In this document: positions 1 to 64,000 of the stretch, piece by piece
Layout: each line of letters starts with the position of its first letter
Numbering within the stretch: the stretch's first letter is position 1
Source: Vitrella brassicaformis CCMP3155
Lineage: Eukaryota > Protista > Chromerida
NCBI GenBank assembly: GCA_001179505.1
Contig: CDMY01000356.1
Location: forward strand, 186,001 to 250,000
Direction of reading: 5' to 3'
Length of the DNA: 64,000 nt
Notes under the pieces: model-generated
Database searches by the model: none
What the model was told of the DNA's origin: nothing
What the model saw: the letters and a program-made list of their open reading frames with translations, nothing else
Program-made: the position numbers and the translations under genes

Positions 1-1439
1 CCAGCACTTGCCGCCCTCCAGGGAGACTTGGTGACAACGCTGGCAGCCGCATGCCGCTCCCTGCCTCGGCCGGGAACACATCCGCTCCTCCACTCCTTCC
101 CCACACACGCTCGGACAGGCCGAGGATCAGCTGCCTCAGCGGCCGCCTCTCAGCTGTCGGTGTCTGTGATAATGCTGTGTCCTGTGCTGCTGGTGTCTGT
201 GCTGATGCGTCTGCCTTGAGGGATCGCTGTGCGGTCCTGGGGGTGAGTACGGCCTGGTACTGGTCGTTGTTCTGCAGCAGCTTGATGGCCGTGGCCACCA
301 TGGGGTCGTACTGCAGGTTCTGGGAGAGGCGGAGGGTGTCGGGCAGATACCTGCACACAGGGAGGGACAGAGGGAGGGAGGGACGCATCAACACCAGGTG
401 GGTGGCTGTCTGGATCTGGAGGTGGTTGTGGTTGTGGTTGTGGTTGCGGGTGATTGATTACCTTTGTTTGATGGCGTCTGCGAGGTCGAGTTTGAGTTCC
501 TTTGCGTTGCGGACAAAGTCATTCTTGATCTCCTTGGCCAAGTCCTCCCTGCAGCCAGTCAGTCAAAGACGCCATATATCATATGCTGTCCTGCCTGCCT
601 GCACTGGGGCGTGTATGTATATATGTCTATGTGACCTAAGTTGTTGTATTCCCTTTTCGACCGCCTTTGTATACGACTGGTCGCTGCGGTCCAACTCCTT
701 CAGCAACGTACCTGCTCACACACAAGAGACACAGGGAGGCAGGCCGGATCGGATCCCCATACACACACACACACATGGGGTGAGGTGGTGTGCCTTGGCC
801 GCGCTCTCTCACCTAGGTCGTTCAGTTGCGATGCGTAGAGAGTGTCGAGTTTGATCTTGCCGCTCTTGACGCGCTCCAACACCCACCTGTGACCATATAT
901 GAAGACGCAGGGCAGGCATAATGGAAGGATACTCGTCTGTCTGCATGATGTGTGTCCATCCATCGAGGGATGTTTGTCGGGTAGGTACCCTTGGAAAGCG
1001 TCGTAGATGTCGTCAATCTGGCTGTCGATCTCACCACGATACTGCAAACAGTGCAGTGCAATGGGCACAGATATGATGCCTGTGTGAGAGTCTGTCCGGT
1101 GTGGTTCGTCTCCCACGCACCTGCCCACCCACCTCATTGAATTTGGACCACTCAGCCGCATAGTCGAACATAGCTCCCTGATAGATACACAAACACAGGA
1201 CTCGGGAGGGACACACACGTGTGTCGGTGTTCCTTCCCAACCCACGCACCCACACAGACAAGAGGAAGAAGCGTTTGGGGGTACATACCTGTGAGATGAG
1301 TGTGATCTCGAGAGGAGAGGTCTTGGGCAGGTTGACCTTTACGTCGGCCTCGATGCCGCCACCGTCGCGCACGTACCGACCCCCACGCGTCTTGAACACC
1401 TTCCTCTCGCTCTCGGATATCTCGTCAGACAGATACCTA

Positions 1440-1475
<36 letters not shown>

Positions 1476-4400
1476 TGGACATGAATGAAAGCATATGCCC
1501 TGTGCATCTGTCTGTCGACACACACATGTGTGTCACACACCTGAGGTCGCTGTCGTCAGTTTTCCTCCGTCCGTTCCTCCGTGACTGTGGGTCGGTCGTC
1601 GATGGCCCATTAATGGTCTCCTGCGGGGCCGTGGGTGTGCCCTGGGTGTCTTCGTTGGGGGTCGTGGTTGAGGCGTCGGCCATGTTGACGCCGCCCTCCG
1701 AGTACTTGACGCTCTGGATGCACCGACCGCTGGGCGTGTAATACCTGCACGCAGGCATGCAGAGAGGGGGGGAAGAAGGTGCGTGTTGCTCTCTCTCTCT
1801 TCTGCGATGGCTGGCTGACTTTGCGACGGTATATTTGAGAGCGGTGTCGAAGGGAAGGGCCTCGACGTTCTGGACCAGACCCTTGCCGAACGTCCTGCAG
1901 CAGCCACACACACACGCATGGCATGTATGGATGGATGGCGTGATCCGCTTAGTTACTGGCTCACTCACCTTCCTGTGCCGACGATGACGCCACAGTCCAG
2001 GTCCTGAAAATGAGACGAATGAATGGGCTGGCCGGCCATGCGACTACGTACGTGTGCCTGCCTGCCTGCCTGGGCATCGATCGCATCGATGTATGTATCT
2101 ATCCCCCACTGACCTACCTGTATGGCGCCCGATACAATCTCAGCTGCAGATGCGGTGGCTTCATTCGTCAGAAGAACCAACTTGACGCTCGGGTCCAACA
2201 CGGGCTCGGTCGTACTCCTGGTGGCTCACACCATACACACACACGGAACGATGAACCAACCTCGTGTGTGTGTGTGTGGGCGTGTTGTGTTGGTCGTTCT
2301 CACTCACTTGTAGGCCACTCGCACGAACGATCGCCCCTGTGCGCTCACTATCTCCGACCCCTATGTGTGTCACAGATACATACATACACGCATCCATCGA
2401 CCCACTCATTAACGTGTCAGTCCGTCTGTCTTTGTGTGTTTGTTGGCTGTGAGCTCACTTTGGGTACGAACAGTGAAGCGATGTCGACGGCCGAGTTGAG
2501 GAGGCCGCCAGGGTTGCCCCGCAGGTCCAGCACCACCCCGTCCAGGCCGGCTCGCGGGGCGTTCTGCTGCAGCCAACGCAGCGCCACACGCATCTCCTGC
2601 ACCCACCCAACCAGGCCAGGCCAGGACACACACAAGGAACTCAGTCAACTCGGTGTCGCGTATGTATGTATTGTGTGCATGGAGGAGTGAGTGGACGGGG
2701 GGATCGGTTTGTTGTGCAATCCAAGCTGACGGCGAATGATGAGGCTGAGAAGCCACTGAGCTGGATGTAACCTGCACACGCACGACACGACAGGCAGACA
2801 GACAGACAGACAGAGGGATGGGCTGGGCTGGTGGTACTCCCTCGGTTGGTTAGTTACCGATTCCATCGTCTCTGCTGCCGAGATATTGGAAGAGCTTCAC
2901 ATTAGGGACGCGGACCAGCCGACGCGTGAGCGTCACCTGAAGAAAGAAGGATAGATACAAACCAAAGCGTGGCGCACTCTCATGCACACGAAGCGGAATG
3001 GCATGACGATCCGTGCACTGAACTCCACTCACTGCCCGTCTGTCTTTCTTCTCACCGATTGCAGTCCGTCGACGCCATCCCTGATGAAGGCCACGTTGAC
3101 TTGCGAGTCAGGCGGGCCCCTTAGCATGTTTTTGACTGCAGTGCACACACACCACAACCCCACCAACCCACCCAAATCTCCTGTGGGCCCCGTCTGTTCA
3201 TACGTCCACCACCCCTCATTCATTCTACGATAGATACCTTCCTCAGGCGAGAGATTAGCCACGGGTCTGCCCTCGACCTCCACCAGATGGTCGCCCACCC
3301 TCATGCCAGCGTCGAAGGCATAGCCCTCGAACGCACCCATGACTATGATGCCCGTCGGGTCCTTGCCGCGCTGCGGGAAGGAGGTTCGCTGGGATGGGGA
3401 TGTTGGCGGGGATGGGGAGGGTGGGGAGGGTGAGGGGGCGATGCGTTGGGGGATGGGCTCGGCCGACGCCGTGAAGGGGCGGAGGGTGGAGGCCATCGGG
3501 CCGATGCTGTCTGCCTTTGGCTTCTCGGCCTCGAGGATGAGGTCGATCTCCTTGGTGGCCGTGTCGATCACCTGTAAGTGAAGGGAATGGGCGAACATGC
3601 CTCTTGTGTGTGTGTGTGTGCGGTTGGTGGTCGTACGTACCCTTTGTGGCGGGTTTCTGTCGACGGCAATGACGAGACCCACACCGCCGTAGCGGCCTGC
3701 GACATTCTCACGAAGATCTGACGCTGCCTGCAAATAAAAACCAAGGCCGAGGGATACCGACAGAGTGACACATTCCGTTCGGATGGATGGATGGAGGCTG
3801 TGGTGTGGTGACCTGCAGGTTTTCAAACTCTGTGTATGGGTCAAGGCTCCTCAGCATGGCCGTCACGGCCGTGTTGAACAGCTTCTCAGTGTCGACCTTC
3901 TCAACGTAACCTGAATGAACAATCATTAGGTACCAAACAACCATAATCACTCGACGCCACCCACCGCACGGCACGCACCCAAGTGTCTGGTGCCGCCCAG
4001 CCCACCTCTCTCCACATCCGTCAGGATGGTCTCGAAGAGCGCCACAGACCGTCTCACGGGCTCGTCGATCATCTGCACCGGCGCCAGCAGCAGCCCAAAC
4101 GTCAAGATGACTCCAGACACAGCCCCGCCCACAAAGGACCCGATGCCGCCCCACGGCAGCGAGCGCACATCAGGGGCAGGCACCGAAAGCGTCCGGTTCA
4201 TCACCTCCACTTGCAAGAGGGGGCGAGGGGGGGAGGGGGAGGGGGGAGGGGACACAGACACAGGGGGGGAGGACGCACCGCTCGTCTCGCCGTCCAGACC
4301 TAGCCGCTGCCTTATCGAAGCGAGAGGATCCGTCTGTGGGGGTGACGGCCTGGTTGTGGCTGGCTCGTCTTTCCTCTTGCCGATCAGCCCATCCAGCCAG

Positions 4401-4738
4401 TTGGTTGTCAAAGGCTCCTGTTGCTTGGTCTGTCTGGTGGGTGGCGGCCCGCCCTGGGTGGTGCCAGCCAGATCCCTCAGCGAGTCGATGAAAGACTGTG
4501 GCTGCCCGCCGCTCTTGTCCGTCGGCTCGGGCGCATCCTTCTTGAACAGGGTGCGACGCGTAGACAGGCGAATCCGCTGTGCGTGCTGCGGCCGGAATGG
4601 CGTCGAGCCGATGAAAGCCACGTCAGATAGCGCCCCGCCGAGCGCTTCACTCGCAAGCCAGGCGACAGCGATGATCAGACGGAGGCAGGCAGAGCTGCCG
4701 GCAAGCCAGGATGGATCATAGGAGGCGAGAAGAGCCAT
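1..4738 (-). CDS. ctpA: C-terminal processing peptidase (S41A, CtpA/Prc family) with PDZ domain; bipartite plastid-targeting leader; multi-exon, 3' end runs off the window
   Basis: The spliced exons read YVEKVDTEKLFNTAVTAMLRSLDPYT, then a PDZ segment (GAFEGYAFDAGMRVGDHLVEVEG), GYIQLSGFS, VVLDLRGNPGGLL, catalytic Ser motif LTNEATASAAEIVSGAIQ, catalytic Lys motif GRTFGKGLVQ, and KYYTPSGRCIQ. The N-terminus has a hydrophobic signal (LRLIIAVAWLASEALGGALS), then VAF and an Arg-rich stretch. ATG is at 4738. Confidence 0.92.
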
Positions 4739-4970
4739 CGTCAGAGCAGGAGCCGCTCAGCTGATGATGTCAGTGCTGTCGTGGATCATGCACTAACAGA
4801 GAGATCTGCTTCGGCACGGATCTCTGTGGCACAGACAAGCACACGCATCGCAGATACTCTGCACAGTGATAGCTCCTGCAACTCTTTCTGCGAGCTTGCC
4901 CATTCTAAGCTCGCCTTCACCCCCAAATGTGAAGGGAAGGGTGACAGTCGACCCAGGAAAGGACTGCACA
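4739..4970. promoter_or_regulatory. Putative bidirectional promoter between ctpA-like (-) and Tubby-like (+) genes
   Basis: About 230 bp separate two divergent start codons (4738 and 4971). Promoter elements were not identified; the call rests on position only. Confidence 0.45.
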
Positions 4971-7729
4971 ATGATGCAGCCAGACGAAGGACCGGCTTAC
5001 GCCGAAGATCCATCAACCACGGAAGCAGCATCATCCGCAGCAGCCGCGTGGCAGCCGCAGCTGACTTACGAACATGACGGCACATCCGCCACACACGCAT
5101 CAGCACACTATCAGCAGCAGCAGCAGTATCGGGCTTACGAGCAGGCCTACCAATACGACGGCCATGCATACGCCGACGCGGCGCAGAGGCCTCCCGGCCA
5201 CGGCTATGGCAGCTATGACGGAACTCGTCAAAGGTCAGCAGCACACTACGATTACCCCGCGCAGGCAGCCTATGAGTCAGATCCCTCCCACTGGCACACG
5301 CAACAGTACCAGCAGTATGAGGTCGGCAGTGTGCCCTATTATCACGAGCATGAGCAGCCTTCCGCCGCAGCTGATCCCGTCCCCTCTCCCCCGTCCCCTT
5401 CCCACCACCACCCCTCTCAGTCCCCTTCACCCTCACCCTCACCGTCCCCTCATGCCAGCAGCACTGACCTCGGCTATGAGGTGCATGCGGCTGCTCCAAC
5501 CGCAGTCAACGGCATGGCTGATCTAGCTGCTGATGTACTACCGGCCACGCATGACGAGCCGCTCACCGACGACAGCGATGCCGAGGGCCACATCACTCTG
5601 GTCGTCACACACATTTTTCCAAGGGCGGGCAAGGGAGGCGGTCCGGCGGGCGAGTCGACCGCCACCGATTCACACGGACATGCAGCATCGGGTGGTGATG
5701 CGGCAACGAGGAGGAGCAACTTCGATGACAGCGGGAGGGACGAGGCCAACCCGCCCGGTACGGAGATCACGATGGACGTCTACAGCATGAGCTCGTCGGC
5801 CGTGGTGCGGCCTCACGTGCTGCGCCGCAGCAGGTTCCTGAGGAAAGAGCTGGACGAGCTCGAGAGTGTGCGGCGCGGCGAGACGCCCCTGGAGATCAAG
5901 ATACGGGGGCGCAAGTCCTTCCTCACGGTCGACGGGGTGTGGGGATGCGTCGAGAGCCTGCTCGACGTCGACCAACAGGCCTTCAATCCGCAGAGCTTCA
6001 GTGGCATTGGGCTCTTCGCAGTGTTCAGTGCCGCAAAGCTGCTCGGACTGGTGAGGGAGGGAGAGGAACACAAATAAGCTGGCTCTTGCAAGATCCAATC
6101 GGGGTCATCCATTTGTTGTGGTGTGGTGGTTTGTTGTGTGCTGGCTGGCGTGTGTCAGGAGGACATGGCTGAGGCCTGTCGTGAGGAGATCTGCCGCACC
6201 CTGTCTGCCGACACGGTGGCCGTGGCCACATGGCTCGCATTCAAATATGACGACGCCGACCTGCTCGAAAGGCACGCCACGCAGCCACACTGCACACAGC
6301 CAAGAGAAGAGCACACACCCACTCTGCTGCCTCCCTCCCTCCCTCCCTCCCTGTCTGTCTGTCTGTCTGTCGTGCCGATGTATGGTATGTCAGGTGTTAC
6401 TGGTACCTCAAGGACCTCATCTGTTCGCACAAGGTGCCCTCAGCGTGGAGCGCCATGACACTACCCACCACCACCACCAGCAGCAGCAGCAGCGGCAGCG
6501 GCACCACCGGCAGCACCGGCACCACCGTGCCTGGCGCGAGCGGCACCAGGCTGCTGGAGGGCGGGCTGAGCTATCGCGGCATCAGGACGCCCATGTCTGT
6601 CTTTCGCACCGTCGTCGAGCAAGACGCCATTAGGAAAAAAGCCCTGCTCAAACCACACTCGGGGTATGTCAGTGAGGCAGACAGACACACTGAAAGATAT
6701 GTATGTGACTTCCTGCTGTGTGTGCCATGGTATGGTTTTGTGTGTGTGTGTGTCGTGCGTGTTTGTAGGTATTTGTTGTGTCAGATCAACCGCACCCGGC
6801 AGGACTATGGCGGCTTCCCGCACCACTATGTGCTGCGCAACGACAGCGACAAGGAGCCCGTCCTGTGGGCGACAGTCAGGGACGAACACTCGGACGTCAG
6901 GATCTTCGACAAAGAGGTCAGCAGCCAACACAACACAACACAACATACACACACACACATGTTCAGTCAGGCGTTGATGGGCCTCGGGCGTGTGTGCGTG
7001 TGTAGGGTTGTTGCGAGGCGTTTGATGCGCATTATGTGGGTATGGTAGAGCCCAACTTTTGGGGCACGTCGTTTGTGGTGCACGACTGGGGCGTCCCGCT
7101 GTACCTCAAGAAGGACCGCCTCGGCAAGCAGCTGCCCATGCCCGAGAGGAAAAAGCTGGTACGTACGCTACCCCCGCAGATACATACGAGGGAAGCGAGG
7201 CGAGGCCAGCGAGTGGGCCAACACCGATGATGTATGTATCTATCTGTGTGTGGATTGGGTGGGATGGGTGCATTGCCTTCCTTCACTGTGGCAGTTGGAC
7301 GTCAAGTTCGACACCAACATTCTCGGCGACTGCCCCAGGCACATCATGGTCACGCTGGACAGAGATGGTCAGCCAGTCAGCGAGCACTGCACGCAGATAG
7401 ATAACATAGATAGCACCCCATCAATGAATGCCATCTCTATCTGTCGCCTGCTTTGCATGTGTGTAGGAGAGCACTGCGAGATGGAGAACATCGCGCCCAA
7501 GTGGGACCCGGCGCTCAACTCTTACGCGCTGCCCTTCTACGGGCGGGTCAAGTTGGCGTCTGCCAAGAACTTCCAGCTGGTGCGCAAGGGTGACCAGAAC
7601 GACATCATGCTCATGTTCGGCAAGATCTCCAAGGACGTCTTCAGCCTCGACTTCAGACACCCCCTCACAAGACTAGACGCCTTCGCCATCTCCATCGCTG
7701 CCATGGCCAAGAAAAGGGCTGTCGCATGA
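4971..7729 (+). CDS. Tubby-domain protein with N-terminal low-complexity region and BTB/BACK-like module
   Basis: The last exon is the canonical Tubby C-terminus (ENIAPKWDPALNSYALPFYGRVKLASAKNFQLV...MFGKISKDVFSLDFRHPLTRLDAFAISIA). Upstream exons give a BTB/BACK-like pattern (LFAVFSAAKLLGL|EDMAEACREEICRTLSADTVAVATWLAFKYDDADLLERCYWYLK). Stop is TGA at 7727-7729. Confidence 0.85.
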
Positions 7730-7996
7730 CTTGAGTAGCCAGATATGTACCCAAACAGCCAAAGAGCCGGCCAGACGTACAGACAGACGCGTGTGTGTGG
7801 AGGTGGCGGTGGTTCATCGCATATACCGACCATGGTATCTGTGGGTCGCAGAGGTGTGCAGATTGTCAGTTCTCGCGCGCGAATCTAGCCCGGAAGGGAC
7901 CTCGCCGGCAGAAAATTTCGCGATCTCCCTGCCGTCGAGATTGATTACAGTAGCCGGCGAGGCGGATTGACTACAGTAGCTAGATTAGAACATCGC

Positions 7997-8924
7997 ATGG
8001 GTCAGATAGTGTCGTCGACGTTATCATCCTGGTGCCCATCCAATGACTCCCCCTGCCGCCGGGGGATGCTCTGCTGCTTCGCCGAGCCGGCACGACACGC
8101 CAAGGCCCCGCCAGCAGAGATCTCCACTGAAGGTACTTACGTATGGATGGATGCATGGCCGACACTGGATGGATGGATGGATGTGTGCGCTGTGTATGCT
8201 GTGCTGCAGGGTTGGTTGGTGATTACGCGCCGGCATCCGAGAGCGCCCGTGGTGAGCTGCAGCCGTTCGTCTACCAGATGCAGAAGGGCGTCTTCGTCAG
8301 TGCAGTTCTGCAGGTGGGTGCGTGCCAAGAGGGAGGGAAGAATCCATCCCTCCATTCATCCATCCAAAGCTTTGGATGGATGGACCCCTCTCCCTTCCCT
8401 GTGTTGTGTGTTGTGTATTGTGTGTGCAGGACGGCAGCGCCTTAGTATGCGAAATCAAGCTGGACCCATCGCATGACTTCATGACCATACAGAGCGAGGT
8501 AGATGCATAAATGGATGCATGGGGTGCGTGTGTGGGTGTGGGTGTGGGTGTGGACGTACACACATACCTGCGCACACAGGACAAGTCCCGCAAGGTGATG
8601 TTGCGCGACATCCGCGATGTGCTGAGCGAGCCGGGTCAGCTCAAGAGGGTAGAGACCAAAGCTACCATCATAGACGACCCCAGGTGAGTGAAACGAACGG
8701 TGGCGACCACGCCTATATATTCAAAATGCCGAAAGGATGTTATCAATGCTCTCTCCTGTGCGTGTGTGCGGTATCTATATAGTTGTCTGGCTCTGCACAT
8801 CGACAAGAGCGGCAGCTGCATCGTGTTCCGCTGCAACAGCGCCACCGAGCGGAAGGACCTCGTCACCGCACTCCTGTGGCTCAAGAGGAAAGCGCTGGCC
8901 AAGGATGTGCCGGCATCCGTCTGA
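7997..8924 (+). CDS. ISP: IMC sub-compartment protein (ISP family; acylated PH-fold protein)
   Basis: MG start (myristoylation) and a CC pair (palmitoylation). The spliced core is VSAVLQDGSALVCEIKLDP...DKSRKVMLRDIRDVLSEPGQLKRVETKATIIDDPSCLALHIDKSGSCIVFR, which matches the ISP signature (LQDG..L.C, QLKRVETKA, CVALHL..SGNCIP). Five exons. Confidence 0.87.
8357..8382. repeat. Perfect 26-bp palindrome built from (CATC)/(GATG) microsatellite halves inside an ISP intron
   Basis: catccatccaaag|ctttggatggatg is its own reverse complement. It is flanked by further complementary arms (gagggagggaag ... cttccct). Confidence 0.9.
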
Positions 8925-9531
8925 TCCGACGCAGGCAGGAATGCACGGACGGAAGGATGGGAAAGGCCTGCAGGGACGGGGGGAGGGGGCGGGGCATGGG
9001 TGGGTGCATAAATTCGCGCTGGTCAGCCAGCCAGCTAATAGGCCGATAGACACGTGTGCGTGTGCGTGTGCATGTTTGCGCGTGTGAGTGACAGACAGAT
9101 GCATTTGTGTGAGTGAATGTCGATAAAGCCCATTGAACGAACGAGCGAACAAGTATGCAAAAGGTCCAAAGGAAGGTGTGTTCCTGTCCACAGACACGTC
9201 CGTCCAATCCAACACACACAGACAAGACACGAAGGCACACAAAGGCACACAAAGGCACATCCACATCACGTGCACGCACACGGAAAATGTCTTCTGTATG
9301 TGTGGCCCCCGAGACTGTACACACGCCCAAGAGAGCAACATCTTTGTTATCATGCAGTCAAGTGTCGGGGGCCGGGGGGTTGCACCATAGCTGAAATAAA
9401 GAAGAAACACCCACGCAATCTTAAGCTCTGCCAATAGGCAGCTAGCTCCACACGGATGGATACACACGGTGCAGGAAAACTTTGAATGAACCCAGGCTGC
9501 ACAGCACAACACAACACAGTACAGAGTCACA

Positions 9532-12500
9532 TCAGAAAAGGCCGCCGCCATGGTGGTACATGTCGCCATAACCAACAGCAGCAGCGGCAGCAGCAGCAGC
9601 AGCCGGTGCATCAGCAGCACCACCTCCCCCTCTGTCTTCCCCCGCCGCCGACGCAGCAGCAGCAGCTGGTGCCCCTCCCGGCGGTGGCAGCCTGCTCCCC
9701 CTCCCCCGATCCGTCATTGTGGGCGGCACGCTCGCTGCCTGCGACCTCCTGTGCCGAAGGTCGCCGGTGGACCCAAACATTGGGGGTGGCGATCGGCTGG
9801 TGATGGGGTGTATGGTGGGCGGTGGCTGGGGCGGCAAGGGCGAACGTGGGACGTACCCGGGGGTGCTCCTCTCCCATCTAGTGGAATACGGGTCGGTTGC
9901 CGGAGTCTGGTCGGTCTCCTTCATGTCATCCCTCCGCCAGGTCCGCACCGGCTCCTGCCCCGCCGCCCGTCGTGTGAGGGAGAGAACGGCCCTCTCGATG
10001 GAGCGATACGCGCCACTCCCGGCAGTGCTCACGCTGCTGATCACCGCGCCGATGATGCGGCCGGTTGCTGTGAGGAGGGCCTGGATGATGAGGGGTATGT
10101 TGAGGAAGGGGCAGCAGAGCGAGAGGGCGAGCAGGGCCAGGACGATCACGGCAAAGAGCGGCAGCATGAAGACCATGTAGAGGCACCAGTAGACGGCGAA
10201 GCCGAAGTAGGACGACTCGCAGGATAATTGGATCGTAGCACCTTGCGCATCTCTTGTCGCGTTCGGCTTATGCGTCGCTGATGATGTCAGGTTCTTCGTG
10301 TGGCCGACATCCAGGCTCACCCGTCCGGTAGCGGCGTCGCACGCCCACTCCATCCCTGCCGCCGCCTTCTCATGGGCCCACACCATCCACCCAGCCGCCC
10401 GCGGCAGCCGCTCCCTCCTCTCGTATCGGCGTGCTCCCCATTCACCACGATCCACCTCCGTCTCTTCCCGGCCGTCCTGTCGCGTTTTCACGTCCTCGGC
10501 AGCAGCAGCTGGTTCTCGAGGATGCACGGCTGGTGGTGGGTCGAGTGGATGGAAGTAGATGTCATCCGGGTGCATTGGTGCGCCCACACAGACTCTGAGG
10601 ACGTCTAAGAACTTGGGGTTGAATGGCGCGTCGAGGGACAGGTGGGTTGCCGAGGGGACGTGTGGCTGGATTGTCGTTGTTGTGGTGGGTGACGGTGTGA
10701 GGTGCACCACCAGGCTGGCGCATCCCTGGCTGCGGGCCTCCACGCCGATGGAAAACTCTCCCTCCTCTCTGCAGTGGAGTGCAGCAACAGACAGACAGAC
10801 ACAAGACATAAATGAATGAGCGTCCTCCGCGCTTTTCTCCCTTATACATTTGCGTCCGTACTGGTGAATGGCCGTGACGGCGAGGACAGATGGGTGGCTT
10901 GAAGTGATGCCCAGCCTTGAGCTCATGGGCGGCTCCAGATGCTGCCCCCGCGGGTCGACAAGCCGCAAACGATACCACTGCAGCCCGCCCCAATACTCGT
11001 CGCCCCAGAAATTGGTACTACCGCTCCATCTTTCTGCGTCTTCACCGAGGTACACGGGCAGCTGCAGCGTGAGCAGAGGCAGCGACGCCGCGGGGTTGTC
11101 GACTGCCGGTGCGACGAGGGTGAAGGGCTGATGCCACATCTTGAGGGGCCGGTCGTCGAGGGTGACGTGTGTGGGGCTGGGGTGGGACGCCAAACGGTGT
11201 GGGCGGATGAACCGGTACCGGGGCGTCATCTCCACACCACCGATGGGCGCCAACTTGACCCAAAACAAACGCTGACAGACAGACAGATACATACCACAGG
11301 CAGCTGAAATACAATCGGTGGATGGGTGTCTGTATGGCCTGTGTTCAGACCTCCAGCTGTGGCGTTTCCAGTGCGAGCGGCGCTCGTCCCTTGCCGCCGT
11401 TCATGGCCTTTGTGGTGAACATGAGGTGCAGCTTCACACTCGTCTGTAGCCGTAGAGTGATGCCACGGTGCTGTCCACCGCCCCGGCCCCTCCGAACTTC
11501 GGGCGTGTCCGCCTCCACCTTGACATGCAGCGCCACCCGCACTCTCGGGTCGCTGACGTAGGAGCCGTGTGAATCGTCCTCCACCCTGTACAGCCGCTGG
11601 TACACCGATTGCACCGCACGGCTCCTCTCGACCAGCGTCTCGTCACGCAGCAGCCACTCGACCACGGCCTGCTGGTCAGTTGTCGCGATGCCCTCCCATC
11701 TGTCGGACCACTCTAGCACCATGTTCACCACCTTGCCATGGTGTGTGTGGCTGGTGTGTGTCCGATTTGCGTCCCACAGCAGGGCAATCTTCTCCTGCAG
11801 TGTGTCGCAAAAGGCCGTGACCGCCTCGGCTGCCTCCGGGTCGGCGGGAATGTGGCTGTTGCCGGCGAGGAAGGCGTTGGGGCGGTGCTTCTCGACGAGA
11901 GAGAGGTTGAAGTCGCCGCCTGCTCGCGCTGTAAAGTGGTATGTGTAGGGATGCATGTATGCGAATGACTCGAGGAAGATGGAGATCTGGGATGAGGGCG
12001 GGACGGTGACGTGGTACTCTCTGTCCTGCTGGCGGCCCGGGTGGCGATGGTCGGAGGGGCTCATTGGGCGGGGGATGGGGGGCACCAGCAACACCTCCAC
12101 TTCTCCCGCACTCACGTAACGCTGCACACAACACACCCCCATCACACACACGAGTGTAGGTAGGCACAATTAAACACATGGTTGGTGCTGGGCTGCCTCT
12201 CAGACTGTCTCCCAGCCCACTCACCTTTGGTAGTACGATGTCCCGCATGGCCTCGCCCACGGCCATGGCGCCCAGGATGCTGTCCTTGTCATCTCCACCC
12301 AGCTCACCCTCTCCCTCACCCATACCCCGGCCGATAGCCCGGCGAGCCGCACTCTCATCGCTGAAATACCGGACCAAGCGGCCGATAGACGACGCACAGA
12401 TGGCCTCCACCTGCACTGCGCTGCGCCCCGGCTGGCGACCAATCACCGGCACAGCAACCAGACCGACTCCCCCCACCGACACGCGTGATACGTTGCTGTT

Positions 12501-15500
12501 GCCGGCGGTGCCTTTGCTGGTCGGTGTGCTGTAGAAGGAGGGCGTGAGAATGGCTGCGCTGAGGGGGAGCGACGCGTTGAGAGGCGGTGGGGGTTTGTCG
12601 AATTGCAGATGCTGGGGAGCCGCGATGGTCCACTGGTAGTGGCAGAGGGGAGAGGTGTGGGGGACAGGGATGGACGTGTTGCCCTGCGACGAGTGCACGT
12701 TGCCGAGGGGCAGCGGGAGATGCCCGATGGTGTAGGGGTAGCCCTGCCGCGTGACGAGCGAGGCCGTCAGCACCTTGCGCTTGCCCTCCATCAGATCTAC
12801 CTCAAAGAAATGCGGCAGAGAGATGGCCCGTCCCCCCTGGCCAGTGGGCTTCGTCTCCTGCACCACCACGCCTCCCGGTGTGTCTACCATCACCTCGAAC
12901 CGCAGCTGGGAGGCGCAGAAGGGGAAGTAGACCAGATAGTGCAGATCGTCTTCATGGAGATGACGCATCTCGCTCGGCCGGCAGTCGACTGGGCTCATGC
13001 GATTGCTATCCACTATGGTTCCGTCCTGGTCTTCCTCCAGTGCGGGCTCGACGCGCACATCGATGGCCGCCACGCCGATGCCGTCGCTCCGCACACCCAC
13101 GATGTACTGCAGCCTCACCCTATCCCCCCCACCCGCAGCCACACTCACGCCGAAGTCGTAATCGTGGCGTAGCGTCCCCCGCTGCCTCACAGATGGCCGC
13201 GCGCCCACCAGAGCAACGTCCACGCGTCTATCAGGGAGCGTCAGGGGCTTCCCCCTGCCCACAGCACCGCCCAGAGAGAACCACACAGGGTCGACCAGCG
13301 CCTCTGCGTAGGCAACGTCGGTCGCATTGGTGATGACGACCAGCCGGAACCGCGGCGTGCGGGGTTTGGTCATGTTTGCCGGCGCCTGCCGCTGGAGTAT
13401 CCGTTGGAGCTTGTCAAGGTTGACTTCGAGCTGCAGCTCTATCTCGTATGTGTGGTTGCGGGGCAGCAGCACCAGCCGCCGGTCAGATGGCGACACGAGC
13501 CGGAAGGGCGGCTGGATCTCCACTGGCACGCGTGAGCTGGCCCCGCCGTCGTACCTCCCCTGCAGCCCGAAGGCGGTGGGATCCTCGCGCCGCCCGTCTG
13601 TGTCGCGGCGATTGGCGAATGGACAGACGGAGGAGAGAGGGGGGTAGGTGTAGAACGGCGAAGGGCGTGGGAACAGCTGTCCGATGAAGCACTCTCCCTC
13701 GTTGCCGCGGTCGATGTGGACGCCGGCAAGGGGGTCGATGTCGATGGTCACGTTTGAAGTGGTTGGGAAGGTTTGGGGCAGGGACGGTGCTGGTGCGGGG
13801 GCTGCTGCTGCCAGGGATGGGTGGGGGTGGGTGGGGGGCGCTTGGAGAGTGTCGAAGGTCCAGTGGGGGCTGTGAGAGGATATGTTGGCAATGCCGTACC
13901 TGCACCGCACCAACCACGAGACGAGCACCCACACACGAATGCACCTCCATACGTCTTGCTGCCTCCAGCTCAGCTCACCCGTATTTGTCGAATGGCACCA
14001 GGACGAAGGGGAAGGGCCTGTCGTCGCCGCAATCGAGCACCACCCCCCTCCCCACCACCACCGCGTCTCGCCTGGCCGCACACTGCCGCACCCCGCCCTC
14101 TGCGATGCCTCTGGCGAGCGACCGTCTGTTGGCGGCTGCGTGTGACGCGTTGGTGAGCAGTGTGTATGGGTAGTGGTAGACCTCCATGCCCACTGGGAAG
14201 GAGCACCCAACCACCAGACGGCCGCGCTCGGACACCTCGCGCGGAGTGCTGACAAGACAAGACAATTAATTGCACACAGACAGCGGGTAAATGAATGAAC
14301 ATCCTATCTTAAGGCATGCTAGGTTGGAAATATATATAAGATTCTGTGGGTCATTCACATGGGCGGTCCAGGAGCGTTCGGCAGCGCTTCAGCGATGACG
14401 TCGATATCGACCTCAACCACCTCTGCTTCCTGCTTGCAGGTGACCTTGACCACCACGTCCCCATCGTCGCCTGGCGGCATCTCGGCCACCACCTCCGTCC
14501 GCAGCATCTCGCCTATCCTCTTGGTGGACATCACGCAAAGGTCACTCCGCCTGTGCTCATTGCCGCACCGGACAACCTCATCGCTCACATTGGCCAGCAC
14601 CTCCACAGCCAACGGGTGCTGCAGCCGCTCCTTCTCGCTAGACAGGGGCGGCACCGCGGCCACCGATGTGTTGGCGGCCACGCGGATCTTTCGCCTGAAA
14701 GATGGGTGCGACGGTGGGCCGCCCAACACGGGTACCGTGAGGCTGTCGCCGACACCGATCATGCGCACTTGGGTGCGGAGAAGGGACAGGGCGACGGCCA
14801 CCGATGTGTCATCAAGAGAGGTGCGTGAGGGTGGAGGCGGCAGAGATGGGACAACAGAGGGTGCTGTGGGGGGCGGGGGAAGGTCGAGGTCGACCAGGCT
14901 GTACCCCCGGTAGAATGGCCGCGGCGTGGCGGCATGGTCCAGCTGCTGCACACGGCACAACAGAAGCGTGGCGAACGTCGCAAGACCACCTGTCAGTGGC
15001 GGTGGCCCGGCACCGGCCCCCTCATCCTCTCCCATAGCGAACATAACGAGCCTCCCCAGCGCCTTCAAGCGTGGCGAAGACCCACCAGCGGCCACCTTGG
15101 TGAAGAGGGGCGAGGTCAGCAGCATGGTGTCCGTCACAGCCGTCTCAACCCCCACTCTCTCCCCCAAATACTCCGCCACAGACGTCCCAATCTCCTCTGT
15201 CTCATTGACCGCGGCGCCATCCCCTAACGCCCATCTCACGTTGTGCAAGGGCAGAGTGACGAAGTCCTGCAGGCGGAATCTGGCGTCGGTTCTGTCGTAG
15301 ATGCGCATGTCCTGTTTGGAAAAGACTGGCCGTGGGGCGAGGTAGCGTGAAGGGTCAGGGGCGGGAGAGATCAGTGAGCCTTCCAGCATGACGTCGCCCA
15401 GAGTGTGGGAGGTGATGTTGACGAATGCCTCGGGGCGGGACTGCAGGTGCTCCGGGAGGTCTTGGCTCTCGATGTGCGACGCATTGACGCGACCATACCG

Positions 15501-18500
15501 ATCGGCAAAGGCAGCGACCTGACCAAGACAGACACCGATGGATGCACAACCACCATCTACTTTACCATCCACACACACCAAGCCAGGTAGGTGCTGATCG
15601 ATCTATGTCATTCACTCTCACCGTCTTCCTGCCTTCGTCCCCCATGTGTGTGAGTATGAGCTGTCCCTTGGCGGCCAGAAAGTAGTGGGTGCCGCTCATC
15701 TCGCCATCCCTCTCGAATATGGGCACAAAGGCATACCCAATTGCCTCGTAGAAGTGCACCAGTCGCCGCACCGTCATATCGGGGTAGGTGGCGTCCTCGA
15801 TGATGAAGGCGGGGTCGAAGTAGTGGTAGAAGTAGCTGTCGGTGTAGGTGCCGGGCCACGATGGACGGGGCGGGGGGAGCGTGGCGGGGAAGGACTGGAG
15901 AGTCCGCTTGGTGGCGAGGAGGGCGGCCCAAGTGGGGACGCCCACATAGCCATACACAGTGGCCTGCAGACAGACAGAAATCACATCGATACGATACACA
16001 CATAAAGATGAAAAAAGGCAGGTTTGTATGTGTGTAGGGGGTGGGATATATTGGCATACAATGGTGGATCGGTTGATCCTCAGCAATGGAGACGGCACAG
16101 TGATATGCACGCCCTCGATCTTCTTGACCATCACAGCCAAACGGAAAGTCTCAAACCGCCGCTGCGACGCCACATAGACGCCCTTCGCTCCCTCCTCACC
16201 GCTTCCCGTCCTCACGGTCACCCGCACATAGCACACGCCCTCCCTAGTGTCAGCCCGGATCGACAGCTTCGCGCTGAAAGCGTCGCCCCTCGACGTATCG
16301 ATGTCGACCTGACAGACGTCCTCCACATTGCGGACGCCCCTCATGTCCTGGCACGTCGTGTGGACGTCGTAGCCCCCATTGGCATCAATGTGGTCCAGGT
16401 CGGCCCGGAGGCTGTGTTCGGGTGGCAGGAGGACCTCTGGCGGCAGGGGGATGGGCGAGATAGGCGTGACTCGCGCCGGGATGGACGCCGAGGCAGGCTC
16501 AAGAATCCGCAGGTGGCGGCGGCAGGCCAGTGGGGGGAAGGGAGGGTGTGAAGGGATGGGGGCTGCGGCGTATCTGAACATGTTGGTGAGGTGAGTGAAC
16601 CGGAAGTCCAGGGCGAGCTCCTCATTGCCGAAGGCATGCACCAACAGCCAGGCCTTGTTGGGAGCGGCAGCCAAGACCTCCAGTGGCGGCGGCTGGTCCA
16701 CATCCACCGGATGGCCCACGGTAAGGTCGTAGTCAAAGTGATAGTTCTGTGGCACGTAGAGGTTCACCCCCTCGCCGTCTCGATCGACCCCCCACAGCCG
16801 CACCCACAGCAGATAGTAGCTCCCCCGGATCAGCCGCAGCCTCCCATCCGACGCAGAAAACGATGTGTTCTCCTCTTCCTCCAGCCGAGGCAGTCGACGA
16901 GGCGGCAGACCCCCGAGCAGAGGGCTCCTCCCCTCTGTGATGTTGGCGGCGAAGTAGCCCTCGATCCACTCGTCGAGCACGGGCGACGTGAGGGGGTACG
17001 CCAGTGGCAGGTGGTCCTCCCTGCCCCCCTCCTGCCTCGCAAGGTACCCCCACAGGCGCGTGTCGTAGTCGGCGAGGAGGCCGGTCGTCTTGAGGATGTC
17101 TTGCGGGATGGGCAGGTGTGTCATGACCACATCCATCGACTGCGGCTCATACACCTCCACCCGGCCCCTGGGGCTCTCGGCCAGCACCTCCTCCCCATCG
17201 CTCTCGTCCAGATGCACGCGGGGGTCGAGAGCCATGATGTCGGCCTTGCCCGGCTGCAGCGCCGTCACATTGCCAGTGGTCGCTTCCAAATCGATGGGTG
17301 GCGTCTCGTTACCCACGCCAAGCGACCGCATCACGCGCCAGTCGAAGGCCAAACCAAGTTCGTCACCCCCTCCCTCCCCTCTCAGCTTGCCCTCCATCAG
17401 CCTCTTGGCATCTGGCCCGTCACGCGGCAAAGCGGGCGGCACGAGCGACAACCTTCGGGACGGCACGAGCGCCGGGCTGCCATCGGATGTGTTGCGCCGC
17501 GGCAAGTACACCTGGTACTGGAACTGGCCGTAGGTGGGCATCCTCAATGTGTGTGGGAGGATCTCGTATTCCTCCAGTACACGATAGATGACCTCGTGTG
17601 ACGGCAGGGGGAGGGATGGCGGGAGGGGCAACAAGGAGGGCGCGATGAGGTAGTCGGATGCACTGAGCTGGGCGCGCACCTTTGCGCGGCCGATGGCGAG
17701 GCTCTGCAGGAGCAGGGTGCTGTTGAGGAGGGTCACATTGACGGGACCCGGGCCTCTAGCGTGGTGTGCCGTGCCGTTCTGCGCCACCTCAAACACCTCT
17801 GACGGGCCAAAACACACACCACAACAACATAATCTGACCCCCTCCCTTTTCTCGCGTTCCTTTCTCTTCTCCGTGTCCTACTCCCACTCTTACCACACTC
17901 AGGTACCTGTGTCCTTGTTCTTCTCATTTGGGGAGAGTATGGATGTGACGGTCCACTGCAGCTCCAAACCGTCGAGGGACGAGAACCAGTTACCGGCCGC
18001 GTCACGTCCCTGCGCAGACGCCGTCTCCACCTCACCCAAATAGATGACCTTGGTCCTGGTCTCGAGGAACAGCTCGTGCACCAGGCCAAGATACACCTGC
18101 ACAGAGTGGCTCCGCCGCCCGGTGGTCGCCTTGCCGCTTGTCGATGCTGGTGCTGTTGCGGTGGTCGATGCCACACACTTGTCGCCGGGCTGCGCGGAAG
18201 AGGGAGTGTCCACCTCGACGTCGAGCCGGGTCGACCGTTTCTGCAGTATCGACTGCAGCAGGGCCAGCCTTTTCCCCTCGTCCATGGCGGGGAACTTGTC
18301 GTGCATCTCCTGAGCCACCTGGGCCAGAATCGTCTCGTGTACCCTTACGGCGTCCTCCCCCACCTCGAGCAGAGGGCTGCCCTCGTACTCGGCCGGCTTG
18401 CACACTCTCCTGCCCGCCACCCGCTGGCCGCTTGCCTGGTCGACAACTTCCACCCACTCGTCGTGCTGCACTCGCCACCGGTAGCACACGCAGTAGGTCG

Positions 18501-18708
18501 GCTCCCGGGCGTAGGGCGGCAGCTTGACGTGCAGCTGCAGCGGCACCGACACACGGTGGCCGGGGGAGCTGTACGGGAGGAGGATGAGGGGGCTGGGCAG
18601 GTGGAGAGAGAAGTCCTTCAGTGGCACACACGCCGACAAGATCACCCAGCCGAGCACCAGGATAATGGCGATCAACGAGCGGGAGAAATGCCCTCCGGAT
18701 GACTGCAT
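9532..18708 (-). CDS. NUP210: Nuclear pore membrane glycoprotein gp210/NUP210-like protein (signal peptide, tandem Ig-like domains, C-terminal TM, S/P-rich tail)
   Basis: The signal peptide (SLIAIILVLGWVILSAC) is followed by LILLPY...CYRW and ETRTKVIYLGE...QGRDAAGNWFSSLDGLELQW, resembling gp210 'LLP...CYRW' and 'ALDSEGNTFSTLAGLVFEW'. Other matches are GNVTALQPGKADI and GRVEVYEP. Long exons are at 15562-17817, 14355-15581, 12220-14255, 11345-12169 and 9532-11292. A hydrophobic TM (YWCLYMVFMLPLFAVIVLALLALSLCC) lies near the C-terminus. Confidence 0.75.
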
Positions 18709-19161
18709 GTTGGTTGGTTGGACGGATGCAGCCAGTTTGGAAGAGGCAGGCAGCAACACGATGGATGAATCGGCCGATGGCAGATCACCTCACCGACTCG
18801 TTTGGTGTCCAAGTTGCCGTCGTCTGAGGCCTCTCAGATCCACCCAAGGTCCTCACGGGGTCGCAGACGGACACGTACATCATCCCAAGCCTGGCATGTC
18901 AAGATGCCGTCACGCATTCACTGATTTGTTGCGGCTGTCCGAGAGTCACGCATTCAAGCTTTAAAGCGACAACACGACAAAGCACTTTCTTCGTTGAAAG
19001 AACACCGATCGGATAACAGCTCGCCCGCGAAGCTAGGCTCGCAGAAGAGACCGATTTCTCTCCTGACAAACCGCCTCTCGTCTTTCGCCTTTCCCTGTCG
19101 CCAGCCAGCGCAGCGGATTGCACAATTAAGGAAAGAAATTAAGAGCTTGAAAAGACAGACA

Positions 19162-20642
19162 ATGATGCTGGATATCGGTACTGAAGGTCTGCGGCCAGCC
19201 GACACATCCACCAGACACACAGAAGACTCTGTCACGTGGGTCAACACGCACACCGCACACACGAGCAACAAACAGAGTAACTGAGATGGGTGCCGGCGTT
19301 GCGTTTGTGTGTTTGTTGCAGAGCTGAGGGCCCGAGGGACGAGGATGGGCGTCTTCACGGCAAGGGAAAGGAGAGGTGGCCTGACGGCACAGACTATGAG
19401 GGTGGCTACAGGTCAGCAATAGATTGACACCGGCAAAGAAAACGAATGGCCCACTGCCTACCTACCTGAGATCATGCGTCCATTCGGCCACTCACTCGTT
19501 CGTTGGTCAGCCACGGGATGAAGCATGGTGAGGGTTGCTTTCGGTGGCCTGATGGGGGGTCCTACACGGGGCAATTCAAAGACGATTTCATGCACGGTAC
19601 GTACGCACACAACACAGACAGATGCGGTGCGGCCAATCGAATGCCTCCCTCCCCGACACACACACTCAGCCAGCCAGCAACGTGTTGTGTGTTGTGACTA
19701 CAGGTCAGGGTGTCTATCGCTTCGCGGATGGGCGCGTGTACACTGGACAGGTGGGGTGGGGGATAGAACGCATCGCATCGACAGGACAGACACGCAACCT
19801 AATCTGCCCCCTCGCGTCTCTCCCTCATTGCTCCGTCAACCCACGTCGATATATCAGGTGGCAAATGGCCGCATGGAGGGACACGGAACGTTCGAGTAAG
19901 ACAGGCAGACAGACGAGCGTCAGTACAGATGGACTGACTCACCAGACGGCGCCTTGTTTGCCCATTCATTCGCCAGGTGGCCAGACGGCCGCATCTACAA
20001 GGGTGCGTATCGAGATGACAAGAAGGAGGGCTTCGGAATGTTTCGGTGGACCGACGGGCGGTGCCACAGGGGCATGTGGCAGAGCGGCAAACAGAGCGGG
20101 GAGGGCGTCTTCACCACCGTCCAGGGCGAATCGAGGAGGGGTATGTAAGCTAACCTAACCGCACGCAGAGAGATTGATCGACCCATTTGTTGACGAACTC
20201 GGTGTGTGTACTTGTGTTTATTCCTCCCTCCCCTCTCTCTCTCTGTGCCTGTCTGTCAGGTGTGTGGCAGGAAGGGAAGCTGGTCAAGTGGACGAGCGAC
20301 CCCTTCGACGACCCCAACCCCCCGTCGATCGAGGAGGTGGTGTCCATCCAGGTCATCGCCCCGCACACACCGCCCCCACACAACGAGATCATCCTGGAGG
20401 AGCAGCTTCCCTCACCCGCATCACCAAACAGCGAAGAGCCCACACAGGACCACCCAGAAGCAGCACCAACAGGGCAGGAGACAGCCAAGCCGCGTCTGAG
20501 TGAGGACGAGCACCGGAATGGTGTCGATCGGTCGGCTGATGCGCAGAACGATGAGGGGGTCGGGGAGGGGGAGGGAGGGAGGGGGCGGAAGAAGAAGAGG
20601 GTGCCGCAGGCCAAGTGCTGCCAAGCGTGCGTCATTGCCTGA
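19162..20642 (+). CDS. MORN-repeat protein (~6 repeats) with C-terminal polybasic/CC/CaaX membrane anchor
   Basis: Repeats such as HGKGKERWPDGTDYEGGY, HGEGCFRWPDGGSYTGQF and EGFGMFRWTDGRCHRGMW run across short exons. The protein ends GRGRKKKRVPQAKCCQACVIA*. Confidence 0.9.
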
Positions 20643-20956
20643 TGGATTGATGTGTCTGTCTATCTACCGAGACAGAGCCTATCTATATAGAACGAAAGGT
20701 CTGGGTGTGTGAGTGGTTTGTGGGAATAGGTGTCTTTGTGTCAATTCATTCGTTCGCCGAGGGTCGCAGGGGCGTGTGTTTGTGACGGGGGAAGAAACAA
20801 CACATATTAGATAGAGGACGTCGTGCTCATCCGTTCGTTCTTCGTGGGGACGGAAGTTGTGTCTAGGCCCAATTAGTTGCGCTAAGAGCCATTCATTCAC
20901 ACACACACACTGTCATGGCTGCCTGCCTGCCTGCCTCCAGCCTTGCCCCGTTTCCC

Positions 20957-23019
20957 TCACACACCCGTCTCTAGTTCTGCTCCTGCCTGGCCCTCTCGCC
21001 CTGCCCCCTGGTCCTCTTCCTCTTCCCCTGGCCTGTCTGCACTGCTGCAGATGGGTACATCACTGTCCCTCAATATCACCTCGATGTACTCGGCCTTTTC
21101 CGCCGCCCCCAGCGACCGCCAGTGGCTCCTCTTGATGGCTATCGGGTTGTACCCATATTGCCTGACAGACACAAAGGCACGGACACACACATGACATGGG
21201 TCATGCGGGTGGCCACCCGATGCCACACAGACAGACAGACAGACAGGTATGTGTGTGTGTGCGGGCCCGTAGGTACCTGAGGTGTATGAGCTGGAGGAGG
21301 GTGCTGCCGCATGGCTGCAGGCCGTTGCGAGAGCACTCGGACACCACTAACAGCACATCACGACGACCACCTGCCATCACACACACAAAACCCATGCCGC
21401 ATTGCATTGCAATCCATTCATCAATAGGCTGGCTGTCTGTGTGTGTGTGTGGCGTACGCAGCTTGATGTCGAGTACGTATGGTGCGTCGATTTGGTACTC
21501 CACGGTGTGCGGCACAGACAGCTTCGTCAGCTCTGATGACACCTGCACACACACACCACACAAACATCCATCCATTCATCCATCCATCCGTCCATCAGTC
21601 AGTCAAACCATCGCGCGGCCGACATCTCTCTCTCTCTCTCTCTGGGGTTCACTGACTGACTCAAATGGCTGACCTCGTGGACTTGGTCGATGAATGGCGC
21701 GCCGAAGCCGCCTCTGTGCATGGCCCAGGTGCGCATGCCCTCGTAGACACAGCGTGGGTGCATGTTGTGTCTGAGCCAGGGGAACTGGATCATGTGTGCC
21801 AGCCACAGGTGGAACACGCGGTACCGCTCCCTCTCCCACGCTGGGGTGCTGCCGATCTTCCGGTACAGAAAACTCAACGCATACGGCACATCAGCTGCAG
21901 CATATAATATCACACACACACACACAGAAGTTTCCTTTTGCCTGTGTGTGTGGGTGTGTGTGTCTGTGTCTGTCTGTCGGCCCCTCCACCGGCTCACCAG
22001 CAATCGAGTAGACAGCAATGGCGAAGACGGCCTTGGTCGCCGCTTCCTCGCTCACATCGTCCAAATGGTCCTCCAGGTACCGCACCACCCCTTTCACCAC
22101 AGCCAGCACCTCGCCGCCCCCTCCCAGACCCACACCGAAATACGCCAACGACTCCAGATAGCCGCACAGCTGCGTCAGCGACACGCCAGCAGGCCGCCGC
22201 AGGTTGGTGGCCAGATCGACGTGGCTCAGCACCCGGTCGCACGTCGCCAGAAGTGCATCATCGAAGCGCAGAGCCACTCGCCGGAACGCGCAGACGCACG
22301 TTATCAGCTCGCCGACGGTGAACATGCCCGTGTGGCGCGCGACGGTGCGGGCGACGGCCTCGAAGAGTGAGTCGTGTTTTGGCCGGTTGTGTGCGGCGAA
22401 GCCATGGGCGATGCCGGCGAGCTCGCTGGGAGAGAACTCCTGGAACCGTGATAAGATGCTGGCCTCGGTCGACTCGAACAGCCTGGCGTGATACATCTCC
22501 AGCGAGCCGAACAGCTGGACCATCCTCACTGTCTGCTGGTGGTCCAGGGTGCCCTTGTCGATGAAGTGGTCCGCGCACCGGTCATAGAAGGGGTGCTTGA
22601 GGTAGCCCGCCCAGAAGTAGGCGTCGGCGCACTTGAGTAGCACGTCGAGGTCTGTCACGGGCTGCGTCATGAGCGGCTTGAGGTAAGAGCCAAACAGCCG
22701 GAAGTATTTGTGGCCGAGCTGGCGAAGGGCGAGAATCACATTGGCGAGGCTGTCGAAGTCGAGCTTGTCACGGAAGTTGAAGAGGTCGCTGAGCAGCACG
22801 TCGTATCGCTCGTCGGCCATGAGGTTTGAGCGCTGCACCACGTCGGCGTCTTCGTAGAGCACTCCCAGCACCTGCAGCGCCGTGATCAGATTGTGCACGA
22901 AAAACACCCCACGGTGCGTGACCAGCAGACCCAACATCTGCAGAAACACACGATGAATCAATGAACGACACACAGAGGAAATGGATTGGCAGGGAGACCA
23001 ACATTTCACACATTCCCGG

Positions 23020-23054
<35 letters not shown>

Positions 23055-23448
23055 TGACCTCGTCGATGGTGTTGGCCTTGAGAAGCAGCTGGTCGAGCTG
23101 CATACAGATGGGGTTGGCGTACACGACAGCCGCCAGACTCCGCTTCCTCTCCTCGACGGCTTTCCGCCTCTGCAGGGCCACCTGGTGACTCCACTCATGC
23201 TCGCGGCCGGGAGGGGACTCATCTCTCTTGACCGCCGCCTGCATGAGGGCCCGCGGGTCAAACGAGCCGAAGGCGGACTCACCGCTGCTGACGGTGGGAA
23301 AGCGGCTGGGGAGGGGAGGAGGTGGGGAGCTGATCGACGCAGTGGATGCGCGTCGGGCTGCACCCGCCGATGGATAGATGGCGCATCTGGGCTGCCGGTG
23401 ATTGGCCGTGAGTCGGCCGAGCTGGCGGAATGACGCATCTCTTCGCAT
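20957..23448 (-). CDS. RAP-domain protein with OPR/HPR-like helical repeats (organellar RNA-binding, FASTK-like)
   Basis: About 37-38 aa helical repeats (FSPSELAGIAHGFAAHNRPKHDSLFEAVA; FTVGELITCVCAFRRV). The C-terminal RAP-like segment is EVS..LTKLSVPHTVEYQIDAPYVLDI...GSTLLQLIHLRY.GYNPIAIKRSHW. The N-terminus is Arg/Ser-rich and acid-poor, like a presequence. Confidence 0.85.
21898..21975. repeat. Representative intronic complementary microsatellite pair (CA)n ... (TG)n
   Basis: cacacacacacacacag...ctgtgtgtgtgggtgtgtg within a RAP-gene intron. The same arrangement recurs in many introns of the window. Confidence 0.85.
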
Positions 23449-23688
23449 CAGTTGCTGTCCTCAGACGAATCACGCTCAATCGCTCCACATGCACAGAGGA
23501 ACCCAAGGAACACACGCACGAGGTCCAGAACGAAGCCCACGGCTAGAGCAAAACTGACACGAGCGCGCTCGCGAAACGCATGTGCAATGCGCGTGCAGAG
23601 AGCTACGGTGTGATCCCTCGAGTCGTGCACATAATAAGAGATCTGCCACTGTGGATGTGAGGCAGCGACAAAGACGAAGGAAGAATTG

Positions 23689-24200
23689 ATGGATGACGAG
23701 CAGCCCGGTCCTCGAGTCGGAGAAAATCCCAAGCGCAAAGCCGGCCGATACACAGGCGTACCACACCCCGAGCACAGCTCCCGCTCCTCGCTCATCCATT
23801 TGGCGAACTCCCTGTTAGCCATCGACGAGCTCGAGGCGGCGCTGCCCGTGGTTGAGGCGGTAGTGCGGCATGTTGACGCGGGCCTGTGGGTGCCGCCCGA
23901 GGTGGTGCGGCTGTGCGAGGAGGCCATCGGCAGACTGGGGGAGCGGCACGCACTGTGTGAGGAGCTCAGGCTGAGGTTCTACCGGGGGGTCGCCAACTCG
24001 ACCGCTTTCATGGTCAGTCTGACAGACAGACGTACACAACACAACGGCCTGTCTGTTCTTTGGATCTGTGTCATTTCGCTCGTGTGTGTGTGTGTGTGTG
24101 TGTGTGGCAGCGTGAGGATATGATTGGTCGTCTGATAGACTTCTGGCTGAAGAAGGGACAGCACGAGGAGATCAAGAGCTTCGACGAAAAGTACACAGTG

Positions 24201-24232
<32 letters not shown>

Positions 24233-26634
24233 GACACACACACGTGTGCAGTGCATTCATCGCTTCACTGTCATGCTGTCAGGAGTGTCAAGGCCTGGCG
24301 GATGAGTGACCACCCCATCGTCCAGGGTAAGACCGAACTCATCCACCACACACGGCTGCCCTACTCACATCTCGCTCTCATGTCCGTCTGTCTGTCTGTC
24401 TGTCTGTCTGTCAGGCTACCGTGCCCTCGACCGCTTTGTGCGAGCCAACGAAGAGGCGGGTGCAGTCGCGGCATCGCACGTCCACCAGGCGCTAGAGCAG
24501 CAACGGGAACGGCCAGCGGAGGGAACCATCAGCAGCAGCGAGAGGGCGGATGACGACATGGATGTCGATGGCCCCGCGTCGGTTCCTCTGCGGCGGTTCG
24601 GCGAGTTGCTGCACGATGAGAGCGCTGGCTCATGTGATCTGCTGGAGGCCTACCGGGACCTCAGGATGGATGTCGAGGGCACCGGGTGCTGTCGACACAT
24701 TGATCAGATCTGGCCCAGACAAGGACGCGTGGAGTGTGTGTGTGTGTGTTTGTGGTTGTCAGGGTGGTGCTCAAGGCCATCGTGGGATACATCGAGGCCG
24801 ACAGGGTACGGTGAGGGGATGGCCCTGTCAGAGAGGGACATTGAGGATCGATGCGGGGGACGCATGTCATGTCATGTCATGTCATGTGCTGCCCTCCCTG
24901 TCCGTTGTGTGCATGGCATGGCAGACCCCTCCGCCGGTCTTCTTGCGTCTCGCCTTCCTCATCGAGCGGGCATCAGACACCGTAACCACCACCAGCACCA
25001 CCACCACCACACACGCCCTTGCCCGCCCATATCGGACGTCTGTCTGTCTGTCTGTCTGTCTGTTTGTGTGTCAGTGCCGTGATCTGTTTGAGAGCTGCGT
25101 GCGTGGCAACCCGTCAAACATGGTGGCTTTGGAGCTCTTGTTGGTGCTGCTGCAGGAGGAGGCGCTGCGGCAGGTGCTCACACAGGGACTCATATCACCC
25201 ACAGAACGGACACGACTGGTCGGTAAGGTGGCGCAGACAGACAGACGGACAGACAGACAGGGACAGGATCGACGGGGGCCCTACGGACTGTGTGTGTGTT
25301 GCCTTCGATGGATGCATCTTGGTGCGCTGCCGAGCTGCAGGAGCAGTACACGAGAGAGTACATCCAGCGATCAGGGTAGGGCGGTGGGTTAGGCAGGCAG
25401 GGAGGTACACGAAAAGGACCATTAGGAAAGGAGGCATACCATACAGCAGTGTCTGTCTGTCTGATGTGCAGGGGTGACGACGAGAGTCTCATCCTGGCCT
25501 ATCGCGCGAGGCCTGCTCTCACACCCGAGGCACAGCTCAGGATCGCCGCAGAATTCCTGGCAAGCCGACACACAACCACACCCCGCCACCACGACCTACT
25601 GTCGTTCTAACTGACTCGTGTGTCGCTCCTCCCTCTGTGGTGTGCAGGAGTGTCGGCCTGGGAGTGTCGTCGGTTGGCAGGAGATGAGTCGCTGTCTGTG
25701 GCAGAGCTACACCTACATGCAGCTCGAGGTGGGCGAGGAGGACGACCATGGCGGGGGCGTCGAGACCGTCACACAAAGGCAGACACACCCCAGGGGACCA
25801 GACGGTCAGCCACGCGATACACACACACACACACATGCATACTGCACTGCTGGTGTCGCCATTTCTCGTCTCTGTCTGTCTGTCTGCCTGCCTGTGTGTG
25901 TTGTGTGTGTGCAGGTGCCCTGTCTCTATTCCATGATGTGTTCTGTCCGGGAGGGGAGCAGTCGAGGCTGCGCGAGTGGCAGAGAAGATTCTTCGTCCCA
26001 GAGAGTGAGTGAGACAGACACCTGCTGTCGACCGATCGACGAGCGTCATGGATGAGATGAGCATCTGCGTGTCTCTGTCTCTCCGCCTGCCATGCCATGT
26101 GTGTTGTCGTCGGTCGCAGCGTGCATCTTGGGCAGCCTGGATGTGAGTGTGTATCCCTTTCTGATGTTCCTGGCGCCCCTCTTTGTGCGCGGCCCCCCAC
26201 TGCTGCTCTTCGCCAGCTACCTCTCACACAAGTGAGTGAGACAACCAGTGACGGAGACACAGACACTCATCTGACTTGGTGCAATTGGTCCCTGTCTGTC
26301 TGGCTGTCGGGCTGCCTGGCATGCCAGGCACCCCTCCTGCGGCCCCTTGGTGCATGGTGTGATGGGCCCATTGAAGGCCCTCCCCTTCCCCGTCCTCACC
26401 GCCGCTGACACCGACCAAGGCGATGCTGCTGCCGCCAGCGAAGGCGGGCACCGGTCCTGGGCGCTGTTTGCGACGCTGTACGTCCACCTACGGGAGAGTG
26501 AGAGCCACACGGGTGTGTGGGAGTGCATGCCTGACAATGACGACGAGGGCGTGACGGCGGCCAGCGTGTTCAAGCAGGACGAGTGCACGCGGCTGTTTGC
26601 GGCGGTGGACGAGGCCTTGCTGGTGGGGCAGTGA
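23689..26634 (+). CDS. Hypothetical alpha-helical (TPR-like) protein, about 10 exons; possible TAF1A/Rrn11-like Pol I factor
   Basis: Exons join in frame across GT-AG and one GC-AG intron. The sequence is helical and amphipathic (PPEVVRLCEEAI; LIDFWLKKGQHEEIK; NPSNMVALELL; AEFLECRPGSVVGWQEMSRCL). The family call is tentative. Confidence 0.55.
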
Positions 26635-27707
26635 CGTCAGGGGGTGGGTGGGTGGCTATGTGTGTATTGTATTTGCAGCCTTGTCCGTCCATGTGTGTGC
26701 GTTGATAGTGAGTGCCTGAGTGCTGCCTGCCGAGTCTCTGTGTCGACTGACTGAGGGGACCTATAGATTCGTTCGGTGTGCATTCAAGTCGAGTTCGCGC
26801 TGCAGATGCGCTGTAAAGGCGTGTTCTCCCAGACAGACAAACAAGAGAGACACACACATGTGACATTCAACGGCACATGTACTCATGTATGTCTCATCCG
26901 TCCGCGAGACTAAGTCCGAGCGGATGCATGTCTCGATGAGTGATCTATGTAATACATGCTGTGTGTGTGTGTGTGTGTGTGGAGGGAGAGACAGACCGCC
27001 GACACACTCGATGAACGTGTGTGTGGGGAGCATGTAGAGTAAAGGAACGTGTGTGCGTGTCGACTGTGAAAGCTACACACGTCATTGTGACGAGAATGTG
27101 AAGAGATTGTCACCCAGTGGTGAGGACTGACGTACATTTGTGTGTGTTTCCTTCGTTTACTTGATCATCGTCCATCAGATCGGTCCGATATAGACAAGAA
27201 ATGTATGTATGTATGTATAGACGCACAGACAGCCAGACCGACACGACCGACACGACCGACACGACCGACACATATCAGTCCGCTCCTCCCTCCCTCCCTC
27301 CCGCATCAGTCCACCCCTGGCCCTCTGTCATGCATACATCCAACCAGCCGGCCCCGCCCCGCCTCACCTCATCCGCACAAGCCATGGAAGTCTCTTAAAA
27401 CACACACAACACCCCACACCACATCCAGCGGGCAAACGGACGGCAAACATGCACAGCCAGACAGACAGACAGCCACAGCCAGGCGATGCCCCCCACCACC
27501 GGACTAACCGAACCTCGTATGGATGGTATCTCTCCGCCTGCAGACAGGACAGATAGCCACACACACACACACACACAGATACAAACAGGCAGAGACCCCA
27601 TGCACCCACACACCCAGCAGATGGGTGTGCGGCCGTGTGTGTCCATCACGCATCGAACCACATACCTGCTAGCCCTAGTGGCCGTGCGGACACCGTCGTG
27701 ACAGTGC

Positions 27708-27969
27708 TCAGTGACCGCACGCCGCCCCCGCCTTGCAGACACCTTCGCAACAGTGCTGTCCTGCCGGACAGTCGGTGTCCTTGACGCACCCCGTAGTGAT
27801 GAAAGAGGGGTGGTGGTGGCCGTGGCAGACACCGTCGTGACAGTGCTGTCCTGGCGGACAGGGGGGGTCGCACGGCTGGGCCGCGCTGATGAGGTGCATC
27901 TGTCGGTGGGCGCTGCGGATGGCGTCGAGGGCGGTGATCTGGGCCGCCTCGCCCATCTTGTTGGCCTGC
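27708..27969 (-). CDS. Small Cys/His-rich ORF with two CxxxC-P-x-GQHCxxGVC modules; 5' end uncertain
   Basis: ANKMGEAAQITALDAIRSAHRQMHLISAAQPCDPPCPPGQHCHDGVCHGHHHPSFITTGCVKDTDCPAGQHCCEGVCKAGAACGH*, preceded by a TG-rich acceptor (gtggcggcag). An internal DNA repeat is visible. Confidence 0.45.
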
Positions 27970-28147
27970 CGCCACAAATCACACCCACACCCACACCTGG
28001 CATGAGCAAGTCAGGCAGACAGCCAATCCACTCATATTATATATATGCTCCCATCCCCCCTTAGCTATCAATGTGTGTGTGGATGGATGGATGATCTCTC
28101 TCTTTCTCTCTCCCTCGGCAGGTGCCCTGCCCCCCCCCCCCCCCCTC

Positions 28148-28447
28148 NNNNNNNNNNNNNNNNNNNNNNNNNNNNNNNNNNNNNNNNNNNNNNNNNNNNN
28201 NNNNNNNNNNNNNNNNNNNNNNNNNNNNNNNNNNNNNNNNNNNNNNNNNNNNNNNNNNNNNNNNNNNNNNNNNNNNNNNNNNNNNNNNNNNNNNNNNNNN
28301 NNNNNNNNNNNNNNNNNNNNNNNNNNNNNNNNNNNNNNNNNNNNNNNNNNNNNNNNNNNNNNNNNNNNNNNNNNNNNNNNNNNNNNNNNNNNNNNNNNNN
28401 NNNNNNNNNNNNNNNNNNNNNNNNNNNNNNNNNNNNNNNNNNNNNNN
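28148..28447. other. Scaffold gap (300 N), probably artefactual
   Basis: Exactly 300 N. Both flanks carry the identical 24-mer gccctg-C16-tc. Confidence 0.95.
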
Positions 28448-28493
28448 GCCCTGCCCCCCCCCCCCCCCCTCTTTTCTACCAGTCTGTCAGCTA

Positions 28494-29800
28494 TCAGTGT
28501 GAGGCGAAATATAAAATGTAGGCGGCGATATTCAAACTGAAGGAGACAAACAGAGACACCGGGAGCAGGCAGATCTGTGTGTATGTGCTATCTGTGAGTC
28601 GACGAAGGAATTCTCTGTGAGACGCATACTGTGCGAGCAGGGCGAGCAGGCTTAGCCCACGCACAGCGATGGCCACTTCCCTACGGACCTCCTCGACGTC
28701 CTCGGCCGACAGTGGGGCGGGATGGCGGGCGCTGATGGTCTTGAAGCTGCTGCCGGCTGTGACACATCGGCGAAGACGTGGTGGGACTCCTGTTTTCCGC
28801 TGTCGTCCCTCTCCCTGTGAGCATCGTTGTTGTCGATCTGAAGGAAGTCGACGCCCTCCAAGAACTTCCTGCCGCTCTCGATAAGGACACGCATGCGTCT
28901 CACCAGCTCGTGGCTGCGCGAATGGTCAATGCAGGCGTACGAGCCGACGATGCGTTTTGTCCTCTCACCGATTCAAATGAGCCAGACGGGTCGATTCAGC
29001 ACCAGCACCCAAGACCATCATCTGAACGAGCTGTTGGATATGCAGGCAGACAAGTGACGTTTCATGGCTCTCTCTTGCTCTGGTTACCTGTGACGGCTGG
29101 CAGACCTGCACAGGCACACGTGACCTGAGCGAGCGAATCGAGCGAGGAAACCACAACACAGAGGCAAGAAAGAAGCTATGTGTCATCGCGTCTCGTCCCT
29201 CGCATCTCACCGCAGGGCAAGACGGCGATGCACTTGTATCCCGTCTCGTTTGTCTTATCTATCTATCCGCTCGTTGGTTGCTCCAACGAATCGTCCTCAC
29301 ATACGACGATCGATCACACAGCTGAACAACATCCACCCCATCGACACTTAAAAGACACTTGCACGGGGTATACAGATGGCCCGACCGACATCCCTTCGTT
29401 TTAATGCCGACGGGCGTCCTGGGAGTCTCGGGCGTCCCGCCTCCAGGCGCTGCGGCGCCATGGGCGTGGCCGATGGGCCTGGGTGTTGAGGGCAGTTGGC
29501 CTGCTGCCGCTGCCGCTGCCGCTGAGGCAGCTGCTGGTGCTGCTGACAGGCGCCTGCACACATGTCACCGGACACACACACACACACGGGCACACGGACA
29601 CACGGTACCAACAGACGAGCACAAGACATGTAAGAAAGAGGAGGACAGCGCATTCCAGTCACAATGCATCGCTACACAAATGGCCCTCTTTGGTGCGCCA
29701 TGCCCAACTCACCTTCTTCTTGATGGGATGCTCCACTGGTGGGCACCTCGGTCTGCCGCCGGGCGCTGAGGACTCACCCAAACCCAAAGCGACGTCGGAA
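28494..29800 (-). CDS. Probable multi-exon hypothetical gene (Ala-rich, S/T-P-rich, hydrophobic C-terminus); model unresolved
   Basis: Exon-like segments are bounded by cag/gtgag (29712-29752, 29390-29555, 28630-28760) and read RLSAAPAAASAAAAAAAGQLPSTPRP...TPETPRTPVG and SAEDVEEVRREVAIAVRGLSLLALLA. The phases could not be joined unambiguously. Confidence 0.3.
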
Positions 29801-30337
29801 TTGAGGAATTTTGGCTGAAAAAACACATATCTTTAAAAGAAAAAGGCTGTTAAGGCCCCCGTCTCGCGCGCCGTCTCCGAATCTCGACAGCTGAGCTCGA
29901 AATTTGGACGGATGGATTCTTGTACTCATACGCGTGGGCTCTTGAGCCGGCTGCATACCACAACACGACGTGCACAAAGATAACAGAAGCTTGAAATGCA
30001 TGCATTGCAGCGGTCATTTTCTCTTGCACTCAGTGCGAAAGCTCAAGCAGCTCAGCTCTCTATCTGTCTCAGAGGTGGTCTGGCCTACATGTACCTCAGC
30101 ACGTGGCTTGAACTTGTTTCTGAGCTCCCCCCTGGATGAACAGGCGCCCCCCTTACTTACTTTTGTCGCATTCTTTTGCGATTTCTTGACCATGGTCCGG
30201 TGTGTGAGTCGCTCAATGGGGTTGCTCAATGGGGTTGTTCGCAACCCACTTTTGCGAGCTTGGGTTCTCTTCCGGGGTGGGGTGTGTCTCTCAAATGCGG
30301 GTGTGCTGTGGTTATCAGCGCAACCTGACCTCCCCAG

Positions 30338-32173
30338 ATGGATCTGGCAGTAGCAGATCCCGAGACCGTCCCTCCCAAGCAGCAGCAGCCGCCGCCGCCG
30401 CCGCCGCGTTCCATAGTAGCAGGCCCGGGATCGTATTCGCTCAAGGCCTGGCAGGCTGAGTTTCCGTGGCTGGGTGCTGCCACAAGTGAGGAGGACGGGC
30501 AGCTGGTGCTCTTCTGCTCCTGGTGCAGGGCGGCCCATCCCCAGTACCTGAGGAACATCAAGAGTGCCAAGCCGTGGACCAGAGGCGTCACGGGCAAGGG
30601 CAGCATCCACCACGCCAAGATGACCCGCCACGACGTGTCGGCCACGCATTTCAACAGTGCCGTCGAGCAGTTTGGACCTCAGCTGACCGGCCTGCCCAAG
30701 GAGTATGCCGCGCGCATCATGCAGCACAACCGGGATCGGGAGCAGCACAAGGCCGAGCGCAGAGAGAAGAGGCGGCGGGAGAGCAGCCCTGTGGGACCGG
30801 TGGGTGGCGACAGCGCAGCGCCAGAGGAGATGACGCGGGCGGCTCGCGATCGTGCCCGGGCGGCCTTGGCGCGGGAGCAGGGGATCAACCGTGAGGTCAA
30901 GCCGGAGCTCAAACCGCCCGTCCCTGCCAGGTGGCCCGACGGTTCGGCTGCCGCGTCGGCTCCTCGTTCATTGGCTCCTGGTGTTGCGGCCGGCCGGCCG
31001 GTGTCGCCGCATTCGATGAGCGGCGCTGCCATGCCCATGATGCCGGGTGATGACGTGGATAGGGATGGGGGTGGCAGTAGTGAGCAGGAGACCGGCAGTA
31101 GCAGCAAGTGCGACATCTGTGGAGAGGAGGTGGGTGGGAATGAACAAACTGCAGAGAAGATCACAGCACGCCCGGACAGGTCTTGTGTGTGTGGATGTGA
31201 GAATCCTTTCGTTTAGGTGGGTGTGGGGGAGCTGGGTCGCCACAACGCCCAGAGCAAGGACCTTCACCTGTCGATACTCAAGGCCAGCAACGCATTCCTG
31301 CAGCAAAGGCTCACAGAGATGGCACAGATCGCCGCAAGCCAGAGGTGGGTGGCTGGGTGGGGGGACGGGTGGAGGAAGGAAGACACTAACTAGCACCACA
31401 CCTGCTCCGCATCACGACGTTGGTGTGCCTCGATTGTGTCTCTGTGTATGCCGCAGCTCGCGAGCAAGCCGCACGTGGCGGTTCAAGATACCCGAGATCG
31501 AGAAGGTGACTCACTTAGTCATACGGACGGGTGGTCCGCTCCACCTCCGTATGACCCCACCCCCATGTCCGTCTGTCTGTCTATCGCCTGGGCTGACCTT
31601 CAGGTGATAGAGATGGCGCCGGAGCGTGCGCCCATTCGCTTCCCCTTCATTGCTGGCGGCGTAGAGGGCCTGGCCGTGTCGTTCGTACCGAGGCGCGACA
31701 GCGAATACTGTGGCCTCTTCCTCTGGGGACCGTCAGGTCTGTCTGTCAGGCATGGAGAGAGAGCCACAACGAGTCCACTCATCTCATCTCATCTGATCTC
31801 ATCTGTCTGATGTATCTATCAACCCTCTCTCTCTCCTGTCCTGTATGCAGACAAGCACCTCTCCCTCCGCGGCAGTCTCTACCTCGGCTCCACCACAGGT
31901 CACCCCACGAACCCCGCCAGCAACACCACCGACGGCAACAGCAGCAGCAACCACACCACCCCGCTATGCATCATCCTGGACAAGGACTTCTGCCCCGAGA
32001 GGACGTCTTGGGGTCAATCACATGTGTGCCACCACGACGAGATCCCCCTCTACACCGATGCGGATGGCAGCCTGGCAGTGTCGGTGGAGATAGAAAGCCT
32101 GGTGGTCATGCGGCAGGCTGATTTGGGGCAGGGGCGCAGCGTCATGGTTGGGGAGGAGGTGTACACACATTAA
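30338..32173 (+). CDS. TTF-type zinc finger + TRAF-like Zn/coiled-coil + MATH(TRAF-C)-like domain protein
   Basis: Exon 1 has WQAEFPWL...LFCSWCR...KMTRHDVSATH (ZnF_TTF pattern). Next comes KCDICGEE|VGVGELGRHNAQSKDLHLSIL plus a helix. The MATH-like part is TWRFKIPEIEK..FIAGGVEGLAVSFVPRRDSEYCGLFL...TSWGQSHV...DGSLAVSVEIE. Stop is TAA at 32171-32173. Confidence 0.7.
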
Positions 32174-33918
32174 AGTAAGTAGGCATCGATTGGTGGGTTC
32201 AATACTTTCCCACACTGCAGGTGGGTGACCTGCCAAACACGCTATGGACAACACGCCAAGCTTGGCCTGCCATGGTGGGAGATGCATCTTTGTGTGTATG
32301 TGTGCACAGTTCTTAGAGGAGCGGCTGGAGTTGGCGCGTCGCGTGGGTGTGGGTGTGTCGATATGGGAGCTGGGGGAGGAGGTCCACCTGTGACACACTG
32401 GCTGTGGTGGACGGGACGGAGGGGAGGGGTGTGGTCGGCAGGTCAGTCAGGTGGGATAATGTGTGTGTGTGTGTGCATTGCATAATGCTGTTTGTGTGAC
32501 CGTGCTTGGCCGACGTGGATATGTTGTGTGTTGGTTTCTGCTGGGTGTTCCTTCACGCGCGGTGGGCGAGTGTGGCCAATGTGACGAGCATCACTTTGGC
32601 TACACTCGCAGGCCGTGTGATAGGATCAACGGCAGAAACGAGGCAAGCGTGTCGACATCTTTTGCTATGTATGTATGTGTGTATCCGCCCATCCCATATA
32701 TCTGATACATACCGACTCACTCACTCGGTGCTTAGTTAGTAGTCATATCGGCTCCTGTCTGCTTAGCTCGCTGCTTAGCTAAATGCGCCTCACTCAGCTG
32801 CTCGGTTGGTTGGTTCTCTGTGGTTTGAGTGTCACTGTGAGATGGATGGCATGGAAGTCCGCTGCTCGATTGGCAATGAATGTCTCTACGGCGGGTGCAT
32901 TCATTACTCACTGAGAGCAAGCTTTTCCACTCAATTCATTCTTGTCCCTTTCCCGCCCGGCCCGCACGCACACATGACCGACCAAGCAGCCAGCCAGCCA
33001 GTCATCAGAGACCGCCCTTTGGCGCACCCCCTCAATCAAGTGTCCATTATTATGGCATTCCGTCCGTGCGTTGCACAGTATAATAGACTCATATGTTAAC
33101 ATACACGTGTGTGTGTGTGTGTGTGTGGCCACTCTCTAAAGCAAATCGGGCAGGCACCTCACCTGTCTGTACCTTGAAAGGATACCAGCTGCTCTCTCTC
33201 TCTCTCTCTCTCTCTCAGCTTTACTCACCTACTCATGCGCAGACAAGAGTGAATATATACGATTGTACAGCTTATGCACCAGACAGACAGACAGACAGAC
33301 GGACAGACAGTCGGACACCAGGCAAGCACAGCAGACAGACAGCCAGACCGACAAGGCAAACAAAAGGCACACAAATGCAGTCAATGCAGACAGACACCGT
33401 GGGTGGGTGACTCGTGTGTCCATCCATCCAATCCAGTCAACTGACGCCAAAAATGGCCCCCAACCATCCTCCCCCCTCCCCTCCCCCGGTGTGGTGTGCA
33501 CAAGGGGTGGGTAGATACCGAAAAAACACTAGCGCTACACCCACCCGCAGGCGGCACTGAGTGAGCCGCCCGGCGGTTCGGTTCGACTACTGACTGACTG
33601 TATTGGTGACTCGCAGCCAGCGACCTTGATTCGTAGGTAGATACAGAATATACACACGTGTGCGTCTGCTTCCTCCCTCCCGAGCAAAGAAAGAAATGGG
33701 CCAGACAGACGCAAGCAACTGACTGACACACGCACACACGTACAGACATGGGTATACACACATACATACGTAAGGTAAGACACAGACGAGGGGATCTGAA
33801 CAATCACACACAAGACAGACAGGAAGCTGTGTCCATCCATCCATGTGTGTGTGTGTGTGGACGCGACGCCTACAGCCCGCTCCACTCACCCACCTTGTAA
33901 GTGTGGTGTCAGTCAAGT

Positions 33919-36900
33919 CTACGCACCGGCCCCCCTCTTCTCGGGATCCGCCGCGTCGCCCCCGTCCGCATCTCCCTCCTCTGTGATGGTCGTGATGCCC
34001 CCACGGAAGGGCGACTCGTCCCCCTCACCCCCCTCGCCCATCTCACGGGCCTGCGTGGGCCGCCGCACCCGATGGGAACCGCCCTTGAGCGGCCGCGCAA
34101 TGTTTGCTCTCCGCGCGCTGCCTGGGGCGATTGCCCCGCCGCCCGCCGAGCTGCCCGCCCCTGCAGCAGCGGCCCCTCCTGCGCCCATGCCGGCCATGCC
34201 GGCGATGGTGCCGGTGCGGTACATGTGTTCGACGGTGTTGGTGAGGTTGGCGCACTGCTGCAGGAGTTTCTCGTACTTGGCCTTTGCCTCCTTGAGGTTT
34301 CTCTCGAGCTGGGCGATGCGCTGCTCCTTGCGCTGGATCTTCTTGTCGTTGACCTGGCACTCCACCTTGAGCCCGCTGTTCTGGCTGACCAGCTTGTGGT
34401 ACATGATGGTCAGCTGCTCCAGATTCCGGTCCAGCTGCGAGACCTTGCGACGGAGAGGCCGCTCGCCGTCCTTGAGCATCTCCTTCAAATCCTCGGCCTT
34501 CTTGCGCTCCTCCAGCAGCATGACCTTCAAGTCGGCCACCTGCTCCTGCTCACGCTGCATGTCGGCCAGCATCGCCTCACGCTCCTTGGCCCACGCACCG
34601 TCACCCTTGCCGTAAACGCCCTTGCGCAGGTCGTCGTTCTGCTTCTTGAGCTGCTCCATCTGCGCCAGGGCGGACAGCTTGAACTTCTGCAGCTCGTGCA
34701 TCTGCTTCGACAGCTCCCCACCGGCAGCAGCAGCGTCCGTGCTGCCCGCTAGCTCCTCGCTCGCAGACGCCCCCTCCTGGCCCAGCAGCTGCTCGCGGAT
34801 CTTGGCGATCTCTGAGCTGCCGGCCGCGGCCACCTTGGGCATGTCGGCCACACGGTCCTCCGGGATGGTGGGGACCGCCCCCGCCTTGGCCATGCTGTCG
34901 ATCTCCTTGTCCTTTTCGCTGATCTGGGCCAACAGGTTCTTCTGGCTGTCTTGCAGCACCTTGAGCTCGCTCTCGACGGCCTTGCGGGAGGCCTCGAGCT
35001 GCTGGATGGTGTCGAGCTGCTCCTGTCGCTCGTACTGGAGCTGCTCGCAGGTGACGGAGAGGTCGGCGATGCGGTTGACGAGTATCTGGTTCTCAGCCTC
35101 GACAGTCTTCTGCTGCTCGTTGACGCTCTGTACGTGTCTGTTGAGCTCAGTGATGGCCTCGCTCTGCTCCTTGAGCTCGGCCTTCTTCTGGTACAGCTCC
35201 TCCATGAGCTGCAGGAACTCGCTCTCCTCGTCGGCCTCCTCCTCTGGCTTGGGCGGCTTGCTGAAGGTCTTCTCGCTCTTGCTGTGGTGCATGCCCGATG
35301 CTGCCGCGGCGGCCTCCGCGGCAGGGGCCTTGGAGATGCCGCCCGGGACAGTGATGCCGTTGGTGCGGAGGGTCTCCTCGAGCAGACGGATGCGGCCCTT
35401 CTGCTCCTCGATTGTCCGCTCAGCCTTCTCCAGCAACATCTTCAGCTCCTCCACAGAACTGACGTCACGTCGTCCACACACAACACACACAAGGGGAAGT
35501 CCTAACTGTTGTATGTGTCCCTCCCTGTGCCTTTGTTATGTCTTCCTTCTCGCCCACTCACTCACTCACTCACTCACTCACCGTTCCTGGTTGACCTTGG
35601 CGACGTTCTTGATCTGCTTGGCGCGCCATCCGAAGCGCAGCGTGCTGAGGGTCTCGGCCTCGTTGTAGCTGGAGGGCGAGGCCGTGATGATCAGACAGGT
35701 CTTGCTGTTGCCGCCCAATGACTCCTGCAATATTCGGGTCAGCTTGCTGTCGCGGTACGGCACGTGGGACGTCTTGGGGTCCGTGAGGGCGTTGATCACA
35801 TTCCCCAAGGCCGACAGCGACTTGTTGATCATCTTGGCCTCGTCGAGGGTGCTGCCCGCCGCCCCGGTCTTGGCGACCTTCTCGCTGCCCGCCAGATCGA
35901 CCAGGTAGAGCTTGCCGACCTTGACGGAGAGGTCGTGAAGGTTTCGCTGGCTGATGGAGAGGATGAAGACCAAGTGGCTGCGGGATGAGTGGGCGTTCAT
36001 GTTGGTGGCTGCGACGGATCTGTTCTCCTGTCCGATGCGCATGATGTCGAAGACGTCCTGCTCGCACGTGACGTACTCCTCGGTGATGTCGCCCACGTAG
36101 ATGCCGTGCACCTTGTCCTCGTGCACCTTCAGGTTGTCCTTACTGGGGTCCAGCAAATCACGGATCTACACACACACACACACACACACACGCGTGCACA
36201 CACATCCTTGTGGTGTGTCGGTCGGGGAGTTGGTCCGCACGGGACGGGCAATGTGATGTATGCGATGTGCGGTGTGCACTTTGTTAATATAGGTCAGTAG
36301 TGACTGACCTTCTCCATGTAGATTTCGAGAATGGCGACCTTGACAGTGAACTCGATGTGTTCATCAGCAGCGTCGACGCCCTCGAAGATCGTGTTGACCA
36401 TACGCGGGATGATGCCGCGCTGCTCCTGGTCCTCTATCACACCCTGAACAACACAACACACAACACAACACAACACACCCGTGTGGTATGTGTGGTCTGT
36501 CTGAGTGGGCGCGGCGTGGCGTGGAGTCTCAGCTTCTCTCTCTCCTTGCCTGTGGTGGGTAAGGTATCTACCTGCATGGTGTGTGTTTTGCCTGAGGATG
36601 TCTGTCCGTAGGCCAGGACGGTGCCGTTGAATCCCCTCAGTACCGACTCGATGATGGGCCTCGCGGCGAAGTCATACACCTGCCGCTGAGTGCAGTTCCA
36701 GTCAAAAGTCCTGTCAAAGACAAAGGTGCGGTCGTCCCCGGCAGACTTCTTGCCACCTACACACACACCACACACAGAGCCAACCACTCCTTCCAGCCTC
36801 TGCGAGGGAGTGCCTGTGTGTGCATGGCTTCGGTTCCGACTGGCTGACCATCGAGAAGTTGTATAGTTTTTTCCTCTGGCACCTTGACACAAATGATGCC

Positions 36901-36969
36901 TCCCTCTCCCTTCTCCTTGTCGTTGAGGGGCCGCACGCGGCACACCACCTTGACGTTCTCAGCACTCAT
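33919..36969 (-). CDS. KHC: Kinesin-1 (conventional kinesin heavy chain)
   Basis: N-terminal motor: [63 protein letters not shown]. It has a long coiled coil, a conserved tail ([26 protein letters not shown]) and an IAK-like motif NIARPLKGG. Confidence 0.95.
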
Positions 36970-37315
36970 CGTGTGGCTGGGCTGGCTGGGCTGGGGCGCT
37001 CAGATAACAGACGAAGCTAGCTACACGAATCAAGGAACAAACACACCACCCAGGCGACTGACTGACGGGATCGATTGTTCCAAGACTCACAAAACCAACA
37101 CCAAACCGCTGCAGGGCAGCCCCGACAGCAGACGGCAAGCAGATGGCACGAGCACCAAAGGCAGATCGCTCGGGGTGGACGGGGGGCCCGAAAAAACAAG
37201 CAGCAAGGGGCGGAAAGGCCTCGGGAAGGGAGACGTCCGCAAACATCAAGCTCGCAAGCTTAGCTCGCAGATGCCACGCGGGAAGGCATTCCCCAAACTG
37301 TTGTTCAGAGAGCTC

Positions 37316-38626
37316 ATGATGGGTAACCGCAACAACTCAGGTAGCGAGAAGAAGGACGAGGAGGAACTGCGGCCTGGTGCAGCCAGTGGGCCTCTCCTGC
37401 CGCCACGAAGGGCAGACGACGATCTTGACGAGGAAACAGGGGAGCCTTTCTGCCGCATTTGCCACGGTAAGTAATGAATGCGACAGACAGAGGTCACAAG
37501 AGGAGCCACTCACTCACACCTTGAAAAGTGTGTCTGTGCCACTGGGTGGGTGGGTGTCTGTCTGTGCTCTGTGCAGCTGGGCCAGACGGCGGTGAGTTGA
37601 TATCGCCGTGCAAGTGCACGGGAAGCATTCGCTTCATCCACAGAGAATGGTCAGCCGGCGATCGAGGCTGTGAGCTCCACTGCTGCACTCCTCACTCATT
37701 CTGCCTGTTGGGGTGTGTGTGTGCGCGTGTGCAGTTTGGACAAGTGGCGGTCGAGTGTGAGCGTCAACCCGCAGAACCTCGTTCGATGCGAAGTAAGCGA
37801 GCGGCACGACGGAAGTGGCGTGGCTCCAGATGGCTGGCTGGCTGCATCCGCAGAATGAATGCCTGTGCGTTCCTCGTTCGTTGGTTCCCCACCCACCCAC
37901 AGGTGTGCCATTACCGCTATGAGTTTGAAAACGCCAGCGTGTCTTCGAGCCACATCTACTGCCTACTCATCGTCTACTTTCTCGGCATCCTCTCACTCCT
38001 CACCGCGTCGGCATTCATCCTGGGTAAGTTAAGACGCACCAGGGTGCTTGGCTTGACTGACTGGTCCTTCTCCTTACTTGTCCCCCACACACGATCGGCT
38101 CCCGTCCGTCTGTCTGTCTGTCTGTCTGTGTGTGTGTGCAGGTTTGGGTGTGCAGCCGCTGTATGTGCATTATGTGGACGACAGGATCCCCAGCGAGATC
38201 GGCCCCGTCACCCTGGTTGCGGGCTTTCTTCCGATTTTCTTTGTGCTGGGCGTCTACAGCCTCTGTCGCATGTGCCTTGAAGGGTCCTCCCGCGATTTGG
38301 GCGCCTGGGTATACGTCGACTTTGGCTGGATGTCGGGTGAGGCCGGCATGGCCTGCCTGGGTTTTATCATCGTGGTGGGGATTGCGGCGGCGGTGGTGCA
38401 CTTATTTCTCGCCCCCATGAAGAAGCTGTACGATGACACCAGGTAGGTAAGGTGGGGGCATGTTTGGATTGGACACACAGAAAGGCATACACACATACAC
38501 ACACACACACACACACGGGCATGGTCCGTTATGCTCTCCGTCGTGTGTTTCGTGTGTGTGCATGGCAGGGCCAATCTGGCCAAGTCTTATCGTGTTGTCA
38601 ACTACATGGGATCGAGCGACCGGTGA
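37316..38626 (+). CDS. RING-CH (RINGv, MARCH-type) membrane E3 ubiquitin ligase
   Basis: CRICHG|..ELISPCKCTGSIRFIHRE|CLDKWR...RCE|VCHY (C4HC3), followed by about three hydrophobic TM segments. The last exon ends YMGSSDR* at 38626. Confidence 0.88.
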
Positions 38627-39224
38627 GATGACGTGACGTGACAGACATGCATGCCGTAAGTGTCTCCGTCTGCGGGCGGGCGTTTGGCTGGCCGATAGAT
38701 AGGAGTGGATGGATGAGCGGGTCGAGTGTTGGAGGGGGGTGAGGGATGGCTCGTGATGGGCTGCTTCTTGCGGGCTGTGTGTACTGTAGCTTAGCTGTTT
38801 TTCGTCAAGTCGAGTGACTGGCTGGCTGGCTGGCTGGCTGGCTGCATAACCAACCGCTTGACCGTGTGTCCATGCCATGCGCCGATGTGTAAGCTAAGGA
38901 GGGCAGGCTAGACTACAGGGGAAGAGGGACGCGTGTGGTGTGTCATGTATGTGCTGTGACAAGACAAGAGACCCTCGGTCGGTTGTTTGCATTAAAGCTC
39001 TTGCTTCTCCACCCCACACACATCCATCCATCCATCCAGTCACATAGCTACACCCACCCACCCCAGACACTGGTTAGACACCCCCAGCACTCACAAACCG
39101 CTTATCTCTCTCAGTTCTGACCTCTGCTGCCCTTCCCCGCCCCGCCCCCTCGAGTGGCCATCATTCTTTTCTACAGCACCAACCGGATCAGGCAGGCAGC
39201 CACTTTTTCACTATCCCTGCTATC

Positions 39225-40997
39225 TCAGCCTCGCGCTTCGGCGTCAAGGGCCTCCTGCAACTCGCTTACACACAGACGGACAGAGAGAGAGAGGAGGAGA
39301 GAGAGGATGGGGCATGAATGCAGCACAGCAACCAGGGGCCTGTGTGCGTGCGTGTCTGTGTGTACCCACCTGTCGCCCTCATCCTGGTTGTCCCCCTCGT
39401 CGTCTTGTTCGTCATCTCGGTCGTCACCGTCATCGTCGAGTGGGTAGTCGTGTGTGAAGAAGGGCATGTCGCTCGCCTTGGTCGGTAGCGCCGTGGACGG
39501 CGACATGCTCCTCTTGCCCGACACGCGACGCTCACCCCCAACACCATCAACACCCGCACCTCCCACTTCAACATTATCCTGACCCCCCCCCCCCCCCCNN
39601 NNNNNNNNNNNNNNNNNNNNNNNNNNNNNNNNNNNNNNNNNNNNNNNNNNNNNNNNNNNNNNNNNNNNNNNNNNNNNNNNNNNNNNNNNNNNNNNNNNNN
39701 NNNNNNNNNNNNNNNNNNNNNNNNNNNNNNNNNNNNNNNNNNNNNNNNNNNNNNNNNNNNNNNNNNNNNNNNNNNNNNNNNNNNNNNNNNNNNNNNNNNN
39801 NNNNNNNNNNNNNNNNNNNNNNNNNNNNNNNNNNNNNNNNNNNNNNNNNNNNNNNNNNNNNNNNNNNNNNNNNNNNNNNNNNNNNNNNNNNNNNNNNNCC
39901 ACCATGCGACCGTTCCTTCACCCACCCACCCGTGAGCGCGTCTGTTTGGAAGAAGGAGGAGAAGAAGAGGAGGCCCCAACCACCTCCTCCTTCTCTGCCA
40001 GCGAGCTGCGCACGCCTTTGCCCCTCTCCACCCGGCGCTGTCCGGTTGTTGAAGTAGTCGCTGGTCGACTGACTCCAACGCGCACCATCGATGTCGGCAC
40101 CTCACCCCTCGGCGCATACATGTCTGCTGTGCCGCTGCCGACGTCCGGGAGGTTCATGTCGGGCAGCGGGATGCGCTTGTCGGGGTAGCGGCGCCTGTGC
40201 CAAGGGTATACATACGCACCATATATATGGCAGACGCACACAACGAACGCCTCTGCCTCTCTCTCTCCCTTTGGTTTGGTTTGGTTGGTGCTGCTCTGCC
40301 TGACTTTGCCTGACCTGTCCTTGAGGTAGTCTTGTATGTTGTAGAGCTTCTGGTAGATCTCGATCTGCTCCCGCTTCAGCCTCGCCCGCTCCTGCCGGAT
40401 CTCGTCCTCTACCTCACCGCTCCTGCACACAAACAAGCCGACACCAGCAAACCACACAACACACCCCGCAGAATCAATCGCATGGGTGGATCGGTGGATG
40501 GATGGCTGACCCTCCGTTGGCACAGCAGGGCATGCCCCGGCGGCGGAGCCTTAGGATCTCCCCCTCCACTACGTTAAGGCTGAGAACACACAGACACAGG
40601 GGGAGAGTTCATTGGCAAGGAAACCTTTGTTGTGACGGCGCACTGCTCACCGCTTCTTGAGCCGCCCTGAGTGGTACTTGACGACGAGGTCGTCGTCAGC
40701 AGACTCGTTATGGGGCGGGTATCTCGTGGCGCTCGGGAAAGTGACCCGCATCTCAGACTGACAGACAGCCACACAGCCACGTGCAACCGACCATGCACTC
40801 GGCTTGCCTTCCTATGAGCGACGCGTGCATACCTCCTCCGCCCTGCTGTGGTGAAGGCCGCTGCAGAGGACCAAACACGCCTTGAGGGGCTGAATGATGA
40901 ACCAATTCCAGTCATCAGGCGGATCAACGCCGTCCTCCAAGATGCGGCTGTCGTTGCTGCCCTGCCGGGCATGACCGCGGCTGAACAACATCGGCAT
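39225..40997 (-). CDS. Hypothetical protein (short coiled coil, acidic C-terminus); spans the second gap, which lies in an intron
   Basis: Exons join in frame: ...HSRAEE|SEMRVTFP...HSGRLKKR|GGEILRLRRRGMPCCANGG|SGEVEDEIRQERARLKREQIEIYQKL..., then a final acidic segment ending LDAEARG*. Confidence 0.5.
39599..39898. other. Scaffold gap (300 N) adjacent to a C16 homopolymer
   Basis: Exactly 300 N directly after ga-C16. It lies between a minus-strand donor (~39930) and acceptor (~39580). Confidence 0.95.
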
Positions 40998-41257
40998 TTC
41001 CGAAACCTCAACAGTGTTGAGTCAACACCCGCAACACTCACGGATCAGGAAACCGTTGTTGACGTATCACCCCATCACCATCACGGCCAGAAAGTCCGGC
41101 TAGAAGATGCGAGCTGTTGGCCGAACCAAGGAAGAACCGGGGTTATTTCAGTAATTCCTACAGAGGGAAGCACACCGACCGTGTTGTGTGCGTCGAGGAA
41201 ACAGCCATGACCTGGATGCATCGGCCATCATCCCGACCGCAACCGTAGAGATGGTCT

Positions 41258-44200
41258 ATGCGGCGCGAGCATGACAGACGAGTCGCCACAAGCGATGACA
41301 AACATGTAATCGAATGCATTCCGACAGCAGGACGCTTCGCTTCCGTCATTTCTCTGTCCTTCTCTCCGTGTGGTGTGTATGTTGACAGGGATCAGGATGA
41401 TTCCCCAGCTCCATCGGTCGCCACGCCTCAGCAGTCTATCGTCCAGGAGCTGCAGACCTTCAGCATGTACTGGCAGGGCCACCGAGCGCACCGCATGGCG
41501 GCAGGCCACACGCTGCCCGGTTCATCGCCACCTGTGTCAGCGGCCCTGAGGGCCTTCGTGGACAGACTGGGGGAGCTGGGCTGCTCGTGGCTGGTGCAGG
41601 GCAGGACGGCCAAGGCGCTGTTCAAACAGGAGGTGGGTGGGTGGGTGCGGTCACACAGAGATGAGTGAGCGAGTGGGTGAGGGTCATCCATCTGCAGATA
41701 TGGGTTCTGTGTGCATGTGTCGGTTGGTCGTTCAGATGACGGTGCCTCCTCCTGCTGATGGCGATGGGGACAACACGCGGCCCTCTACAGAGAGGGAGCG
41801 GGATCAGGTATGCGACTCTCCATCCATCCAATGAGCATATAAGCGCATGTATGGATGTGGACGTGTGTGTGCGTGTGTTGGTCCGTCCGTCCTCCGTCAG
41901 AAGTACGAGAAGATATGGAGCACTTTGGCTACCAGCGAACGCGCCTACTGGGCGACGCGAAACGTGCAGAAGTTGAACACCTTGCACAGGTGAGCCGAGC
42001 CGTGTTAACATATACACAGCCCAAACGAGGAAGCGCGGTGCATCCTCTGTGGTTGGTTGCGTATGTGCAGCACTCTGGCTGAGGTAGGCTTGGAGCTACC
42101 GAGGCCGCCAGAACAGCAATGGGCCGCAAAGGTGAGTGACTGAGTGAGTGAGTCTAGCCAGGCACACAGAGACCATCATTGTTAGTTAGCCAAGATGAGC
42201 AGACGGCGCATCCATCCATCCATCCATCCAGTACATCCATGTGGCCGTTGCTGGCTGTTGCTATTGGTTGGTGGGTTGCTTGGTTGGTTGGTCCGATCAG
42301 ATGAATGAGCAGGGTATCTTACCTCGTGGCACCGCACTCCCGCTGGACCAGCCCCACATACTCATCGAAGTGTAACCAAACACACACACACACGGCAGCG
42401 ATCGAGCCACAGAGCTCTTCACTCACATGTGGATGGATGGATGGATGGGTCAGATTCCGCCATCTGCCCACTGCCGAGCAGGACCAGTGGCGTCAGAAGG
42501 CAAGCCAGCCACACACGCACACGCCTACCTCCACCAACAGACAGACATGTGAGTGCACCATCCGGTCTGTCTCTCTTTTACTGTTTGCTTCAGTACCTCC
42601 AACAAGGCGCGACGCTAGACTTCTATATGGGTGCGCTGGTGGAGTTCCTCACGACCGAGAAGGAGCTCGAGCGGCAGCCCACGCAGGCCCCCGCACCCGA
42701 GCCCGGACCGGTCGCTGCCCCTGCTGCCGGCCTCTCCCTGGACCCGTTTCAGCCCCCCACCCTCAATATGCTCGATGAGGAAGATGACCCCGACCGCAGC
42801 AGCCCAGACCCCTCGCACCTGCGCGGATCCATGGGGTTTGTATCTGACGGTGGTGTTGGTTTGGCGGTCAAGAGAGAGCGGGGGGTGCCACAGCAGCAGG
42901 TTGAGGAGGAGGGGGAGGAGACCAAGAGGGTCAGGCGGGGGACGGCACCCATGCACTGGGAGCAGTGGGAGCAGAGGCGGGCACAGGAGGTCGCGCCGAT
43001 CGTCGAGGCGATCAGTTCGTCGATGCAGCGGGACGTGGCGGAGCTGGTCCAGAGGCACTGGGTCACACAGGACCCCTTGGAGCAAGCAGAGCTGCTCAGG
43101 GCCATAGCTCAGAAGAGGGCGCTGCAACAGGAGCTGGTCAAGTCCACCATACCGGCCTTGCCGTGGGTGGGGGTGCGGCCGCCTCCTCCCCGCAGAGGGA
43201 ACAACAAACGGGGGGTGCCCCCTGTCGGCCTGTTCGACGAAATCCGCATGTCGACGGGCGGGCCCAGCACCTACTCTCCGATGCCACTGGCAACAGGCCA
43301 CATACTCTCGCCACCACAGATGCCGCCACCCCCCCGACCCTTCGGCTCTGTCCGCTCTGTCGTCGGCTCGGCTGCATGTACTGCTGCTGGTGCCCCCTTT
43401 GCTCGGCGGCCGCCGATGCCCCGTCCGCCCCCCACCGCTCCGCTCATCGCAATGTCCAGCCCGCCCGCACAAGACCAGCGGGTGAGGCCCTCATTCCCGC
43501 CACCTCCCTTTGATTTGGGGTCTCGCGGATCATCGCCAGCTCAAATGGCCGTGCCCGCCGGCCGTGGAGTGGAGATGGCTGCTGGGACGGCTCCTATTGC
43601 ACAAGACGGTGAGGTGGAACAGGGCTGGGGCCATGGGGAGGGTGAGGCGGGGCCACCTGCTGGCGAGGGCGGGGGCTTTGAGGAGATGCCTCACTTCGTG
43701 GATCCCCCCAGTCCTTCCGCGTCTGACGCACCCATGAGCTCTTCTGCCGAGAGCGATGAAGGTGACAACGGTGCTGGTGCTGCCGGTGTGGCGTCCACCA
43801 AGAAGGAGAAGGGCGTGGGACAGCCGCACGCACTGCCACCGCCAGCCCCTCTCCCACCCGCTCTCCCGCCTGCTGCAGCTCTTGACGATGACGAGTATGA
43901 GCGGCTCATCAACCTGCCTGCAGACGACCCTTTCGGCTTGGGCAAGGAGGACGACAGACAGATCGGCGGCTGCGTCTTCCCCGGCGACAGTCTCATGCAG
44001 GAGGACGATGACGACCCTCTACCACCTCTCCACCAGTGCTTCGGCGGCCACAGTAACGACACCGACAGTGACGAGGACATGCCCAAGAAGCCTCCACCCA
44101 CCCACTCGTCAGAGGCCACATCAGCTCTACCAGCTCTACCGCCCGCAGCAGCAACAGAGGAGCCAGCCCCCGACCACCAGGCGGAGGATGAGGCTGCGGC

Positions 44201-45011
44201 CAAGGAGGCAGACAGCTGGATCGGACAGCTCAAGAAACCGCCCTCGCCCTCAGCGCAAGCCCCCCCTCCCCCTCTCCCTGTCGCAGCAAGCTCTCACACG
44301 GCGACGAGTGTGTGGCCCTCATGCAGCCACAGCGAGTTCGGCGATTTGTCTGAGGCGCGATCACCGCCAGGTCAAGTGGATGTGCCCTACGGGGAGGCGG
44401 TTGCTGGGACCGACCCCAAGGCACAAGAGGTGCGGCCCGACGGACGGCGGCCGGGCTTCGCCAGCCCTTCCGGGACGGATTTTCTCGCCTCACCCTTCGA
44501 TGAGTTCCCGGACATGACGCCGCGGATCTTCGAGGCGGAGGGCGGCAAGGCAGCGTCCTTTGTCATGCCCAAGACCAGCGACAGTCCGGCAGTCAAGACG
44601 TCATCCCCGACTGCCGGTGAGAACCATGAGGCTTCCAGTGGCGTTGGAGCTTCTGCGCCAGCGGCTGCCGACAACGGCGGCATCAAGGACCTTTCGCCCG
44701 TCCCCGTCAGCAGATCCCCTCTGCATTTCCGCCCCATCTTGCCAAGACAGGGGCCAAAACTAGAAGGGCCCGGTCCATCGGCGCTGCCACAATGCTTTGT
44801 CGGCCCCTTCTACCTGTACGCGCCGCCACATCCGTCGATGCAGATAAGCGGCCTCCCTCCGCCCCACAGCACGTCAGTGCCTCCGCGGCTGCCTTGTCGG
44901 CAAGGTGGTGTGTCGGGCGCTGCTGGCCGCGGCACGGCGGGCAGGTCGAGGGGGCAGATTGCGATGCAACAAGCAGTGACAAGGCCGAGCGCTTGCCTGG
45001 AGCAAGAGTGA
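41258..45011 (+). CDS. Hypothetical protein: several small 5' exons plus a ~2.4-kb Pro/acid-rich disordered terminal exon
   Basis: There is an open frame of about 800 codons from 42594 (YLQQGATLDFYMGALVEF...) to TGA at 45011, and splice-bounded upstream exons from 41258 to 42499. The 5' phases are not fully resolved. Confidence 0.55.
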
Positions 45012-45269
45012 AGGTGTTTTCAGTGGTGGTGTGCCCTTTTCCAGTCTGGCTTAGCGGCGCCGGTCTGTATAGACACCACACACTTTTCCAGTCGTGTCCA
45101 TCCACCGAACGATGCGCAATCGTACCACGCCATGATAATACTGCTTGCGATGCCGCAAACCAAAGCAAACGACGCACTGCTTCGCGACCAAATTAATGTA
45201 CAGACAAGATCGGGGAATGCGCATCCCTCCGTGCCTAGGCCGCCGTGACATGACCAGCATCTTGTCATC

Positions 45270-48200
45270 ATGCCGATGAAGAGAATTGTGGCGGGCAAAC
45301 AGGTGGAGTGAAAAAGGACATCGACACTCAAGTTCAGGATCTCTCCATCTCGCTCGCCTTCTGTGCCACGAATCTGTGGCTGTTTGTGGGCAGACGTTGA
45401 CGCTCGAGACCATCGATGAGCTAATCCGTGCAAGGGTGAGCTTCATGGACAGCCCGTCCATCACATGCAGTGGCCATGAGGGAAATGTGGTTGTCGTCGG
45501 TGTGGCGTCTTTGCTGTGTTGTGTTTGCAGAAGCACACCAAGGACCCCTTCACGTTCTCAAACTACACTACCAGGTGAGGCCATCCATCGCACCACGACA
45601 ACAGACACGCCTGGTGGATTGGCATCTGCTTCGCGGTGCTTGAATTTGGTGTCCCGCCGGCCGACCGTGCAGCAAGCTGACCGATGGCTCAAAGGGAGGC
45701 GGTGCGGCGGCTTCTGATGAGAAGGAAATCGACAGACTGAGGTATGCACACACGGACGAGAATATACTTACGACGCGCATCCGTGTGTGTGGGGGGGGGT
45801 GGCTGTGCATCAGTGAGCATGTCCGTCGTGTGGCCCTGGATGTCAAGTGCAGGACCGCCCTCGTGTCATCCATGGAAGGTCCACACACGAACACTCAGCC
45901 AGCCCCCAAGGCTGCCCTGCTCACTCTCTCACCCTCTGCCCCCCTGTCGCGTGCAGCTAGGTTGCGCAAGGATTCGGCAGCTGCCCTCTGTCTGTTGGCC
46001 AACATCACCAGCAATGCATCGACCAAGAAGGGTGCGGCGGCCAAGAAGAGGGCGGCGGCGGGTGCATCTGACGACGAGATGGAGGAGGAAGAGGAAGGAG
46101 AGGAGGGGGCGGCGCGGAAACGGGGTGCGTGTATTGGTGTGTTGGGAGGGTGTGATGTGTGGCATGCATGGGTTGTTGTGTGTTGTGGTGCTGCACTGGT
46201 GCAGGTAAGCGGGTCGTGGATGTTGACGAGAAGATCTGCCGTCGGGACGACTACCAAGAGCTGGTCAGTCAGTCAGTGAAACACACCCATACATACGTGA
46301 AAGGATGGACACAATGACACCATGCACCATGCCCATTCACATCTCTGGGTGAGTGAGTGTGGGTGTCTGTTTCCAGATGGACAAGCATGACACCGCGAGT
46401 TTCCTCAAGAAGGCCATGGACATCTTCAAGAGATCCGCGGGCGACAAGCTCGGTGAGTGCACGCGTGAAGACATGCCGTGCACACCTCTGCGCGCGTGTC
46501 TCCCTCCCCTCCTCCATCCGATATCCGATATCATCAGATAAGCCTCAGCTTGAGGAGGTCAAGAAGATGAGCGTCGCGCACCAGCCGCAGGAAGCCGTCC
46601 CCACCACCGCACCTCATGACACGCACATGCAGCAGCCGTCCGCAGCCTTCCTCGAGCTGCTCGGCAAATCGCTCGCCGAATGGCATGTGCCGACCCTCAC
46701 AGGTGGACGAACACCGATAGTTAGTAAGGAAGTGGAGAGGTCGCCCCATTTGCATTGTGTTTTCTGGCTCAGATGACATTTCCGAGTCGTCGGATGGTGA
46801 CTCGCCGGTGCGTGGTGGCGACGATGCCATGATGGATGACGGTGTCGAGGACGAACAGATGATGGACGACGATGCGCCACCCGCTGCTGCCGCTGCTGCT
46901 GCTGCTGCTGCTGCTGCTGCATCAGAGGCGGCCCATCTGTTTGACGACATGATGCTGGACGATCCTGTGGACGACGACGACGACCAGAGCAAGAGGCCCC
47001 CCTCTCCTGCCCCCATGCCACACAAGAAGAAAGCAAAGACCGAAGATAATCATGACCAGGTCTGTCTCTTTTCTCATCCCCCCATCTCATCGCATCCTTC
47101 CATTATGTGTGGTTGTCAGGCTCATTCTGACGGCGAGTGTGCTGCCCCCCCTCCGCTGCTGCCGTCTGCCAAGGACAAGGCGCGCCACTTCGACGGCGAT
47201 GGCGAGGAGGATCTCAAGGTCGACAAGCCGCGGCAGCGCAAGAAGAGCAAGGGGACTAAGGACAGCAAGGAGGACGCCAAGACTGCCAAGAAGCCAACCA
47301 AGGTAGGTGGGGAAGGACGGTGGCGAGCCAGCGTGCTGTACTGTGCTGAGATGAGGAGATGAGATGATGATGATGGTGGTGTCAGTTGTGTATCGACGTG
47401 TTCGACCTTCCCACGACTGCACCCGTCACTGGCAGGAAGAAGGCGTTCTGGTACGTTCCTGCGTGCACATCCATGGACACATTGATTTGATCCATGAAAG
47501 TCCTGTCACTCTCTCACTCGCCAGTCTGCGCAGGGATCGTGGGGCGACCTTGCGTGTCGCGGATGACGGGGGCGGTGATGGCCTTTTCGTTTTGTCGGAG
47601 GACCAGCTCATCAAAGGCATCGCAGCATCAGTGGATGCACACGCCCAACGTCAGCCTCCCCGCCCCCACACCGACACACCGACACACACAGAGGAGACAT
47701 CCCGTATCTCTGTGTGTGTGCAGTGTCGAGCATGAAGCGTATGGACATCAACACGTGGCTGTCATCCTTCCCTCAGCTGCTGGCGGTGACGTCCTCCTCG
47801 CCCGCCGCCCTGTACCAGGCCATGCCCTTCGCGTTCGTACCGCCGCTCGAGGACGACGACGACCCGGACAATGACGACCCACAGCAGCAGGAAGGCAAGG
47901 AGACACAAATTGGAGTGCCATCGATGCGTGTCTGTACTATGTTGACCGGTGTGCTGTGCAGGTGTGGGTCATGTGGATCCGTTTGAGGGTCTCGCGCTCA
48001 ACAGTCACGATGCGGAGAATGCCCACCCCTACGCCTCGCCGGCCGACGACGATCCACCGATGATGGCCGCACCCACACCGGCCCACTCAGCCGGGCAGAT
48101 GATGATGGACTGCGAAGAATACGACGAACTCCTCGACTTCAACCCAACAGCAGCAGCAGCAGCAGCAGCGGCGGCAGCAGCATCACAGAATGATCTCCCC

Positions 48201-48955
48201 AACATCCTCCACCTTCCCCCAAGCCCGTCCCCACAGAACGACCGTCCTCCCTCCTCAGAGCACCACCAGCACAACCAGCCGCAGCAGCAGGAGCAGCAGC
48301 CAGCCCCCTCTCCTGGTCCCTCGCCATCGCCCGTGCCGCAGCCACAAATGTCTCCAGCGCCTTCCTCTGCTGCTGGGGGCGGTGTTGAAGACACAGCAAT
48401 GGGCAGCCAGGCTGAGGGTGGCCGGCCTCGGCGCCGCCAGTGGTATGACCTGTTGAGGTCGTACGCCATGACGAGCAAGACGGGGTCGCGCTACTCGATT
48501 TCCAAGCTCGTCGCGTCACTCGAGCCCCACCTTCGGTCTTCCTTTGAGTCAGCACTGTCCCATGAGCAGCACCAGCACAAGGACAGCTTCGCCATCGCAA
48601 ACCTCAGCCAGCTCGCCAACCACTTCAAACAAGGTCTGCCAATATGCCAGACAGCCAGCCAAACGGATATGGCAAGACATGCATGTCTCTTCCATCACAC
48701 AACCTTGTGTGCGAGTGTGTGTATGTGTCAGGCAAGCAGCCCGTGACGCCCCAGCGTTTGTTTGTGACGATGTGTTTCGCCTGCGACAGCCACAACAAGG
48801 TCATCCAGCTGCAGGCAGGGGCTAGTTCGGCAAGGGGCGGCAGGCAGGGCACGGCGGCGTGGGGTGCGGCCACGCTGAAGCTCAAGAGACAGGCACCGAA
48901 GACAGGCACAGAGGCCAAAGCAGACATGACCGTCAGGGCCACGCTGCCCAACTGA
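45270..48955 (+). CDS. Multi-exon acidic/low-complexity protein; candidate highly diverged condensin kleisin (CAP-H/Barren-like)
   Basis: In-frame model: MPMKRIVAGKQ|TLTLETIDELIRAR|KHTKDPFTF...|EHVRRVALDVKCRTALVSSME|ARLRKDSAAALCLL...|..DTASFLKKAMDIF... The C-terminus is QWYDLLRSY..YSISKLVASLEPHL...VTPQRLFVTMCFACDSHNKVIQL. The gene is well supported; the family call is tentative. Confidence 0.55.
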
Positions 48956-49299
48956 GAGTGAGTGGGCCTGTCAGCGTGCAATGGACGGACATCGCATGGC
49001 TGGCGGGATGAAGAGCGACAGACAGACAGACAGACAGACGGACAAGACAGTCCATCCATCCATGCCTTGCCTGATTACCCATGGCTGATTACGTGAATGC
49101 TTGAATTCTCATTGACACCCGTGAGCTCACGAACACAGCACAGCACGGGTGCAAAATCGTGTCTCGCCCACGAGAACTAACACACATGCGCAAATGCCTG
49201 CATGCCCCACAAATATGTATATCAATCACATCAGTATCATCGACCGGTCTGTCTGTCTGTCTGTCTGTCTGTCGAATCAATCAGTGTGGATGGAATTAA

Positions 49300-52200
49300 T
49301 CACCGCTCGACCCTCTCACACACACGTAAGAGCATCTCGGCACTCATCCTCATCTGCAACTTGGACAGCTGTGTGTGCGAGAGCCTCGGTAGGTAGACAG
49401 AGCACATCTGCAGCCACTCGTCCCGGTCGCGGTGATCCTGCTCCTCCTGATCTGCACATACAGACAGAGACCGACGGACGGACAAGGAGAGACACACAGA
49501 CAGACAGACAGAGAAGATGTGTGCGCCAATGAGGCTCTTGCGTGTCGACAGCGACCCACCTTACTTACCTTTGGGAGAAATGACAGGTGGCCCGCCTCCC
49601 TGTTTGGCCTACCCACATACATGCGATCGATGCGCACCGTGCAATGCACACCCATCAAGACAGACATGTGGTTGTCTGTCTGTCTGTGTCGGCACCCACC
49701 GCGATTTCCGTGACTTCTTGCAGTTTCCTTTGTGCCTCGATCTCGAACTTCTTCCTTTCGTCGGGGTATTGTGCCAGCAGCCGATTGAATGCCGTCCGGG
49801 AGATAACGCGCATGTCGCAACACGTCAGCGTGCGGATGGCTGCACACATGCCATCGATCGTGCTATGCCTGATGTGTATGTGTGTGTGCGGGTGTGCGTG
49901 TGCGAGTGTGTGTGTGTGTGTTGGATGGCCCTACTGGCTGTTCGCTTGTTGACGATGCCGAGCAAAGCGATCTCACCTGCATCCACCAGGCCACACACAC
50001 GCGCACACATCACGTCTCGTGTGGCTGGGAGGCAGAGAGACGCAACACGCCCACAGACCCCCCCATTCATAGGGTCTCACTCACCGAACACGCTCCCGTC
50101 TTCGAGCCGCGCCACCCGCTGCGACTTGACAGTGACCTCCACGAGCCCCTTGTTGAGGATGAACATGGACCTGCCATATGTGCCCTCCTTTATGATCACT
50201 TCGCCAGGGGAGTAGAACCGCGGCTGCAGAAACGATATGAACGACGCTGTGAAGTACGGATTGCATCCTGCAGACAGACACAGCGGAGGCAGATAGGCTG
50301 AGATAGATGTGGTGGCTGGCTGGTTTCGAGTGCGCTCGTCTGTCTGTATGTGTGTGCCTTGCCTTGTAGGAATGGGATGTTGCTAAGTATGTCCCTGTTG
50401 ATGTAGTTGGTCACTTCGGTGAGGAGCGGTGTGGACAGCTCACTGAGAATGGTCTTCTCCTCGGCATGCTCCGCCATCCCGAGGTGGTGTCTCTTCATGA
50501 ACAGAAAGTACTCCCTGATCTTCTGCTTCAGTGCTGGCGGCAGCTTGTTCTCCTTGATAAACCTGCACACACGCACACCATACATAGGATGTGCAGTGCA
50601 CCCACACGCACACTCCAATAACATTCACACGCGCGCAACACACACACACATGTTGATTCGGTCCATCCTCAGCCGAAATCGGTTCTTCTTCTCGTCGATC
50701 TGCGAGTAGATTTCAATGATGTTGGTGATGCCGTACGCAAAGAGGGACGCACCCATCAACATGGCGAATATGCAGAAGATCCTCTCGTCACGGCTGCGGC
50801 CATCCATTCATCCACCCACAGATTAGTGCAGGGTGCTGACACAACCTCCCTCCCTCCCTCCATCCATCCCTGTCACCTCTTTCCGGTGATGTCTCCGTAT
50901 CCAATGGTGGTGACGGTGCTCATGGCGAAGTAGAACGACGCTGCATACTTGGCGTCCACACTCGCATCCTCATACTCCTTCACCACCACCTGCACACACG
51001 CACACACACACACCATCCATCCATCCATCCATAGTATCAATCAAGGCACACGCACCCACCCATGAGTCGTCGAAGAAGCTGCCGCTCTGGTCGAAGGAGC
51101 TCCGTGCGAGGACATAGAAGACGCAGCTGGTCCAGTGGCACCACATGGCCGTGAAGAAGAAGAACTTCAGGATCGTCATGACTGAGAACCGCAGTAGCAA
51201 AGACTCCTCCAGCCGGGTGAAGATCCGCAGCAGCTTCAAAAGGCGGACCAGACGGAACAGCTTGAAGATCTTGATGATACGCAGCAACCTGAGAGAGGGA
51301 GAGAGAGAGAGACCAGAACACACCAAGACATCAAGAGGACATTTGTGTGTGTGTTTGTTGCTGTTTGCCAGCGCAGCGTGCCTGGGCAGCTGAAGGACCG
51401 AGAGAGAAGAAGCGCCGGAAGAGAGAAAGAAGATGAACTCCAACGGGATGGACGACACCAGGTCGAGCAGGAACCACGTCTTGAGGTAGTGAATGGCATT
51501 GCGCCGTCTGCGTCGTGCAATGCAGCCGGTCACAACACAAATGCCACGGCGTGCCCTGACATGACAGAGACACGGCATCTTTGCCCATTCCAACCCACCC
51601 GTCAATGATCAGGACTGCATTCTCCTCATGCGCGGTGAAGAAATTGAACACAACTAAAAGCACAGCGAAAACAACAAGAGACACAACACAACCGTTGGCC
51701 CTTCCTTCTCCTCTGTGTGTGTCAGTCCATCCATCCATGCCGGCGCACACACACATACTCACTGTCTGTGATGAAGAGGACATCCACGAAGCGATCGATG
51801 GTGAACCAAAACACTGTCTCGTGTGGAACATCGAAGCAAATCTTGAGCGGCGCAACAATGGCCACATAGAGGATGGACAGCAGCATGAGCAAGTCAAAGT
51901 TGATGCGGGCGGGGTCGAACGGGTTCAGGGCGCACCCCGACTGGCCCTCTTCAATGTAGAGAGGACGCTCCTCCTCGTCAAGTCGATTGATCATTCCCTG
52001 CAGACATTCATCCACATGCAAAGATGCATAGATGGCATGCATGTTCGAAAATGCATACGTACGTACCATCTTTGGCTTGTCCTCGCCCCCCCCACCAGCC
52101 GCCCCCCCCACGGCAGTGACGGCACTGACCCTCTTGCCCTCCTCCTTATCGGCACCAGCAGCAGCACCAGCACCAGCTCCCCCCGCCTGAGCCAGAGACA

Positions 52201-52690
52201 TGAGAGACGACCGCCGCCTGTTGTTGCTGTCCCTTCTCGGCCCAGACACTGGCGTCGCATCCTCATCTATGCCCGCCCCCGTCCCACTTGCAAGTGGCGA
52301 CTCACTCACCCTCCTCGCCCTCTGCTCTGCGGGAGGACGGTGGGAAGTAGGACTGTGACTCACCCTTCGCTCCCCCATTTGCCTCGGACCCCGTGGAGCA
52401 GCAGCTGGGGGTGGCTGATCAGATTCTGCCGTCTCTGGCGGCGCCGGCGGCTCTTGGAGAGGGGGGAATGGGCCGGGGATGGGAGGCGGCGGTAGGGAGG
52501 CAGGCAGATTGGGGGAGCCGGCGGATGAGACAAACTCGAAGCCTGCTCCTGCATCGGCTGCAGCAGGATGCTTGCCCTGTGGATTTGATGGCTGAGGGCT
52601 CTCCTCATTCTCCTCCGCTTGCGGCGGATCTGCCGCTGCGCTTGTTCTCCTTTCGTCCGCGGCTGCAGGGGGGCCCGGCCCACCGCTCAT
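49300..52690 (-). CDS. Six-TM voltage-gated K+ channel with C-linker and cyclic-nucleotide-binding domain (HCN/KCNH/CNG superfamily)
   Basis: S1-S3 helices, S4 LLRIIKIFKLFRLVRLLKLLRIFTR, pore STVTTIGYGDIT, and S6 IFCIFAMLMGASLFAYGI. The C-linker is LKQKIREYF and the CNBD is PGEVIIKEG...FGEIALLGIVNKRTA. Confidence 0.93.
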
Positions 52691-52843
52691 TTTCCAAATC
52701 GTGCACGCGGCGTATTTGATTGGACCTAGGGGGTGGTTTCTTGTTGAGACTCGCGGGTGAGAAAAGAGGAGCGACCAAAAAAAGCTAAGCTCGCAAGAAA
52801 AGCTCGCATCGGGGAGCTGACAGAAAGAGGAGAAATCGCACCA
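52691..52843. promoter_or_regulatory. Very compact divergent intergenic region (153 bp) between the K+ channel and RBM39 start codons
   Basis: ATGs at 52690 (-) and 52844 (+). Position only. Confidence 0.45.
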
Positions 52844-55516
52844 ATGTCTGCGGAAAGGGACGCCATTGAAGCACTGATTGAGGTGAGGAATCAAAAATGT
52901 GCAGCTTCTATCCGCTTTGTGTCACTTGTCGCTCGTGTGTCCACCACACCCATGCTACAGGCCGGTATCGGCGGCGGGAAGAGCGGGTCCAAGTCGCGGT
53001 CCAAGCAGCGCGAGGAGCGGCTGGAGAACGGCTACGGCAGCCACGATCGCAACGAGCGTCAAAGCCGCAGCAAGGGGCGCGACAGGGACTATGACGACTA
53101 TGACGACGACGATGACCGCGACAACAGACGCGACCGGCGGGACAGGGGCAGAAGACACAGAAGCAGGAGCCGCAGGTGCATGAGGGCAAGCGCGTGGCGG
53201 GGAGGACAGCAAAGAACCGGCAATCCGATGTGGTTGGGGTGTGTGTGTGTGTGTGTGGTGCAGTGTTGAGCGTCGCCGTGCGCGTGAGGAGAAGGAGCGT
53301 TTGCGTGAGGAGGAGGAAAGACGACAACGGGCGGAGCTGCTCAGGGCCGAGGAGGAGGAAAAGAGACGTACGTGAGCTGGCTAACATGTGTCCTGGCTGT
53401 AGTGTGGTGCACCACAGCCATCCAAAACACATTTCACATACACACAAGGTGGCAGGCTGTGTGTGATCTGATCTCGATGATGACTGACGTGTGTGTGCAG
53501 GCCGTGAGATTGAGGAGGCGCGGCGTGACGATTTGACGGTGCTGGTGCTGAACCTGTCACTTAAAGCCGACGAGAGAGACGTCTATGAGTTCATGTCAGA
53601 GGTGCGTACGTCCTATCTATCCGCCACACACCACCCGGACACTTCGAGGGCGTGATCCGATCGATCCGGTGCTGTCTGCGTGTTGGTTGGTGTGTTTGCG
53701 TGCAGCATGCAGGTAAGGTGAAGGACATCCAGGTCATCCGCGACCAACGATCGGGCAAATCCAAAGGGTAAGTAGGGGAGGGAGGCACTGACTGCACTGT
53801 GCACACAGCTTGGTGTGTCGACGACTCTGTGTGGCTGGCTGTTGTGTCTGTCGCCTTGTTTCAGTGTTGCGTATGTGGAGTTGTACACACAGGAGGCCCT
53901 CATCAAGGCGCTCTCACTCAGCGGGTCCCCCATCAAAGGTACACACACACACACAAACACTCACACACAAGACGCAGAGGCCAAGAGGAGGACAAAAGCG
54001 AAATCGCGTGTGTCATTCATGTGTGTGCAGGGGTTCCTATCAAGGTGCAGGCGTCGCAGGCTGAGAAGAACAGAGCTGCCAGAGCGGCCAAGTGAGCACA
54101 CGAACGAGGGCCTGCCTATTGTATCTGTCTGTGCTGACGGATGGGTATGTATGTATGTATTTGTGTCGCCCCCTGCCTGCAGGGAGATGGCGGCTCAGGT
54201 TGCGTCCAGCGAGGGTCCGCTCAAGCTCTACGTCGGCAACCTCACCGACAAACTCGCAAACATCACCGACTCAGAACTCAGAGACGTAACCACACCACAT
54301 GACCTGTCTCACTCACTCACTCATTCACTCTCTCTGTGTGTTCGTCTGCCTGCCTCTTGTGTGCAGTTGTTCAGTCCGTTTGGCGCGATTGACAACGTGG
54401 ACATCCACAAGGACCCCTACACGGGTTTGTGTCGCGGGTACGCCTTCATAGCCTTCCGCAACGCCGCTGACGCCAAGGAGGCCATGACGGCCATGAACGG
54501 CTTCGACATATCGGGCAAACAACTCAAGGTGGGATGGAGGGAGGGGGGGAGATGTGCGTGTGTGTCTGGTGTTCGTATGGGTGATGGATGTTGCTGTGCT
54601 GTGCTGTGCTGTGTGTGCGCGCTCTGTCAGGTTGGTTTAGCGACTGAGTCGAAGAACCAGCTCCAGCAGCAAGGCCTGTATGGCCCATCGGTGAGTGGAC
54701 AGACACAACACATCAGAGCTTCATCTCCGTCCATCTGTTGATCACGCTGTGTGTTCCCTCCCTCCGGCCATCGATGCAATGCAGCTCTTGATGCAGCAGC
54801 AGGCGGCTGCGGACGCCCTGGACAACGAGCGGCTGGAGGATGCGGGTGGGGGGCTGATGTCGGGCAACACGGCCAAGATCGAGTTGATGAAGAAACTCGC
54901 ACGGGATGCCCAACTGGCGTCCACCTCCACCACCCCTACGGTGCCCCAGGCACCCATGGTGGCCGGCATGGCCTACCCAAATGGTAAGTAACGCTGCACC
55001 CACCGCCTCCTCCAATCCACGTGTGTGTGTGTGTGTTGTGCCAATGCGTGGCTGGCTGCCTTTCCTCTCTCATCTCAGCCTATTCCGGTGTCCCCCCTGC
55101 CGCTGCTGCGCCCATCGCCCCGTCGGGTGAGATGTCGAGCAACATAGTGCTGAACAACATGCTCTCGGCGTCGGAGGTCAACCTGGAGTCAGACCCGACC
55201 TTCTTCGAGGACGTCATGGAAGACGTCAAGCAGGAGTGCAGCAGCCACGGCACCGTCGCGCGCGTGTGGCTCAGCCGTATCAACATCGATGGCAAAGTGT
55301 GGGTCAAGATGCAGGACGTCCAGCAGGCCGTCAAGGTCGCACAGGCCCTCAACGGCAGATACTTTGCCGGTACGTCAGCGAGGGGGGGGGACGCGATGCG
55401 CTGTTGTTGTTGATGTGGCATATTGGTGTGGTGTGGTGTGGTGTGGTGCAGGTAAGCAGATCGTGGTTGAATTCGTCGCCGATTCGGTGTGGAACGCCAT
55501 CGTCGGACCAGCGTGA
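52844..55516 (+). CDS. RBM39: RNA-binding protein 39 (CAPER) splicing factor: RS domain, RRM1, RRM2, UHM
   Basis: RS/RD-rich N-terminus. RRM1 is RDDLTVLVLNL...DIQVIRDQRSGKSKGVAYVEL, followed by QASQAEKNRAA. RRM2 is LYVGNL...TGLCRGYAFIAF. The C-terminal UHM is IVLNNM...FEDVMEDVKQECSSHG...ALNGRYFAGKQI. Confidence 0.93.
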
Positions 55517-56755
55517 TTGATGAGACATCAGGACCCTCTCGACCGACACACTGACTGTCTTCATGGCTCATGGCTGGCTGGATGGATGGTGACCTTCACA
55601 GGACCCACCAGATGTGGAGGGCGGGAGAGGAGAGAGGGAGTTTTCAAGGGAGCGGCGCGCTGGACCCGAGCCATCCATCCATCCATCCGTCCATCCGTCC
55701 AGCGATCGATTGCATACGTACCTACATGAGTGTGGTTGGCGTGACTGACCGATCGTGGCTGCATTCATCGTGTGTGGGGCTGGCTGACGACTGGATGGAT
55801 GGATGGGTGGATGGATGGTCCAGTCCGTCATTTTGCTGTATGTCTGTGCAGGCTATCGGTCGGCCGGTCGGTGCCTACCTGGCCTACCTGGCCTGGCCTG
55901 GTCTATGCGCTATCTATCTCTCTCTGTCCGTCTGTCTACTACACTTGCACAGTACGTACGTATGTTAACTTTGTATTTCTTACAGGAGGCCGGTCCTGGC
56001 CGGATGGATGGGGGCGGCGGACTCGCGCTCACACACACTAATATAGGTGAACGACTCTGAACACACCCTCCGCAGATCGATTTCCTGCAGGCCGCGAGCC
56101 ACAACGAGAGAGCAATAACGAACGCCCCAGTGAACCGAACCACTGGCGGACACATCAGTTGGCAGGGGGGAGGGGGAGGGAGATGGGACAACGATGAGAG
56201 TATCACCCATTAATAACAGCGTCCGTCTGTTGGCATTGCTTCTGCCCCTCCCAGGCCCTATCGACATCGCTAGCCGATTGATACCTATCACGGATGGCAG
56301 CGAAGACAAAAGAGAGCGTGTCTCCTTTGGCACACTTGAATGGATGGATGGAATGAATGCACACACCCCAATATTTATATGCTCCATCCGCAGCACTCGT
56401 GAGTGGATCGGATCTTGTACGTACCTCAGGGCCGTCGACATCCCATGATACGAGGGGGAGTTCGGCTTCTCGTGATATGCGCATTTTATCGGTGGCAAGA
56501 CATACATGGATGGATGGATGGATGGATGGCAAGGCAGGCAGACTCATGCAGTACGGACCTTTCCGTAAAGCTCAAGTGTTACTTGAAGGACATATGTACA
56601 CACACACGCGGGGATGTTCGTTCTGTACGTGTCTCTCTCTACATCCATTCCATTCATCCATTCATCCCGTATCTCTACAAGGGAGGGCACACACGTTGTC
56701 TTGACCAAACCATCTCACCGATCTCCCATCCCGCCATCGTGGGCGGGAATCAGCT

Positions 56756-59700
56756 TCACTTCCTCTTCTCGACGGTCATCTCGACCTGAACCAACCAATG
56801 GGCCACATTCTCATGAGAGAGCGAGAGAGAAGCGAAATCACATGAGTCAGGCGCACACATACGTACATTGTTGACGCGAGCAGCGAACTGCAACGAACAC
56901 AGCGACTCCTCAAACGCCTGAAACACACACGGAGGAAGGGCACTCTCCTGCCTGCCTGCCAGCCTCCCATAACACGCCCGCACGGCACGCCGCACATCGT
57001 CAGATGGGTTGATCTGAAGCAGCATGAGTGTCTTAGAGTCGCCTCCCAGCGCATCCTACGAAAGAGCCCATGGATGGATGGGATGCCGAGCAAGCAATAC
57101 ACCATCCAGTCAGTCCAGCCACCCATTCAGTCATCCAGCCATTTCCTGACTGACAGACCTGCAGCAGGTAGGTGAGGGTGGAGTTGCGATATGGAACGTG
57201 GGGGGTCTTGGCCGCCCGAGCGGCGATGACGTCGCCAAGGCTCGTCAGGCTGCGGTTGATGAACATGGCCTCCTTGGCGCGCTCGTCCGTCGCACCGCTC
57301 TTCTTCAGACGCTCAGAGCCCGCCAAATCTACTAAGTGCAACCTGCAGCCAGCCACAGGTGTGCCTGCCAGTGGTGCTCGTCGTGGCCTGCCTGGCTGTG
57401 GTACCTACCTACCTACCTTGATTGGTATTGCGTGTGGTTTGGTGTGGTGATGTCGCAGTAGACGCTCAGGATGAGGTGCGACCGGGACGAGTGCTCGTTG
57501 AGGTTGGTGCAGCCCACCGACCTGGTCGAGTGAGTAGTCAGTGAGTCAGTGAGACATACACACAGACGTGAATCGAATCAAGGAAGGATGCGTGAGTGAG
57601 TGTGTCAGTGGGCTGCGGCGCACCTGTTCTGTGTGCCTGTGTTGAGCGCGTTCTGAACTTCCTCTGGCGTGTTGACGGGCCATATTACCAGGTCGGGCAC
57701 ATAGTTGCCCTGCGGACCCTGACAAATACACCCACACACCCACACACACACACACACATACAGGACGTGCAAATCGACGCCTGTCTGCATGGTGTGTGTA
57801 TGTTTTGTGTGGGGTGTCTGTCTGTCTGTCTGTCATGTACTCACGGTGCGTATGGCGAGTTTCCTCGGTGGCCGTGTGTCGTTTGCGTCGATGAGGAGGT
57901 CCTGTATCTCGTCGTTGTATATCTCTATCATCGACGTCTGCAACTTGTACCTACACACACACACACCACACACACACACATCCATCCATCCATCAATAAT
58001 GCTTCTCTCCCTCCCAGCGTTCCTCCCTCCCTCGCAGCTCCCTCCACTCATCCACTCACCTCATTCACTCACCTCCAGTCCCCTCTTCTGTCGTGTATGA
58101 CGTTGAAGAGCTCCCGGAATGTCCTGTGGTATATGCCTGGGTCCTCTGCCGTCCCCTGCATTGAGTGCGTCTTGCCCGACCCCGTCTGGCCGTATGCGAA
58201 TATGCACACGTTGTAGCCGTCCAGACACGACACTACCAACGCCTGAACCTGATTATTGATGAATAATATACTGACTGACTGGCGTATACATATGTGTCCG
58301 AGTGAGTGGTGCCTCCCCTCCCCCCGCCCGCTTCGCTTTATTACCTCGTCGAACAGCTCCTGCTGTGTGGCTTCGTGGGCGAATATCTTGTCGAAGCGCC
58401 AGGTCTTCTTCTGGCCCGTCACATCGTTCTGTTGGCACACATGGATGGACCAACAACGTAACGTGGCAGCCAGGCAGGAAGCCAGCGCCGGCCGGCCGTC
58501 CGTCTGGAGACACATTGGTACCTACCGTGATTCGGATCTCATCGTCGCCCGGGAAGGTGATGCAAGAGTTGGCCTCGTTGCGCAGCAGAGGACGGACCTG
58601 ATGGAGACAGACATGGATGGATGGATGGATTGGTGTGTGGAAGGATTCGACATAAGAGATCGATCCCTCTGTCTGGCAGGTCCTGCTGACCGACCCTGCA
58701 GTAGACTCGTATGTTGCCTCTGAGCTCCTGCACGAGGTTGTGGAGTTTGCGCCGCAGCTGGGCCTCCTTGGCGAACTTGGCGTACACCGCCCGCCGGTCC
58801 GCCTCGGCAGCAGCCACCAACGATGGCAGACGAGCCAACAGGTAGGGCTCCATCCACTCACGCAGACTCGACACCTCCTGCATGAGGGCACAGCACAGAG
58901 ACACAGGCAAACACAATTGACTGACTGACTGACTCGATGTGTCTGTGTCTGTGTACCTGTCTGACGGCGTCTTTGAGTGAGAGGAGCAGTTGTCTGTGCC
59001 GCTGCAGCAGGGCGCGGAGAGACTGCAGGTGTGCGGCCTTCTCGCCCCGACTCACACTCGACTGCTCCTCCAAACACCTAAACACACAGACGGCGGAGGT
59101 CAGAGCAGGACAGAACAGATCATCGACTTGGTGGCTGTGTAGCCGGCTGGGCTGGCGAGTTACTTGTTTTTCTTCTGCAGCGCCTGGTATGCCTGCGCCA
59201 GCTGCTTCAGTTTCTTGACCAACTCGCCCTCCCTGGCCTTGTACTCGGCCTGCATTCAACACACACAACATACACACATCTCCCCTTCATCCATTCGCCC
59301 ACCGCACCAGCCCTCCCGGCACTGCAGGCCTACTCTGCAGTCCTGCAGTTCCTTGTGCGCCTTGTCGAGGCTCTTTCTCAGCTGCATGGCTTGCGTGTCG
59401 TCATCGCCGCTGCCATTCTCGTAGTCGCCAGGGAGGCCGTTGGTGGCGTCGGACTGGGCCGAGGGCGACGCGCTCGGTGAGAAGGATGACGGCGCCAGGG
59501 TGGAGGCCGACGCCGAGCTGCTGAGTTTGGACCTGAGCTTGTCGAGTTCGCTGGCCTGCTTCTTGATGTGCCGCTTGAAGGTGTCCACTTTGTCCTGCGC
59601 CTCCTGCAGCTTCTGCGTCAGCTCGGGCACCTAAACACATCCCCCCCACACACACATCCATGATCCAGCCATGCATCTGATCTGCGTCCCTTTTATCCCT

Positions 59701-60512
59701 CTGCCGTGTCATCCCACCCCACCATACCTCTATTTCGCGTATTTCCGTCCTGATCTTGTCGACCAGCGCCTGGTAGTCCGAGTGTGGGCTGTGCTGCGAC
59801 TGAGAGGAAGGCGAGCACGACTGGAGGGACGCCGCATGGGGGAAGGGTGTGGGGGGAGGCGTCAGCGGGCCCAGCGGAGACGACAGCAGTGCTGCCATAC
59901 CATCCGTCTGCCGTGATGGAGGCTCCTCGGGCTCCTCCTCAGGCAGATCCCTCAGCTCGGACGGCATGTCCTGGTCAAAGACGCCCGGCTGTCTTTCCCT
60001 GACCCAGTCCACCTGGCCCTTGTAAAAGGTCGCCAGCCGCTTGGCGTTCCTCAGCTTGACGCGAGTCTTGTGAAGCTCGGTCTTGACGAGCAGCGTCTGC
60101 GATTTGGAGAGTTGCTGGAACTCGTTGAGCTTGCGCATGGCGGTGAGCTCGGCCTGCCGTGCGGTCTCCATGGCCTGTCTGCAGTCGGTGTTTTCGCTCT
60201 GCAGGGCTGCGATGGACGCCTCCAGCCGGTCTCTCTCCCCCTGCCACTCGTCGCTCTCGAACGCAGGGCTCGATGATGCGATCTCTGACAAACCCAGCTC
60301 CTCCAGCATGTCCAACCTGACAACAACACACACAACACAACACAACACAACACAACACAACACATTCCTCGTTTGTGGTGTGTACATACATGTGGCGCAT
60401 GCGCACGAGATTGTGTTGACCTCTTTGCGGTTTGTGCAGCCAGAGAAGGGTCATATGATTTCGGCGTATGGAACACCCGGCCGCCACGCCTCGAGTCAGG
60501 GCGGCTATCCAT
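56756..60512 (-). CDS. Kinesin-14 (C-terminal motor, KIFC3-like)
   Basis: An N-terminal coiled coil is followed by the neck [23 protein letters not shown]. Motor motifs: [72 protein letters not shown]. Confidence 0.94.
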
Positions 60513-60772
60513 CACCCGCGACCACGGCTTCCAAGGTAAGCAAGTACCCTATCTCTGGACAATCATGTCCCTATTTGGAGGGAGGAGCCGCAGCTGGATG
60601 CCCTGCAGGCAGGTGCATTCGGCGTACTGTACCTCAGTCAGGATATCCAATTTGGCGCACAGATCTGATAAGCCAGGCCTTGGACGAGCTCATCACAACC
60701 ACACATCGTCCTCCTTTGGGCAATGTAAATACATTGCTCCGTGAAACGCTTTTGTCCACTAAAAAAGCCCAG

Positions 60773-61681
60773 ATGATGGAGTGCCAGAGCTTTCTCGAGT
60801 ATGGCACCTGCTCGAACGGCTACTGTGAGGAGCTGCACGCAACGCCAAGCCCCGTCGTCCCACACGGCAAGACCATCATCGCAGCAGGTCGACACGGCAC
60901 ACACTCATGAGGCGAGCGGATACATACCGCTCCTTCTCCTTCTGCGGTCATACGTACAGGCCCCGAAAGATCTGCGTCAACGTGGCTGTTTAACGCCATC
61001 CGCCTGCTGTTCGCGCACTCTAACGAACCGCTGGACGCTTATTGGATTGCAGACGTCTCGAAGGAGAAGCTGGCTGCGCGCGGGGCAGGGCACAAGAACC
61101 TGTTGATCAAGACACACGACTGGCCGCTGAGGGAGGATAATGGGGATCTGGTGCATGGTGATGGTGGGAGCAACAGGGAGACGGTCGTTATCGTTACACA
61201 CAGAGATCTGAGGGACGTGGTGGCGTCTTACCTGAGGGTCAGATGGATCTCTTCGGCACCTGATTCGATCTGTGCCCATATGGAGGCCTATGTGCGAGAC
61301 CACCTGAGGTGCGCACTTAGTCGGACTTGTTTCGTTCATCGGTGTCATCCGTGTGTCTGTGTGTTGCTGTGCAGGTGGGCATCAATCGCTTCGCTCAACA
61401 TCGGCTATGAGAGGATCATGTCTGACGAGCTTGGCGCATTAAGGGACGTGGCAGCCTGCTGTGGGCTGCCGACCGACCCGTTCGAAGCACTGGAGGCGGT
61501 GAAGAGATCCGTCAAGGCACTGCAGCCGCCCATGTATGGATCTCCCTGCCCTGTGAGCAAGCTGTGGCCGGAGCATCTGTCTGGAGAGACACAGAACAGG
61601 CGACACTTGCTGTCTGAGAGACTGAGGCAGCGGATTCATGACCAGTTTGTTGACTATCAGCGTGTGTATGGCTATGCGTGA
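60773..61681 (+). CDS. CCCH zinc finger fused to a sulfotransferase (PAPS-binding) domain; three exons
   Basis: Exon 1 is MMECQSFLEYGTCSNGYCEELH (C-x8-C-x4-C-x3-H)...KTIIAAG. Intron 60888-60959 follows, then PERSASTWLFNAIR (5'-PSB loop), LIKTHDW, and VTHRDLRDVVASY (3'-PB). After intron 61309-61374 the frame continues IGYERIM...VYGYA*. Confidence 0.8.
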
Positions 61682-63262
61682 GTGCGTGCGTGGTGGATGT
61701 GACTGACTTGTGTCCGTCGCTTTGGTTGGCCATTCACGGAAGGCGGTCACGCCGACAACGAACTGGAAGGCAGATCGTTGCTGTATGTAAATATGTGCAG
61801 TCGGGCCCTCATTCATGTATGGGAACCACACCCCCCTCCCCTGGCTGTACAGGCAACATCCAACAAGCTTCCCCCATCTATACCAGCAACCTGCCATGCG
61901 GACACAATATTTACTAGCTCCCCCCTTCAGCTCGCTGGGTGGGTGTCTTGTGTCTTTCTTGCACGTGTGGCGAAAAAGCTCCCCGCCTCCGAGTCCAAAA
62001 TGCCCCCCACTGTGTGTCGAGTGAGGGAGTGGGGCGGGAGACCCGCTTCAGCAAATCACCTACCATCCATCCATCTGTCGATCGATCCGCACACGGCCAC
62101 GCCCATGGATGCTTTGTGTGTGTGGTCTATCAATCGACGGCATGCACAGAGGGCGAAAAGGGCAGACAGGCAGTGACACCAAGCGACCCAACGCTCGTCT
62201 TTGGGAGGTGCTGGCTGTCACTCATCCGGCCTGCCTCCAACCACACACACAAACACCCGCCGTGCACAGCCAGCCATAATATTGGACAACACCGACCATG
62301 GCAACCGAAACACGAGCCACCCATCCGTCCATCACACCCATGCTGCCCCTAGTCCGGCTGGCCAGCGTTCATCAACAAGTCAACAAGTCTTGGCGCGAAA
62401 GCAAAACCGATGAGTGTTTCACATCGAGGGGCGGCTGTCTGTGTGCCAAACGTGCAGGCGGTCACATGTGCGTGTGTCTTGGTCTGATGCACAGAGGTAG
62501 CAGCGAAGTCCTTATTCTTAACAAAGCACACTGCGACCTCTACGCACCCCAACCAAGACACAGGCACGGTGCGCCAGTCGCACGAGAAACGCCTCATCTC
62601 ACTCTGTCTGTCTGTCTGTCTGTCTATCTGTCCGTGTCTGGATCGCCCCCGTGCGTCCATCCTCCTCTCGCCCATCCGCACCCCCGGCCTGACGCACAAG
62701 CTCGTCAACCACCGGGATACGAGAAAGACGACTGAAAGGAGGCACACCGAAGACAAGGCAAGGCAAAGCAAAATCCAGCCCGCAGCAAACAAACCACAGC
62801 AGCGCGTCAGGTCAATCATCAAGTAGGTGTATGTCCACCAGCCAGTCAGTCAAGTCTGTCGGTCGGTCAGATATTTGTTGGCAGGGTCGTGTTTGTCGCA
62901 GGAGACGAAAACGCAACCATTCAGTCAGTCGCTTATCAACAAGATAGCAACATCAACAACAACTCAGGTTGCCTAGTGAGTGGGTGCACGGGCCCGTCAC
63001 CCCTTCCTAGCACAGGCATGTCCAGCCGCTGATCGGCGGACACGTCTGTGTCCAGCAATCAATCACTGAATGGATGGATGGCATCAGCGAACGCATGGCA
63101 TGACGACTGCACTTCACTTCATCGGTCGGTCCGTCATTCATGCTTCAAAAATACAGCACAAAACAGTTGTGCCCTCCAGCACCGAGCGGCCCTCCGGCCC
63201 ACACACGTACACAGAGAGTAAGTGACACGCACCACAGAGTAGTGAGTCAGTCAGTGAGTGAG

Positions 63263-64000
63263 TCAGTTGGACGCCTCGCGAGTCTCGTTGTGTGCGTCGA
63301 GGACCACGGCCAGCAGGTGGAGCACCACAGCTGACGACAGCTTGAACAGGGCCTCGCACGCCAGCTCGCAGGAAACCTTGGACGCCTCCGGCAGACTCAT
63401 CGCCGTCTGGTCACGGCACCAACACACACAGAGAGATCCGTGTGCGAATCGGACCGGACACCATTGCGTGCGTGTCCTGTCTATGTGAGTCGAGTCGTCT
63501 TGCGTGGGAACGTACCTCGATGAAGGCTGTGGCCCTCTGGACGTCCGGCCGGTGCATCAGCCCCTTGATCCATGCCGCCCTCGCAGACCTCGAGCCCTCA
63601 CAGGGACACTCAGATATGGCCGTCAGACACGCAGGCGCACTCGCCCCGGCCCTTCCTCCTCTGCTCTTGCCCCGTGGGCTCGACGAGACAGCCGGCGGCG
63701 AACCAGGTGACGCGGCACTCGACACGACGTCAAGCATCGTCAGGAGGCTGACCACCACTTCCTGACGAGCCACGCTCTCAGCGAAGTCGCCATACTCTCG
63801 CAGTATGACCGTTAGCTGGTGGCGCTGGGGATGGTGCTCCATGCGGCACCTCAGGTTGGTGAGGGCGGCGCTCACGGGGGAGGGGGCACATGAGGCATGC
63901 CGGAGGTGCAGGGAGTGCTCCTCGAATGCGATGCGCTGTCGAACCACACGGTCGGCGAGGACGGGGAGTTTTTGGGCAAGCTTGGCCGCCCTCTCAAGCC
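63263..64000 (-). CDS. 3' part of a hypothetical protein (gene starts beyond the window)
   Basis: The frame is open from the window edge to a donor at ~63515 (ATAFIE|gtacgt). The last exon is TAMSLPEASKVSCELACEALFKLSSAVVLHLLAVVLDAHNETREASN*. Confidence 0.5.

What the first reader, a model, noticed from the sequence alone, without database searches (positions are those of the whole stretch)
60773..61681. CCCH zinc finger fused to a cytosolic sulfotransferase domain
Seen: the C-x8-C-x4-C-x3-H finger shares exon 1 with the sulfotransferase's first beta-strand (KTIIAAG). The phase-1 intron then completes IIAAG-PERSASTW, so the fusion is encoded by the exon structure rather than by neighbouring ORFs. 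The KTH and RDLRDVVASY motifs are intact, and there is no signal or TM. Known: CCCH fingers usually bind RNA, and sulfotransferases use PAPS and share the fold of nucleotide kinases. Inference: an RNA- or RNP-targeted sulfo-transfer (or kinase-like) enzyme, an architecture I do not recognise from characterised proteins.
Basis: partly seen in the sequence, partly recalled or inferred. Interest (0 to 1): 0.75.

Follow-up and report, generated by a model that had tools for sequence, protein, structure and literature searches.

The report
Zinc-knuckle sulfotransferase of algae
This is a real, expressed gene of the alga Vitrella brassicaformis for a small soluble sulfotransferase with a Cys3-His knuckle at its N-terminus; the pairing is conserved in many algae and uncharacterised, but the knuckle looks like a built-in part of the enzyme, not a typical RNA-binding finger.

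Summary
Exons 60773-60887, 60960-61308 and 61375-61681 (+) give 256 aa. Both GT..AG introns are skipped in transcript contigs of four public runs, and the first AUG is 60773. The product is identical to the annotated Vitrella brassicaformis protein CEM05204.1 (A0A0G4F106).

The body is a sulfotransferase. It keeps the 5'-PSB loop (with Gly-to-Ala), KTH and the 3'-PB Arg/Ser. The AlphaFold model (pLDDT 90.9) matches cytosolic SULTs and Teg12/StaL at Z 14-15.

The Cys3His motif is not chance. It is conserved about 40 residues before the PSB loop throughout a eukaryote-only clade (green and streptophyte algae, a fern, a red alga, dinoflagellates, Heterosigma, Vitrella). The bacterial sister group lacks it and sits in glycan-modification contexts.

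It is not a canonical zf-CCCH. No member reaches Pfam's threshold, spacing varies, the cores are mostly acidic, aromatics are not conserved, and it is modelled as ordered in the full-length protein. RNA targeting is therefore unsupported.

Dinoflagellate members, however, carry TFIIS domains I/II in front of the knuckle and enzyme. That is an independent hint of a link to RNA polymerase II.

Verdict: new variant of a known kind, substrate unknown. No paper on it was found. The scan holds no other note of it.

The parts
60757..60772 (+). 5' UTR. The transcript contigs begin at 60757, 60759, 60768 and 60771, and there is no ATG before 60773.
   Evidence: table 8
60773..60887 (+). Exon 1 (115 nt): start codon, Cys3His knuckle, linker, and beta-strand 1 (KTIIAA, residues 33-38 at 60869-60886).
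60782..60838 (+). Cys3His knuckle, C4-x8-C13-x4-C18-x3-H22.
   Evidence: C13 and C18 invariant, C4 in at least 90%, H22 in 31/35
60888..60959 (+). Intron 1, 72 nt, GT..AG, phase 1. Spliced in contigs of 4 runs, retained in JGI contigs L001 and L002.
60960..61308 (+). Exon 2 (349 nt): sulfotransferase core.
60962..60985 (+). 5'-phosphosulfate-binding loop, P40-E-R42-S-A44-S-T-W47. This is the clade signature GPERSGSTW, here with Gly-to-Ala at residue 44.
61109..61117 (+). K89-T-H91, equivalent to the catalytic Lys/His of SULTs (KTH).
   Evidence: K 34/36, H 36/37 in the eukaryotic clade
61199..61228 (+). 3'-phosphate-binding motif H119-R120-DLRDVVA-S128.
   Evidence: R120 34/35, S128 29/32
61309..61374 (+). 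Intron 2, 66 nt, GT..AG, in frame and free of stops. Absent from homologues and skipped in all transcripts.
61375..61681 (+). Exon 3 (307 nt) to the TGA stop: C-terminal half of the domain, ending in YGYA as in dinoflagellate and bacterial relatives.
61559..61576 (+). K217-L-W-P-E-H222, a clade-specific loop motif. It stands where the bacterial relatives have LLHxGH followed by DGRxGxW, and SULTs have RKGxxGxW.
61682..62593 (+). Sequence after the stop that is contiguous with the mRNA in transcript contigs. It is either a long 3' UTR or an overlap with the convergent neighbour's transcript; this was not resolved.
   Evidence: table 8

Best explanation
The locus is a three-exon, expressed gene of Vitrella brassicaformis. 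It encodes a 28.8-kDa soluble enzyme of the sulfotransferase fold.

The protein belongs to a eukaryote-only clade that split from small bacterial glycan-type sulfotransferases. The clade gained, once, an N-terminal Cys3-His module followed by a 16-50-residue linker into beta-strand 1.

Most likely mechanism (inferred):
- The body binds PAPS through the R42-S-A-S-T-W loop and through R120/S128.
- It transfers sulfate to a hydroxyl (or amine) acceptor using H91 as the base and R42/K89 to stabilise the transition state, as in SULTs.
- The knuckle binds one zinc ion. It is an integral cap packed on the catalytic domain, at the place of the N-terminal arm that lines the acceptor pocket in cytosolic SULTs. 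It would shape or gate the acceptor or partner site. It is not a free RNA-binding finger.

The acceptor is unknown. The lack of a signal peptide or membrane anchor places the enzyme in the cytosol or nucleus.

Shown here: gene structure, expression, identity with the annotated protein, fold, conservation of the catalytic residues and of the knuckle, and the taxonomic spread. Inferred: zinc binding, PAPS use, the position and role of the knuckle, and the compartment.
For: - Splicing and transcription start. Identity with CEM05204.1 (P0163).
- Fold: AF2 pLDDT 90.9, pTM 0.90. Foldseek E about 1e-7 to SULT2B1b and retinol dehydratase. VIA Z 14-15 to SULT7A1, Teg12, SULT1C2 and StaL over model residues 31-256; several rows run 15-256 against SULT residues 20-22 onward, so residues 15-30 overlay the SULT N-terminal arm.
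- Family profile against PDB: SULTs at E 1e-5 to 5e-4 over almost the full length.
- Catalytic residues in the eukaryotic clade: R42 38/39, S45 and T46 39/39, K89 34/36, H91 36/37, R120 34/35, S128 29/32.
- Knuckle conservation. It is present in 73 of 90 distinct clade members that have at least 45 residues before the loop; most of the rest are variant motifs or poor gene models.
- Tree: the eukaryotic clade separates from the bacterial one with SH-aLRT 100.
- Knuckle ordered in the full-length model (pLDDT 81-88), but pLDDT 43-51 when a dinoflagellate knuckle is modelled without the enzyme domain (that alignment was shallow).
- Acidic cores without conserved aromatics. No TM segment.
- Bacterial relatives lie in, or are fused to, glycan-modification genes.
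Against: - No biochemical data exist for any member.
- P0163 itself is below Pfam's sulfotransferase cut-off (24.9 against 27 bits).
- The PSB loop has Ala where nearly all relatives have Gly.
- The C-terminal 3'-phosphate loop (RKGxxGxW in SULTs, DGRxGxW in the bacterial relatives) is not recognisable in the eukaryotic clade. PAPS binding could therefore be altered.
- I could not read model coordinates. The contact between knuckle and core, and the zinc geometry, are inferred from pLDDT and aligned ranges only.
- The TFIIS fusions in dinoflagellates fit a partner-recruiting or nuclear role better than a plain small-molecule enzyme.
Confidence: 0.55

Rival explanations
1. The knuckle is a nucleic-acid- or RNP-recognition element. 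The enzyme sulfates (or otherwise modifies) RNA, a nucleotide, or a protein of the transcription/RNA-processing machinery, in the nucleus.
For: - The Cys3His pattern has MBNL-like C-x7/8-C-x4-C-x3-H spacing in the Vitrella branch.
- The only Pfam and PDB hits of the knuckle, though non-significant, are CCCH fingers: zf-CCCH E 0.0045, and MBNL1 ZnF E about 5 as the only two hits among 177,635 PDB sequences.
- In dinoflagellates of at least four named genera (Prorocentrum, Crypthecodinium, Effrenium, Symbiodinium) the same knuckle plus enzyme follows TFIIS domain I and/or II. Pfam scores for TFIIS_M are above the gathering cut-off: 57.6, 43.9, 40.0 and 36.8 against 29.2 bits.
- P0020 is a single ORF on mRNA-sized contigs.
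- The 16 best structural matches of the modelled N-terminal part are all TFIIS domain II, Bye1 TLD or PHF3 TLD, mostly from Pol II complexes.
- The protein is soluble and small enough to enter the nucleus.
Against: - The Vitrella protein itself has no TFIIS domain and no second finger.
- Every zf-CCCH score in the family is below Pfam's threshold.
- The knuckle cores are acidic and lack conserved aromatic or basic residues. In known CCCH-RNA complexes (TIS11d, MBNL1) such residues make the RNA contacts; this rests on established knowledge and was not tested here.
- Other branches fuse the same enzyme to a histidine phosphatase or a ShK domain, so partners differ by lineage.
- Sulfation of RNA or of Pol II components is not a known reaction.
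Confidence: 0.2
2. The Cys cluster is a redox switch rather than a structural zinc site. Reversible disulfide formation would regulate the enzyme, as is known for other enzymes of sulfur activation in plastid-bearing organisms.
For: - Three conserved Cys lie close together in sequence.
- The clade is found mainly in photosynthetic lineages.
- A sub-branch replaces the His with Phe while keeping the Cys residues and adding a further upstream Cys.
Against: - The His is kept in 31 of 35 sequences and the ligand order is that of Cys3His zinc sites.
- The short helix after the first Cys in the model (residues 5-10) is what CCCH fingers show (established knowledge).
- An odd number of Cys fits metal ligation with His better than it fits disulfide pairs.
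Confidence: 0.1
3. The protein is a catalytically weakened pseudo-enzyme or a PAP/PAPS-binding sensor. It would keep the fold for ligand binding or as a scaffold.
For: - Gly-to-Ala in the PSB loop of the Vitrella protein and a few relatives (RTASTW/RSASTW).
- Loss of the recognisable C-terminal GxxGxW loop in the whole eukaryotic clade.
- Sub-threshold Pfam score.
Against: - The residues that carry out catalysis in SULTs (Arg/Lys of the PSB loop, KTH, and the Arg and Ser of the 3'-PB motif) are nearly invariant across the clade. That is not expected after loss of activity.
- The replacement loop KLWPxH is itself conserved.
Confidence: 0.1
4. The CCCH string is a chance pattern, or the annotated start is wrong and the finger is not part of the protein.
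For: - The bare pattern is expected 0.6 times per six-frame translation of this window.
- Two JGI contigs retain intron 1. That form would end the knuckle ORF after 45 residues.
Against: - Spliced contigs from 4 runs start 2-16 nt upstream of the ATG at 60773 and there is no earlier ATG.
- The neighbouring gene's transcript ends at 60736, on the other strand.
- The motif is conserved in 73 of 90 relatives at the same distance from the PSB loop.
Confidence: 0.02

Closest known systems
Cytosolic sulfotransferases (SULT1/SULT2 families, insect retinol dehydratase; Pfam Sulfotransfer_1)
   Same: - Same fold: VIA Z 14-15, rmsd 3.1-3.8 A over 200-210 residues.
- Same motif order: PSB loop, KTH, then the 3'-PB Arg and Ser.
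- Soluble.
- An N-terminal segment precedes beta-strand 1 at the equivalent place.
   Different: - Only 11-17% identity.
- About 40 residues shorter.
- Arg instead of Lys in the PSB loop.
- No RKGxxGxW loop and no KTVE dimerisation motif.
- The N-terminal arm is replaced by a Cys3His knuckle.
- Closest by sequence to bacterial proteins, not to animal or plant SULTs.
Small bacterial sulfotransferases of about 200-240 aa (Sulfotransfer_1/3 hits; e.g. the Phenylobacterium sp. hypothetical protein P0006) and glycopeptide sulfotransferases Teg12/StaL
   Same: - Sister group in the tree, at 27-38% identity.
- Shared motifs RSGSTWLFN, KxH, HRDLRDVxAS and the C-terminal GY.
- Teg12 and StaL are among the best structural matches.
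   Different: - The bacterial proteins start directly at beta-strand 1 and have no knuckle.
- They keep the DGRxGxW loop.
- They lie in glycosyltransferase/methyltransferase clusters or are fused to FkbM methyltransferase or polysaccharide pyruvyl transferase.
CCCH (C3H1) zinc fingers, especially the MBNL-type C-x7-C-x4-C-x3-H
   Same: - Same ligand order, and in the Vitrella branch the same spacing class.
- A Gly before the second Cys.
- A short helix after the first Cys in the model.
- MBNL1 fingers are the only PDB hits of the knuckle profile.
   Different: - Below every Pfam CCCH threshold, and the PDB hit is not significant (E about 5).
- A single copy rather than a tandem pair.
- Acidic, with no conserved aromatics.
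- In other branches the C1-C2 spacing shrinks to 2-4 and the C2-C3 spacing to 3.
- One branch has Phe in place of the His.
TFIIS-like-domain proteins without the zinc ribbon (yeast Bye1, human PHF3/DIDO)
   Same: Only for the dinoflagellate relatives. A TFIIS domain II, sometimes with domain I, is followed by a different effector module in place of TFIIS domain III.
   Different: - The Vitrella protein has no such domain.
- In Bye1 and PHF3 the partners are PHD and SPOC domains, not an enzyme.
- A sulfotransferase in this position has not been described in the literature searched.

Membership tests
PAPS-dependent sulfotransferase superfamily (Pfam Sulfotransfer_1 / Sulfotransfer_3) | 5'-phosphosulfate-binding loop (P-K/R-S/T-G-T/S-T-W) after beta-strand 1 | tested here: met
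   G39-P-E-R42-S-A-S-T-W47. Arg, Ser, Thr and Trp are conserved in 38-39 of 39 clade members. The Vitrella protein has Ala where most have Gly.
PAPS-dependent sulfotransferase superfamily (Pfam Sulfotransfer_1 / Sulfotransfer_3) | Catalytic His, with a Lys two residues before it (KTH) | tested here: met
   K89-T-H91. It aligns with the KTH of retinol dehydratase in the profile-to-PDB alignment. K is kept in 34/36 and H in 36/37.
PAPS-dependent sulfotransferase superfamily (Pfam Sulfotransfer_1 / Sulfotransfer_3) | 3'-phosphate-binding Arg and Ser (R-x7-S) | tested here: met
   R120 and S128 in HRDLRDVVAS. They are kept in 34/35 and 29/32.
PAPS-dependent sulfotransferase superfamily (Pfam Sulfotransfer_1 / Sulfotransfer_3) | C-terminal 3'-phosphate loop (RKGxxGxW / GxxGxxK) | tested here: not met
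   No RKG or GxxGxxK in P0163. The bacterial DGRxGxW is replaced in the eukaryotic clade by KLWPxH followed by a variable stretch. Other residues may do the job; this was not tested.
PAPS-dependent sulfotransferase superfamily (Pfam Sulfotransfer_1 / Sulfotransfer_3) | Score above Pfam's gathering cut-off | tested here: inconclusive
   P0163 scores 24.9 bits on Sulfotransfer_3 against a cut-off of 27. Its relative P0015 passes both models (27.8 against 27; 25.5 against 22). Nine of the ten members of alignment A1 match at E up to 5e-9.
PAPS-dependent sulfotransferase superfamily (Pfam Sulfotransfer_1 / Sulfotransfer_3) | Sulfotransferase fold | tested here: met
   AF2 pLDDT 90.9. Foldseek probability 1.00 with E about 1e-7. 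VIA Z 14-15 over 200-210 residues.
PAPS-dependent sulfotransferase superfamily (Pfam Sulfotransfer_1 / Sulfotransfer_3) | PAPS binding and sulfate transfer | not testable with these tools
   This needs recombinant protein.
Animal/plant cytosolic SULT family in the strict sense | KTVE (KxxxTVxxxE) dimerisation motif, and closest kinship to SULT1/2 or plant SOT | tested here: not met
   No such motif in P0163. The nearest relatives outside the clade are bacterial. Identity to SULTs is 11-17%.
zf-CCCH (PF00642 and related Pfam CCCH models) | Cys3His ligands with C-x7-8-C-x4-5-C-x3-H spacing | tested here: met
   C4-x8-C13-x4-C18-x3-H22 in the window. Across the clade the spacing ranges down to C-x2-4-C-x3-C-x3-H.
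zf-CCCH (PF00642 and related Pfam CCCH models) | HMM score above the gathering cut-off | tested here: not met
   17.3 bits for exon 1 alone and 13.2 bits for the whole protein, against 20.5. No CCCH model passes in nine relatives.
zf-CCCH (PF00642 and related Pfam CCCH models) | Conserved aromatic and basic residues used for RNA contact | tested here: not met
   Core net charge is negative in 26 of 35 sequences (mean -1.5). About half of the cores (17 of 35) have no aromatic residue. That these residues define RNA-binding CCCH fingers rests on established knowledge of TIS11d and MBNL1.
zf-CCCH (PF00642 and related Pfam CCCH models) | Zinc binding; RNA binding | not testable with these tools
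   This needs metal analysis and binding assays.
TFIIS-like domain proteins | TFIIS_M (domain II) present | tested here: not met
   There is none in P0163. The upstream in-frame ORF is not part of the transcript. The domain is present in the dinoflagellate relatives P0020, P0021, P0032 and P0170.

The most novel reading that the evidence does not exclude
The knuckle-sulfotransferase clade is a nuclear enzyme family that acts on the transcribing RNA polymerase II complex, on nascent RNA or on chromatin.

In dinoflagellates it would be delivered there by TFIIS domains I/II that have lost the zinc ribbon. In Vitrella and green algae the knuckle would itself be the docking or substrate-recognition element.

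This would be the first sulfotransferase tied to the transcription machinery. A variant of the idea is that such an enzyme produces PAP, a known inhibitor of XRN exoribonucleases, locally at the polymerase.
Probability: 0.15. Interest if true: 0.85.

Novelty: new variant of a known kind. Interest (0 to 1): 0.55.

Why it matters
Sulfotransferases are known as Golgi enzymes for glycans and proteins, or as cytosolic enzymes for small molecules. Here a soluble branch carries a conserved metal-knuckle module and is spread across most algal lineages. None of its members has been studied.

The work defines that clade and gives its signature: a knuckle ending C-E-x-L/R-H, then a linker, then GPERSGSTW. 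It also shows that the clade has been wired to very different partners in different lineages: TFIIS polymerase-binding domains, histidine phosphatases and a ShK domain.

If the knuckle proves to set the acceptor or partner specificity, it would be a new way of targeting sulfation. If the TFIIS link reflects function, it would open the question of sulfation in transcription.

For genome annotation, it replaces 'unnamed protein product' with a testable description.

Tried and rejected
- Upstream in-frame ORF (60083-60910) as a longer N-terminus: rejected. Transcripts start at 60757-60771, and the sequence upstream belongs to a minus-strand neighbour whose contig ends at 60736 and has a CT..AC intron.
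- Intron 2 as coding read-through (it is in frame and stop-free): rejected by the spliced contigs and by its absence from all homologues.
- Direct phmmer of the domain against PDB: only noise, an archaeal tyrosine phosphatase at E 0.67. A family profile was needed.
- The first word-based search found only bacterial relatives and a fragment. The exhaustive search was needed to find the eukaryotic clade.
- phmmer of the dinoflagellate TFIIS-like part against PDB gave nothing. Pfam and the fold search did.
- A dinoflagellate spliced-leader search on the fetched contigs found nothing.
- Five literature searches found no paper on a CCCH- or TFIIS-sulfotransferase.
- The exons were searched by reference. 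The full-length protein was used only as the database entry P0163 returned, and each exon translation was checked as a substring of it.
- Left undone: a Pfam control on the other chance Cys/His strings of the window.
- Model coordinates could not be read, so the Cys/His geometry and the interface between knuckle and core were not measured.
Full report
**1. What is in the sequence**

- Exon 1 (60773-60887) encodes MME, then C-x8-C-x4-C-x3-H (60782-60838), a short Pro-rich linker, and KTIIAA plus the first base of a Gly codon.
- A 72-nt GT..AG intron (60888-60959) joins this to PERSASTW.
- A second GT..AG intron (61309-61374, 66 nt) is in frame and free of stops, so a purely mechanical ORF reads through it.
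- The coding sequence is 771 nt, giving 256 residues.

**2. Is the gene model real?**

Contigs from four public runs (three studies) skip exactly these two introns. They begin at 60757, 60759, 60768 and 60771, and no ATG lies between 60757 and 60773.

The sequence upstream, although open in the same frame, belongs to a neighbour on the other strand. That neighbour's transcript contig ends at 60736 and carries a CT..AC intron. The two genes are therefore divergent, with starts about 20 nt apart.

Two JGI transcript contigs (L001, L002) are 100% identical to the window over their longer aligned blocks. They splice intron 2 but retain intron 1. A prokaryotic gene caller split them into a 45-residue knuckle peptide and a 154-residue fragment.

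The 90% cluster of that fragment also holds a 256-residue protein, CEM05204.1 / UniProt A0A0G4F106, 'unnamed protein product' of Vitrella brassicaformis CCMP3155. Each exon translation is an exact substring of it. The organism is thus a chromerid alga, and the model is already annotated.

All full-length analyses used this database entry (P0163).

**3. The enzyme body**

Pfam is only borderline on the Vitrella protein: Sulfotransfer_3 scores 24.9 bits against a cut-off of 27. The rest of the evidence is clear.
- Relatives found by search carry Sulfotransfer_1/3.
- A profile of the family matches solved cytosolic sulfotransferases over nearly its full length, at E 1e-5 to 5e-4.
- An AlphaFold2 model built on 124 relatives has mean pLDDT 90.9 and pTM 0.90.
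- That model matches SULT2B1b, retinol dehydratase, SULT7A1, SULT1C2 and the glycopeptide sulfotransferases Teg12 and StaL, with Foldseek E about 1e-7 and VIA Z 14-15.

The residues that define the reaction are present and nearly invariant in the clade:
- the 5'-PSB loop R42-S-A-S-T-W;
- K89-T-H91;
- R120 and S128 of the 3'-PB motif.

Two departures are worth recording.
- The Vitrella protein has Ala where most relatives have the loop Gly.
- The whole eukaryotic clade lacks a recognisable RKGxxGxW/DGRxGxW loop. It has a conserved KLWPxH instead.

There is no hydrophobic segment.

**4. The knuckle**

The bare Cys/His string is not rare in this GC-rich DNA: 0.6 are expected per six-frame translation and two were seen, one of them in a CA-repeat. 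Pfam's zf-CCCH model gives only 17.3 bits against a cut-off of 20.5. On these grounds alone it could be chance.

The exhaustive protein search settles this. Of 167 relatives, the closest 40 or so (36-56% identity) almost all have an N-terminal extension with the same motif about 40 residues before the PSB loop.
- In 35 aligned modules, C13 and C18 are invariant, C4 is present in at least 90%, and H22 in 31 of 35.
- Among 90 distinct clade members with enough N-terminal sequence, 73 carry the motif. Most of the others have a variant (C-x4-C-E-H-C-H) or look like faulty gene models.

The motif comes in three forms:
- C-x5-8-C-x4-C-E-x-L-H in Vitrella, green and streptophyte algae, and a fern;
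- D-C-x3-4-C-H-x-E-C-E-x-R-H-L-D in dinoflagellates, a red alga and others;
- a form with Phe in place of His and an extra upstream Cys.

**5. Who has it**

Named sources:
- Streptophytes: Chlorokybus, Spirogloea, Closterium, the fern Adiantum.
- Chlorophytes: Trebouxia, Myrmecia, Apatococcus, Coccomyxa, Chromochloris.
- Red alga: Purpureofilum.
- Raphidophyte: Heterosigma.
- Dinoflagellates: Prorocentrum/Polarella, Crypthecodinium, Polykrikos, Symbiodinium, Effrenium, Durusdinium.

A tree of the catalytic domain splits these cleanly (SH-aLRT 100) from 64 bacterial-type proteins that start directly at beta-strand 1. The knuckle is therefore a shared derived feature of a eukaryotic clade.

The bacterial side is tied to glycan modification.
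- One member sits among glycosyltransferases, methyltransferases and GDP-sugar enzymes.
- Others are fused to an FkbM methyltransferase or a polysaccharide pyruvyl transferase.

**6. Is the knuckle an RNA-binding finger?**

For:
- The ligand order and the MBNL-like spacing.
- The only PDB sequences the knuckle profile touches are MBNL1 fingers, although at E about 5.

Against:
- No family member reaches any Pfam CCCH threshold.
- There is a single copy.
- The spacing is not conserved.
- The cores are net acidic in 26 of 35 sequences.
- About half of the cores have no aromatic residue. Known RNA-binding CCCH fingers rely on conserved aromatic and basic side chains (established knowledge of TIS11d and MBNL1).
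- In the full-length model the first 30 residues are ordered (pLDDT 81-88, with a short helix at 5-10). Several structural alignments extend to model residue 14-15 and overlay the N-terminal arm of SULT1A1/2A1/2B1. In those enzymes that arm lines the acceptor pocket (established knowledge).
- A dinoflagellate knuckle modelled without the enzyme domain is predicted poorly (pLDDT 43-51). That alignment was shallow, so this point is weak.

The most economical reading is a zinc-stabilised cap that is part of the enzyme.

**7. An unexpected lead**

Dinoflagellate members are longer. P0020, P0021, P0032 and P0170 carry the TFIIS central domain at 36.8-57.6 bits against a cut-off of 29.2. P0016 carries the TFIIS N-terminal (Med26-type) domain.

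The fusion is a single ORF on mRNA-sized contigs from three runs. It also occurs in a Crypthecodinium transcriptome and in genome annotations.

A model of the N-terminal part is confident over the helical domain. Its 16 best PDB matches are all TFIIS domain II, Bye1 TLD or PHF3 TLD, mostly from RNA polymerase II complexes. In these proteins the knuckle and sulfotransferase stand where TFIIS has its zinc ribbon.

This is independent evidence that, at least in dinoflagellates, the enzyme is brought to the polymerase.

It cannot simply be carried over to Vitrella. The Vitrella protein has no such domain. Other branches fuse the enzyme to a C-terminal histidine phosphatase (E 1e-12 to 6e-18) or to an N-terminal ShK domain.

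**8. Verdict**

The fusion is real, conserved and uncharacterised, and five literature searches found nothing on it. The RNA-targeting inference is not supported by the properties of the knuckle.
- I rate the best explanation at 0.55: an active, soluble PAPS-dependent sulfotransferase whose Cys3His knuckle is an integral, probably zinc-binding cap that shapes the acceptor or partner site.
- A nuclear or transcription-linked role is rated at about 0.2.
- The finding is a new variant of a known kind and is of moderate interest. The TFIIS fusions are its most surprising part.

Noticed in passing
Relatives P0016, P0020, P0021, P0032, P0170 (loci L004-L006 for P0020): Dinoflagellate members of the clade have TFIIS domain I and/or II in front of the knuckle and sulfotransferase. 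The enzyme stands where TFIIS has its zinc ribbon. No such architecture turned up in the literature searched.
   Followed up: partly
Relatives P0195, P0198, P0208, P0214 (also P0200, P0202, P0211, P0212, P0217): A sub-branch with the loop TASRDMGRTASTW carries a C-terminal histidine phosphatase (His_Phos_1) domain. It may remove a phosphate from the PAP by-product or from the substrate. P0190 instead has an N-terminal ShK domain.
   Followed up: partly
L001 1-548 and L002 1-545 (window 60768-61315): Two JGI transcriptome contigs retain intron 1 while splicing intron 2. This form would give a 45-residue knuckle-only peptide (P0164) and leave the enzyme without its first strand. Its abundance is unknown because only contigs were available.
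   Followed up: partly
window 60736-60757, and 60317-60420: The upstream neighbour is on the minus strand and its transcript contig ends at 60736. That is about 20 nt from the first contig start of this gene, so the pair is a tight divergent one. The neighbour's intron holds an (ACACA)n repeat (60320-60371) at which read-based contigs break.
   Followed up: no
window 61682-62593 and 62641-64000: Transcript contigs run about 900 nt past the stop codon up to a repeat at 62594-62640. Beyond it lies a transcribed region with a 109-nt CT..AC intron (63407-63515), which marks a convergent minus-strand gene. The JGI contigs join the two, so the 3' ends may overlap.
   Followed up: no
L007 (TARA metagenome scaffold, 5585 nt) and L008: The nearest relatives of the Vitrella protein (P0012, P0011) come from AT-rich DNA (28% and 34.5% GC). 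On L007 the gene is one of four closely spaced same-strand ORFs without Pfam hits. That layout would suit a large virus or a compact protist genome.
   Followed up: no
window 60083-60910 (+): A 275-codon stop-free frame runs into exon 1 from upstream. It could mislead gene finders into a longer N-terminus, but transcripts do not cover it on this strand.
   Followed up: yes
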